A stretch of DNA of 64,000 nucleotides from Azolla caroliniana (taxonomy: Eukaryota; Plantae; Polypodiophyta): positions 18,166,001 to 18,230,000 of the forward strand of contig JBHGNT010000016.1 of assembly GCA_043228905.1 (NCBI GenBank), in the 5' to 3' direction. Below are positions 1 through 64,000 of this stretch, one piece after another (the first letter of the stretch is position 1; each line of letters starts with the position of its first letter). A model generated the notes under the pieces. The model searched no databases. It saw only the letters and a list, made by a program, of their open reading frames with translations, and had not been told where the DNA came from. The translations under genes were made by a program, and so were the position numbers.

Positions 1-1500
1 TTGGGACTGGCACGACTGCAACCAACACAGGTCTTTGGCATGCCCATGGATTCCCATGTTATCAATATCATACGTGCAGACCTGACGACAAATGCTTTCG
101 CCCAAGCTATACTAGCACAAATTGATCCCTCTCGAGCGTCGTGTTCAAAGTCGCAACCACCAGGTACGAACTATCGGCAATTCAAATACCATGACGAATT
201 ACTCTTCTTTAAAGAACTTCTGTATGTTCCTAATGGTTCTTGCCACCTTCGAGTAGTACAAAACTATCATGACACATATACAGATGGGCATTTTGGTAGT
301 ACTAAAACATTAGATTTAGTACCACGATCATTCTGGTGGCCCCATATGCGACAATTTGTCGAATATTTTGTTCGGACTTGTGATACATGCTGCAAAACGA
401 AAATGCCAAGGCATCATCCATATGGTTTATTAGAACCATTACCAATTCCAAGCAAGTCGTGGCAATCCATTGCTCTAGACTTCATCACAGATCTTCCAAT
501 CTCTAAGGGGTTCAATGCGATTCTAACAGTGGTAGATCAATATACGAAGATGGCTCATTTCTTGCCATCAACTAAGGAAATTTCCAATGGAGACACCGCC
601 GAAATTGTCATGCGTGAAGTATGTGGGCATTATGGACTTCCCAATAGTATCATCAGCGACCATGGACCCCAGTTCGTGTCCAAATTTTGGAAGCACCTTT
701 TTAAAATGCTCAAGGTCACTTGTAACCTCTCCTCCGGCTACCACCCACAAACCGACGGCCAAGCCGAACGAACAAATCAAACGCTGGAGCAGTATCGACG
801 GTGCTTTCTCAGCTATCATCAAGATGACTGGGCATATATTCTCTACTTCGCCGAATTTTCCTATAATAACTCTATCCACACATCGAATAAAGATATTGCA
901 TTTTATGCTTATACGGAATGTCACCCCCGGTGGTGTGTACTTGAAACCCTAGAGGTGTCCACAAATCCTTGCGTGGAGGATCGTTTGGAGCGATTACGCA
1001 AGAGACAAGAGGATTTATCTACTCATCCCCAACAAGGTCAACAAACACACAAGGTTTATGCGGATCGTCATCAACTCCCATCCACTTTTAACATTGGAGA
1101 TCGGGTATGGCTACTACGATGACACATCAAGACTACTTGCCCATGTGAGAAGTTAGATTATCGGCGATTTGGTTCTTTCCATATTATAGGAAAGATTAAT
1201 GATGTCGCTTTCCGTCTCGATCTACCTCCGCAACTTCGGATACATCCGGTGTTTCATAGTTCTCTCCTCGAACCCTATCAAGAGAGCACCATCCCAGGAC
1301 GTATTACACAGCCTCCACCCCCGATCGAGCTTGAAGATGGACCTCAGTACGAGGTTGCCGGCATCCTTGATTCCAAGATTGTTTGCAACAAGCTCTACTA
1401 CCTAGTTGATTGGCTAGGATATAGTCCCAGCGAGCGTACTTGGGAACCGATAGAGAATGTCACCAATGCTCGTGCTCTTCTTGAAGACTTCTATCGTTAA
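1..1500 (+). pseudogene. 3' part of Ty3/gypsy chromovirus pol (integrase + chromodomain), decayed
   Basis: ORF 1-1122 has the integrase HHCC (GHFG..CDTC) and core (DFITDLP, SDHGPQF, PQTDGQAE). 1249-1500 has VFH(S)SLLEPY and chromodomain YEV..ILDS..YYLVDWLGY..ERTWEP. In-frame stops are present. Confidence 0.93.
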
Positions 1501-1567
1501 TATCTAGAAAAACCGGGTCCTCAATCCAAAACGACTCATTACACTCGTCGTTTTAAAGGGGGGATAT

Positions 1568-1867
1568 TGTCATGATATGGCAAGACTCGAACCCATGACC
1601 TTATGCTACATGGGTCGAGCTCTTGACCATTAGACCATACATTGTAATATGTAAAATATTATTTTCATTTATATTTTATTATAAAAAATTGATGTATATT
1701 CCAAATTTCTCTAGAACATTCTAGAAACTTCAGGAGGATTCCTTAGAACACTATAAAAGGAGGCACAAGGGATTATTTCCAACCAAATCGGTTCAACGCC
1801 AGTCTTAAGCCTCCCAACTACTACTGTACATTCTCTTCATGTAATATATATGTTTTCTTATCATCAC

Positions 1868-1918
<51 letters not shown>

Positions 1919-2022
1919 TCCTCTCACTCATTTTGTCCTTCTATCGAGAGTTCTTCACCTCTCTTAGTACTAATATTTCTTTTAGTACTAATTCCTTCTC
2001 TGTCTTAGTATTGTTCCTGACA
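1568..2022 (+). mobile_element. 3' LTR of chromovirus element (PPT aaaggggggga ~1555-1564)
   Basis: TGTCA...TGACA termini directly after a polypurine tract; TATA (ctataaaagg) at ~1751; (CT)n tract ~1871-1915. Confidence 0.85.
1578..1640 (-). promoter_or_regulatory. tRNA-like Pol III A/B-box cassette inside LTR
   Basis: Minus strand reads TGGTCTAATGG (A box)...GGTTCGAGTC (B box) with tRNA-like spacing. Confidence 0.6.
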
Positions 2023-3051
2023 ATACCATTGTCTCCAAGAGCGAGTAGAAGGGAATGAGTTTGCTCTAGTGAAGGTGCATATATTGAAGAATGGGTTGGA
2101 CATGCTAACGAAGTTGCCGTCGGCCAAAAAGTTGGATGCATGTGAATAGAGAGTCGGATTGATGAAGCACCCCATGCTGAAGTGAAGGGGAAGTTTGTTG
2201 GGAAATAGGTCTCTCCAGACAGATAGGAAGAGCACAAGTTGAACCGGATGGAGTCAATAGGCAATTCGGCCGAGGCAACCGGGCCTCGACCGAAAATCGA
2301 ATTCCGAAAAATCGACCGACCAAAATCAAATGATAATTGATTCGTCTAATTGCCGAATCGGATGAAGCTAATTCGGAGGCTATATTTGTAAATAGCCATC
2401 AATATTGTATTAGTAAATATACACCTAGGGCAATCATTATGTGTGTGGTTCTTGATCATTATTGTATAGTTGGAGTAGGTAGTTGCCTTTGTAACTAAGT
2501 GACAGTGAGAAAGAAAGAAATATATATTAATGTCTTCGAAGGCCAAAATTGGCCCATGAGACAAATGGTTTACAAAAAAATGGGATATGTACCCATTCAT
2601 TGAAAGTAAAAATAAAAAAAAGATAAAAATAGAGTTTAAGCTAAATAGTTCTAAGAAAATAACAAGACTGTTCTATATAAAAAACATGTTCTACAATGAA
2701 AATGATGTTAAACTAGGCCTAATTTCATTTCCATCCAAGTCTCTCGAAGAGAAGCGGGAGGTCAAAGGGTTGTGAACTCTGTCACCATTTGTTATACAAA
2801 GAAGAGTTCAAGGTTGTTGCCTTGAATCTTCTTGTTGTACTCCTCCCCTTATAGTGATTTGTTTCTTTGGGGTTTGTGGACCCAAGTGATTTTTCCCTTT
2901 CGGGGTTTCCACGTAAAACATCCGGCGTCTCTCTGTTCTCTCATTTTGTGTATTTTCTATTATCTGTGTTTGTCTGTGCACTATCTTACTTCATTCTTTG
3001 TACCTGAATATACATACGAGAAACCGGTTGTGGCCAATTACGATCCCAACA
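2023..3051 (+). mobile_element. 3' end of Ty1/copia (RNase H tail, PPT ~2184-2193, LTR 2196-3051)
   Basis: KVHIEENGLDMLTK-like RNase H end; gaaggggaag PPT; LTR termini TGTTGGGA...TCCCAACA. Confidence 0.8.
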
Positions 3052-4257
3052 AACTGTGGGAACTATGGAGATGAACCTAAGCCAGCTACAACTAACCAAT
3101 TATGTGTTCAGTCTACAGAAAATGTAAGGACTCAACACAGATAGATGACAACACAGAACACAGAGTATCAGCAAAACAAAATTCGATTATCAAGGAAACG
3201 CTTGATATAGTAGTATTCCATTTATTTTTATAGACTTCCCATGTCCCTTTTTATAGGGATCATGGATGGTTATGAACGGATATTTTCTATTTTTACTTCT
3301 TGCTTTCTTTATTGCTTCGCTTGGCCCCAACTACTTTTTGTTCGGCCCATAACCGCGTCTCGGCCCTTTCAGACCTAGTCATCCAAACCGGCCAACAGAT
3401 TATTGTTTATTAGTGGGTTTTTGGTGCCATTGTGAATAGTCTCGTGATTTTTCCCTACATTGTGGTTTTCCACATAAATCTTGTGTCTCCTTGATCATTT
3501 GTTTGTTAGTGTTTAGGTGTGGAGTTTCTTGCTGAATTGTTGTCCAGATCAGTTTTGTTTGATTACTATCTTCTATTTTACAACACAAGTGGGGAAACAA
3601 TTTGTTACATTTAGTGTGGAGTTTGATAAGAAATATGCGGAATAATCTTCGGCCACAACCGAAGCTTAGATCACTTGATGACAATCAAACACAGAAGAAA
3701 TGGGAAATGGAGGTAAGTACACAAACTGAAAGAGAATACACAGGATGTTAACGTGGAAAACCCTGAGAGGGAAAAACCACGGGAGTCCACAGATTCCAAA
3801 CTGTTGAGAGACAAGCTCAACATCGGCCAGATCGGCTAAAGAAGCCAAGGACCGGATCGGTTGGGACCGATCGGTTAGGCCGAGTGCGTAAACCGGGAGG
3901 TCGTTAGGAAAGATATTCCGTGAGGAATATATTTGGGAGTTAGAGTAGGAGCTCTTGATGAGCATTGAAGTACTGTCAGTACTTCAGTCAGTCCTTCTAG
4001 GGCTTGTATAAAAGTGTTCACTGAGCACGTCTTATGTACAGACTGAGTATTATTGTTGAATATATTTCTTGTGTTCTCTCTCTATCTCTCCTGCGTATAT
4101 CGTGTAAGCCCAAGCTCTCCATTGAACCTGAGTTTCCTCCCTTCTGTTCGGTCTTCATACTTGCTTCCGCACGCTACTTTTTACATGCTATCAGAGTGCG
4201 AGGGTTGAGAACCTCTCTGCAGCCGACACAGCTTGACAAAGAAGAACAAGAAGAACG

Positions 4258-6151
4258 ATGGATAGAGGCATGGCGAGCTCGCTTCCAACAGAGAAGCTCG
4301 ACAGAACCAACTACGCGTCTTGGTCCTACAAGATGCACCAGTACTTGCTCGGGCACGGCTACTGGAGTTATGTCGAAGGAGCTAATGACGCGGCACCCGA
4401 ATCGACACACAGAGACTTCCCGTCGTCGGAGCAATCGGCGAGCAGGGTATTATACTGCTTCGCGTCGTGTGTGGGTGAACAGGTATTGAGCTATGTTCGG
4501 GATGCAAAGACGCCGGAGGGTGTGTGGGAAAATCTGAAGAAGATTTTCGCCGCAAGCACCACAGCCAGGAAGCTTCAGCTCCGACAGGAGTTGAGCAACC
4601 TACGACAACGCGACTTGTCGGTGGCGGACTATACCTCGAAGATCAAGGATATCTGGGACTCCCTCGCCTCCATAGATGTGAACATCGAGGAGAGTGACAT
4701 GGTCCAGATCTGTCTCGGAGGTTTGGCGTCGAAGTTCGGAGCGTTCCGAACGGTTGTGTGTACCCGGGAGAATACGCCGTCCTTTTTCGACTTACAGTTG
4801 ATGCTCCTGGTAGAGGCGAACCACACGGGTGCGTCGACGAGCACGCACACCGACAAAAAGATGTTGTACACGGAGGGAGAAAGGACCTGTGGTCGTGGCG
4901 GACGAGGCGAGTTAGTACGCAATGGAGGCAGCCGACGAGATCAAGGAAGAAGGCACCGAAGTGATGCCGACAGCAACTCCGGACCCTCCAGAAACAGGGG
5001 GAGTCAAAGCGATGAGAACCGGCAAGGGAATTCCATCGCGGAGTGTTGGTCCTGTGGCAAGAAAGGCCATAGAGAAAGTGAGTGCTGGAAGAAGCGCGCC
5101 GATTCGGAGAGAATTGGTTCCAGGAGCGGCTCCAGACATACCGACAAGGGAAATCGGCAGCGATCGCACTATGCCGAAGACTCCGGGAGAGTCGGAGAAG
5201 GGACTGTCTTCGTGACGAGACAGGAAGCAAACTCAATGAAACAGACCACCCCGAGATCGGACGAGGTGTGGTACGTAGACTCCGGCGCGTCAAACCACAT
5301 GACGAGCCATAAGGAGTGGTTCTCGTACCTAGAAAAACCGATACAACCTGGAGTAGTCGCAACAGGAGACGACACTCCGCATCCGATCGCGAATGTCGGA
5401 GAAGTTCCCCTTAGCCATGTCGGGCAGAAAGGGAAACTCATGAACCTGTTGCACGTCCCGACAATCACGAAAAACTTAGTCTCGGTCGGAAAGATCGTCG
5501 ACCAAGGGATGGAGGTTCGGTTTACACATCTCGGGTGCTTCATTGAGGAAGAAGGCCGTGTGATTGCGCAAGGGCGCAGAGACAGGAGGATGTTCATCCT
5601 CGACTCCACTGACGGCGGCACCGCAATGTTCGCGAAGGGACAAAAGACCGAGTCGGACATCGACTTGTGGCACAAGCGGATAGGCCACGTCAACCACCAA
5701 CGGCTTCAAGATCTGCAATCGAAACAGGTAGTATTCGGATTGCCCAAATTTAGTGGCCGAAAGGCACAAATTTGTGAAGCCTGCCAGTTCGGGAAGCAAC
5801 ACCGACTTCCTTTCCCCAACGAGCGAAACTAGAGCCGGAACAAGCTCGACCTTATACACTCCGATGTGTGCGGGCCGGCACAAAACGTTAGTCTTGGCGG
5901 GAGCCGATATTTCGTCTCCTTCATCGACGACCACACGCGGCACACGTGGATCTACCTCATTGAGAGGAAGAGCGAAGTCTTCGACTGTTTCTGTGACCTC
6001 AAAGGGTTCGTGGAAACGGAAACCGGACGGAAGATCAAGTGCCTGCGATCGGATGGCGGAAAAGAGTACTTTCCGGTCAATTCAACGGTTATCTACAACA
6101 AATGGGAATTCGTCGCGAATTCAGTTGTAGATACACGCTAGAGCAGAACGG
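4258..6151 (+). pseudogene. Copia gag-protease-integrase (5' part)
   Basis: Zn knuckle CWSCGKKGHRESEC; protease WYVDSGASNHM; LWHKRIGH..CEAC; RSDGGKEY; stop at 5830-5832. Confidence 0.92.
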
Positions 6152-7280
6152 TGTCGTGAAGATCCATCACTACGCACGGATCGTGAGGCGGAACCGCCGG
6201 GGTTCTGGACCAGAAGGATTTAGAGTCGATACAAGCTTTGGCAAGAAAGTACTTAAGATAGATTGGGAAAGAGAGAAGTTGAGATTACACGATTGATTTG
6301 AAAACGAATTTCTTCCTCTTAATTTTCATAAAAAAAACCATGTTTTTCTCCTCCCCCTTCCCTCTTTTATAGATGCTCCCATGCATATGATGCATGTGAG
6401 GGTACAAGACATGCATAAATTGCATGTTTGCCATTTGGCGCTTAAGTATTACATGTGGTGCATGCTAACCATGTCACTCATTTTAGCACTCATGGATGAG
6501 AATTTACATGTAAAAGTACAATGATAGAAATATAATTTTAACTAAATACCATGGCTTAATGGTAAGCCATTTGACTCCTAACTTGGAGGTGCAAGGTTCA
6601 AATCCATACTTGCCCTCCTTGTATATGTAAATATGTACATATTTTTATATATTTATTTTATCTAGTCGCCGGTTCGCCGGATGCCGACGCCGTCGCAGGA
6701 TACCGGTGCCGCCGCCGGATGCTGCCGCTGGATGCCGACGCCGGATACCGACGCCGACACTGAATATCGGTGCCGCATGCCGCCGCCGGATTGCGGTCGG
6801 ATGCCGTCGGATCACCGGCTCCATCGCCGGTCCGGTTTTGGTTGCCCAAAACCCTTTTCGAGTAGCTAGCCACCTCCACTCTAAGTTCAAGTTACCTTGA
6901 GCTCTCTATGCTCCACACATAGACACAAAGATAATATCTTTTGCTCCACCTTATATATGATGAGAGCCGTATTTGTCGTGCCTATGTGGGATATCTCACA
7001 ATTTTCTCTTTTCTTTTCACAAACTTTATACCCTCATATCTTGACATTTAGTTGTCCATTTCTCGTGTAATAAAGTGCATTCGAAACCTCCATCATTTTG
7101 TACTTAGATATTAAAATGTTATCTTCACAATTATTGTATTACGTGATTCATACTCGATTTTGTACGTTTTATGGGATTTTCACACTATTGCCGAAAATCT
7201 TCACGACATCCACCCCCACCAAACCGCACGTCCTCCGGTACGTGCCAAGAAGAGAAGAAGTGAGATTTCAACTACGATGA

Positions 7281-10200
7281 TCAATTAGATTCCTCCATGT
7301 CTTCATTTTCATCCGGCCTATTATGTTCATCGTCGAGGTAATCGAGGTCAGGATCCTTGTCTTGTCTTTTCTTGAAAAGCTTTACTCTTTTTCCCGCAAT
7401 GGGTACGGCCAACCTTGATCCGTCTAGTTCCGCAAGGTGGTATGTGGCATTATCGTTGGCACTTGTCACCACATACGGCCCGAACCATCTTCTTGCAAAC
7501 TTCCTTGTTGTACTATGTTGATTGTCAAGGGTGCTGCCGTAAACCAAAACCCAATCCCCTTCTTCAATCTTCTTGGGACGAAGTCGATGCGTGTTGTCGA
7601 ACTGAACTTTGTTCTTTACTCGGGCTGCCTTCATCATCTTTCGCGCTTTTTCTAAATCTTGAGGTCTTCTTTCAAGTTGCCTTATCCGCGCCGCTAATAA
7701 CTCTTCTCGGCTCATCTCGTTCTCCCACGATATCGCTACCCATGAGGCGATCGTCCTTTTGATGGGCATAATCGGCTTTTGTCCATACATAAGCTCTATC
7801 GGCATATACCCTGTCACCGAGCTATGTGTCGTTCTATCGGCCCACAAGGCATAGGGTAATAGTTGTGGCCAATTCCCGACTCGACCGTTGCATGCCCGTA
7901 CGATGGCTTTAACGATAGGTCCATGCCCTCGCTCGATCTTCCCATTTGCTTCCGGATTGTAGGCAGTCGTGAGGGAGAGCTTCACGCCTAGTCTTTCGAA
8001 GAGCTCCGTCGCTTCATGCGCGTCCAACTCCCCTCGGTCGGCCACTATCTTCCCTACACATCCATATCGGCAAACAACATCTTCAAGTAAAAATTTACAA
8101 ACGGCTGAAGTCGTCTTATTTGTCAAGGCTCGTCCTTCCACTTGATTTGTCAGGTCTTCCCTTGCGAGCGCTAAGTACTTTATTTGTCCCACTCCCATTG
8201 GCATCGAGACCAGATCCACCATCCATTTGAAGTGAATGGTGAGTGGGTATGTCGGCTTTAACTCATCACGATGACGTATATTTGAATATATTTGGCAAGT
8301 TTCACATGTGGAAACGAAATGGAGTACATCTTTGTACATGCTTGGCCACCAGTACTTCTCCTTCAATTTTTCGAACGTCGCCCATGTTCCTCTATGACCT
8401 GCCCAAGCACTCTCGTGGAATTCGGTCATCAGCGTCTCTTGCTCTTCTTTCTTTACCACCACTCGACGTGGTATTCCTATCCTTCTTTTTGGATGTCGCC
8501 AAAGGAATCCTCCCTTCAAGAAGTATCGATAAGCTTTCTTCCGGATTCGTAGGGCCTCCTCCTTTGTCAACGAAGCATCGGTCGTCAATGTTCTTAGGAA
8601 TCTACCGATGAGTAACCACTCTCCTTCGTACTCGTTCTTGTTGAAGGCGTGGAGGGTTTGCGTGTCCTGGTCTTCTGCCGACAATCGAGCCATCTTGAAG
8701 AAGTCGAGGGTGACATCTTCATCTTCCGAAACCATGTTACTTTCATTTGAAAATCTTGCCCTCGACAACATGTCAACCATGGCGTTCTTCTTCCCTGCGA
8801 TGTGACGGATCTCTGGGTTTAAAGACTTGATGTAGGCGATCCACCTTAGCATAGCAAGATCTGGGGTCGCACATCCCGAGACCATTCCGAGAATTGGGAG
8901 ACAATCTGTCTCTATTATCACTTCTGACCCGATCAGGTAATCTTTGTCCGTCTTCACTGCCGACACAATACCCCAAAGTTCCCGCTTGACTTGGGCATAT
9001 CTTTGTTGCTGTTCGCTGAGAACCTTTGCTCCGAACCAGACGGCATATCGCGCATTATCTTCACCTTCTTGATTGATGACCCACCCGATTCCGGTTGGGC
9101 TCGTATCTACGGTCACGTAAATTGGTTTCCCTTCGGCATAGTCGGCCTTCCTTAGTGCCGAAGCTTCAAGAAGCAGTTTCTTTAATCTTCGCATCGCCTC
9201 TGTGTGCTCGTCTCGCCATTCGAACTTTATTCTTTTCTTTAGTAGTCCATATAATGGTTCGGCGACATGAGCGTAGTGAAGAATCCATATATGATAAAAC
9301 GTGCACGCTCCAAGGAACCTTCGAACCTCCGTTTGGTTTTCGCATTCTTCTTTCATGTCTTGGATTGCGTTCACTTTGGATGGCGAGGGCTTCCGGCCGT
9401 ATGCTCCACACAAGTGACCTACCACCAAGATCTCTGGTTGCCCGAATGCGGATTTTTCTCCCGAAAATGTCAAATTCGCATCTTTGAGCCTTTGAAGCAC
9501 CTTCTCTCAATCTTTCATATGATCCGCAACGAACTTTCTACAACCTTCCTTATCTTTCGATTCATCTTTCTCCTCATCCGAACATCCTTTTATCGGAATA
9601 TCATCCAAGAATGGCATCGTGATGTCCGGAATGCAATCCTTCAAGACTTTATTCATGGCATTCACCATATGAGCCACCAAGTTCGTTGCGCCTTGGGGTA
9701 AGGTACACATCCGCACAAGCCCGATCGGAGTCCTCATGGTTGTAATGTCCCGACTGTCGATCGCCAACTGGAATTGGTCATATCCGGAGTAGAGATCGCC
9801 AATGGAGTAGATGGACCGGCCCGCAAACGCTTCGGCAAATTCGTCCACGCTCGGACCGATTCCGGCATTTCGAATTGTCACCTTGTTGACGGGTTGAAGA
9901 TCTTCGATGAATCGCAATGATCCATTCTTCTTCGGCACCGTGAACCACCTATTGGAATAAGGAGCATTCGACGGTTCTAGAATTCCCATACTCACCTTCT
10001 CCTTTAAGAGCTCGATCAGCTTCGGAAGGTGTGCTCTCGGAACCGGTACCGGTTTCAAATTCCAAGGCACATGAGGCACCGTGAAGATCACCATTGGCTC
10101 TATAACCTTTGAGTCAGCGCATCCGATTTCTCGTGGGAAGAATGCGAAAGCCTTCCCATGTCTCTCAAGCATATCGCGAAACATTCGCTCCTCTTCAGGG

Positions 10201-10768
10201 AGAAGGAAATCCTCTTTTCCAACTCGTAGCTTCCCCTTCGTCTCTTTGGTGAAGTCATGACCTATCTTCTTCGGATCTCTTAAGCTTGGATCGTTAGCGA
10301 CTTCTTTCATCTTTTGCCAGCTATCTTCCGGTAGCGGAACCGCAACTGGCTTGATCTTCTTATCCACTGTTTTATATTTCGTGTTGATGTCAGCTTCATT
10401 CATCGAGATGCCACGACGGTATTCATCGATGATAGCGTACATGTTGACGGAGTTAACCAAAATCACACGTTGGTTGTGAAGATAGCTCAAGTCCACGACG
10501 TCCTCGATTTCGCCGATGGTGTCGTTAAATGAGGCTTCTTCCATAATATGAGTCACGAACTCTCCTTCTTCTATTATGTTCTCTTCTTTCAGCATCTTCT
10601 CGAATTCTTGTATCCGGCGCTTGTGCTTCTTGTCGGGTAGTACTAGTTTACATGCGCCACTAGGTGTGACACATGTTGCTTCTCCTTGCAATCCACGCGC
10701 TCTTCTTTCTTGTGGGGTCTTGTGATTGCTCGGACTATTTGTGCCCCATGCTTCAATAGTCCGCTCTA
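7281..10768 (-). pseudogene. Gypsy pol (RT-RNase H-integrase) with one premature TGA at 9507-9509
   Basis: DLYSGYDQ, LPQGATN and PFLDDIPIKG (RT); VDTSPTGIG and ETDC (RNase H); H..GHRG..CETC, DRGE, GKIERG and RWFGPY (integrase). ORFs 9507-10691 and 7281-9500 are in the same frame. Confidence 0.92.
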
Positions 10769-12970
10769 AAAATCCGAGGATTCGCCTCCGAGACTATCTC
10801 GATTCCTTTCATGATTGGCTCGCACTGTTAGGAATTGGACCGATCTTTGGTTGTCAAGACTCTTTATTCGTGCGAAGGTTGCTCCATTATCGAACACTTT
10901 GGTCTCCATCCAAGATGATGTGATATAAGGTTGCCCTAGGATGACAGGATGCGACGCCGATTCTTGTACGAAGAAGTGTTGATCCATCTCCACATCCCCG
11001 ATCGTGACTTTGACATTGGGACAAGCTCCGTACAAGTCCTCCGTAGACTTTGTTGCCGCACGAATCTTCCATCCGTGGTTTGTATTGATTGGCCATCTTC
11101 CCTTTTTGTAGAAGTCGGTTGACATGAGGTTGATCTCCGAGCTGTGGTCGATCAAGGCTACGACGGTCTCTTTCTTCTCCCCGATCTTCACCGGCGTCTC
11201 CGTTGTCGCTCGTGCCCAATGAGGTCGAGTGTAGTGGTTGTCCACCATATCTTCATCAATTTCGTCTCTTGCCATCGTTATGGCATTCGTTTTTGCTTTT
11301 TGCGGCTTCTCTTCTTCCTCGTCCGATTGTTGTCTCTTTCTCTTTACAAGGTCCACGATCGTGTCATGGAACTCCTTCTTCGTAATGCCAAGCAATTCCC
11401 TCAAGGACAAAGTTACATGGCTATCAAGAACTCGTTCTTCGAGAATCTTCTTTAGGTCCGTCGTCTGCTCTATGTCCGACCTTAGCTTATAGGTAGGTAT
11501 AGTCCTTGTCCTCCGAGTGGGGTCTTCGACACCAACCTTCACGGGCCGAACCGTTTCTTCAACTCGTATGCTTGGCTCCCCTTTTCGGCTTGATTCCCGT
11601 TCCTCCATTTGTAAAGGTCGACTCGTCTCCGTATCGTCCTTCTTTTTCATGTTCCTTGTTTCATGTCTTTTCGATGGGCCTTGCTCTTCTATTCTCTTTC
11701 TCTTTTCTTCGACGAACACCTCGTGGTTGTCGCACATCACCTCTGCGAGTATGGTGCTGTCGTCCACCGGATCCGACCACCCGGTTATGCTTTGCACGTT
11801 TCGGTCCGCAAGCTCTACCTCGTTCGATGTGACTTTTCCCTTCTTCTCATATTCGAGAACGGAAGTCCAAAACTTTGCTCCCACTCTAGCAGCTTCAGTC
11901 TTGTCTTTCCCGACTCTTATTCCGGCCGACGCAGCATAGTGCATCGCATCCACATGAGTCGCATCGGCATCCTCCATAGATTTCTTCATTCCTCCTCTTC
12001 CGAAATTCACCCGTAGGGGTCTTCTAGTCTCGCTTGAGCAGATCATGTTGTCCTCTATGTATACGATATTTTGTCGAATCGCCTCTCGAAGGCTCGCACA
12101 ATCCCTTCTCATGTGGTCCATACTATCGCACCACACGCATCTAAAGGGTTCTTTTCCTTTAGGGCCCCGACGATTCATGTTGGCTAGAGTGACCTTCTCG
12201 AACTTCTTTGCTAGCTCTTCAATGATGTCATCATCAATCTTCTTTTCTTCCACGTTACTTTGTCTTGGCGGCTCAGCTACTTTTGGCGGTCTTGCTTTCT
12301 CCGTGGTAGTCGGTCCCATCAAGTCGGTGTCATCAACCCATTGGCGACGCTTGTCGAGCCTATTGCATGCCCGCTTCACCGCGATCCAGTCCGCTACGAG
12401 CCCATTTGCTTGGGTATCATCTTCGAGAAGAGTCCCCAACTCCCGTCTATCCTTTATCTCCACGGCCTTCAAGAAGTACAAAGTCTTGTCCTCTTCAAGC
12501 AATACTTGGTCCGTATTGGGGAGACGACTAAACATCTGGTCGAATTCGTCGTACACCCTCGAGACGCTCATCTTCTTATTCTTCTTCTCTATCCACTTCA
12601 TCAGGGCATGTCGAGTCATCCTCGTTGAGTCTTCAGTCACGAACTCCGCTAGTATCGTTTTCTCGAACTCGGACCATGTTGTCTTTCCTTCTTGAAGCTC
12701 GATGACGCGTCTTTGGATGTTGTTGGCGACAACTCTCTTGAAGCTTGCGATTTGACGTGCCTCGGACACGTCCCTTTGATTCATCTCCCTCTTATATGCA
12801 TCAAGGAACTTCGTAACGTTCCTTCCATCGAATTGGCCCTCGAGCTCTACGACACGATCAACAGCCTTCTCCACGCTCGCGTCGTTGTCCCGAGATCTCA
12901 TCATTTGCTCGACGATTAGCATCATCCTTTCGAGCTCTCCCGCTTGGTTGCTTGAGGACGCCATCTCCAA
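10766..12970 (-). CDS. Gypsy gag + aspartic protease
   Basis: 734-aa ORF; CVWCDSMDHMRRDC Zn knuckle; ALIDHSSEINL and VILGQP protease motifs. Confidence 0.9.
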   Translation of the reverse strand: MEMASSSNQAGELERMMLIVEQMMRSRDNDASVEKAVDRVVELEGQFDGRNVTKFLDAYKREMNQRDVSEARQIASFKRVVANNIQRRVIELQEGKTTWSEFEKTILAEFVTEDSTRMTRHALMKWIEKKNKKMSVSRVYDEFDQMFSRLPNTDQVLLEEDKTLYFLKAVEIKDRRELGTLLEDDTQANGLVADWIAVKRACNRLDKRRQWVDDTDLMGPTTTEKARPPKVAEPPRQSNVEEKKIDDDIIEELAKKFEKVTLANMNRRGPKGKEPFRCVWCDSMDHMRRDCASLREAIRQNIVYIEDNMICSSETRRPLRVNFGRGGMKKSMEDADATHVDAMHYAASAGIRVGKDKTEAARVGAKFWTSVLEYEKKGKVTSNEVELADRNVQSITGWSDPVDDSTILAEVMCDNHEVFVEEKRKRIEEQGPSKRHETRNMKKKDDTETSRPLQMEERESSRKGEPSIRVEETVRPVKVGVEDPTRRTRTIPTYKLRSDIEQTTDLKKILEERVLDSHVTLSLRELLGITKKEFHDTIVDLVKRKRQQSDEEEEKPQKAKTNAITMARDEIDEDMVDNHYTRPHWARATTETPVKIGEKKETVVALIDHSSEINLMSTDFYKKGRWPINTNHGWKIRAATKSTEDLYGACPNVKVTIGDVEMDQHFFVQESASHPVILGQPYITSSWMETKVFDNGATFARIKSLDNQRSVQFLTVRANHERNRDSLGGESSDF

Positions 12971-13006
12971 GTATTAATCTCGACTTGATCCTTCCTACCG
13001 ACTCTA

Positions 13007-13023
13007 TCACGTCGGGTTCACCA
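13007..13023 (-). promoter_or_regulatory. Primer-binding site complementary to tRNA-Trp 3' end
   Basis: Plus strand TCACGTCGGGTTCACCA matches the eukaryotic/plant tRNA-Trp(CCA) 3' terminus from recall; 8 nt from the LTR. Confidence 0.75.
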
Positions 13024-13430
13024 CTTTATTATGTCGTGAAGATCCGTCACTACGCGCGGATCGTGAGGCGGAACCGCCGGGGTTCTGGACCAGAAGGATT
13101 TAGAGTCGATACAAGCTTTGGCGAGAAAGTACTTAAGATAGATTGGGAAAGAGAGAAGTTGAGATTACACGATTGATTTGAAAACGAATTTCTTCCTCTT
13201 AATTTTCATAAAAAAAACCATGTTTTTCTCCTCCCCCTTCCCTCTTTTATAGATGCTCCCATGCATATGATGCATGTGAGGGTACAAGACATGCATAAAT
13301 TGCATGTTTGCCATTTGGCGCTTAAGTATTACATGTGGTGCATGCTAACCATGTCACTCATTTTAGCACTCATGGATGAGAATTTACATGTAAAAGCACA
13401 ATGATAGAAATATAATTTCAACTAAATACC

Positions 13431-13494
13431 ATGGCTTAATGGTAAGCCATTTGACTCCTAACTTGGAGGTGCAAGGTTCGAATCCATACTTGCC
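13431..13494 (+). promoter_or_regulatory. tRNA-like A/B-box cassette in LTR (second copy at 6551-6614)
   Basis: TGGCTTAATGG with GCTT/AAGC D-stem; GGTTCGAATCC B box. Confidence 0.65.
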
Positions 13495-14011
13495 CTCCTT
13501 GTATATGTAAATGTATATCTTTTTATATATTTATTTTATCTAGTCGCCGGTTCGCCGGATGCCGCCGCCGACACCGGATATCAGTGCCGCATGTCGCCGT
13601 CGGATGCCGTCGGATCACCGACTTCATCGCCGGTCCGGTTTTGGTTGGCCAAAACCCTTTTCGAGTAGCTAGCCACCTCCACTCTAAGTTCAAGTTACCT
13701 TGAGCTCTCTATGCTCCACACATAGACACAAAGATAATATCTTTTGCTCCACCTTATATATGATGAGAGCCGTATTTGTCGTGCCTATGTGGGATATCTC
13801 ACAATTTTCTCTTTTTTTTTCACAAACTTTATACCCTCATATCTTGACATTTAGTTGTCCATTTCTCGTGTAATAAAGTGCATTCGAAACCTCCATCATT
13901 TTGTACTTCGATATTAAAATGTTATCTTCACAATTATTGTATTACGTGATTCATACTCGATTTTGTACGTTTTATGGGATTTTCACACTATTGCCGAAAA
14001 TCTTCACGACA

Positions 14012-16433
14012 ACGGCGTGGCCGAGAGGAAGAACCGGTCGATTGTGGAAGCGGCACGGGCAATGTTGGAGGAGAAGAGCTTGCCCAAGTTCTACTGGGCT
14101 AAGGCGGTAAGGACCGCGGTAAACATCCAGAACCGGATTGGAGACGAGCTATATTTTGGAACGAAGCCGAACTTGCGACACTTGAGGGTGTTCGGTAGCA
14201 TTGCGTATGTGCATATACCGAAGGAGAAAAGGAGGAAGCTGGACGCAAAGGCCGAGAAATGCATCTTGGTCGGTTACTTGGACGAGCAGAAGGGTTATAA
14301 GTGTTATAACCCTCGCACCAAACAAGCGCGTGTTAGCCGCGACGTTGTGGTTGACGAGTCTGCGTCCTGGTACAAGCCCCCGACTCCGAACCCCAAGTCC
14401 AAATCGTGTTCTGACGATGAGGTCAGCGAGGCCGAGATGCCTCTAGATGAGCCCGAAATCGAGACCCGCGAAGAGAGTCCGATTTCACTTCGGTTAAGTG
14501 GACTGATTGGACGACTGAGTCGGTACGACCAGTCCGATGAAGAGCCGGCGAGTAGTGGAGACTCGGCCGTGCATTCCCCGCGCAGGAAGCCGAGGAGACG
14601 GCTTACGCGCAAAGAAAAAGGGAAGAAGAAGGTGTCGGATTCCGGCACGGATAAGAACGAGTCAGACTGACGCGAGTCCGACTCCGAGGGAACCGGTGAC
14701 GGGTCTTTAAAGGTGAAGACCGTGTCGACCGAGAAGGCCTCGACATCGGCTACTGTGAGATTATGCCGATCTACCCGCCAGAAGAACCCTATTTTGCGGT
14801 TCGGATACAACGAGTACATGGCGCACCATTATGCATACATGACCCGTGTAGCGGAAGTGCGTGAGCCGGAGAGCTATGCAGAAGCGGCTAAAGACGCGAA
14901 TTGGCGTGCCGCGATGGAGGAAGAGATGCACGCATTGGCGGAGAACGAGACCTGGGACCTGGTTGACGCACCAAAGGGTGTGAAGCCGATCGGGTGTAGG
15001 TGGGTGTACAAGGTCAAGTACAACACCGATGGCTCAGTTAACCGGTACAAGGCTTGGCTAGTGGCAAAGGGCTACGCGCAGAAACACGGCATCGACTACG
15101 ATGAGACGTTTGCGCCGGTCGCGAAAATGACGACCGTCCGTGTTTTGCCCGCAGTAGCTGCGGCGAAGGGGTGGCACTTACATCAGATGGATGTAAAGAA
15201 TGCGTTCCTGCAAGGTGACCTTGAGGAATAGGTGTACATGTTACAACCCCCCGGATTTCACTCCGGAACGAACTCCTCGGCAGTATGCCGACTGAAGAAG
15301 TCCCTTTACGGACTGAAGCAAGCCCCGCGTGCCTAGAACGCGAAGATCACGTAACAACTGCGTCGGATGGGCTTCGTCACGTCAAAATCGGACTCTTCCC
15401 TGTTCATCCGGAAAGGTTGACTCGGACCGGTTAGTATTCTACTATATGTTGATGACTTGGTCATAACCAGCGCCGACCTAGGTGAAATTGACCGCGTGAA
15501 GCTCCAGCTTGTGGCATCGTTCGACATGAAGGATCTGGGGGACCTTCATTACTTCCTCGGGATCGAAGTGATCCGTACCCCCGAAGGCATATTGATCAGC
15601 CAACGTCATTACATGCTGAGTATGCTCTTCAAATTCGGGATGGCCGACTGTAAGTCCTCTCGACTCCTCTGGACAGAACCATCAAGCTTCGTCCCGATAC
15701 GGGAAAGGTATGCGACCCGACGAGGTTCCGACAAATTGTCGGAAGCCTCATATACTTGACCATCACCTGACCTGACCTCAGTTATCCGGTCGGAGTGATC
15801 AATCAGTTCATGGCGCGACCTACCAAGGAGCACCTTCAGTGTGCGCAACGCATACTTCGGTATGTCAACGGCACTAAGGACCAAGGACTGCTATATCGGA
15901 CCGGTGCAGCCGCGCAATTAGTTGGCTATATCGATGCTGATTGGGCTGGCAACGCCGCCGATCGCCGATCCACGTCTGGATACGCGTTCTCCCTCGAGAG
16001 TGCCGCGATCGCGTGGAGCAGTAAGAAGCAACCGACAGTTGCACTGTCGAGCACCGAAGCTGAGTACCGAGGAGCGGCTGTCGCGACATGCGAAGCCATA
16101 TGGTTGAAGCGGCTACTTAAGGACCTGCAAGTGGAGGTGTCAGATCTGATGACGATCTACTGCGACAACCTCAGCAGCATCCAGCTCGCGAAAAACCCCG
16201 TTTTCCACGCACGGACCAAGCACATTGAGGTGCACTACCATTTCGTCCGTGAGCGTGTCCTTTCCGGTGAAGTCGAACTTCAGTATGTTCCGACGGATTG
16301 GCAGGCTGCCGACATCTACACCAAGCCTCTTGGTCTAGACAAGTTGCGGCAATTCTCAGGTGCGCTCGGGTTGCGTCACCTCGATGTGCCGAACTTGAGG
16401 GGGAGAACAGTCCCAAACGACCAAGCAAGGTAG
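14012..16433 (+). pseudogene. Copia integrase C-term, RT and RNase H (3' part of element 3802-17318)
   Basis: LRVFGSIAYVH; [13 protein letters not shown]; LYVDD; YIDADWAG; ARTKHIEVHYHF; many stops. Confidence 0.92.
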
Positions 16434-17746
16434 CAGGAAAGGAGCGGAGACCGTGACACCGAGTCCGACTCGGTAGACTCGGTTGTCGAGTTCGAGTTCG
16501 GATCGGCTAAAGAAGCCGAGGGCGGACCCACGGAAAAGTCCGAAAGCGGACAGAAGGGGAGCAACCGAAGGAGAGAGACGAAGCCAACCACGGATGGGGA
16601 AGATGACGCCACCGAGGGCGAGAAGACTGAAGATGAGTTGGAGACAGCCAACTTGGACGAGAGCGAAAACCGATCGGAGGTAGCCGAGTCGGTTCGGATG
16701 TTTGATTCAGACACGTTGAATCAACCGAGGCCCAAGCGGAAGAAAAGGCAGCAGAAGAAGTGTCGACACCGCAACAACAGAAGAGTTGATAAGGGCTGCA
16801 TGAGCAGACAAGCCGACCGGAAGGGTCAAAGCGCGCGGAGTCGAACAGGTCGAGGAGCGCGAGCAAGGCGAGAAGCCAGGAGGAACCGGTGCTGTGAAGA
16901 TCCCGAAGAGCCTCAAGTTGAGCTTGAGGGGGAGTGTTGAGAGACAAGCTCAACATCGGCCGGATCGGCTGAAGAAGCCGAGGACCGGATCGGTTGGGAC
17001 CGATCGGTTAGGCCGATTGCGTAAACCGGAAGGTCGTTAGGAAAGATATTCCGTGAGGAATATATTTGGGAGTTAGTGTAGGAGCTCTTGATGAGCATTG
17101 AAGTACTGTCAGTACTTCAGTCAGTCCTTCTAGGGCTTGTATAAAAGTGTTCACTGAGCACGTCTTATGTACAGACTGAGTATTATTGTTGAATATATTT
17201 CTTGTGTTCTCTCTCTGTCTCTCCTACGTATATCGTGTAAGCCCAAGCTCTCCATTGAACCTGAGTTTCCTCCCTTCTGTTTGGTCTTCATACTTGCTTC
17301 CGCACGCTACTTTTTACACAAACTATCACTATGTCAAGGAATACAATAGGGAGCATAGAGGCAACGACCTCTTGCTCACAATCTTCGCATGGCGGCGGTT
17401 ACAACAGAGACATGCTCTGTATTGCTCTCTCTCTCTCTCTCTCTATACAACCATTACACCAATAACACTATACGATGATAATAACAACAACTATGATACA
17501 CACACAATGTTTTCCCTAGGTCATATTTATACTAATATGACATTAGGACTATTTACAGATATAGCCCCAATGGGCTCTTAGAAACATATCTACATAGATG
17601 TCCCTTCATCCGGTGAGAGGTTCTCACCGAGCCTGCATCATCCGGTTCTCATCGGGTCTTCCGATGTCGGGTCTTCGTATCCCATCCGGAGGGACCGAGA
17701 TCCTAACAGAATTGTGGTATTGTTGTGTTTCCCCTACAAAACAAAG

Positions 17747-18436
17747 TGGTATCAAAGCCAGGTTGCTTGTTGTGTGATTCTTGTGTTGTGTGAAAATGGA
17801 TGATGAAGTTGGCATGCCTAGTATGGTTAGTTTAAATGCTACCAATTACACCACTTGGCAAATTCGTATGGAGGGTATCCTTTATGTGAAGGATTTGTGT
17901 GAGCCTATTTTAAGGGAGACTATTCCAATGGGTGTAGTTGCTAAAGAATAGGAAATCTTGAAGCTAAAGGTCATTGATACAATTAGACAATTGTTGGACT
18001 TGAGTGTGCTTCAACATATTTCTAAAGAACACAATGTCTTCAAATTTGGAAGAAGCTAAGTGATATGTATGAGCGAAAAATACCATGAGTAACACCTCCT
18101 TGATGAGGAAATTTGTGAAGTTAGAGAACAGAGATGGTGGGAGCATGGTAGTTCATTTGAATGATTTTCAAGGGTTGATTAACCAATGATATACAATGAG
18201 TATGTCACCTGATTATGAGCTGCAGGCTTCATTGCTACTTAGCTCTCTACTGGAAAGTTGGGATACTCTTGTTGTGTCACTTAGTAATTCTACTCTTGAA
18301 GGAAAAATTTTCAACCATTCTGAGGCCAACATCATTTTTTATTCCAGCTAAGAAAGAGCTAAAAACAATTTTTTTCTTGCATAATAGGATAAATGCAAGG
18401 GGAGATTGAAATCAAAGTTCAAGGGCAAGATTATAT
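17747..18436 (+). pseudogene. Copia PBS + degenerate gag fragment
   Basis: tggtatcaaagcc PBS; LNATNYTTWQIRME..LYVKDL gag-like translation. Confidence 0.7.
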
Positions 18437-19667
18437 TGTTGCGAATTCGGTCCCTCCTGATGAGATCCAAAAACCAGATCAGATGGATCCGGTGTGAACT
18501 AGATCTAGGGACATATCTGTAAATGTGTTTCTAATGTGCCTGTCATGGCCATATTTGTAAATAGTCCTAAATTCATATAAGTATAAATATGAGTTAGGGA
18601 AATCACTTTTAATATATGCGTAGATGTTATGTACAAAGGGAGAGAGATACAGAAAGCTCTTCTATTGTAACCGCCGGTTGGCGAAGGTAGAGCTCGAAGT
18701 TGTTGCCTTTGAGTCTCACATCGTTGTACCTCTCCTCTACAGTGATCATGTTCGAAGTTTTGTAAACTCCCGTGGTTTTTCCCAATTAGGGTTTTCCATG
18801 TTAACAACTTGTGTCGTCTTATTCCTATTTTCTATTCTCTCCCATCGTAGGATTGAGACTCGGTTGTAGCCGAGCACTATTTCCGCACAAACTGGTATCT
18901 GAGCAAACAACAAATGAAATGGAAGAGTGATTCGGCAGCATATTCCAACTCACCAGCTCCAACTACTCAGTGTGGAAGTCCAAGATGAGGGACATGTTAG
19001 TGGATAAAGATCTCTGGATGCCGGTACAATTGGGGGACAAGAAACAGGATAAGATCGATGCCACGACCAAGGAGGTGATGCACATGAAGACGACTGCATA
19101 CATAAGATTCTTCATCGACATGAGCCTGTACAACAACTTCATAGAAGAAAGCAAGTCTCATGAACTCTGGGAGAAGATAGGCATCATGTTTCAGACCAAG
19201 AATGACGTAAATCGAGTCTTAGTATTCCGGAAGCTGGTGAGACTCAGATATCAAGACAACTCTAGTATAGTGGATCACGTGAATGCCTTCCAGGGGCTCA
19301 TAAACCCAGCCACCTTGTTGGAAGTACCTTTGGCCGATGAGGTACTCACGTTGCTATTGCTCGGTTCCCTCCCAGATAGTTGGGAGACGCTAGTTGTCAC
19401 TTTGGGCAATGCCGGTCCGGAAGGAAAACAACTATCCCTAGCAAGAGTAAAGTCGAGCTTGCTAGAAGAAGAGACACGTCGGAAAGATAAGGAAGTGATC
19501 TCCAATTCAAAAGTCTTGATTACCGAATCTGACGCACAAGGGAGAAACCGGAATCAGATTCCCCAGAACCAGGATAAATCGGGGACGAGATCGAAGTCTA
19601 GGGGGAGGCCTACGTGCTTCTATTGTGGGAAGCCGGGGCATTTACAAAAAAATTGCGGACACTTTTG
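18437..19667 (+). mobile_element. Copia 5' LTR, PBS and gag, truncated by the next LTR
   Basis: PBS tggtatctgagc ~18893; gag ORF 18970-19667 with LLGSLPDSWET and CFYCGKPGH. Confidence 0.8.
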
Positions 19668-22600
19668 TGTTAGGAAACAGGTCCCTCCGGATGGGAAGTG
19701 AGGAGAACAGTGTTGATCTGGCTCGGCCGAAACCGGATGTGGAGTACCCGGCAATGGAAGACCCGGTGAGAACCGGATGATGAGTGCTTAGCAAGCGCCG
19801 GATGATGCAGGCCCGGTGAGGAGTGCTCACCGGATGAAGGGAAATATTCGTAAATATGTTTTTGAGAGTCCATCGGGGCTATATTTGTAAATAGCCGAAA
19901 AGTCATTTTAGTATAAATATGACTTCGGGCAAAAACTTAGTGGAAGAGTTGTTGTCATTCTTGTTGGTGCAAGATTAGAGCGCAACAGTGTACAGAGAGA
20001 GAGAGAGAGAAAGAGAAGAAGAGTTCGTATCTCTGTTGTAACCGCCGCCTGTGGCGAAGACAGTGAACAAGAGGTCGTTGCCTCTAGTGATGGTTAGCAG
20101 TCAGTGGATTGCCGTGGTTTTTCCCGCGTTTGGGTTTTCCACGTAAACATCCTGTGTACTCTTCTCTCCATTGTGTCGTGCATTCATTTCTTGTTTTCTG
20201 CGTTTTTTATTCTAAGCTCGGTTGTGGCCAAGCGTTGTTCATCGAGAACGTATAGTTCTTGTCAAGTGGTATTAGAGTCAAACGACACAGAAAATGGACG
20301 ATTCGTTGGGAGGCATGTTCAAGCTCACCGGCTCCAACTATTCGGTGTGGAAGTCGAAGACGACGGACATGCTCGTGGTTAAAGATCTTTGGTTGCTGGT
20401 TCAGTTCGGGGACAAGAGACCGGACAAAATCGACGCCACGATATGGGAGGTGATGCACATGAAGACAACGGCTTACATACGGTGCGTCATCGACATGAGC
20501 CTATACAACAACTTCAATGAAGAGAGCAAGGCTCATGAGCTTTAGGAGAAGATCGGCATTATGTTTCAAAACAAAAATGTTGTTAACCAGGTTTCGGTAT
20601 TCCGGAAGCTAGTAAGACTCCGGTACCAAGATGGCTCCAACATGGCGAAGCACATGAATGCCTTCCAGGGGCTGATACACCAGGCAACATCATTGGAAGT
20701 ACTTCTTGCCGATGAGGTACTAGCACTACCCCTGCTCGATTCCCTCCCGGATAGCTGGGAGACGTTCGTTGTCTCTTTGGGCAACGCCAGGCCGGAAGGG
20801 AAACAGTTATCCCTAGCAAGAGTGAAGTCGAGCTTGCTAGATGAGGAGGCGCGTCAGAAAGATAAGGATACGAGCTTCGACTCCAAAGCGCTCCTTACCG
20901 AATCGGAACGCGGAAGACAAAGGAACCGTAGTCCCTAGAATCGGGAGAAGTCGGGGACACGGTCAAAGTCAAGGGGAAGGCCTACTTGCTTCTATTGTGG
21001 CAAGCCGGGACACTTCTAGAAAAACTGTCGGCACTTCTGAAAAGACAAGGAAACCGACGGCAACGATTCGAAGCGGACACCGGACCGGAACGGTAAGGAC
21101 CAGAGGGGGCCAGACCGGAAGGGAACGACGGCAATCACGGCAAGTGAAGAAGAGTTGATGCTCATCACCGAGGAGAGTGAGCTAAACCTTGTTAGCGACA
21201 AGATGACCTAGGTGATCGATTCCGGGGCGTCGTTCCACCTTACCCCGGACTGGAAATGCTTCTCGTCCTACTCAGTCGGTGATCACGGCTGTGTCCGGAT
21301 GGGGAATGAAGGTACATGCCGAATTGTCGGCATAGGAGACGTGTGGTTGACAACACCAACCGGATGCAAGCTGCTGCTGAAGGATGTCTGACACGTTCCG
21401 GAGGTTCGTCTGAACCTGATATCGGCCGGTCGGCTAGATGATGAAGGCTACACGGGTAGCATTCGGAACAGTGTTATGAAGGTCAACAAAGGGAGCTTGA
21501 TTGTGGCTCGGGCCCGGAAGGTCAACACGTTGTACCTGATGAAGGCCCGGTTATGCCCGAAGGAAGTGAACGTGGCATCCGACACTACCGGTGAGCTGTG
21601 GCACAAAAGGTTGTGTCACATGAGCGAGAAGGGGATGAAGAGGCTTGCATACGACAACCTCATTCCATTGAAGAACGTGCACTTGGAGAAGTGCACTGAT
21701 TGTCTGACCGGTAAGCAAAACCGAACCTCCTTCCGACCAAGGCCACCGATGAGACGTAATGCACCACTGGAGTTGGTGCATACTGATGTCTGTCAAGTGG
21801 ACACGAAGTCACATGCAGGATAACAGTACTTCGTGACGTTCATAGATGACCACAGCCAGAAGCTGTAGGCCACACCGTTGAAGACGAAGGATCAGGTGCT
21901 ATCCGTCTTCAAAGAACTCCACGTGAGAGTGGAAAGAGAAACTGGCCGGAAGCTGAAGGCGGTTCGAGCAGATAACGGAGGAGAATATCGGGGGCAGTTT
22001 GAGGAGTATTGCCGCTTGAAGGGAATCCGGCTCGAATTTACTGTGCCGAAGACGCCGGAACTAAACGGGTTGGCCGAGAGGATGAACCGGACAATAATGG
22101 AGAGGGTCCGGAGTATGCTGGCGCATGCAAAACTACCCAAGAAGTTTTGGGCTGAGGCACTGTTGACGGTGACATATGTGATAAACAGATCACCCTCAGT
22201 ACCCTTGGACGGAGACACGCCACAGAGAGTCTGGACCAGTAAGGAAGTGTCCTACCGGCATCTGAAGGTATTCGGGTGTCTTGCGTACGTGCATGTTGCT
22301 AAGGACCGGTGATGAAAGTTGAATCCAAAGACCCGGCCATGCACATTCCTCGGTTACGGCGACAATGAGTTCGGCTATCGAGTGTGGGACCTAGCCGACA
22401 AGAAGGTATTCCGGAGTCGAGATATTATCTTCGTGGAGGACAAGACGCTCGCCAACTTGGAGTCGGAGAAGAAGATAATGAACTCCGAGTTGACCGGTAA
22501 GGATAGATTCTACGATGAGTAGACCCAACCGGCAAGAGACCGGTTAGCACTCGAGGAACCAGCCGGTTACGATGAGGATTCCAAACCGACAGAAGAAGAA

Positions 22601-23975
22601 GTAGAGGAAGCAAAAACCGGAACCAGCCAAGACCCCGAATCGGATTCGGATGAAGAGAAAATGGAGGAGCTGGTTACCGAAGCCCAAAGACGGAGATATC
22701 CTCTCAGAGAGAGAAGGGCCCCCCGAAGATTTTCGGATGAAGAGCATGTGTTGCTGACCAATGAGGGAGAGCTGGAAAGTTTCGAAGAAGCGAAGGATGA
22801 CACCCACAGCCACAAATGGTTAAGTGCCATGCAGGATGAGATGGATTCTCTGCATGAGAACCATACGTGTGAATTGGGTGGAGTTTCCAAAAGGAAAGAG
22901 GGCACTCCGAAACAAGTGGGTGTACAAGTTGAAACCAGGAGATGCCAGCAACCCCCCGAGATACAAACCCAGGATCGTGGTGAAGAGGTTCCAGCAGAAG
23001 AAGGGCGTGGACTTCGACGAGATATTTTCCCCGGTAGTAAAGATGACTTCCATCCGGACGATGTTGAGTATAGCGGCAAGCATGGATCTTGAGGTAGAGT
23101 AGTTGGACGTGAAGACGACATTCCTTCACGGTGACCTCAAAGAGGAGATCTACATGCAGCAACCGGAAGGATTCGTGGAGAAAGGGGAGGAGCACCTGGT
23201 TTGCCGGTTGAAGAAGAGCTTGTACAGACTGAAGTAGGCTCCCCAATAATGGTACCAGAAGTTCGACTCCTTCATGACCGATCAAGGGTACCACAACACG
23301 CAGGCCGATCACTGCGTGTTTGTGAAGAAGTTCGAAGGAGGCAACTTCCTGATACTCCTTCTGTACGTGGATGACATGTTGATCGTCGAATGGGACCAAG
23401 CCAAAATACGGATGCTGAAGAAGGCTCTCAATTGAACCTTTGCAATGAAAGACTTGGGTCCGGCAAGACAGATACTGGGGATGCATATCATCCAGAACCG
23501 GCCAACGAAGCAATTGTGGTTGTCATAGGAGAAATACGTCACAAAGGTGCTTCAGCGGTTCAACATGTTAGAAGAGAAACCGGTCGGATCGACACTCCCG
23601 ACAAACTGCAGACTATCCGATAAGCAAAGCCCGAAGACCAAAGCAAAGAAGGTTGATATGATGAAGGTTCCATATGCCTCTGCCGTTGGGAGCTTGATGT
23701 ACGCAATGGTGTGTACTCGTCCAGATATTGGATACGGAGTCGGAGTGGTGAGCCGGTTTATGAGCAATCCCGGCAAGGAGCACTGGAACGCGGTCAAATG
23801 GATACTCCGGTACTTGAAGGGCACTTTTAATATGTGTCTTCGATTCGGCTCCGGTAAACCTCAACTTGACGGTTTTACCGATTCAGACATGTCGGCTGAT
23901 GTGGATACCAACCGGTCTACATCCGGTTATGTAATGACATATGAAGGGGGAGCTGTTTTGTGGCAGTCGAGGCAG
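19668..23975 (+). mobile_element. Copia element (5' LTR 19668-20264, PBS, decayed gag-pol), 3' end lost
   Basis: PBS tggtattagag at 20267; LWHKRLCH, RADNGGEY, LLYVDD, FTDSDM motifs; many stops and frameshifts. Confidence 0.9.
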
Positions 23976-25753
23976 TAGAACGATGGTTTGGCCCATACAT
24001 GGTTAAGGAAATTGAAAACAATGCAATCTATTTTCTAATGGAGTTAGATGGAACTCGACTTGCTTTGCCGATTGTAGGGAAGAGAAGAGAGACCACAAAT
24101 CTTCAAATTGAACCTCTAGACTTCGAGGTTCAAAAAGAATAAGCAATAGCAACTAACAATCATTGGCACATACTGGAGGATGTGTAGGTTTGGTGGGGGT
24201 GGATGTCATGATGTTTCTAACACATAGTGCGAAACTACCCTAAAAAAGAAGTAAAATAGTAGTTCAAATAAAGAGTATTGTGAAGTCAACTTTATTGGTA
24301 GCAAACATACTTTTTCATTTGTCAAAGATAATTCCTTATAAATATATGGTCAAAGGATTGAACCTTACGATAAATAATGATGAATATTAAGTTAGAGGCG
24401 GTTTTCAAAAGTAGAGAAAAAGATGGAGAAAAAAAAGAAGCACGCGTGGATATGAGGAGCACAGTAGAGAAATAAGCTCATAATTTCCTCGTCAGATGTC
24501 CAAATTAGAAAAGAAAAGATGCCTAAGAATGTTAACCGAAAGAGCTTTCCAAGAATATCTTTCATGTGAAATTTGGGGCTAAAAATAGAAATAGTGAGGA
24601 AAAGAAAAGTCGACTCATATAGACAAGCGTTTTTTTTAGGGGAAAAAGGCAAGCAATCCTAAACCTATAAATAAGAGCCTATTCTAGTGAAGAAGGGGGG
24701 GGGAGAAGGAACACGGAAGCTCTACCTAATTGGAAGGCAAAAAAAGAAGGATCAACAACATCGAGAGGCATCATCAACAAAGAATCACCTTCTTCTATAT
24801 TCCACTCTCTTCTTTCGTCCACCTCTCTTCCCCCTTCCTTTATAAATTATCTCTCATATTCATATCAAACCCGTGGTAAAATTGATTCTTATTTTATAAA
24901 AGAATCTATTATATTGTAATAAACTAATGTTTGGTTTCACCTACGTATCTTATATGTTATTGTCATTTGTGCTTATTTGTTTGTGTGTCTTGTGACAAGG
25001 GAGTGTTTTGGGCTTGCCCATGCACCTCTCCTTTCACAAACGCATTCAAGCGTACGTCTCTTATATGTTATGGTCATTTGTGCTTATCTGTTTGTGTATC
25101 TTGTGACAAGGGAGCGTTTCAGGCTTGCCCATGCACCTCTCCTTTCACAAACACATTCAAACTTACGTGTCTTATATGTTATGGTCATTTGTGCTTATCT
25201 GTGTGTGTGTCTTGTGACAAGGGAGCGTTTCGGGCTTGCCCATGCACCTCTCCTTTCACAAACACATTCAAACTTACGTGTCTTATATGTTAATGTAAAT
25301 CTTGCTTGTGTGTTCGTGCGACTTGTGGCAAGGGTGCGTTCGGGCTTGCCCATGCACCTCTCCTTTCATAAAGGCGTTTGAAATCATGTCTTGCGTGTTA
25401 GTGTAAATCTTGCTTGTGTGTTCGTGCGACTTGTGGCAAGGGAGCGTTCAGGCTTTGCCCATGCACCTCTCTTTTCACAAAGGCATTCGAAACTATGTCT
25501 CTCATGTGTGTAAGTCAACCTTTTCCTCATGTGTCTATGTGTAAACCTTCCTCACGTGCATTCATTCTCCTTGTGACTAGGGGTGGATTCGAGCTTGCCC
25601 ATGCACCTCTCCTTTTCACTAACATGTTCAAATACGCGTGCCTTGTTTGTGTAAGCCTTCCCTGTGTTGTGCGTGTGAGCCCTATTCCCTTCCCGTCCAT
25701 AACCCTGGCGGTTCCGCCTCACGATCCGCACATAGTGATGGATTTTCGTGACA
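23976..25753 (+). mobile_element. 3' remnant of a gypsy related to 6152-14011: integrase tail, PPT, LTR 24204-25753
   Basis: RWFGPY..ELDGTRL; identical PPT ggtttggtgggggtgga; LTR end matches the reverse complement of the LTR terminus at 6152. Confidence 0.85.
24945..25640. repeat. Tandem repeat, ~111-bp unit, ~6 copies, inside LTR
   Basis: Motif gtg(a/g)caaggg...ttgcccatgcacctct recurs at 24992, 25103, 25214, 25325, 25433 and (degenerate) 25573. Confidence 0.9.
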
Positions 25754-28641
25754 ATGGTATACTCGAGCCGGATTCCCGGCCCTTGGTAGTATTTTTCGAA
25801 CGGTCCGTGGTACTTTCCACCATTGTCCGCTCGAACTGTCTTCAATTTTCGGCCGGTTTCTCTCTCGGCCCTCACTTGGAACTCTTTGAAGATGGATAAC
25901 ACCTGATTCTTCGTCTTCAGCACTAAAGCCCATAACTTCCGGCAACAGTCTTCTATGAAGGTCACGAAATACTATGAACCACCATGAGACTTTGTGTCTA
26001 TGTAGAATACGTCTGGATGGACGCATTTCAACAGCCTTTTCTTCCTCATCAGGGGCCTCGATCAGAAGGAGGTGTTGTTTTGCTTGCCAACCAAGAAATC
26101 TGTGAACTTCTCAAGTTTCACATTCTTTACCTCCGGAATGAGGTTGTCATCAGCAAGTCTTCACATACCCTTCTGGCTCATGTGACATAGCCGCTTGTGC
26201 CGTAGCTGACTAGTTGTGTCGGTTGCCACATTTATCTCCTTTCAGCATAATCGTGCATGTATTATATACAATATTATATACCAAATTGGTCTTCCGGGCT
26301 CGGGCCACGATCAGCTTGCCTTTGCAAAACTTCATGACACAATTTTGGATGCTACCCGTGTAGCCTTCGTTATCCAGTTGACTGACTGATATCAAGTTCA
26401 ATCGAACTTTTGGAACGTGTTGAACATCTCTTAACACCATTCTGCAATCGGTCGATGTCATCAGAGACACATCTCCAATGCCGGCGATTCGGCATGCTCC
26501 TTCATTTCCCATCTTTACACATCCGAGATTTCCGACTCTATAAGATGAGAAGAATTTCCGATCGGGGGTTACGTGAAACGACGTATCCGAATCAACCACC
26601 CACGTCGATTCGCCACTAACAAGGTTCACTTCGTTTTGCTCACTGATGAGAAACAAATCCTCCTTACTTGTCACGATTGCTGAGGTGTTCTTGTTGTCCG
26701 AAAACTTCTTTGACTACACACCGTCGGGTTCCCCTTTTTCCTTTTGGAAATGTCGGCAATTCTTTTTGTGGTTACGAGTGCTAGGTGCAGAAACGTGTAT
26801 GGATCTGTAATCGGTACTGGACAACAAACAACACATATAGAAAATAGAATAGGCATGGAGATTTACACAGATGGAGCTTTAATGGAAAGCTTTTTATTAC
26901 TTCGTTCTTTCTCAGGGATACAATAGTCTGCTCATCATCACTCATTACAATGTTAGGTATTCGCTTATATACTAAGCCCTAACTTATTAACGAGTTCAAC
27001 TAGGACGGATACAATTTGGAAGGCGTCGGACTTTTATGCCAACAAACTCCCCCATAAAAGGACTACTCTTTCTTGCATGTACAAGTGCTTGGGGTTATCT
27101 CCCCTGTAAACCTAGATTACAAATTTAACTAGATCTTATGTTACAAGTCTGTCGACAAGTAGCCGAGCCGGCAGAGGTATAGTATGAGTGTCGGTAAACT
27201 CTTACCTTCTGCTCCTCATTCGGCTTTCTTCTGCTTCGTCTCTTGTCGTAGCCTCATCTTCGTTCTTAGCATTCTGAAGCGTTGATCTGGGAGTGGTTTT
27301 GTTAGGCAATCGACGATGTTCACCTTGGTGTCGATCTTCCGGACTTCGAGTTTCTTCTCGGTCACGAGCTCCCAGATATGATGATACCGCACCTCAATGT
27401 GCTTTCTCCTCGCATGGTAGAAGGCATTGTTGATGAGGTGTATTGTGCTTTGTGAGTCGCAATAGATAGTCGGCGCTGGTCGGTCTATTCGGTTTGCAGT
27501 TCCGAAGTCGGCAGTCAGTCGGTGTAGCCAGATCGCTTCCTTTGTTGATTCCGATGCTGCTATATTCTCGGCTTCTGTGGTAGACAGAGCCGTGCACTCT
27601 TGAAGTTTTGACCTCCATGATATCGCACCACCACCAAAGGTGAAGATGTAGCCTAATGTCGATTTCCGATTGTCCATGTTCCTAGCGTAGTCCGAGTCGG
27701 TGTAGCCTTCGATTTCGGCTGAGATTGTCAGTCCGAAAGTCAACTGTGCATCCGTGGTTCCTTTAGATACCTAAGGATGTGCTTGACGGCCTCCCAGTGC
27801 TTCTTTCCTGGGTTTGACATATACCGACTGACCACCCCTACGACATAAGCTAGGTCGGGTCGGGTCACCACCATTGCGTACATGATACTTCCATTATGCT
27901 CTCTCTCCTTGTCCGTTGCAAGAGAGTCTCTATTTGATAGTCTGATTGACGTCGGAAGCGGTGTCAGTGTTGGCTTCGCGTTCTCCATGTTGAAGCGTTT
28001 TAGCACCTTGCAGATGTATTCGGACTGGGAGAGTTGGAGAGTTTTGGTCATCCGATTTCGCTCTATCCTCATGCCCAGTATGTGTTAGGCTTGTCCAAGT
28101 TCCTTCATCGTGAACTTTGCGTGAAGGATCCACTTCAGCTTACCAATCTTTGCTTGATTGCTCCTTGCAATCAACATGTCTTTAGCGTATAGGATCAAAT
28201 AGATCCTTGACTCGTTGGTCAGTTGCCGAACATACATGCATGGGTCGGAGTCTGATCAATTGTCGTGTAGGAATGTCGTCTTTACATCCATTTGCTCAAG
28301 CTCGAGATCTTCTGTCGCCACGACTCCTAGTAGGAGTCGGAGGGTGGTCATCTTGACTACTGGTGAGAATATCTCTTCGTAGTCGACCCTGTATTCCTAT
28401 TTGAATCCTTTTGCGACAAGCCGAGCTTTGTACTTGGGTTTCTCGGAGTCAGATACGTACTTGTATCGGAACACCCATTTGCAAGGTAGCGACTGTCATG
28501 AATCCGTGAACATTATGTGGCTTCACTTGGGCTCGAGCCCAAGACCTTGTAATACATAATCAAGAACTTAACCATTAAGATAACATATGATTATATGAAA
28601 TAATAAAAGCTACTTCTTGTAATAGACTGATATTGTAAATG

Positions 28642-28745
28642 TTCTAGAACATCCTAAAACATTCTAGAACATCCTAGAACGTCTTAGAATATTCTAGGTC
28701 TAGAACATTCTAGAACATTATAGAAATCACTAGATTATTCTATAG
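28642..28745 (+). promoter_or_regulatory. Heat-shock-element-like array upstream of TATA (also at ~42768-42870 and ~1708-1750)
   Basis: Repeated ttctagaaca = alternating nTTCn/nGAAn pentamers; tataaata at 28751. Confidence 0.65.
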
Positions 28746-31059
28746 GAACCTATAAATATGGACATACAATTCTTCTCAAAACCAATTCGAATCAACACCA
28801 GTCTTAAGCTCTCATTGCCTATCTTGTATCCATTCTTATTCTACTTTAATACATTCATTCTTATCTTATCATTTCATTCCTCTTCTTGTGATCTCTTTAT
28901 ATCTTTCGTCTATCACTTTACCTTCTCTCTTGGTTCAGACGGTTTGATTCGAATTCCTTCTTCTCTTCTAGCCTCCTCCACAAACACTAGTAAGTACCCA
29001 TGGCTGCTGGCAACCCACAAGAATACTTCGCCCTTGTTGCAGAAATGGAGAATCTCAAAAGCAAGTTTGCATCACTAGAGCTGGAGAATCAACGATTGCT
29101 TGAAGACCTACAGAAGGTTTTAGTAGAGAAGCAACAAATACACAACGAGTTTACATGAAGGGTTCAACAACTAGAGTCGGCAATAGTAGCTTTACAACAA
29201 CTAAAAGTCGACAGTCAAGGAGTTCTTAAGGAGCCCAAAATCAGCCTCCCAACTAAATTCGATGGGTCGAGAGCACATTTTTGGGGTTTTATAAATCAAG
29301 TGTGGTTGGTAATTCAGATGCATCCCACGCGTTATTCGACGGATTCATCTCGAGTCGGGTTAGTGGGCACTTTATTGACTGGCACGACATTGTCATGGTT
29401 TGCTCCATTGCTAGAAGCAAATTCGCCCCTACTCAATAACTTTGAAGAATTTATGAAAGAGTTTAGGGCTTGCTTCGGAGACACAGATAGTGTAAGAAGG
29501 GAAATCAACAAGATTCGCACATTGCGATAAGGGGATCAACCAATGTCAATGTATGCAACCAGTTTTCGTCTCATTGCAAGTGATATTCGTTGGGACGAAC
29601 AAGCTCTAATGGAGCAGTTTCGTTTGGGTCTCCGTGGAGATGTAAAAGATTTACTTCTTACCTTCCCTGAGGATCCAAAATCCCTTATAGAAGCTATTAG
29701 CCGAGCAATACGGTATGATAATCGGCTTTTGGAGCATCGGTCCGAGCAACAACAACAAACAAGATCAAGATTTATGCCAACTTATGCATCAATGATGCCA
29801 CAATCTCCAAGGCAACAATATAGCCCTGTCCCAACTCCACAACAAACATGTAGCCCAACACCAATGGATAGCCCGACACCGATGGAGATTGATATGACCC
29901 GGCGACGAGGACCTTTATCAGATGAAGAGAAACAACGTCGTTGAGAAAATCGATTATGCTTATATTGTGGAGGTCCAGGACATATTGCCATTCATTGTCC
30001 ACACAGATCGAAACACGTTCGCGTTCACAAGTGGAAGGATTGCACATTCCACTTGTAGAATCTTCTTAAAACGAAGCAAATACACCCTCTCTACAAAAAT
30101 TGGATGCACTAGTATCACATGTTCCTCAACTTGATGAGAATTTGCAAATATAAAAATACATGATAGATCTACGAGTGGAGATCATTAGAAATCATGCAAG
30201 TTTAGACATGTTGATAAGTTAATGTAGGCATAATAAAGTTCAACTATGGCTCAATATGGCACTACTGTGCGACAAGGGAAACACTAACTTAAAGACTTAT
30301 ATTAATTAGGTAAGTTTTACAAAAATATGAGGTGTACTTGTATCCATACTAATAAAATGAGATATAATTTATACTTTGACCCATACGTGCATGTATGTAA
30401 TTGTGGAAAATGTAGGATAATGCATATTAGGATAAGTGATTGGAATAACTAACTTATTAAAGTATTCAATACTTGTATTTAAAGTTGATCTAATCTATTC
30501 CTCAGTTTGTTCATATGGGATCAAACCATATGTGTATATAATTGTGCACAATGTAAGGCAGTGAACTTTAGGATAATGTCGTGGAAATAACAAACCTATT
30601 AGGCTTTCATACCTGTATTTAAAATTGATCTACTCTATTGCTTAGGTGATTCACACAAGATCAAACTCCGAACGATAACGCAACTGGAACCATTATCAAC
30701 ACACTACACAATCTAAGCAGCAATGGAATAGAAACATAATAGTTTTAACAATAGAAGACAAAGATCCATAATAACAACATGGACAGTCATGGAAACAATT
30801 ATAGGGCCATGTTCTGTTAAGGTTAGCTTGGACCAAAATCAACCTCCATTTAAACTAGTTCATGTTTCTCCATAAGTTTGGTAGTCAGCTATGCACGCGG
30901 TGAAACCAATGTCATAAATCTACTAATCAAGTATATAAAAATAAAATTGAAACATATAGAAGATTATAAAGAATAGAATCCACTAGGTAAAACCCAAAAT
31001 TTGTATTAATAATGTGAAATCTTAACAAATCGTCAGTGTCATATTCTTTATAGAGTCTA

Positions 31060-34000
31060 TTACATAGCAATCAATTCATCAACGTCATTTTCTTCATCAT
31101 CTTGTGTAGAACTGTCTTCGGCTATACGTGCATTGGTTTCCCCTGTTAGCCGAGCCAACGAAATATCTTCTATAAGCTCATCATCAAGCTCTATTAGCTC
31201 CCCCGGTTCGCCGGCTAACGGAGGAATAGGCTCTCGCGAAGCAGGTTCAAACCTTTCTGTATTGGCGAGGTTCTTTGCACCGACCTCCTCATCCTGGTCT
31301 GGGCACTCCCACAAAGCCTTAATCCGCATATTAATAAATATAACTTGGTCCTCGTCCTTCTCCAATGCAACTGTATTTCTAAACAGCATCAATGCACATG
31401 CTGACGTAGTTCCTGTGATGTAAGTAACAAGAAGATTTAGTTGTCAAACGAAAAAAAAGTGATTGGTTATCTCAAGATCGTTACCCTAGTTCGAGGAATA
31501 CCTGTGCCAGAAAAGAGATCTAATATCCAGTCTCCTTCAACAGAAAACATCTCGATCAAGCGCATCATAAGTCGCTGAGGTTTTTGGTATGGGTTGACAA
31601 GTCCCCGTTCTGTCGTGGTGACATGTCGCAATTTCCGAGTCACTGCTGGATATACCAACAGATTTGAACCTCCCACTTCATTAGAATGCTCTTTGATTCT
31701 CTGTTTCTTAATTTCATCGAAGTAGCCAACCGTTATGTATTCAATGGCATTAACGAACCGAAAAGTTGGCCCTCTATTTACATTGGTCTTGATCCTATAA
31801 AAAATAATTCATCGAGTTAAGAATAGATTCAACAACCTTAAGAAATGCAATATAGTGAAAGACACCTATAAATAATCCTTACCATGCAAGGTTCTCGATG
31901 CCATGGCAACGAGATCTCAAAGCTTGAGCTACCGAGTACCCTTGGTCCATACTATGAAAGACAACTATTCGCCACAAGGATGCGGTCGTTAGCTCAGCGA
32001 AATCCTTGACCATCTTCTCCAATTGTTTAAACCTAAACGGTTCATCGTCGTATGATGACCCAACCATTCGAAATCCGTAAGGAATATCCGCAATCATTAG
32101 CGTATATTCCTTCTTTGGCACCTTCTGGATCAAGTCGATGACATCACCGCAAACCACATTGTAGTAAAGATCTCTTGTAATATCTTTTTTGTGGCTAAAT
32201 TTTTTAAAGGAGCCATCTTCCTCCATTTCGTACGCCTTGACTAAGCGACGATCCTTTTCTTTTCTGGCTCGCTCGAGATGTGCAAGGAAGGATGTAGGGA
32301 AATCGTGTATATCCTTAACTTCTCCTTTTTTCTTGCCTCGACACGGTTTCTAATAGAAGCAATAGGACATCAGGTATTATTATACAAGCCATATGATGAA
32401 AGGGTAATGAAAAAACATGAATACTAACCCAATCCTTGAATGCAATAAAATACTTTGATAACGCCTTATACGAAGACGTTAGAGGATAATCCTCGGTCAC
32501 TTGTTCCCAAGTTATACATCCAAGTTGTTTCATCATAACTTATTGGATCTTCATGTACACCTTATGACTGTAAAATTAAAAATCAAGATTAGAACTTTGA
32601 ATTACACCAGATAGACTACAATTTCAGTATTTGAGGGACTTACTTATTGAACTCAGTGACCATTTCTTCAAGGCTTAAATCTTTCGCCACAACCCTTGAC
32701 AAAACCGACACAAGAAGCTGCTCGTCCTTAATACCTTGCATCGCTCTCCATAGAGACAGCTTCATGTCATCTGCCGCTTCTTCAATTGTCAAGTCAATTT
32801 TCTTGGCGGCTTGTGACTTTAACTCTAGTTGAGGGTCAACCCTACATTTCTTTTGTCGTTGACCCTTTACCTCCTTATTCTCCCACATTGAGAAGATTTG
32901 ATCTTGTAGGTCCCATACTTCTCCATCTCTAAACGCCAATTGAAACCAAGACTCATACTTTCGAAGACCATCGGACCTAACATTATCATCTACCACAATG
33001 CCGACTTCATGCAGACATTGACGTCGAAGGCCTGGATGTAACTTCACACCAAACTTTTGTTTCACATCTAAATACTCGTGGTGGAAGAACCGTATACGCT
33101 CAATGGACGACATTTTCTGCCTATAGTCATTATCATTATTATGGTCCCATGCCAACAGCTTAGCCTCTTCGGTTGTGAGCCCAACATAAATTTTGCACTC
33201 GGCATACTTGAAGAAGAAAGTGGTTGGATGTTCTCTCACAAGTTGCCGACGTGCCTCTGCTGAATGTGATCCACCAATGACAAAATAATTATATTGATCA
33301 TGCTTTCTAATATCAAAATCTTCAATGGTTTCACATTCTTCAGGATCTACCATAACAATAAAAGGCACCACAGTGGCATGAGGATTAATTTTCATTTTTT
33401 TCTTGAGATTTTGAACATGCATGCGGTGAGGCTCTCTAATCTCAAGTGGTCTTCGACCTGTTTTTTCATCAATAGGGGGCCGATGGATGTGTGTTATAGG
33501 CAAATTAAATACTTGCCCTTTCCTGACCAGCTTCCGTTGCATTAACTCTCTCCTTATTTTATTCTGCTCGGATGACAAAACACCCGAGGCCAGCTCAGCT
33601 CCTGGCGTCCCCTTATTATCCTCCTCTTCGTTTTCACTTGTTGAATCCGTATCCGACATTTTCGTTGTCTTCTTCTTTGCTGGTCTTGACTGGACTTTGG
33701 AAACCTTTTTTGTTGGCTTCAATGGGGAGGGCACTTCATCTCTTAGAGTTACATGGCCTTGTATATAAGGCCTCAAGGTAACAATAAGGTTTTGTGAGCT
33801 ATCAAGTGCTTTTTTGAACACTTCTGGCCCACAAGATTCTTTTACTAAAAGGTCTTCTGAAAGGAACACTTTACGTACCCCCTTGGAGCACTCTATCATT
33901 ACCAGTATGTTGGCCGAATCTGCATCTTCGTAGTCAAATCGTAGAATACGGCCATACATAAATGGGGTTTCCTTTCCAAGTTGCCCCTCACCCTTCTTCT

Positions 34001-35395
34001 TTGCTGTATACAATACGACTTTTTTCTTTGAGTCGACATATTGCATACACCATTCCTTGTCCGTTAGATCTCGGTCAGGAAGGTCTTCACCTCCAGTAGC
34101 GGCAACAAGTTTCTTTTGGCTAACATCACTATGTGGCTGAGATTTTGTCTCTTCGTTAAAGAGAAGCCTTTTTCCTCTCTTCATGGTCTCAGGAGCTACC
34201 TTGGTCTGGGCTTCGATTGGAGAACCTTGTATGCGAAGCTTTATTTTCTTCACCGGTCGGTCCGACAGGTTTTCAAACGACCTATTTAAGAAAGTATATG
34301 CAAAAACATAAGTTAGGTAGTCACGTAGATTAAGGTTGTATATTAACATGAAGAACAGTTCCCAGGAGCAGTCCTATATTCAAAAATCTATTATAGGCAG
34401 GGCTATTCAACCTAGAAAATATATATCGTAATAAGTAAAAAGGGTTATATATTCTTTTAAATAGTAGGTATGACTTATATACATTACAAACCTATATTGA
34501 CGAGAATTTGCTATCGTAAAGGCAATTTGTGGATCATTTTCTACTATTTTAAGCTAAAGTAGGTCATAAAACACCTATAATTAGAGCATGTTTTTTTTTA
34601 AAAGTAAGGAAAGCCAACATAAAAAGACTGATTTTGCCAGACAATTTGATATCTTTTCCATCCCAAAATTATTTGTTACCCCAAAAATACAATTTTTTCC
34701 TCTCAAAGCCTTCTTATATATAGGAACTCGATACGGCGTATCGAGTTCCTGTTTAAAACCTACACTTTAAACAAGAACTCAATACGGCGTATTGAGTTCG
34801 TGTTTAAAGTTTAGGTTTTAAACACGAACTCGATACGCCGTATCGAGTTCCTGTTTAAAATCCAAACTTTAAACAGGAACTCGATACGCCGTATCAAGTT
34901 CGTGTTTAAAGTGTAGGTTTTAAACACGAACTCGATACGCCGTATCGAGTTCCTGTTTAAAATCCAAACTTTAAACACGAACTCGATACGCCGTATCAAG
35001 TTCGTGTTTAAAATCCAAACTTTAAACACGAACTCGATACGCCGTATCAAGTTCGTGTTTAAAAACTATACTTTAAACACTAACTCGGTACGGCGTATCG
35101 AGTTCCTGTTTAAAACCTACACATTAAACAGGAACTCGATACGGCGTATCGAGTTCCTGTTTAAAACCTACACTTTAAACATGAACTCGATACGGCGTAT
35201 CAAGTTCCTGTATAAAAAGCAAAATTAAATTATGAACTCGATACGCCGTATCGAGTTCATGTATAAATATTTGTATTGTATACATGAACTCGATACGGGG
35301 TATCGAGTTCTTGAGAAACGAAACATATTTACAAAAATGTCCACAGTGTCAGAGGCCTACCTGGAGTCCTCGCGCTCGATTCTCTTTGAAGACAT
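31060..35395 (-). pseudogene. Six-exon ParB/Srx-like + beta-class N6-A/N4-C DNA methyltransferase gene (~974 aa; one premature TAA at 32540-32542)
   Basis: Exons 35395-35361, 34281-32644, 32567-32429, 32349-31883, 31794-31502, 31412-31060; all introns GT..AG with consistent phases. Motifs: GDVIDL..LMIADIPYG, W.K, NPYQKPQRLM.RLI, DWILDLFSGTGTT..ALMLFRNTVALEKD; ParB-like YFVIGGSHSAEA. Confidence 0.85.
34715..35312. repeat. 12 x 51-bp tandem array of ~43-bp palindromes in intron 1 of the MTase gene
   Basis: Unit tttaaacacgaactcgatacg(c/g)cgtatcgagttcgtgtttaaa plus ~8 nt; the core recurs at 34724, 34775, 34826, 34877, 34928, 34979, 35030, 35081, 35132, 35183, 35234, 35286. Confidence 0.95.
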
Positions 35396-35538
35396 GTTTG
35401 ATCGTGTGGAAGTGGAGGCGGAGATCGCGCTTTCGTGCTTTGTGCTTTGTGTGCTTTGTGTGCTCTGTGTGCTCTCTACGTTCTGTGTGCTCTGTACGCT
35501 TTGTACGCTCTGGTGAGTGAAATATGACGAGGTCTTCC

Positions 35539-35546
35539 TATTTATA
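35539..35546 (-). promoter_or_regulatory. TATA box of the MTase gene
   Basis: TATAAATA on the minus strand, ~145 nt upstream of the predicted ATG. Confidence 0.55.
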
Positions 35547-36245
35547 GGGATTGAACACATTGGTTAAAGTAACCATAGTCACCTTAACCAAGGTTGGTAA
35601 CTTTGAGGATAGTTAGTTGGTAACCATAGTCACATTAACTAGAGAAACTTATGATTGTATTAATGATTACAAAGTCAAACTACCATATTGATCAATCTTT
35701 TATAGTCATAACAACCTACAATGACTTCAAAGGTTATGAATGAGACAATGATAGAGGTTCATGAATGTACCAATGATTGATTACTAAAACCAACAATTTT
35801 TATGACTCTCAAATGTTGTGTATTAAAGATGTGGGCATAAATTAACCAATGATTGATAAGTCTAATATTTAAAATGGTGAGCATTAAAGAACCAATGAGT
35901 GAGACATTCTATATCAAAATGGGTGCCATTAATTAGCCAAATTTTAACATTAATCCAACATATTCATGGCTTGTTAATGATTAGTTTTATATTTTACTTA
36001 ATTTAACTTTATATAGATCTAGTTTATATAATAATTGATATTTTAAGTACAATTACTTTATTAAAAATAATTTTTTGATGTATTGTATTAATAGAATATT
36101 ACATAATATAGACATTCTATTGATTTGGCTTTTGTTTAGAGAGAAGTTTATGTTTAGAGAGGAGTATATGTTTAGAGAGGAGCTTATTAGTTTTTTTCTT
36201 TCCCCTAAGCCCATAACTTAGAGAGCCCTATCTAGACCTTAAGCC

Positions 36246-39026
36246 ATGAGTGAAGATTCACCGTTCTCGATTGAAGAATATTGTTTATCATCAGACCCAT
36301 CGTTTTCTATTGAAGAGTATTGTTTGTCATCAGAGTCACCATATTCGATTGAAGAATATTGTCTGTCGACCGACTCACCATATTCTATCGAAGAATATTG
36401 TCTGAGCTCATCTACAGGGAATGTAAATAATGACACATGTGAAGAGTTCTCTATTGAAGAATACGATATTAATAAAGATACCGAGAATGAAGGAAGTGCC
36501 CAGGAAACATTGAATAACATTGGCGATGGTCACAGCAAAGAATTAGACTGTAACAAGGTTACACCAACCTCTATGCAGGAAGAGAAATCTGGGACCCCTA
36601 TGCATATTAGAAGAATCCCACGAAGAATTCGTCTAGCTAGATTTAGCTTGGTGACATCAGATAAACAGATTGGATTTGATGTCAACAAAATATGTTGTGC
36701 CCGTGGTTGTATGTCTATGATTGGAAAATCAAAGTTGCGAGAATTAAGGCGATACTATTTTTCGATGACCGGTGATGAGCAAGACACTTACCTCGGGTCA
36801 CATATGCAACTAGTATCTGACAAATGTACGGGGATCAAAGTATCATTCGAGTATTATATCTTCCATGCGCAACAGATATGTAGAGTTGCATTCAAAATTG
36901 CGTTATGTGTTAGTAACATGCGGCTACATAGAGTACAACAACGTCTACTTAGCGGGGATCAGATGCTCAATTGTAAAGAGGTTCCAAGTATGAAAGGTGC
37001 AATTGGAAGACTAGCTATTGGCTGGATGAAAACTTACTTTCAGTTAAATTGTGAAGTAATGCCCACTACAGGTAGGATGCATCTTTCTGATAATTATACA
37101 CGTCGGGAAGTTTATGATGTCTATCGATCTGATATGCTGGGCTCACGTAATAAGTCGATCACATATAGCCAATTCACAAGATTATGGAGAGCTCGGTTTT
37201 CAAATGTTATTATTCCTCGTAAAGTACGTATGGGGTATTGCTCCATTTGTGCAAATCTTAAAAGTTTGGCTAAAGGTGCAAAGACATCAATGGAAAAGGA
37301 TACGAGTAAGAAGTTACTACAAGAGCATCGTGAGGCACAATCCTTAGAACGAAGGAAGGCGATGCATCATAGAGAGAAGTGTTTGAAGAGGCCCGCACAA
37401 TACATGTGCTTAATGATAGATGGCATGGACCAGAAGAAGACATGCTTGCCGCATATGCGGAGGCTCCCCAAAGATGTCAATGATGAGTGCCTTGTTCAAA
37501 TGCACTTGGTGGGATGCTTGGCTTATAATAGGTCTGTTCGACCTCACGTCTTCATTACTTACCCCAATGTTCACAATGACCCTAACCTAATAGTTACAGT
37601 GATTCACTGAGTTTTGATGTCTTGGGGACAACCTTTCCCCCCTGTTCTATACATTCAATTGGACAATACTGCTAGAGAGAACAAAAATTCAACTGTATTT
37701 GGCTATCTAAGTATGTTGGTCAACCTAGAATTGTTTAGGAAAGTGAAAGTCAATTTCCTTTTGGTTGGCCACACACATGACCATATAGATCAGATGTTTA
37801 GCACATTCTCCAGACAGTTGTCTCGGCATGATGTTTTCACTTTACCTAAACTATTTGATGTCATTTGTGATGCTTATACACCACGCCCAAAAGTGTTACA
37901 CTTGAAGGAGGTATATGACTTTAAGAGATATATATTAGATGGGGGTGGTGGGAATGTTAAAGTGCTTGCTCAGTTAAACAATATAAGTTTCAATCACATT
38001 TTTTTGATAAAGAAAAATGGAATAAGTGGTTCTACACTTTTGTATGCCAAACAATATTCATCTTCTACAACATGGGAACCTGAAGGTGGTTGCCAGTTAT
38101 TACTTTGTATGCCGAGTACAATTGTCCATGGAGCTAAGCAAATGCCAATTGAGAAGAAAGGACAGTTGCAGAGCGACTTGGTATCAGAACAAAAACGGTC
38201 ATGGCTCCAAGCCTTAGAAGAAAAAAGAAAGCATATTGAGGCCGCCAAGAAATATGCCGCACAACAAGACACGTCATGGTGGGATGTATTTTATAGTGAT
38301 CAGAAAGAAATTATAGACAATTGTGTATCTGTTGATAATTGGAATTTGGAAACGCCATTCACATGGTCGCTACAACATGATCGCGTAAATAGAAGTCCGG
38401 AGCAACTAGTAAATGCGATTAATGACAGCTTGGTCCATCCACAACAAAGAGACATTTATGTGGGACCAAGGATGACCAAAGCAGCCGAAGCTAGATGGCA
38501 AGGAAATTTGCAAGAGCTCACCGCGGGGATGTTGATTGCAACGCCGGCTGATGAGAACTCACATGGCCACCAATTTTGGGTTGGTAAAATTCTAGAAGTG
38601 CTAATGCATGAAATAGATAACACGATCAAGTCTATAAATGTTCATTGGTACAACACTAGAAGTGCAAATGCTTTTACAGGTAAGTATACATTGGAGATGA
38701 TTGAATGCCAAACAAGAAGGGGAGGTAGGAAGAGGAAGCGAAACATTCGTAACACCTCGACCCTTGATATCTCTGATGTGGATATCATCGTGTACGACTT
38801 CACACTTACAAAAGCCGGACGATTAAGGAAGTCAACAATAGATATAATAAAAGAAAAATTACCAGGTCTACAAGGTGGCTCGAGTCAAAGGCAAACGAGA
38901 TCTGCTACATATAATCTAGAGTCAAACCATTTGGTTTATGACGAAGATAATGCACTGATTGGTACATCCGAGGATGATGAGGAGGAATCGTCATTGTATA
39001 TTAGTTATAGTAGTGATTCTCCGTAA
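36246..39026 (+). pseudogene. DD(D/E) transposase (Sola-like/DUF7869-type), ~926 aa, one TGA at 37608-37610
   Basis: Cys/His motifs (CCARGC, CSIC..H), MIDGMDQ, YIQLDNTARENKN, FLLVGHTHDHIDQMFS. The two ORFs are in the same frame, separated only by a stop (probably CGA>TGA). Confidence 0.85.
36258..36410 (+). repeat. Four 39-bp coding repeats (SP[FY]SIEEYCLSS) at transposase N-terminus
   Basis: SIEEYCLS repeated four times in the translation, plus a degenerate fifth copy. Confidence 0.85.
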
Positions 39027-42000
39027 AGGAGTGATCATGAATGTATATTTGGCTATTAAGTGTAACTACATTCCGCTTGTAACAAATCGAGTAATATAAA
39101 ATCATGTGTTTTGAATTCTTATGATTTCTAAAAAATCGTTTCTTATAAAATAACATTGGTTGGAAAGTTTGTGATATAAATTGAGAATGCATCTTTTTGA
39201 AATTCGTCTTTTTTTAGTTACTTCTAAATCACGAAAATAGTGGATTTTTAACCTTTTTCATAGTATGTTTGAACATGTATGATACTGGTATCAATGTGTT
39301 TTGTAAAATCATTGAAAAACCCCTAAAATTTCCCTTATCCTTCCATTTATGCGCGATCCTTCCACTTGTGAACGCAAACGTGTTTCGAGACGTCAGGTAC
39401 ATCACATTAAGTATGATAATAGAAATGAGTCTAGCATTATTGATAATAGAAATGAGTCTAGCATTGTTGAAACTGTGCCAAATAGTGTTTCTAGTAATCA
39501 AACTCTATCCAATAAGTTTGAGGTCCTAAGCCAATTAGAAGAGGAGTCAAACGAATAAGTCCGGCCAAAATCAGAGATGTTTGGTTGGACAGTCCTAGAT
39601 CTGTACAGCCTAGTGTGGGTTCCATCTCTTCCAAGCATGTTAGTAGAGTTTTCTCAAGCCAAGTACAAGTTAGGACACCAAGTTGTCAACTTCATGTCCT
39701 AGCTCTCGTAGATAACGGATCCAATTCTTGTTTCATGGATAGACATTTTGCTCGAAAACATCAAATAGCCTTGCTTAAACTTCCTTGCCCAGTTTCCGTA
39801 GTAGTGATTGATGGATGTCCCATAGCTTTTGGAAAGATATTCGAGGATTCTGAGACGATACACATACTCTTAGGTGATTTAGGATGTGTGGTCTCCTTTA
39901 ACATAATCCGTAGCCCTGAGCATCCAATAGTCCTTGGTTTGCCGTGGTTCGAGCTACACAACCCAAGAATTGATTGGAGACGACGAGAAATTAGGTGCCC
40001 TTCAAAAGGAAACATAGTAGTCAAGGGTCAAACCTAGGATCCTCCCCTTGAAAAACAGTGTTACCAATTCACCCTCTACCAAACATGTTGTTCCTCTTCA
40101 TCAAATTTCAACCATCACCCTAGAACATTTATGCCAAGAAGGAGCAAAAGAAGATTTATTCTTATTTGCCATATCAGCTGCACCTTCTAGTGACACTCAA
40201 GGGAGGTCAAAGGTCTACATTCCTAAAAAGTACCAAGAATATGCTGATGTCTTCGACAAAGACAAATCTAGTGTACTTCCAAAGCATCGGCCATACGATT
40301 GTCCCATTGATCTACAGTCAGGAAAAGAGCCACCATGGGGTCCGATCTACAATCTGTCACCAACGGAACTTGAGGTTCTTTGAGCATACATTGACGAGAA
40401 TCTTGCAAGTGGATTTATTCGACATTCAAAGTCTCCAGCTGGTGCTCCTATCTTTTTCGTGAAGAAAAAGGACGGCTCACTTCGTTTGGTCGTGGATTAT
40501 CGGGGATTAAATAAAGTGACAATAAGAAATAGGCATGCTCTACCTTTAATTTCCAGTCTTTTAGAGCGCATTGGTGGGGCAAAGCATTTTACCAAGATTG
40601 ATCTAAGGGGTGCATATAATCTTGTCCGTATTCAACCGGGAGACGAGTGTAAGACAACATTTCGCACTCGATATGGCCATTTCGAGTATACAGTTATGCC
40701 TTTTGGGCTCACAAATGCTCTTGCAGTGTTTCAACATATGGCAAATGACATTTTTCGAGATTTTCTAGATATCTTTCTTATCATCTATTTAGACGATCTA
40801 TTGATTTACTCTAGAACACAAGCGGAGCATGATATACATGTCCGGAATGTAATCCAATGCTTAAGAGAGTATGGTCTTTATGCCAAACTAGAGAAATACA
40901 GTTTTGATTGCAAAGAAGTTGAGTTCTTGGGTTATACCATTTCATCCAAAGGTATCTTCATGGATCCAACGAAAGTTCGAACAGTATTGGAATGGCATAC
41001 TCCAAGTTCCGTTCGCGATGTCCAATGTTTCCTTGGATTTGCCAACTTCTATCGCAAATTCATATGGAATTATTCGAAGATTGTATTGCCACTTACTCAA
41101 CTCACCAAGAAAAATCAAGCATTTGTTTGGACTCCTGAAGCAGACAAACCCTTTACTCAGTTGAAAGAGGCATTCACATCAGCCCCTGTCTTAGCTCATG
41201 TTGATCCAGAAAAGCCATTTATCATTGAGGTAGATGCATCCGACTTTGCATTGGGGAGCATCCTACCACAACCAGGTGAAGATGGGCACTTACATCCAGT
41301 CGCGTTTCACTCAAGAAAGTTTAATGTTGCGGAGATCAACTACGAGGTGCATGACAAAGAGTTACTAGCTGCGGTCGACTCTTTTGCGCAATGGTGACAT
41401 TTCCTGGAAGGTTCGCCTCATCAAATCATCATTTATAGTGACCACAAAAATCTTACATATTTTCAGACGGCTCAAGTGCTAAATAGGAGACAAGCTTGGT
41501 GGGCGTAATTTTTAACTCGTTTTGATTTCAAGATCATTTTCCGCCCCGGGAACCAACAAGGCCAAGCAGATGCTCTATCTCGACGCTCATATTTGGCACT
41601 TCGCCATGGAGATCCAGATTTCGACAATCAAAAGCAAGTTCTCCTTGGTCCAACAAAGCTACAAGCAACCACGGTTTGTGCCATGCCATTGGATTCAAGT
41701 CTTCACTCTGATGCTTTTGCTAAGGATGTCCTCACCCACCTTGGTCCAAATCATGCATTTTGCTCCACATTGCCAGGGAAGTCTCGACGCTATAAGGAGT
41801 TCAAGTGGCAAGATAACTTACTTTTCTACAAGAATCTACTTTATGTCGTTGATGGATCACCACGCCTTTGAGTGTTGGAGCACTGTCATGATGCCCGTAT
41901 GGCCGGACACTTTGGTATTGCCAATAGCATGGAGCTAGTGAAGTGATCATTTTGGTGGCCTCATTTACAACAATTCGTTGAAGATTATGTTCGCACATGT

Positions 42001-45000
42001 GACACATGTTGTCGAGCTAAAATGCCTAGGCATCATCCTTATGGGTTGTTACAACCATTGCCGAATCCGAGCAAGCCATGGCAGTCAATTACTATGGATT
42101 TCATTACAGATCTGCCACCTTCACAAGGTTTTGACGCTATTTTAACCGTAGTGGATCGGTTTACCAAGATGGCACATTTTCTACCTTGCGTAAAAAGCAT
42201 CAGTAGTCAAGAAATAGTAAATATCATTACGCGTGAAGTATTTCGCCATCATGGTCTTCCAAACGACATAATTAGTGATCGTGGACCGCAATTTATCTCT
42301 CACATTTGGAAGCACCCATGTGACGGGCTCCAAATCTCTTGCAAACTCTCTTCAGCATATCCTCCCAAAACTGATGGCCAAATAGAGTGCACAAATCAAA
42401 CACTTGAGCAGTATCTTCGATGTTTCATCAGTTATCAACAAGATGATTGGAGTCATATATTGCATCTTGCAGAGTTTGCATACAATAACACTATCCACTC
42501 TTCTACCAAGGTCACACCTTTCTATGCCTATACTGGCAACCATCCTCGATGGTGTCTCTTGGACATTCCAGTGATCTCACCAAACCCTAGTGCAGAGCAA
42601 CACCTCCATCGACTACAACATCTTCAGTTTTAAGAGGAGGGATAGTGTCATGAATTCGTGAACATTATGTGGCTTCACTTGGGCTCGAACCCAAGACCTT
42701 GTAATACATAATCAAAAACCTAACCATTAAGATAACATACTTCTTATAATACATTGTTATTGTAAATGTTCTAGAACATCCTAGAACATTCTAGAATATC
42801 CTAGAACGTCTTAGAATATTCTAGGTCTAGAACATTCTAGAACATTATAGAAATCACTAGATTATTCTATAGGAACCTATAAATATGGACATACAATTCT
42901 TCTCAAAACCAATTCAAATCAACACCAGTCTTAAGCTCTCATTGCTTATCTTGTATCCATTCTTATTCTACTTTAATACATTCATTCTTCTCTTATCATT
43001 TCATTCCTCTTCTTGTGATCTCTTTATATCTTTCGTCTATCACTTTACCTTCTCTCTTGCTTCTGACAACGGCTTTCTTCATGCTGGTAGTTCGACCAGC
43101 TCCCATGTTTGATTTTGATGAATCGAGTCCATTTCGGATTTCATGGGCTGCAACCATGTTTCGGCGTCTGGTGCAACCATAGCTTCATCATACGTGCTTG
43201 GTTCGCTTGCATCCGTGTAGTTGACATAGTCGAGGCCCGGTTGATAAAACTCTGTTGGCCTTTCAGCTCATCCAGATCTCCTGGGTGCCGCAATATCTGG
43301 TTCGGACCCTTCGATCGGTTCTGATTGACGATTGGTATTTGTTGAACCAGTTGTGTCAGGAGTCTTGTGAGGTCTCTCGCCATCGGTTTGAGATTTTGGC
43401 GGTGTCTAGTTGTTCTCCCCTATGGTTGTTGTCGACTCTATTCTGACTTGCCTCTTAGTGACTCTGCCTTTGTCGACTTTTGTTGATTCAGCTATGTCTT
43501 TGAAGACTTTGTCTTTGAGTTTGACGATAAGACTTGTTGCTGATTCAGTGTTGGCAAGGAAGTTGGCAGCCTGTTGGAGTTCCACTGTTTGTCGAGTCTC
43601 CGATTCAGTCCATTGGGCTGGTCCTTCTATGACAATGCTATCATCTTTGAAGGATACATTCTTACCAACTGATTTCTGTTAGTTCCGCTGAGAGAAGATA
43701 GATTCTTCATTGAAGACTATGTCGCCTCTCCATATCAATTTCCGGTTCTCAGGGTCCCATAGCCGGTAGCCGAAGTCCCCATCGGTTCCATAATTGAGAA
43801 ATATGCACTTTGTTGCATGGGGTGCCAACTTCGTCCTTTTGTCCCTAGGGATGAACAAGTAGGCTTCGCATTCGAATATACGGAGCCTATTGTAGGTAAG
43901 TTGTTTGCCTGACCATAGTGCCTATGGCACTTCGAGCCTGATTGCTCTTGACGGCGCTAGATTTATCAGGTACACTGCTGTCTACAATGCTTCGGCCTAG
44001 AATTCTAGCTTCAGTCCGGCTTGCTGGAGCATTGCTGTCACGCTCTCCTGGATCATTTGGTTGATCCATTCAGCCATCCCATTCTACATGAGTGTGTAAG
44101 GAATGGTCTTTTGATGCCGGATCCCTTTTTCGGGCAGGTTTTGTTTGAGGTGTACTCACCTCCGTTGTCGGATCGGAGTGTCTTCACTCTGTGTCCTGAC
44201 TGGTTCTCCGCTTCAGATATCCATCGAGTGAAGACCTAGAGCGCTTCATCTTTGGACTTGATGGAGTATGACCAAACTTTCCATGTACAGTCATCTACGA
44301 ATGTGATGAAGTATCGGGAGCCTCCTAGTGATCGCTCTAGCATGGGCCCACATATGTCTTTGTGCACGAGCTCTAGGGGTTGTCATACCGTCTCGTAGTG
44401 GAGAGAGTGCGAACTTCGGGTGTGTTTCCCATATTGACAGTGCTCACAGAAGTCCGTCTTTTGCCTGGAGTTTCAGGATGTAGCCGATCGACATCAACTA
44501 GTCAAGTTTGGCTTGAGACATGTGACCAAGTCGTCCATGCCATAAGTTCGGGTTGGTTTTCTCGACTACGTTCACGACCCGTTCAAGGTTGATCGCCATC
44601 AATGGGTATAGATTATTATACTTATTCCCACTACCGATTTTGAGGTTTCCTCAGCTGATCACCCATGTCGACTTGTGTAGAGTCGTTCGATACTTGTCTT
44701 CAGCTAACATGCTCATGGAGACCAGACTCCTCTCTAGATTGGGTACGTGCCGAACTTGGTGCAAGGTTATTGTGTTGCCATTTGGCAATCTGATGGGAAC
44801 CTCCCCAGTTCCGGATATCTTGCACTCCTGCCCATTTCCCAGTCGGATTGTGCTGCTGGCGTCGACTAAATAGTTCGAGAACCATTCAACGTTGGGGGTC
44901 AAGTGAAATGTGGCACCAGAGTCTAGTGTGCAACTTGTGCACTATAGAGGACTTCTCTTATCATCGAATCCTCTAGGGGGAGGATTTCTCTAGATCGGAT

Positions 45001-46638
45001 GTCGGCAACATTGATCTAGTTGCTGACTGAAGAGTGGTTTGAACTAGAACATCCCCGATTCCGCTCAGATCGCCGACCACTCTCTTTTCTTTTTATTGAC
45101 CAGCAATCGGAAACATTGTGGCCAGCTTTCCTATAGTGTGTGCAGTACTCACTTGTGGTCCGTTCTCGACTTTGACCGTTGTCAGTCACCCATTGTTTTC
45201 GATCAGCTGTAGCAACGACAGGTTTTGTCGGCTTGTTCTTTCGTTCGACTCGGTCGGTCGAACGATTCGGTCGAGTGATGGGCATCTGCTGACTCATCGA
45301 TGGTTAGTCCCATAGATTTTCTCCTGATGTCCTCTATGAGGACTTGGCCAGTTGTTTCGTCCAGAGTTAGGATTGGTTGGCTATTGCCGTAAGTTGTACA
45401 GAATACCTCCCAACTCACTGGAAAGCTCGTTAGGAGGGCATGGGCTTTCACTTCTTCTTTGAAGTTGATCCCTTGTGACGAGAGCTCTGACAACACCCAG
45501 TTGAACGTGTTGATGTGAGAGGTTGCCAAATCTGTCTCTTTCATCTTCATGTTGAACAATTGTTTGATCAAGATCAGTTTCGAAGATGAGGACTTCTTCT
45601 CATTGACGGCTGGTAGCTTCTCCCACAATGAGAAGGTTGTCATCTCTGTCGCCATGCTGAAATAGACATTTTCGGCCAGATGCATTTGGATGGTGGAGCG
45701 TGCAATTTCGTCCATTGATCTCCACTCCTCGGCTGTCATCGAAGCAGGTTTTTCACTATGCCGAATGACTTCGACCTGTCTTCGAATGATTAACACATCC
45801 TGCATCATCTCCTTCCATAAGGCAAAGTTTTTCCCATCGAATTTTTTTATTTCAACTCCTGTTTCGGATGTTGAAGCCATATTCTGTTTGTGAACTTGAG
45901 ATTTCTGAATTGGTCTTTTCTTTCAGCTTCTTTTGTTGTCGGTTGCCGCCGAACAGCAAAGTTTCGGCTCTGATACCAATTGTGGTTACGAGTGCTAGGT
46001 GCTGAAACGTGTATGGATCTGTAGTCGGTATTGGACAACAAACAACACGTACAGAAAATAGAATAGGCGTGGAGACTTACACAGATGGACCTTTAATGGA
46101 AAGCTTCTTATTACTTCGTTCTTTCTCAGAGATACAATAGTCTGTTGGTCATCACTCATTTACAATGTTAGGTATTCGCTTATGTACTAAACCCTAACTT
46201 ATTAACGAGTTCACACTAGGACGGATACAATTTGGAAGGAGTCGGGCCTTTTATGCCAATACTTTTGGAGGTGGCCTGACTTCCCACAATAGAAGCATGT
46301 GGGCCTCCCCCTTGACTTTGACCTTGTCCTCGACTTATCTCGATTTTTGGGACTTCGATTTCGGCCTCGGCCTCGATTCATGTCACCTTCTATGACTAGG
46401 GCCTTCTGGTCGGTATTGGACTCTTGGTCCTTCTGGCGAGCTTCTTCGTTCAATAAGCTCGACTTTACCTACTCTAGGGATAGATGTTTCCATTCCAGCC
46501 TGACGTTGCCCAATATGTCAATGACGGTCTCCCAACTATATGGAAGGGATCCGAGCTAATACCTCATTAGCGAGAGGTATGTCTAGAGAGGTGATTTGAT
46601 TCATTAGTCTTTGGAAGGAATTAATATGCTCCGCCATG

Positions 46639-49600
46639 TGAAAAGAATATGGTTTCCTAAGCTATGCTCGGCCACAACCAAGATGTCGGATCAAGCACAG
46701 AAAACAGGGATGTGGTGAGATGTATGTACACACGAAATAGTAAATAAGAGAGTGCACTGGATGTTAACGTGGAAAAACCCAAATCTGGGAAAAAACCACG
46801 ACAGCCCTCAGACTGCAAAATATCACTATATCAAGATTACAACAATGGGGCACAGAGGCAACGACCTCTTGATCCCTCACTTCGCCACCAAGCGGTTACA
46901 ATAGAGGCCACAACCTCTTCCTCTCTCTCTCTCTCTTCTTTGTACACAGTTACGCTCTAAATTATCACCACCACGATAATAACACAACCAACTCTACATC
47001 ATAATTATTAAGTTTCTCGTAGGTCATATTTATACTAGTATGACTTTAATATAGCCCCAGTGGGCTCTTTGGAACATATTTACATATATGTCCCTTCATC
47101 CGGTGAGAGGTTCTCACCGGGCCTGCAACATTCGGTTCTCACCGGGTCTTCCATTGCCGGGTACTCCACATCCGGTTCTCGCCGGGTCTTCCTTTGCTGG
47201 GTACTCCACATCCGGATTCGGCCTCGGCCGAGTTGTTCATCAACACTATTCTTCTCACTTCCCATCCGAAGGGACGTTGCGTTCTTAGCAAGGTGGATGG
47301 CACTTTGACTGTTGCAATAGAGCCGGTATTCATGTTGTCGGATACCGAACTCACCGATCAAGTCCTTCATCCATAATATTTTCTTGCCGGCTTCCACAGC
47401 CGCCATGTACTCCGCCTCCGTGGTTGACAACGCAAGCGTCTTCTGCAGCCTCGACTGCCACGAAACAGCTCCCCCTGCATATGTCATTACATACCCGGAT
47501 GTAGACCAGCTGGTTTCCACATCGGCCGACATGTCCGAATCATTAAAACCGTCAAGTTGAGGTTTACCGGAGCCGAATCGAAGACACATATTTGAAGTGC
47601 CCTTCAAGTACCGGAGTATCCATTTGATCGCGTTCAAGTGCTCCTTGTTGAGATTGCTCATAAACCGGCTCACCACTCCGATTGTGTATCCAATATCCGG
47701 CCGAGTACACACCATTGCGTACATCAAGCTCCCAACGGCAAAGGCATATGGAACCTTCACCATATCCGCCTTCTCTTCTTTCGCCTTCGGGGTTTGCTTA
47801 CCGGATAGTTTGCATTTTGCCGGAAGTGTCGATCCGACCGACTTTGCTTCTAACATGTTGAACCGCTGAAGCACCTTTGTCACGTATTTCTCCTGTGACA
47901 ACCACAATTGCTTCTTTGACCGTTCCCGGATGATGTGCATCCCCAGTATCTGTCTTGCTGGGCCCAAGTCTTTCATTGAGAAAGTTCAGTGGAGAGCCTT
48001 CTTCAACATCCGTATTTTGGCTTGGTCCTGTCCGACGATCAACATGTCGTCCACGTACAAAAGGAGTATCAGGAAGTCGCCTCCTTCGAACTTCTTTACA
48101 AACACGCAGTGATCGGTTTGCGTTTTGTGATACCCTTGGTCGGTCATGATGAAGTCAAACTTCCGGTACCATTGTCGGGGAGCCTGCTTCAATCCGTATA
48201 GGCTCTTCTTCAACCGGAAAACCAGGTGCTCCTTCCCTTTCTCCACGAATTCTTCCGGTTGCTGCATGTAGATCTCCTCTTCGAGGTCACCGTGAAGGAA
48301 TTCCGTCTTCACGTCCAGCTGCTCTACCTTGAGGTTCATGCTTGCCACTATGCTCAACATCGTTTGGATGGAAGTCATCTTTACTACCGGGGCAAATATC
48401 TCGTCGAAGCCCACACCCTTCTCCCTTCACCACGATCCTGGCCGTGTATCTCGGGGGTTTGCCGGCATCTCCGGCTTTCAACTTGTACACCCACTTATTT
48501 TGGAGTGCCCGCTTTTCTTTCGGCAACTCCACCAATTCGTACGTATGGTTCTCATGTAGAGAATCCATCTCATCCTACATGGCACTTAACCATTTGCGGC
48601 TGTGGGTGTCATCCTTCACTTCATCGAAGCTTTCTGGCTCTCCCTCATCGGTGAGTAGCACATGCTCTGCATCTAGAAATCTCCGGGGGACCCTTCTCTC
48701 TGAGAGGATATCTCTATCTTTGGCCTTCGGCAATCGGCTCCACTATTTGTTCTTCATCCAAATCCGATTCGGGGTCTTGGCTGGTTCCGATTTCAGCTTC
48801 CTCTACTTCTTCTTCTACTGGTTTGATATCCTCACCGTAACTGGCTGGTTCCTCGAGTGTCAACCGGCTCTTAGCCAGGTGTGTCCGAATCTCATCGGAA
48901 TTCATTATCTTCATCTCCAACTCCCAGTCGGCAAGAGTCTCGTCCTCCATGAAGATAATATCTCGGCTCCGGAAAGCCTTCTTGTCAACCGAATCCCACA
49001 CTCGGTAGCCGAACTCATCATCACTGTATCCGAGGAATATGCATGGTCGGGTCTTTGGATCCAACTTTCCTCTCCGGTCCTTAGCAACATGCACGTATGC
49101 GAGACACCCGAACACCTTCAGATGCCGGTAGGACACTTCCTTACCGGTCCACACCTTTTGCGGTGTGTCTCCATCCAAGGGCACTGAGGGTGATCTGTTT
49201 ATCACATACGTCGCTCTCGACAGCACCTCAGCCCAAAACGTCTTTGGTAATTTTGCATGCACCAGCATACTCCGGACCCTCTCCATTATGGTCCAGTTCA
49301 TCCTCTTGGCCAGTCCGTTTAGTTCCGGTGTCTTCGGCACGGTAAATTCGAGCCGGATTCCCTTCAAGCAGCAATACTCCTCGAACTGCCCCCGGTATTC
49401 ACCTCCGTTATCTGCTCGAACCGTCTTCAGCTTCCAGCCAGTTTCTCTTTCCACTCTCGCGTGGAGCTCTTTGAAGATGGATAGCACCTGATCCTTCGTC
49501 TTCAACGGTGTGGCCCACAGTTTCCGGTTGTGGTCATCTATGAACGTCACGAAGTACTGCGATCCGGCATGTGACTTCGTGTCCACTTGACACACATCAG

Positions 49601-51375
49601 TATGCACCAACTCCAGTGGTGTATTACGTCTCATCGGTGGCCTCGATCGGAAGGAGGTCCGACTTTGTTTACCGGCCATACAATCAGTGCACTTCTCCAA
49701 GTGCAAGTTCTTCAATGGAATGAGGTTGTCGTCTGCAAGCCTCTTCATCCCCTTCTCGCTCATGTGACACAGCCTCTTGTGCCACAGTTCACCAGCAGTG
49801 TCGGAATCCATGTTCACTTCTTCCGGGCATAACCGGGCATTTATCAGGTACAACGTGTTGACATTCCGAGCCCGAGCCACAATTAGGCTCCCTTTGCTGA
49901 ACTTCATAACACCGTTCCAAATGCTACCCGTGTAGCCTTCATCATCTAGCCGACCAGCTGATATCAAGTTCAGACGAACCTCCGGAACGTGTCGGACATC
50001 CTTCAGCAGCAACTTGCATACGGTTGGTGTTGTCAACCACACATCTCCTATGCCGAAACTTCGGCATGTACCTTCATTCCCCATCCGGACACAGTTGTGA
50101 TCACCGGCTGAGTAGGATGAGAAGCATTTCTGGTCCGGAGTAAGGTGGAACGACGCTCCGGAGTCGACCACCTAGGTTATCTCATCGCCGCCAAGGTTTA
50201 GCTCACTCTCCTCAGTGATGAGCATGAACTCTTCTTCATTTGCCGCTATTGATGTCGTTCTCTTCCGGTCTATTCCCCTCCGGTGTTTACCATTCCGATC
50301 CGGTGTCCGCTTCGAATCGGTACCATCGGTTTCCTTGTCTTTTCGGAAGTGTCGACAGTTTTTCTAGAAGTGTCCCGGCTTGCCCCCTTGATTTTGACCG
50401 TGTCTCCAACTTCTCCCGGTTCTAGGGACTACGATTCCTTTGTCTTCCGTGTTCCGATTCGGTAATGAGCGCTTTGGAGTCAGAGTTCGTATCCTTGTCT
50501 TTCCGACACGCCTCCTCATCTAGCAAGCTCGACTTCACTCTTGCTAGGGATAATTGTTTCCCTTCCGGCCCGGCGTTGCCCAAAGTGACAACCAACGTCT
50601 CCCAGCTATCTGGGAGGGAACCGAGTAGGAGTAGTGCTAGTACCACATCGGTGAGAGGTACTTCCAATGATGTTGCCTAGTGGATCAGCCCCTGGAAGGC
50701 ATTCATGTGCTCTGCCATGTTGGAGCCATCTTGGTACCGTAGTCTTACTAGCTTCCGAAATACCGAAACCTGATTAACAACATTTTTGTTTTGAAACATA
50801 ATGTCGATCTTCTCCCAGAGCTCATGAGCCTTGCTCTCTTCATTGATGTTGTTGTATAGACTCATGTCGATGAAGCACCGTATGTACGTCGTTGTCTTCA
50901 TGTGCATCACCTCCCATATCATGGCATCGATTTTGTTCGGTCTCTTATCCCTGAACTGACCCGGCAACCAAAGATCTTTAACCACGAGCATGTCCCTCAT
51001 CTTCGACTTCCACACTAAATAGTTGGAGCCGGTGAGCTTGAACATGCCTCCCAACGAATCGTCCATTTTTCTGTGTCGTTTCGCTCTGATACCAGTTTGA
51101 AAAGAATATGATTTCCTAAGCTATCTCGGCCACAACCGAGACGTCGGATCAAGCACAGAAAACAGGGATGTGGTGAGATGTATCTACACACGAAACAGTA
51201 AAGAAGAGAGTGCACTGGATGTTAATGTGGAAAAACCCAAATCTAGGAAAAAACCACGGCAACCCTCAAACTGCAAAATATTACTATATCAATATTACAA
51301 CAATGGGGCACAAAGGCAATGACCTCTTGCTCCCTCGCTTCGCCACCAGGCGGTTACAACAGAGGCAACAACCTC

Positions 51376-51435
<60 letters not shown>

Positions 51436-51794
51436 ATACATAGTTACGCTCTGAATTATTGCCACCATGATAATAACACAACCAACTCTACATCATAATT
51501 ATTAAGTTTGTCCTAGGTCATATTTATACTAATATGACTTTCGGGTTATTTACAAATATAGCCCCAATGGGCTCTATGGAACATATTTACATATATGTCC
51601 CTTCATCCGGTGAGAGGTTCTCACCGGGCCTGCAACATTCGGTTCTCACCAGGTCTTCCTTGCCGGGTACTCGTCATCCGGTTCTCACCGGGTCTTCCGT
51701 TGTCGGGTACTCCACATCCGGATTCGGCCTCAGCCGAGTTGCTCATCAACACTATTCTTCTCACTTCCCATCAGGAGGGACCTGTTTCCTAACA
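46639..51794 (-). mobile_element. Copia element (5' LTR 51098-51794; 3' LTR 46639-~47276 fused to RNase H by deletion; TSD CCATG)
   Basis: PBS tggtatcagagc (minus) ~51083-51094; gag 50677-51066; integrase 48714-50171; RT/RNase H 47277-48568. Confidence 0.92.
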
Positions 51795-51975
51795 CCATGC
51801 TCGGGCCGTCTTGATACCAGAGTCTTATTCTTCTTCTTAAAGACTGAGACTTTGTTCACTGCATTTTTTTTCTCGTCATTACCCTAATCTTCTTCAAGAG
51901 GACGTCGGATTCTGTTTCTTCACCAAAGTTGTTGTTGTACAGACTCATGTCTATAAAATACCTTATATATGCGGC

Positions 51976-54900
51976 CACCTGTTGGCGAAGATTGAGAGCA
52001 CAAGGTGGTTGCCTTTGTGACTTATTACTGTAATCTTTACATAATGATACTTTGGAGTCCGTGGGCTCCCATGGTTTTTCCCTGTTTAGGGTTTTTCCAC
52101 ATAAACATATTGTGTCCTCTCTTTCAGTGTTTTGTGTATACATGCATCTATCTCCACATTCCCATTTCTATGTTTGTAATTCTCAACAAAGTGATTGAAG
52201 ACTCGGTTGTGCTCGAGCAATATTCTACATATTCTCTACAAACTGGTATCAGAGTGAACAACATAGGAAATGGAAGAATCGTTTGGCAGCATGTTCAAGC
52301 TCACCGGCTCCAACTACTCAGTGTGGAAGTCGAAGATGATGGACATGCTGGTGATTAAAGATCTTTGGTTGCCGGTTCAATTCAGGGACAAGAGACCGGA
52401 CAAGATCGATGCCACAGTGTGGGAGGTGATGCACATGAAGACGACAACATACATCCGGTGCTTCATCAACATGAGCCTGTACAACAACTTCAACGAGGAG
52501 AGTAAGGCTCATGAGCTCTAGGAGAAGATCAACATCATGTTCCAGAACAAGAATGGTGTTAATTGGGTTTCGGTATTCCGAAAGCTAGTGAGGCTCTAGT
52601 ACCAAGATGGCTCCAGCATGGCGGAGCACATGAATGCCTCGAGGGTTGATACACCAAGCAACCTTGTTGGAAGTACCTCTCGCCGATGAGGTACTTGCTC
52701 TAATCCTGCTTAGTTCCCTCCCGGATAGGTGGGAGACGTTAGTTGTCACGTTGGGCAACGCCCGGCCGAAAGGAAAACAGTTATCCCTAGCAAGAGTCAA
52801 GTTGAGCTTGCTAGATGAGGAGGCGCGTCGGAAAGACAAGGATACAAGCTCTGACTCCAAAGAACTCCTTACCGAAGCGGAATGCGGAAGACAAAGGAAC
52901 CGAAGTCCCCATAACTGGGAAAAGTCGGGGACACGGTCAAAGTCAAGGAGAAGGCCCAATTGCTCTACTGTTGGAAGCCCAAGCACTTCCAGAAGAGCTG
53001 TTGGCATTTCTAGAAAGACAAGGAAACCGACAAGACCGATTCGAAGCGGTCACCGGACCGGAACGGCAAAGACCGTAGAGGACCAGACCAGAAGGGAATG
53101 ACAACAATTGCAGCAAGTGAAGAGGAGTTGATGCTTATCACCGAGGAGAGTGAGTTGAACCTTGCCGACGACGAGACAACGTGGGTTGTCGATTCCGGAG
53201 CGTCGTTCCACCTAACTCCGGACTGGAAATGCTTCTCATCCTACACAGCCGCATGGCTGTGTCCGTATGGAGAATGAAGGTACATGCTGAATTGTTGGCA
53301 TAGGAGCCATGTCGCTGACAAAACTAGATGCAAGTTGCTGCTGAAGGATGTCTGACACATTCCGAAGGTTCGACTGAACCTCATATCAGCCGGTCGGCTA
53401 GATGAAGAAGGCTACACGGGTAGCATCCGGAACAGTCTCATGAAGTTCATCAAGGGGAGCCTGATAGTGCCTCGGGCCCGGAAGGTCAACACAGTGTACT
53501 TGATGAATGCCCGGTTATGCCCGGAAGAAGTGAACGTTGCTTCCAACACTGCTGGTGAACTGTGGCACAAGAGACTGTGTCACATGAGTGAGAAGGGGAT
53601 GAGGAGGCTAGTCGAAGACAACCTCATTCCGGTGAAGGACGTGCATCTTCAGAAGTGCACCGACTGCCTGGCCGGTAAGCAGAACTGGACCTCCTTCTGA
53701 TCAACGCCACTGATGAGACGTAATGCACCACTGGAGTTGGTGCATACTGATGTGTGTCAAGTGGACACGAAGTCACATGCCGGATCGCAGTACTTCGTGA
53801 CGTTCATAGATGACTACAGCCGGAAGCTGTGGTCCATACCGCTGAAGACGAAGGATCATGTGTTTTCCGTCTTCAAGGAGGTCCATGCGAGAGTGGAAAG
53901 AGAAACTGGCCGTAAGCTGAAGGTGGTTCGAGCAGATAACAGAGGAGAATAGCGGGGGTTGTTCGAGGAGTACCGTGCCAAAGTGAATCCAGCTCGAATT
54001 TACCGTGCCGAAGACGCCGGAACTCAATGGGCTGGCCAAGAGGATGAACCGGACCATAATGGAGAGGGTCCGCAGTATGCTAGCACATCCCAAGTTACTC
54101 AAGACGTTTTGGGCTAAGGCGCTGGCGACAGCGATGTACGTGATACACAGATCACCCTCAGTACCCTTGGACGGAGACACGCCGCAGAGAGTGTGAACCT
54201 TTAAGGAAGTGTCTTACCGGCATCTGAAGGTGTTCGGGTGTCTCGCTTACATGCATGTGGCAAAGGACCGGAGAGCAAAGTTGGAGCGAAAGTCCGGGCC
54301 TTGCATATTCCTCGGATACGGCGATGATGAGTTCGGTTACCGAGTGTAAGACCTTGTAACCAAGAAGGTGTTCCGGAGTCGACATATTATCTTCATGGAG
54401 GACAAGACCCTTGCCGACTGGGAGTCGGAGAAGAAGATAATGAACTCCGAGTTGACCGGTAAGGATTGATTTGATAAGATTCGGACCTATCTCGCTAAGA
54501 TCCGATTGACACTCGAAGATCCGGCTAGTTACGGTGAGGATACCAAACTAGTAGAAGAAGAAGAGGAAGCTGGAACTGGAACCGGCCAAGATCCCGAATC
54601 AAATTCGGATGAAGAACAGACGCAGGAGCCGGTTACCGAAAACCGAAGTCGGATATATCCTCTCATAGAGAGAAGGGTCCCCCGAAGATTTCCGGATGGA
54701 GAGCATGTGTTGCGAACCGATGAAGGGGAGCCGAAAAGCTTTGAAGAAGCAAGGCGAGACACCCACAACCGCATGTGGTTGAGTGCCATGTAGGATGAGA
54801 TGGATTCCTTGCATGAGAACCACACATACAAATTTGTGGAGTTGTCGAAAGGAAAGAGGGACCTCCGGGAACAAGTGGGTGTACAAGCTGAAACCGGGAG

Positions 54901-56864
54901 ATGCCGGTAACCCCCCAAGATACAAAGCCAAAATCGTGGTGAAGGGGTTCTAGCAGAAGAAGGGCGTGGACTTCGATGAGATATTTGCCCCGGTAGTAAA
55001 GATGACTTCCATCTAGACGGTGATGAGCATAGCGACAAGTATGGACCTTGAGGTAGAGCAGTTAGACGTGATGACTGCGTTCCTCCATGGCAACCTCGAA
55101 GAGGAGATCTACATGCAGCAACCAGAGGGATTTGTGAAGAAAGGGAAGGAGCAACTGGTTTGCCGGTTGAAGAAGAGCCTCTACGGTTTGAAGCAGGCTC
55201 CTCGGCAATGGTACCGGAAGTTCGACTCCTTCATGACCGATCAAGGGTACCACAAGATGCAAGTTGATCACTACGTATTTGTGAAGAAGTTTGAAGGTGA
55301 AGACTTCCTGATACTCCTTCTGTACGTGGACGACATGTTGATCGTCGAACGAGACCAAGTCAAGATACGGATGCTGAAGAAGGCTCTAAACCAGACCTTC
55401 TCAATGAAAGACTTGGGTCCGGAAAGACAGATATTGGGGATGCATATCATCCGGGACCGGTCAAAGAAGCATTTGTGGTTGTCATTAGAGAAATACTTGA
55501 CAAAGGTGCTTCAACAGTTCAACATGTCAGATGCGAAACCGGTCGGATCGACACTCCCGGGAAACTGCAGATTATCCGGTAAGCAAAGCCCGAAGACGAA
55601 GGTAGAGAAGGTGGATATGATGAAGATAGCATATGCCTCTGATGTTGGTAGCTTGATGTACGCAATGGTGTGTACTCGACCGGATATCGGATACGCAGTA
55701 GGAGTGGTGAGCCGGTTCATGAGCAATCCCGGCAAGGAGCACTGGAATGCGGTAAAATGGATACTCAATTACTTGAAGGGCACTTCGAGTATGTGACTCC
55801 AATTCGGCTCAGTAAAGCCCAACTCGACGGATTCACGATTCAGACATGTCGGCTGATGCGGAAACCAACCGGTCAACATCCAAATATATCATGACATATG
55901 CAAGGGGGGAGCTGTTTCGTGGCAGTCGAGGCTGTCGAAGGCATTTGCATTGTCAAACACAGAAGCGGCGTACATGGCAGCTGTGGAAGCCGGCAAGGAA
56001 ATACTGTGGATGAAGGACTTCGTCGGAGAGCTAGGGCTCCGGCAAGAGGAATACCGGCTCTACTCCGATAGCTAGAGTGCCATCCACCTTGCAAAGAACG
56101 CTGCCTATCATTCCAGGACAAAGCACATCCAGCGCAGGTACCATAGGACCCGGGAGCGAGTAGAAGATCGGGAGTTCGTACTGACGAAAATACACACGGA
56201 GGAGAACGGGTCAGATATGCTGACCAAAGTGCTGACACCCGACAAGCTAGATGCATGCAAGAAAAGGATCGGATTGATGAGGCATCCCATGCCAGAGTGA
56301 AGGGGGAGTTTGTTAGGATTTTGGTACCTCCGGATGGGATATGAGTACCCGGCAACGGAAGACCCAATGAGAACCGGATGACGCCAACCTGGTGAGAACC
56401 TCTCACTGAATGAAAGGACATATATGTAAATATGTTTCTGTTAGCCCATTGTGGCTATATTTGAAAATAGCCCAAAAGTCATATTAGTATAAATATGACC
56501 TAGGGAAAACAGAGTTTGTGTGTTGCATATTGTTGTAACTATTGTACAAAGCGTAACAGAGAGAGAGAGAGAGAGACCTTGAACAGTCTCTGTTGTAACC
56601 GCCTGTTGGCGAAGATTGAGAGCATAAGGTTGTTGCCTTTGTGACTTATTACTGTAATCTTTACATAGTGATACTTTGGAGTCTGTGGGCTCCCGTAGTT
56701 TTTCCCCGTTTAGGGTTTTTCCACGTAAACATACTATGTACTCTCTTTTAGTGTTCTGTGTATACGTGCATCTATCTCCACATTCCCATTTCTATGTTTG
56801 TAATTCTCAACGAAGTGATTGAAGACTCGGTTTTCGCCGAGCATTATTTCGCATATTTTCTACA
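51976..56864 (+). mobile_element. Copia element (partial 5' LTR to 52240, PBS, decayed gag-pol, PPT, 3' LTR 56311-56864)
   Basis: tggtatcagag at 52244; LLYVDD; gaagggggag PPT; LTR 3' halves match. Confidence 0.9.
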
Positions 56865-59600
56865 CATGTCGCTGAACAAGTCTTCCATAGCTCTGACAAG
56901 TCAGGCGCTGCCGAGTTGGTGCTAGAGGTTTCAACTACCCGTGAAGCTGATCTCGTGTTGTGTGTTGGGCCTTCATGAAGGGTCAGCACTTCCGAAAAAG
57001 TTACCCTTCGGACATTGATAGGACTTTCGGCCGTCTTGTGGATAGCCGAATCATTGAACACAACGTTTGAACTTCGGATGATCTATTTGTTCTCGGGGTC
57101 CCAGAGTCGGTATCTGATTTCTCCATTTGGTCCATAACGGAGGAAAACACATGGTTCGAGTTTTCGGTGATCATCCTTCGAATTGAGGGTGTACTCCTCG
57201 CATCCGAAAATCCTCAACTTGTCGTAATTCGGGTTGCTACCAGTCCATAATTCCTGAGGTATTCAAAGTCCTAGAGGTGTACTTGGCAACATATTAATTA
57301 TGTGTACTATCATAAGTAGGGCCTCTGCCGAGAAGCCATCCGAATGTCCGGAGTGTTGGAGCATGGAAACTATCTTTTCCTGAATTGTCTGATTCATCCG
57401 CTCGACAATGTGGACTCGATTCGCTCAATGCTTATGTCGGGTGGGAGGTCACAACTTGTTTTCCGTACTGGCAATGTTTGCAGAATTGATGATCTGAGAA
57501 GGAGAGTTTGGGGATGTATCCAGCTTTGGATAGGTGCGTAATGTCATCCTTGCTTAGGTGTATGAGTCATCCATCCCATAGCGATGACATGGGAATATCA
57601 ACTAGGAACAAGTCACCCTCTCTGAGCGTGACATATAACAGGTACAACAAATGTACTTTCGGTCCTCGAGGAAGCAGAAGGTTCCCTCTGTGGAGTGTCC
57701 ACCCTCTTGATGAGAAGTTGGCACGGATGTCATCTTCGTCCAATTGTCCGACTGACAACACTCTACCATAGCCAGCCATTCCTAGAAGATCAACAACACT
57801 CGATCTTTCATTCTGGCCGGGTATGCCCACATTTTCCTGGTCGAGTCATCAACGAAGTTAACAAAGTAGGAGGCGCTACCAAGGGACTGATGTGGCATCA
57901 AGCCACAAACATCCGAATGGACTAAATCAAGTGGACTTGATTCTATTGGCGATGCCATCGGGTGTGAGGTTGCGACTTGTTTGCCATATTTACAATGCTC
58001 GCAGAACTGGTGATCCGAGAAGGAGATTTTGCGGCCCTGGATAAGTGTTATGAAGTCCTTGCTAAGGTGTCCGAGTCGTCCTTGCCATAGAGATGACACG
58101 GGAATATCAACTAAGAACAAGTCACCCTCTTTGAGTGTGACATATAATGGGTACAATAAGTGTACTTTTGAACCTCGAGCAAGTAGGAGGTTCCCCCTGT
58201 GAAGTGTCCATCCTCCTAAAGAGAAGCTAGCATGCATGTCGTCTTCATCTAATTGTCCGATTAAGATCAATGGTCTTGAGAGCTCAGGTACATGTCAGAC
58301 ATTGTGTAGTACCAATGTAGAGCCCCCCAGAAGGTTGAGCTCTATTGTGCCGATCCCGATAATCGCGCAGTGTTACAAATTTTCGACTCGAACTGAGTCG
58401 AAGTGTCGTGGCGAGTATTGGGATGGATGAGGGGTCACATGAAAGGACGCACCCAAATCCAAGAGCCATGTGCTCGATTCCTTTGTCGTAAGTAGAACTT
58501 CTGATTCAATTGGGTTTTCAATGGATAGAATGTTCAGGTCGTTCGACAATACTTTGGCTAAAGAGCCGATGTAGTTGACCTCTTCATGCCGGCATCTATT
58601 CTAATCAGCTCATTGAGCCTCGTCATTCTTAACCTTGAGTGCGCGGCAATCAGCTTTGATGTGTCCGGATTTCTTGCAGTAGTTCCAGACTCGATTATGT
58701 TGGGATTTGCTACGACTTTGCTAGCTGTTCGGCTATCGTGAAGAGCCTCTTCCTCGGTTGTTCGATCGGTTGGTCGAACCTTGTACTACATAAGCATCGT
58801 TGGTTGAATCGTTTGCAAATGATTTTCTCCGACCTTCTTGAGTCAAACATGCACTCGTGACTGAGGAGTATTTAACGGCCGCAGTCGATGCATTGCACAC
58901 AATTGTGACGAAAGTTTCCCACGAAGGAGGAATACTACTCATGAGTAGCATTGCTTTCAGTTAGTGTTCGATTCTTGTCCCCTGGGCTGCAATTTGTGAC
59001 TCGTTCAAGCTTTTGTACTCGTTCAAGTCAGATTCTTTCATCCTAAGATTATAAAGGCGCCGAATCAGATATATCTTTGTAGCGATGACCTTCTTTTCGC
59101 AGGTGTCCAAAAGTGTTTTCAATAGTTGAAAGGCAGTCGAATACATTTGCACAGTGAAGTACATGGAATCTGACAGGTGCATCCGAATTGTGGCACAAAC
59201 AATTTTGTCTAGCTTCTGCCATTCAAGCAACTTGTATCCTTCTGGAGTGTTTTCGTTTTCGATGGGGTCGATTTGCCCCTTGACTATCAGATAGTCTTCC
59301 ATTTGCTCCTTCCAGAAGTTGAAGTTCGATCCGTCGAACTTCCTCAAACTCATCTCTAACGTGTCAGATGTTGATGCCATTTGTGTCAGTAGGGTGAACT
59401 CTGTTTGGGGTTGACTATGAATGGTGGTTGGGTGCAACAGACTGGCTCACCTGAATTGTTCTAGTCAGATTCAAACACAAGTTTAACTGAGTTCGACTAA
59501 TTGGCGGATTCTGTTTGAGGTGGTTATAGTCGATTGACTTAGCCAAATTGAACACGAATGCAAATATTAGCCAATAGGATTTTGCATGTTGTGAGATTCG
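56865..59600 (-). pseudogene. Copia gag/integrase fragments with an internal duplication
   Basis: KFDGSNFNFWK gag; CEHC..LDLVHSDVCG; GWTLHRGNLLL segment present twice (~57560-57760 and ~58070-58260). Confidence 0.8.
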
Positions 59601-59634
59601 ATCTGAAGTGGGGGACCATTTTTTCCCAAAAAAA

Positions 59635-60560
59635 AGGTTGATAATGTGCACAATTGTAAACATTGCCTCTGCCCAAAATGTCCACGACAACTTTGCATGA
59701 GAGAGCATACATCTGATCCTTTCATTTATTGTTCTATTTGTTCTCTTTGCAACTGCATTCAGCTGAAGTGTCTTTGGAATTGTTTTCTCAAGCTTGATAC
59801 CTTGAGCCTTGCAATAGGCCTGAAATGGTCCTCTATACTCACCACAATTGTCTGATCTCACACTCTTCAATTTTCTACTAGTTTCTCTTCCAACTTTGGC
59901 TAAAAATTACTGAAATGCTTGAAATACCTAATCTTTAGTTTTCAACACAAAAGCCCATACCTTTCTAGTATGATCATCGATAAAGGTAACAAAATATTGT
60001 GCACCACCAAGTGATCTAATATCCATAGAGCACACACCAATATGAACGAGATCAAGTGTATTCTTCATTCTGGAAGGTGGACGTGTGTGAAAAGCAACTC
60101 TATGTTGTTTTCGAGGTAAACAATCAACACAAGGTTTCAAGTTCATACCTACAATATCAGAGAGGAAGTTCTTCTTCAAAAGAATCTCCATACCTTTCAA
60201 ACTCATGTGAGCAAGCCTCTTGTGCCATAATTCACTAGAATCATCATGCACCACATTGATGTCTTCTTAAAACACTCACTTGCATCACATACAAAGATCT
60301 CATCTTCTGTAGATGAGCCACTACCATTCTACCCTTGAAAAGTTTCCATTTTCTTTCACGAAGTCGATTGTAGAAACCTTCATCATCGAGCACAGAAGAC
60401 CATAATAAATTCAATATGATATCAGGAACATGTCTAACATTTCTCAGAACCAACTTGTAGTGTATGCAGGTTTCAAGATGCATTGTACCCATGCCAATAA
60501 TTTTGGATGATCCATTATTTCCCATCAACACCTGACCAAAAGCGCGACTAGTGTAGGAAA
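59635..60560 (-). pseudogene. Copia protease/integrase fragment
   Basis: LWHKRLAH, FIDDHTRK, RSDNCGEY. Confidence 0.8.
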
Positions 60561-60684
60561 ATTTACAAATATGTCCATGACAAGCACATTAGAAATACAT
60601 TTACAAATATGTCCCTGGATCCGGTGTAGTGAAGATCCATCACTACGTGCAGATTGTGAGGCGGAACCAACGGGGTTTAGGGTA

Positions 60685-62170
60685 TCTACGTTGGATGTGC
60701 TTCATCCTGGAATGATAGGCCACGTTCTTCGCAAGGTGCATGGCCCTCTTACTGTCTAAATAGAGCCAGAATTCCTCCCGCTGGATCACTAGCTCTCTGA
60801 TGAAGTCTTTCATCCAAATCACCTCTTTGTCGGCTTCTAGAGTCGTGCCATGTATTCTGCTTCCGTTGTCAACAGAGCAACAGACTTCTACAACCTCGAC
60901 TGCCATGATACGACTCCCCTTGCATATGCCATGACATATCCAAATGTAGACCGGCTAGTGTCTACATCAGCTGACATGTCTGAATCAGTGAAGCCATCCA
61001 ATAAGGGTTTACCAGAGCCAAATTGGAGGCACATGTTCGAGGTACCTTTCAGGTACTGGAGAATCCACTTGACGGTAACCCAATGCTCCTTTCCCGGATT
61101 GCTCATAAACCGGCTTACCACTCTGACTGCGTATCCGATATCCGGTTGCTTACACACCATTGCGTACATCAAGCTTTCAATGATAGAGGCATATGGTATC
61201 TTCATCATCTCCGACTTCTTTGTCTTCGTCTTCAGGCCTTGCTTTGCAAACAACTTGCAATTTGTTGGAAGTGTCGACCCGACTAGCTTCGCATCCGACA
61301 TGTTGAACCTATTAAGCACCTTTGTTATGTACTTCTCTTGTGATAGCCACAACCGTTTCTTCGACCGATCCTAAATTATATGCATCCCCAGTATCTCTCT
61401 TATCGAACCCAAATCTTCATTGAGAAGGTCCGGTTCAAGGCCTTCTTGAGCATCCCGATTTTGATTCGGTTTGATACGATGATCAACATGTCATCTACAT
61501 AGAGTAGGAGTATCAGTCTGTCGCCTCCGTCAAATTTCTTCACGAACACGCAGTGGTCGGACTGCATCTTGTGGTATCCTTGGTTGATCATGAAAGAGTC
61601 GAACTTCCGATACCATTGTTGGGGAGTTTGCTTCAATCCATATAAGCTCTTCTTCAACTGGCACACCATGTGCTCCTTCCATTTCGTGACGAATCCTTCT
61701 GGTTGTTGCATGTAGGTTTCTTTTTCAAGGTCACCGTGCAGGAACGTTGTCTTGACATTTAGCTACTTGACCTCGAGGTCCATGCTTGCCGCAATGCTAA
61801 ACACAGTCCGGATGGATGTCAACTTCACTACCGGGGCAAAGATTTCATCGAAATCCACTACTTTCTTCTACTAGAAGCCCTTCACTATGATCCAGGCTTT
61901 GTACCTCGGTGGATTTTCGACATCTCCCGGTTTCAACTTGTACACCCACTTGTTCCAGAGTGCTCTCTTTCCTATCGGCAACTCCGTCAATTCATATGTG
62001 TGGTTCTCATGCAGGGAGTCCATCTCATCCTCCATGTGGGTGTCTTTCTTTGCTTCTTTGAAGCTTTCAACCCCTCCCACCCCCCCCCACCCCTCATCGA
62101 TAAGCAATACATGCTCTGCATCCAGAAATATCTGAGGGGCTCATCTTTCGCTAAGAGGGTATCTCCGTGT
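60685..62170 (-). pseudogene. Copia RT/RNase H fragment
   Basis: LLYVDD, SLMYAMVC, FTDSDMSAD. Confidence 0.85.
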
Positions 62171-62214
62171 TGGGGACAAGGCTGTCAGTGCGGAAGAACA
62201 AACAACATCTGTGA

Positions 62215-64000
62215 TGTTGAAGAACCTGTGTATGAGAATGAAAATCAGATACACACACACAGACAGAGAGATAGGTACAAAGAAAACGATCTTAATTCTC
62301 AATAGCAATAGTTACAAGAATGACAACCAACCAACAACAACCTTTACTAAATGTTACAAATTCACTTTATATAGTGACTATCCTAGGGCAACTGCCCTTT
62401 ATGCTATTTACAGAAATAGCCCAAACTTGGGTTGTCCAAGGGACAATGTGAATACGGCCATTATACACTCGATTTCGACACTCCCCTGTAATGGGCGTAT
62501 ACATGGGTTATCTGAAATTACAGGTATATACAAGGTTTATCGGACAGATCGGTTTTGTTCGAGTCGGCAAGATCTGAAGACAGAGGACCGAACCGGTCGG
62601 GTCGGAAGAGCTGAAACTAATCCTCAAAGAACCGATGTCGGTCGTCCGAAACCATCCTATGTTGTGTGTTCGACTTTAACCGGACCGATTTTTCGTTACG
62701 CCCATCTAGTGCCGAAGGGACTGGAAGCGATCCGCCGAAAGACACTTGGTCACTCCGTCAGCGACATTATTGGTTATGGATATCTTCTCGAGACCGATTT
62801 TCCCTAAAATGACGCAGTCCCGAACAAAGTGATATCGAACGTCGATATGCTTGGACGCGTTGTGGTGAACCAGATGTTTTGACAAAGCAACAACTCCTTG
62901 ACTGTCATTGTAGAGAACTGGAGCTGAGTCGAGGTCGACTTGTTGAAACGTGTGCGCCAGTCGACCGAGCCATAAAGCTTCTTTTGCCACGTCGGACACA
63001 GCTACATATTCCACTTCGGTCGTTGAGGTGGCTGTGCACTCCTGAAGTTTCGACTTCCACGAGATTGCTCCATTGCCGAATTTGAAACAATATCCGGTTG
63101 CTAATTTCCGACTGTCCACGCAACCGGCGAAGTCTGAGTCGATGTAGCCGACTACGCCAAAAAGGTTGAGTTCAGGCTAAAAAGAATGTCGTGGTCTTTT
63201 GTGACAACTAGATATCTGAGCACATGCTTGACTGTGTTCCAGTGCGATCGGCCTGGGTTGTGCATGAATCTGCTGACGACTCCTACTACGTGAGAAATAT
63301 CACGCCGTGTTGCGACCATCGCGTACATAAGGGAGCCAACTGTCAGTGCATACGGTACCGACTTCATATCTTCCCTCTCCGGACCAGATGTCGGGTAATC
63401 TTGCTGAGAAAGCCGAAGGTTAATGGGGAGCAGGGTCGAAGCAGACTTAGCCGAATGCATGTTGAAGTGTTCCAAGACACGTTTGATGTAGTCGGTTTGA
63501 GACAAGAAAGGTTGTCGTTTATCGCGATGCCGACTAATCTTCATACCAAGTATGTGTCTTGCCGGACCAAGGTCCTTCATGGCAAACTTCAACCGCAGTT
63601 TCCGAATGAGTTTGGTGAGCTCTCCGGCATGTCAGCCAGAGAGTAGCATGTCGTCCACGTAAATGATGAGAAAGACGGGAGACCCGTGTTGAGCTGTTTT
63701 GGTGAAGAGACAGCGGTCCTCATCGCTCTTGGAGAAGCCAACCGACTGGATGAAATCATTGAACTTCTTGTACCACTGTCAGAGTGCCTGTTTCAGGCCG
63801 TATAAACTCTTCTTGAGTCGGCAGACTAAATGTTCCTGGCCAGATGCCACAAAGCCTTTCGGCTGCTCTATATAGATTTCCTCCTGTAGGTAACCGTGGA
63901 GGAATGCTGTTTTTACATCTAGCTAAATCAGCTCCATGTTTTCGGCGGCCACGACGCCGAGCATGAAACGAAGGGTTGTTATTTTCACCATTGGTGAAAA
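62215..64000 (-). mobile_element. 3' end of a copia element (LTR 62215-62480, PPT, RNase H, RT), runs off the window
   Basis: Plus-strand TGTTGAA...TTCGACA termini next to PPT ctcccct; SKHIDVRYHF; IIYVDD. Confidence 0.85.

Follow-up and report, generated by a model that had tools for sequence, protein, structure and literature searches.

A streptophyte transposon family pairing a DUF7869-type transposase with a ParB-like/amino-DNA-methyltransferase fusion protein

Results

Organisation of the locus

The window (the 64,000-nucleotide stretch of Azolla caroliniana contig JBHGNT010000016.1 that was analysed) contains a 9,373-bp DNA transposon (30012-39384) with a 36-nt terminal inverted repeat (TIR) at each end and two genes placed head to head. 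Its features, with the evidence for each, are as follows.

29300-30007, + strand: gag of the LTR retrotransposon that hosts the insertion (capsid, CCHC knuckle), resuming at 39389-40037 with the protease; Pfam Retrotrans_gag, Ty3_capsid, DUF4939 and aspartyl protease
30008-30011: left flank TCGA, probable 4-bp target site duplication (TSD); the tetranucleotide recurs at 39385-39388
30012-30047, + strand: left TIR, beginning AACACG; repeat search, terminus shared with other contigs
31060-31412, - strand: exon 6, rest of motif I (G|TTSAC), acidic tail and stop TAA (31062-31060); copy comparison
31502-31794, - strand: exon 5, W-IKTN, NPYQKPQRL and DLFSGTG (SAM-binding motif I); Pfam N6_N4_Mtase E 4e-8, kept in all copies
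31883-32331, - strand: exon 4, catalytic motif IV ADIPYGF, with DIPY at 32088-32077; copy comparison, aligns with DPPY of CcrM
32429-32567, - strand: exon 3, linker with the sole internal stop, TAA 32542-32540; Glu in Ceratopteris P0018 and other copies
32644-34281, - strand: exon 2, beta-barrel (about 33738-34085) and ParB/Srx-like domain with a helical DNA-binding part (about 32644-33560); AlphaFold model, Foldseek, VIA
34724-35310: array in which a 51-bp unit is repeated 11.5 times and every unit contains the 25-nt palindrome GAACTCGATACGSCGTATCGAGTTC, within putative intron 1; repeat search
35361-35395, - strand: putative exon 1, ATG at 35395, 35 nt, donor GTAGGC; sequence reading and frame arithmetic
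35538-35547, - strand: TATA-like CTATAAATAG, upstream of putative exon 1; sequence reading
36246-39026, + strand: intronless transposase gene with one in-frame TGA (37608-37610); Pfam DUF7869 E 1e-41, 51.6% identity to the L004 transposase
39349-39384, - strand: right TIR; repeat search
39385-39388: right flank TCGA, probable TSD; matches the left flank

The inverted repeats that the preliminary description had reported are real (arms 30008-30047 and 39349-39388 are 93% complementary over 40 nt, and shuffles gave zero chance matches), but the length of 40 bp that it assigned to them includes the palindromic TCGA flank. The 27-nt terminus AACACGTTYGCG... is identical in 39 other contigs with about 35 distinct flanks, unrelated to that of the window element; because these contigs share the terminus and differ in their flanks, we place the true terminus, AACAC, at 30012 and 39384 and assign the outer TCGA to the flank. 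AACAC is also the terminus in the lineages of L001, L003 and L004. The TCGA on either side of the element is probably a 4-bp TSD, an assignment made from a single insertion, that in the window, at which a 4-mer would match by chance with a probability of about 1/256. No 4-bp flank repeat is present at L001 (GCATAT/GCAAAT) or L022, where both contigs may be chimeric assemblies. The insertion point is in the gag zinc knuckle of the LTR retrotransposon, which is split after CPHR.

The transposase

The + strand open reading frames 36246-37610 and 37614-39026 share one frame and are separated by the lone TGA. Over 910 alignment columns, the conceptual product aligns with the intact 890-residue transposase of L004, and its second half carries the DUF7869 match. 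D355, D436 and D478 are invariant in the transposase alignment, and these candidate DDD residues sit in IDGMDQ, LDN..NKN and GHTHDHIDQ. The fold matches are weak (E 4e-3 to 2e-2) and are to RNase H-like proteins, namely PFV integrase and Mos1 (E 4e-3), IS transposases and RNase H; a BAH-like beta domain lies towards the C-terminus (about 38560-38830). We conclude that the protein is a transposase of the DUF7869 type, in which the fold is RNase H-like and the D..D..D triad invariant, in agreement with the DD(D/E) transposase originally proposed. Together with the TIRs and the many distinct flanks, the acidic triad bears out the description of a cut-and-paste-type family.

The Sola superfamily, reportedly described by Bao et al. 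in 2009, is said to comprise DNA transposons with a DDD transposase and a 4-bp TSD. The window element shares the triad and probably the TSD, and on these features its transposase may belong to Sola; the only Pfam name of its domain is DUF7869. A 4-nt TSD is regarded as a hallmark of Sola (PMC3845634).

The methyltransferase gene

The - strand gene has six exons, all of its introns being bounded by GT..AG, and a coding length of 2,907 nt or 968 codons, of which one is the internal TAA. The intron model rests on copy-to-copy comparison and on the Ceratopteris gene model; compared with L007, exons have the same lengths and 76-82% identity, whereas introns differ in length and have 58-65% identity. 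The six-exon structure of the preliminary description agrees with this model, its DIPY coordinates are correct, and its protein of some 974 residues is shortened to 968. Its count of one stop per gene also holds: Glu replaces the TAA in Ceratopteris P0018 and in all other copies compared, and at the DNA level nearly all other copies have a C at 32542, giving GAA (run X2). The window locus is a recently disabled copy with one nonsense codon in each gene.

The C-terminal part of the product is, judged by its motifs and profile matches, a beta-class, phage-like PF01555 amino-DNA-methyltransferase. Motif IV (DIPY, residue 686) precedes QKP (residue 824) and motif I (DLFSGTGTT, residue 846), the last of which is split by the final intron; the same order is found in the continuous natural proteins P0184, P0031, P0179 and P0068. 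Taken alone, the exon with QKP and motif I scores 33.8 bits for Pfam N6_N4_Mtase, above the cut-off of 26.7, and Adiantum P0184 matches positions 6-218 of the 221 in PF01555 (E 2.6e-12). An alignment of the family profile with CcrM (6pbd; positions 48-280, E 2e-11) extends from end to end; MboIIA, RsrI and DpnA are further matches of the profile, with PvuII (4e-3) and bdelloid N4CMT (0.2) further away. Phage family phrog_67 is matched with E 1e-27, and the top NCBIfam models are CcrM and adenine-specific ones. The beta-class assignment had already been made from motif order, and a methyltransferase-fold match for the spliced gene, on which it had been made to depend, was found in PF01555 and CcrM.

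The N-terminal domains and the palindrome array

For the N-terminal region, we used an AlphaFold model built from alignment A1. Foldseek retrieved Noc, ParB, KorB and Srx with this model (E 2e-5 to 1e-2, probability 1.0), and VIA retrieved PadC (Z 9.6), the N-terminal domain of pNOB8 ParB (Z 8.7 over 203 residues) and Arabidopsis Srx (Z 7.8). The ParB-like domain proposed earlier thus has a ParB/Srx fold, although it has zero sequence matches in Pfam or the PDB. Residues 89-204 form a beta-barrel that VIA matches to SANTA (Z 5.9). The - strand gene encodes a fusion of a beta-barrel, a ParB/Srx-like domain and a beta-class methyltransferase. In place of the ParB GxxRxxA box, the family has GG-x-H-S/T-x-x-A, in which S363 is nearly invariant and which is also seen in Riccia, L008 and L010. 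Since Ser/Thr replaces the Arg of the box, ParB-like CTP clamping is doubtful.

The half-site of the palindrome array, TCGATRC, is retained in L001, L007 and Ceratopteris L014, and L003 and L004 have a related half-site; it is conserved where neutral DNA has diverged.

The family

Other copies that link the methyltransferase, the transposase and the TIRs, on which the preliminary description had staked its reading, were found. The two genes face each other head to head in the fern-like contigs of L001 (both TIRs present), L003 and L004/L006 (intact 890-residue transposase, 37-nt TIRs at 97%), on Ceratopteris chromosome 18 (L014; 870-residue transposase, all methyltransferase exons free of stops), in the liverwort Riccia (L013; motif IV DIPY) and in the intronless metagenome elements L008 and L010. 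Further relatives of the methyltransferase occur in Adiantum, a lycophyte, Ginkgo and Chara; no transposase was found within 10 kb of the decayed Ceratopteris scaffold copy L002 or of Chara L012. One DNA run returned 5,398 contig pieces that match at a level of at least 80% and fall on a stretch of 5.5 kb. In the methyltransferase, in the N-terminal part and in the transposase, synonymous differences are saturated (pS 0.76-0.94) while pN is 0.08-0.31, and the L004 transposase compared with that of L006 gives an omega of 0.19. Ranking the nearest elements by distance gives the same order from the transposase as from the methyltransferase.

The element thus belongs to a high-copy, TIR-bounded family with two conserved, divergently transcribed genes. 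The pair has been kept together and has co-diverged from liverworts to ferns and in the intronless relatives, with all modules under purifying selection; for this reason, we regard the methyltransferase as a core gene of the element and not as cargo.

Discussion

Proposed function

In our view, the locus is best explained as a disabled copy of a two-gene transposon family whose members would methylate their own DNA with a ParB-tethered enzyme; we give this reading a probability of about 0.62. By analogy with the binding of parS by ParB, the ParB-like/helical domain would bind the internal palindrome arrays (TCGATRC) as a dimer, a step to which we give even odds. The tether would bring the methyltransferase to the element, and exocyclic amino groups of the element DNA would then be methylated. 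We consider it fairly likely that the methyltransferase is active, and we take N6-methyladenine (6mA) to be about twice as likely a product as N4-methylcytosine (4mC), in view of the initial Asp of motif IV and of the adenine enzymes that match best. With such a partner gene, the element probably marks DNA chemically by itself. More tentatively, the mark could either hinder host silencing by 5mC and heterochromatin or couple transposase expression and end recognition to replication, two roles that even together we hold to be somewhat short of an even chance. In bacteria, Dam adenine methylation at the ends or promoters of IS10/Tn10 and Tn5 gates transposition to the hemimethylated, post-replication state; Dam, however, belongs to the host, whereas the window element would bring its own methylase.

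Alternative explanations

One alternative is that the methyltransferase-like domain is catalytically dead and the protein is a DNA-binding cofactor or regulator of transposition acting on the palindromes (in synapsis, repression or tethering), its fold being kept for SAM or DNA binding. The window DIPY retains Asp, the second Pro and Tyr of (D/N/S)-P-P-(Y/F/W) but lacks the first Pro, which is missing from all plant members (DIPY/DVPY/DAPY); two relatives have DLPR, Ginkgo has DIPH/DISQ, and inactive methyltransferase domains are known in mobile elements such as DIRS1. Against this, strong purifying selection has maintained Asp, Pro and Tyr in motif IV, together with NPYQKP and the whole of motif I (DLFSGTGTT), in the liverwort, fern and metagenome lineages. 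The canonical DPPY does occur, in the most distant member (L008) only; the family otherwise has D-[IVALF]-P-Y, and the 150 best family matches read D-[IVALFP]-P-Y. D-[ILV]-P-[YF] is found in active amino-methyltransferases of the RlmL/THUMP type, and a weak Pfam UPF0020 match to the window exons is consistent with such a motif IV. We consider a dead domain rather improbable.

It is about equally improbable that the enzyme is active but writes 4mC, as MpDN4MT1 and bdelloid N4CMT do. Beta-class PF01555 enzymes cover both specificities, for which sequence is an unsafe guide, and CG-containing sites (TCGA, ACGT, CGCG) abound in the palindromes and in the TIRs. However, motif IV starts with Asp and not with the Ser of SPPY/TSPPY, and both the profile, which favours CcrM over PvuII and N4CMT, and the NCBIfam models point to adenine.

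We think it very unlikely that the gene is mainly a domesticated host gene of plants with flagellate sperm, like MpDN4MT1, with the transposon copies being secondary. Chara, the liverwort, the lycophyte, the ferns and Ginkgo do all have motile sperm, and a search around Chara L012 and around some gene models of Ginkgo and Adiantum detected no transposase; yet the gene belongs to a family of many copies, which have TIRs and differing flanks and include pseudogenes, its motif IV is unlike that of MpDN4MT1, the Ginkgo and Riccia gene models are fragmentary, and the transposase adjoins it in every whole element recovered, including those of Riccia and Ceratopteris. A single capture of a host methyltransferase between the TIRs of the window copy, or an accidental nesting, is rejected, as the pair, its orientation, the palindrome array and the termini recur in at least eight independent and deeply diverged elements.

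Relation to known systems

The closest precedent for the self-methylating element that we favour is found in red algae, where Plavaka, Zisupton and Mutator elements carry the accessory genes PAG2 (PF01555 DNA methylase and SET) and PAG3 (ParB-like and 2OG oxygenase), an ancient association for which self-modification has been proposed as the role (bioRxiv 10.1101/2025.02.11.637652). The statement that amino-methyltransferases of bacterial origin are rare in eukaryotes, made when the locus was first described, needs qualifying in the light of these PF01555/ParB-like transposons, reported in 2025. Both systems are DDE-type DNA transposons with a PF01555 amino-methyltransferase, a ParB-like domain and a tandem inverted-repeat array beside the ParB-like gene. 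They differ in that the present family has the ParB-like domain and the methyltransferase in one polypeptide (PAG2 being compared by its description), that SET and 2OG domains both go undetected by Pfam in the exons of the window copy and in full-length relatives, that the window transposase is of DUF7869 and not CACTA/Plavaka type, that the elements are about 8-9 kb long as against 17-19 kb, and that the hosts are streptophytes.

Beta-class methyltransferases of phages and plasmids are often linked or fused to ParB, as in ParB-Tls loci (Iyer et al. 2016, PMC4738411), an association typical of mobile-element methyltransferases. With this group (phrog_67; CcrM/M.MboIIA/M.RsrI/DpnA), which provides its best profile matches, the window protein shares the IV-then-I order, the QKP loop and FxGxGTT, but it is encoded by a eukaryotic gene, with introns in ferns, in a cut-and-paste transposon, and it has an additional N-terminal beta-barrel, D-x-P-Y and a ParB box without Arg. 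The sperm 4mC writers of Marchantia, MpDN4MT1a/b (motif IV TSPPY; preprint), and bdelloid N4CMT, which carries a chromodomain, are likewise beta-class PF01555 enzymes of prokaryotic origin at work in eukaryotic nuclei. They are host genes with TSPPY/SPPY, whereas even the liverwort copy of the transposon family has DIPY, and the preprint mentions no ParB domain for the Marchantia enzymes. TSPPY is absent from all 150 best family matches, so these comparisons give no support to a link between the family and the Marchantia enzyme. Basidiomycete KDZ/Plavaka transposons, as reported by Iyer et al. (2014), carry TET/JBP dioxygenases and so also partner a DNA transposon lineage with a conserved base-modifying enzyme, in that case a 5mC oxidase and not an amino-methyltransferase, with another transposase family and other hosts.

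Significance

To our knowledge, very few transposons encode DNA-modifying enzymes, namely those with TET/JBP in fungal KDZ and with PAG in red algae, and for land plants VANDAL, which removes methylation, is the sole self-modifying transposon usually cited. A transposon that marks DNA with its own amino-methyltransferase is not known to have been described in land plants. Here, a conserved, selected phage-type amino-methyltransferase has been a core transposon gene while streptophytes evolved for more than 450 million years. The family is at high copy in a fern, and in Ceratopteris, a model fern, it has an element that looks intact. It makes testable the existence of 6mA/4mC in plant DNA, its writer and a ParB-like self-marking tether. 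A caution also follows for genome annotation: most of the PF01555 genes annotated in ferns, Ginkgo, Chara and liverworts belong to transposons.

A wider proposal, which we put forward as possible though on balance unlikely, is that non-flowering streptophytes (charophytes, liverworts, lycophytes, ferns and Ginkgo) host an ancient lineage of self-marking transposons, whose mark would probably be 6mA and would be nucleated by a reader derived from ParB at palindromes resembling parS. In that case, transposons would make some of the 6mA/4mC signal in the host genomes, which would serve escape from, or the timing of, host control. The family would then parallel, in eukaryotes, the self-methylation of phages, and DNA methyltransferases for domestication would be readily available from it.

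Element and insertion site

The inverted repeat reported in the preliminary description is real (30008-30047 and 39349-39388; 40 nt, 93% complementary, with none expected by chance), but the terminal inverted repeats (TIRs) themselves measure 36 nt, not 40. Exact matches to the terminal 27 nt, which begin AACACG, are present in 39 further public contigs with a different outer sequence in each, and an AACAC start is also found in the related lineages L001, L003 and L004. Since this terminus is common to the other copies while the flanks differ, we place the element at 30012-39384 (9,373 bp); the outer TCGA, being palindromic, lengthened the apparent repeat on both sides. The TCGA is flanking sequence, most simply interpreted as a 4-bp target-site duplication (TSD). 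The element interrupts the CCHC knuckle of the gag of an LTR retrotransposon, with gag upstream and protease downstream, and removal of one TCGA leaves the host retrotransposon reading frame intact across the insertion. No 4-bp repeat was found in the flanks of L001, L004 and L022, contigs assembled from short reads of a repeat and possibly chimeric; the window contains the host retrotransposon only once and so offers no empty site for comparison. TIRs of the Ceratopteris chromosome 18 copy were not found, and its flanks carry microsatellites. One 3.5-kb derivative (L022 271-3785) has both TIRs and is probably a non-autonomous deletion copy.

Genes of the element
36246-37610 and 37614-39026, + strand: transposase ORFs, a single frame with one TGA at 37608-37610
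35395-35361, - strand: methyltransferase exon 1 (model)
34281-32644, - strand: exon 2 (model)
32567-32429, - strand: exon 3 (model)
32331-31883, - strand: exon 4 (model)
31794-31502, - strand: exon 5 (model)
31412-31060, - strand: exon 6 (model)

Methyltransferase gene model

The six predicted exons are bounded by GT..AG at all five introns and join into 2,907 nt (968 codons), interrupted by a single in-frame TAA (32542-32540). They were joined by script for the frame and stop count only; searches and folds used separate exons, with the natural gene models P0031, P0034 and P0184 standing in for the continuous domain in searches. The putative introns are supported by comparison. In L007, a copy 72% identical, the splice sites lie at the same positions and the internal exons have the same lengths (139, 449 and 293 nt); exons are 76-82% identical without indels, whereas introns are 58-65% identical and differ in length. 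The Ceratopteris gene model P0018 runs through the exon 2/3 junction into exon 4 and has Glu at the position of the stop. Two introns are missing in the liverwort copy and all of them in the metagenome relatives. No RNA run with this stretch was found; a contig of 241 nt, taken from a run presumed to be RNA, aligns to exon 5 (~84% identity), crosses no junction and is uninformative on splicing. A DNA run of the source organism gave 5,398 contig pieces (at least 80% identity) on 5.5 kb of the element, and as position 32542 is C (giving Glu) in nearly all of them, the stop is private to the window copy. The putative 5' UTR contains 9-nt and 27-nt tandem repeats (TGTGCTCTG, 35441-35512), which sit between a TATA-like box (35538-35547) and the ATG (35395).

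Transposase

The second half of the transposase matches Pfam DUF7869 (E 1e-41), and an intact homologue of 890 aa (L004:507-3179) shares 51.6% identity with the whole protein across 910 columns. Its AlphaFold model (pLDDT 74) has RNase H-like matches to the PFV integrase core, Mos1, ISCth4, IstA, MuA and RNase HI (E 4e-3 to 2e-2), and D355, D436 and D478 are invariant among 31 homologues. The Sola superfamily, as Bao and colleagues are said to have described it in 2009, has a DDD triad and a 4-bp TSD. A 4-nt TSD is given as a Sola hallmark (PMC3845634). The triad and the probable TSD of the element fit Sola, a possible assignment made by these described hallmarks. A C-terminal beta domain (38560-38830; L004 residues ~729-818) is BAH-like (Foldseek, DNMT1 BAH1, probability 0.95) and, judged from the model, may read chromatin to guide target choice. 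At the N-terminus (36246-36420, + strand), four to five tandem 13-residue units (~39 nt) with SIEEYCLSS are absent as a conserved feature from the L004 homologue, whose alignment begins at 36303. The transposase family extends to a prasinophyte and a sea urchin. The annotation of the liverwort Riccia sorocarpa lists ~25 DUF7869 gene models, and its contig L013 has a second DUF7869 transposase gene (18543-21752), 5 kb downstream of the first element.

Methyltransferase and ParB-like domains

The exon with NPYQKPQRL and DLFSGTG exceeds the Pfam N6_N4_Mtase threshold on its own. In single-exon searches of Pfam and PDB, the ParB exon had no match and the exon carrying DIPY (catalytic motif IV) reached only E ~0.1; the ParB-exon profile returned nothing from PDB sequences except gp41 matches, which are spurious. 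As single-sequence exon searches gave so little, family profiles and folds were needed. A profile of staggered exon translations from five lineages and two natural gene models (alignment A2) matches the entire domain of CcrM (E 2e-11), with ADIPY on DPPY, W-K-N, QKP and D-F-G-GTT; it also matches M.MboIIA, M.RsrI and DpnA. Matches to N4-cytosine enzymes are much weaker (PvuII 4e-3, bdelloid N4CMT 0.2). Motif IV before motif I is the defining feature of the beta class, and the end-to-end alignment to CcrM bears out the beta-class order first proposed from the sequence. In natural relatives of full length the Pfam match spans positions 6-218 of 221, and these proteins also resemble the phage family phrog_67, with E values as low as 1e-27. 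The family motif IV, D-[I/V/A/L/F]-P-Y-G-F, is unusual, canonical DPPY being found in the most distant member only. Among the profile hits, P0143 (1,598 aa, on an 11-kb ENA contig) has three tandem DPPF methyltransferase modules and is, as far as seen, unrelated to the transposon layout.

The ParB region was modelled with AlphaFold from 25 homologues (pLDDT 75-93 in two folded regions). Foldseek matched the model to Noc, ParB, KorB, PadC and sulfiredoxin (E 2e-5, probability 1.0), and an independent structure aligner gave PadC (Z 9.6), pNOB8 ParB-N (Z 8.7, 203 residues), KorB (Z 8.5) and Arabidopsis Srx (Z 7.8). The nucleotide-box Arg of ParB is replaced, giving GG-x-H-S/T-x-x-A as the family motif. 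In the model a beta-barrel spans residues 89-204 of the exon-2 ORF (33738-34085, - strand); its best match is weak (M18BP1 SANTA, Z 5.9, 95 aligned), PH-like folds come next, and the resemblance no more than hints at a chromatin-related module.

A recurrent gene pair

The methyltransferase is not a one-off capture: the same head-to-head pair recurs in several elements, and so the absence of any other copy linking methyltransferase, transposase and TIRs, which the preliminary description had named as grounds for refutation, was not what we found.

Elements related to the window copy
L001: 68% nucleotide identity; head-to-head pair, both TIRs, palindrome array
L003: head-to-head pair
L004/L006: head-to-head pair, intact transposase, TIRs at 97%
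Ceratopteris richardii chromosome 18 (L014; CM035423.1, ~25.456-25.464 Mb): head-to-head pair, 870-aa transposase, every methyltransferase exon open
Riccia sorocarpa, liverwort (L013): head-to-head pair, DIPY kept
L008 and L010, metagenome, intronless: 981-aa and 789-aa proteins with ParB-like domain (hhalign probability 98-100%) and methyltransferase

The two metagenome contigs (44-46% GC) keep the layout at 25-39% identity, with motif IV DPPY in L008 and DFPY in L010. Methyltransferase relatives with a named host belong to Adiantum, Ceratopteris, Diphasiastrum, Ginkgo, Riccia and Chara; L011 (51% GC) encodes a 288-aa methyltransferase only. Between the window copy and every other lineage synonymous sites are saturated (pS 0.76-0.94), with pN at 0.08-0.31 for methyltransferase, N-terminal part and transposase alike; omega is 0.19 between two close transposase copies. 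Ranked by distance, the nearest elements fall in one order for both genes (L001; then L014, L004 and L003; then L013); the comparison is of distance ranks, as trees of eight elements are poorly resolved. The ParB-methyltransferase is thus a core gene, conserved together with the transposase.

Annotated host gene models of the family are chimeric or truncated: in Adiantum, P0184 includes a retrotransposon-like part and P0262 an integrase domain (PF00665), and the motif-IV exon is skipped in models from Ginkgo (P0029-P0033) and Riccia. Proteome-based surveys would therefore misread them.

Palindrome arrays and proposed mechanism

Putative intron 1 contains an array of 11.5 51-bp units. Each unit includes a 25-nt palindrome, whose half-site TCGATAC recurs in L001 and L007 around a variable centre of 3-5 nt. 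The Ceratopteris element has two arrays of GTCGATGC-TTG-GCATCGAC (L014 5514-5892 and 7897-8400), one upstream of the ParB exon and the second within the intron preceding the DIPY exon; L003 and L004 have a related half-site of CGATGCA type. Retention of the half-site while neutral DNA diverged, with the spacer free, points to a sequence-specific protein that binds as a dimer, most obviously the ParB-like/helical domain, although the transposase may bind the palindromes instead.

We suggest that the ParB-derived domain would dock onto the arrays and that the enzyme so tethered would methylate amino groups of the element DNA, with 6mA favoured over 4mC because motif IV contains Asp and adenine enzymes give the stronger matches. 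Dam methylation is known to time IS10 transposition to replication. The resulting mark could either act in this way or counter host silencing. The main rival to methylation by a tethered enzyme, that the methyltransferase fold is catalytically inert and serves only as a DNA-binding cofactor, we consider unlikely.

Relation to known systems

The nearest precedent is the set of red-algal Plavaka, Zisupton and Mutator elements with the accessory genes PAG2 (PF01555 and SET) and PAG3 (ParB-like and 2OG) and adjacent inverted-repeat arrays (bioRxiv 10.1101/2025.02.11.637652, 2025); fungal KDZ elements with TET/JBP, as cited in that preprint, are a second. Unlike these, the present family combines ParB and methyltransferase in one protein, has a different transposase family, a streptophyte host range and a D-x-P-Y motif IV. 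The Marchantia 4mC enzyme MpDN4MT1, to which a link had been proposed, has TSPPY and by this motif test is not a family member. Iyer et al. 2016 (PMC4738411) do not list a land-plant clade of such ParB-methyltransferases, and our full-text searches returned no published description of such a transposon family. The family appears to extend a known kind, transposons with DNA-modifying genes, to a putative amino-methyltransferase that may be expressed and active.
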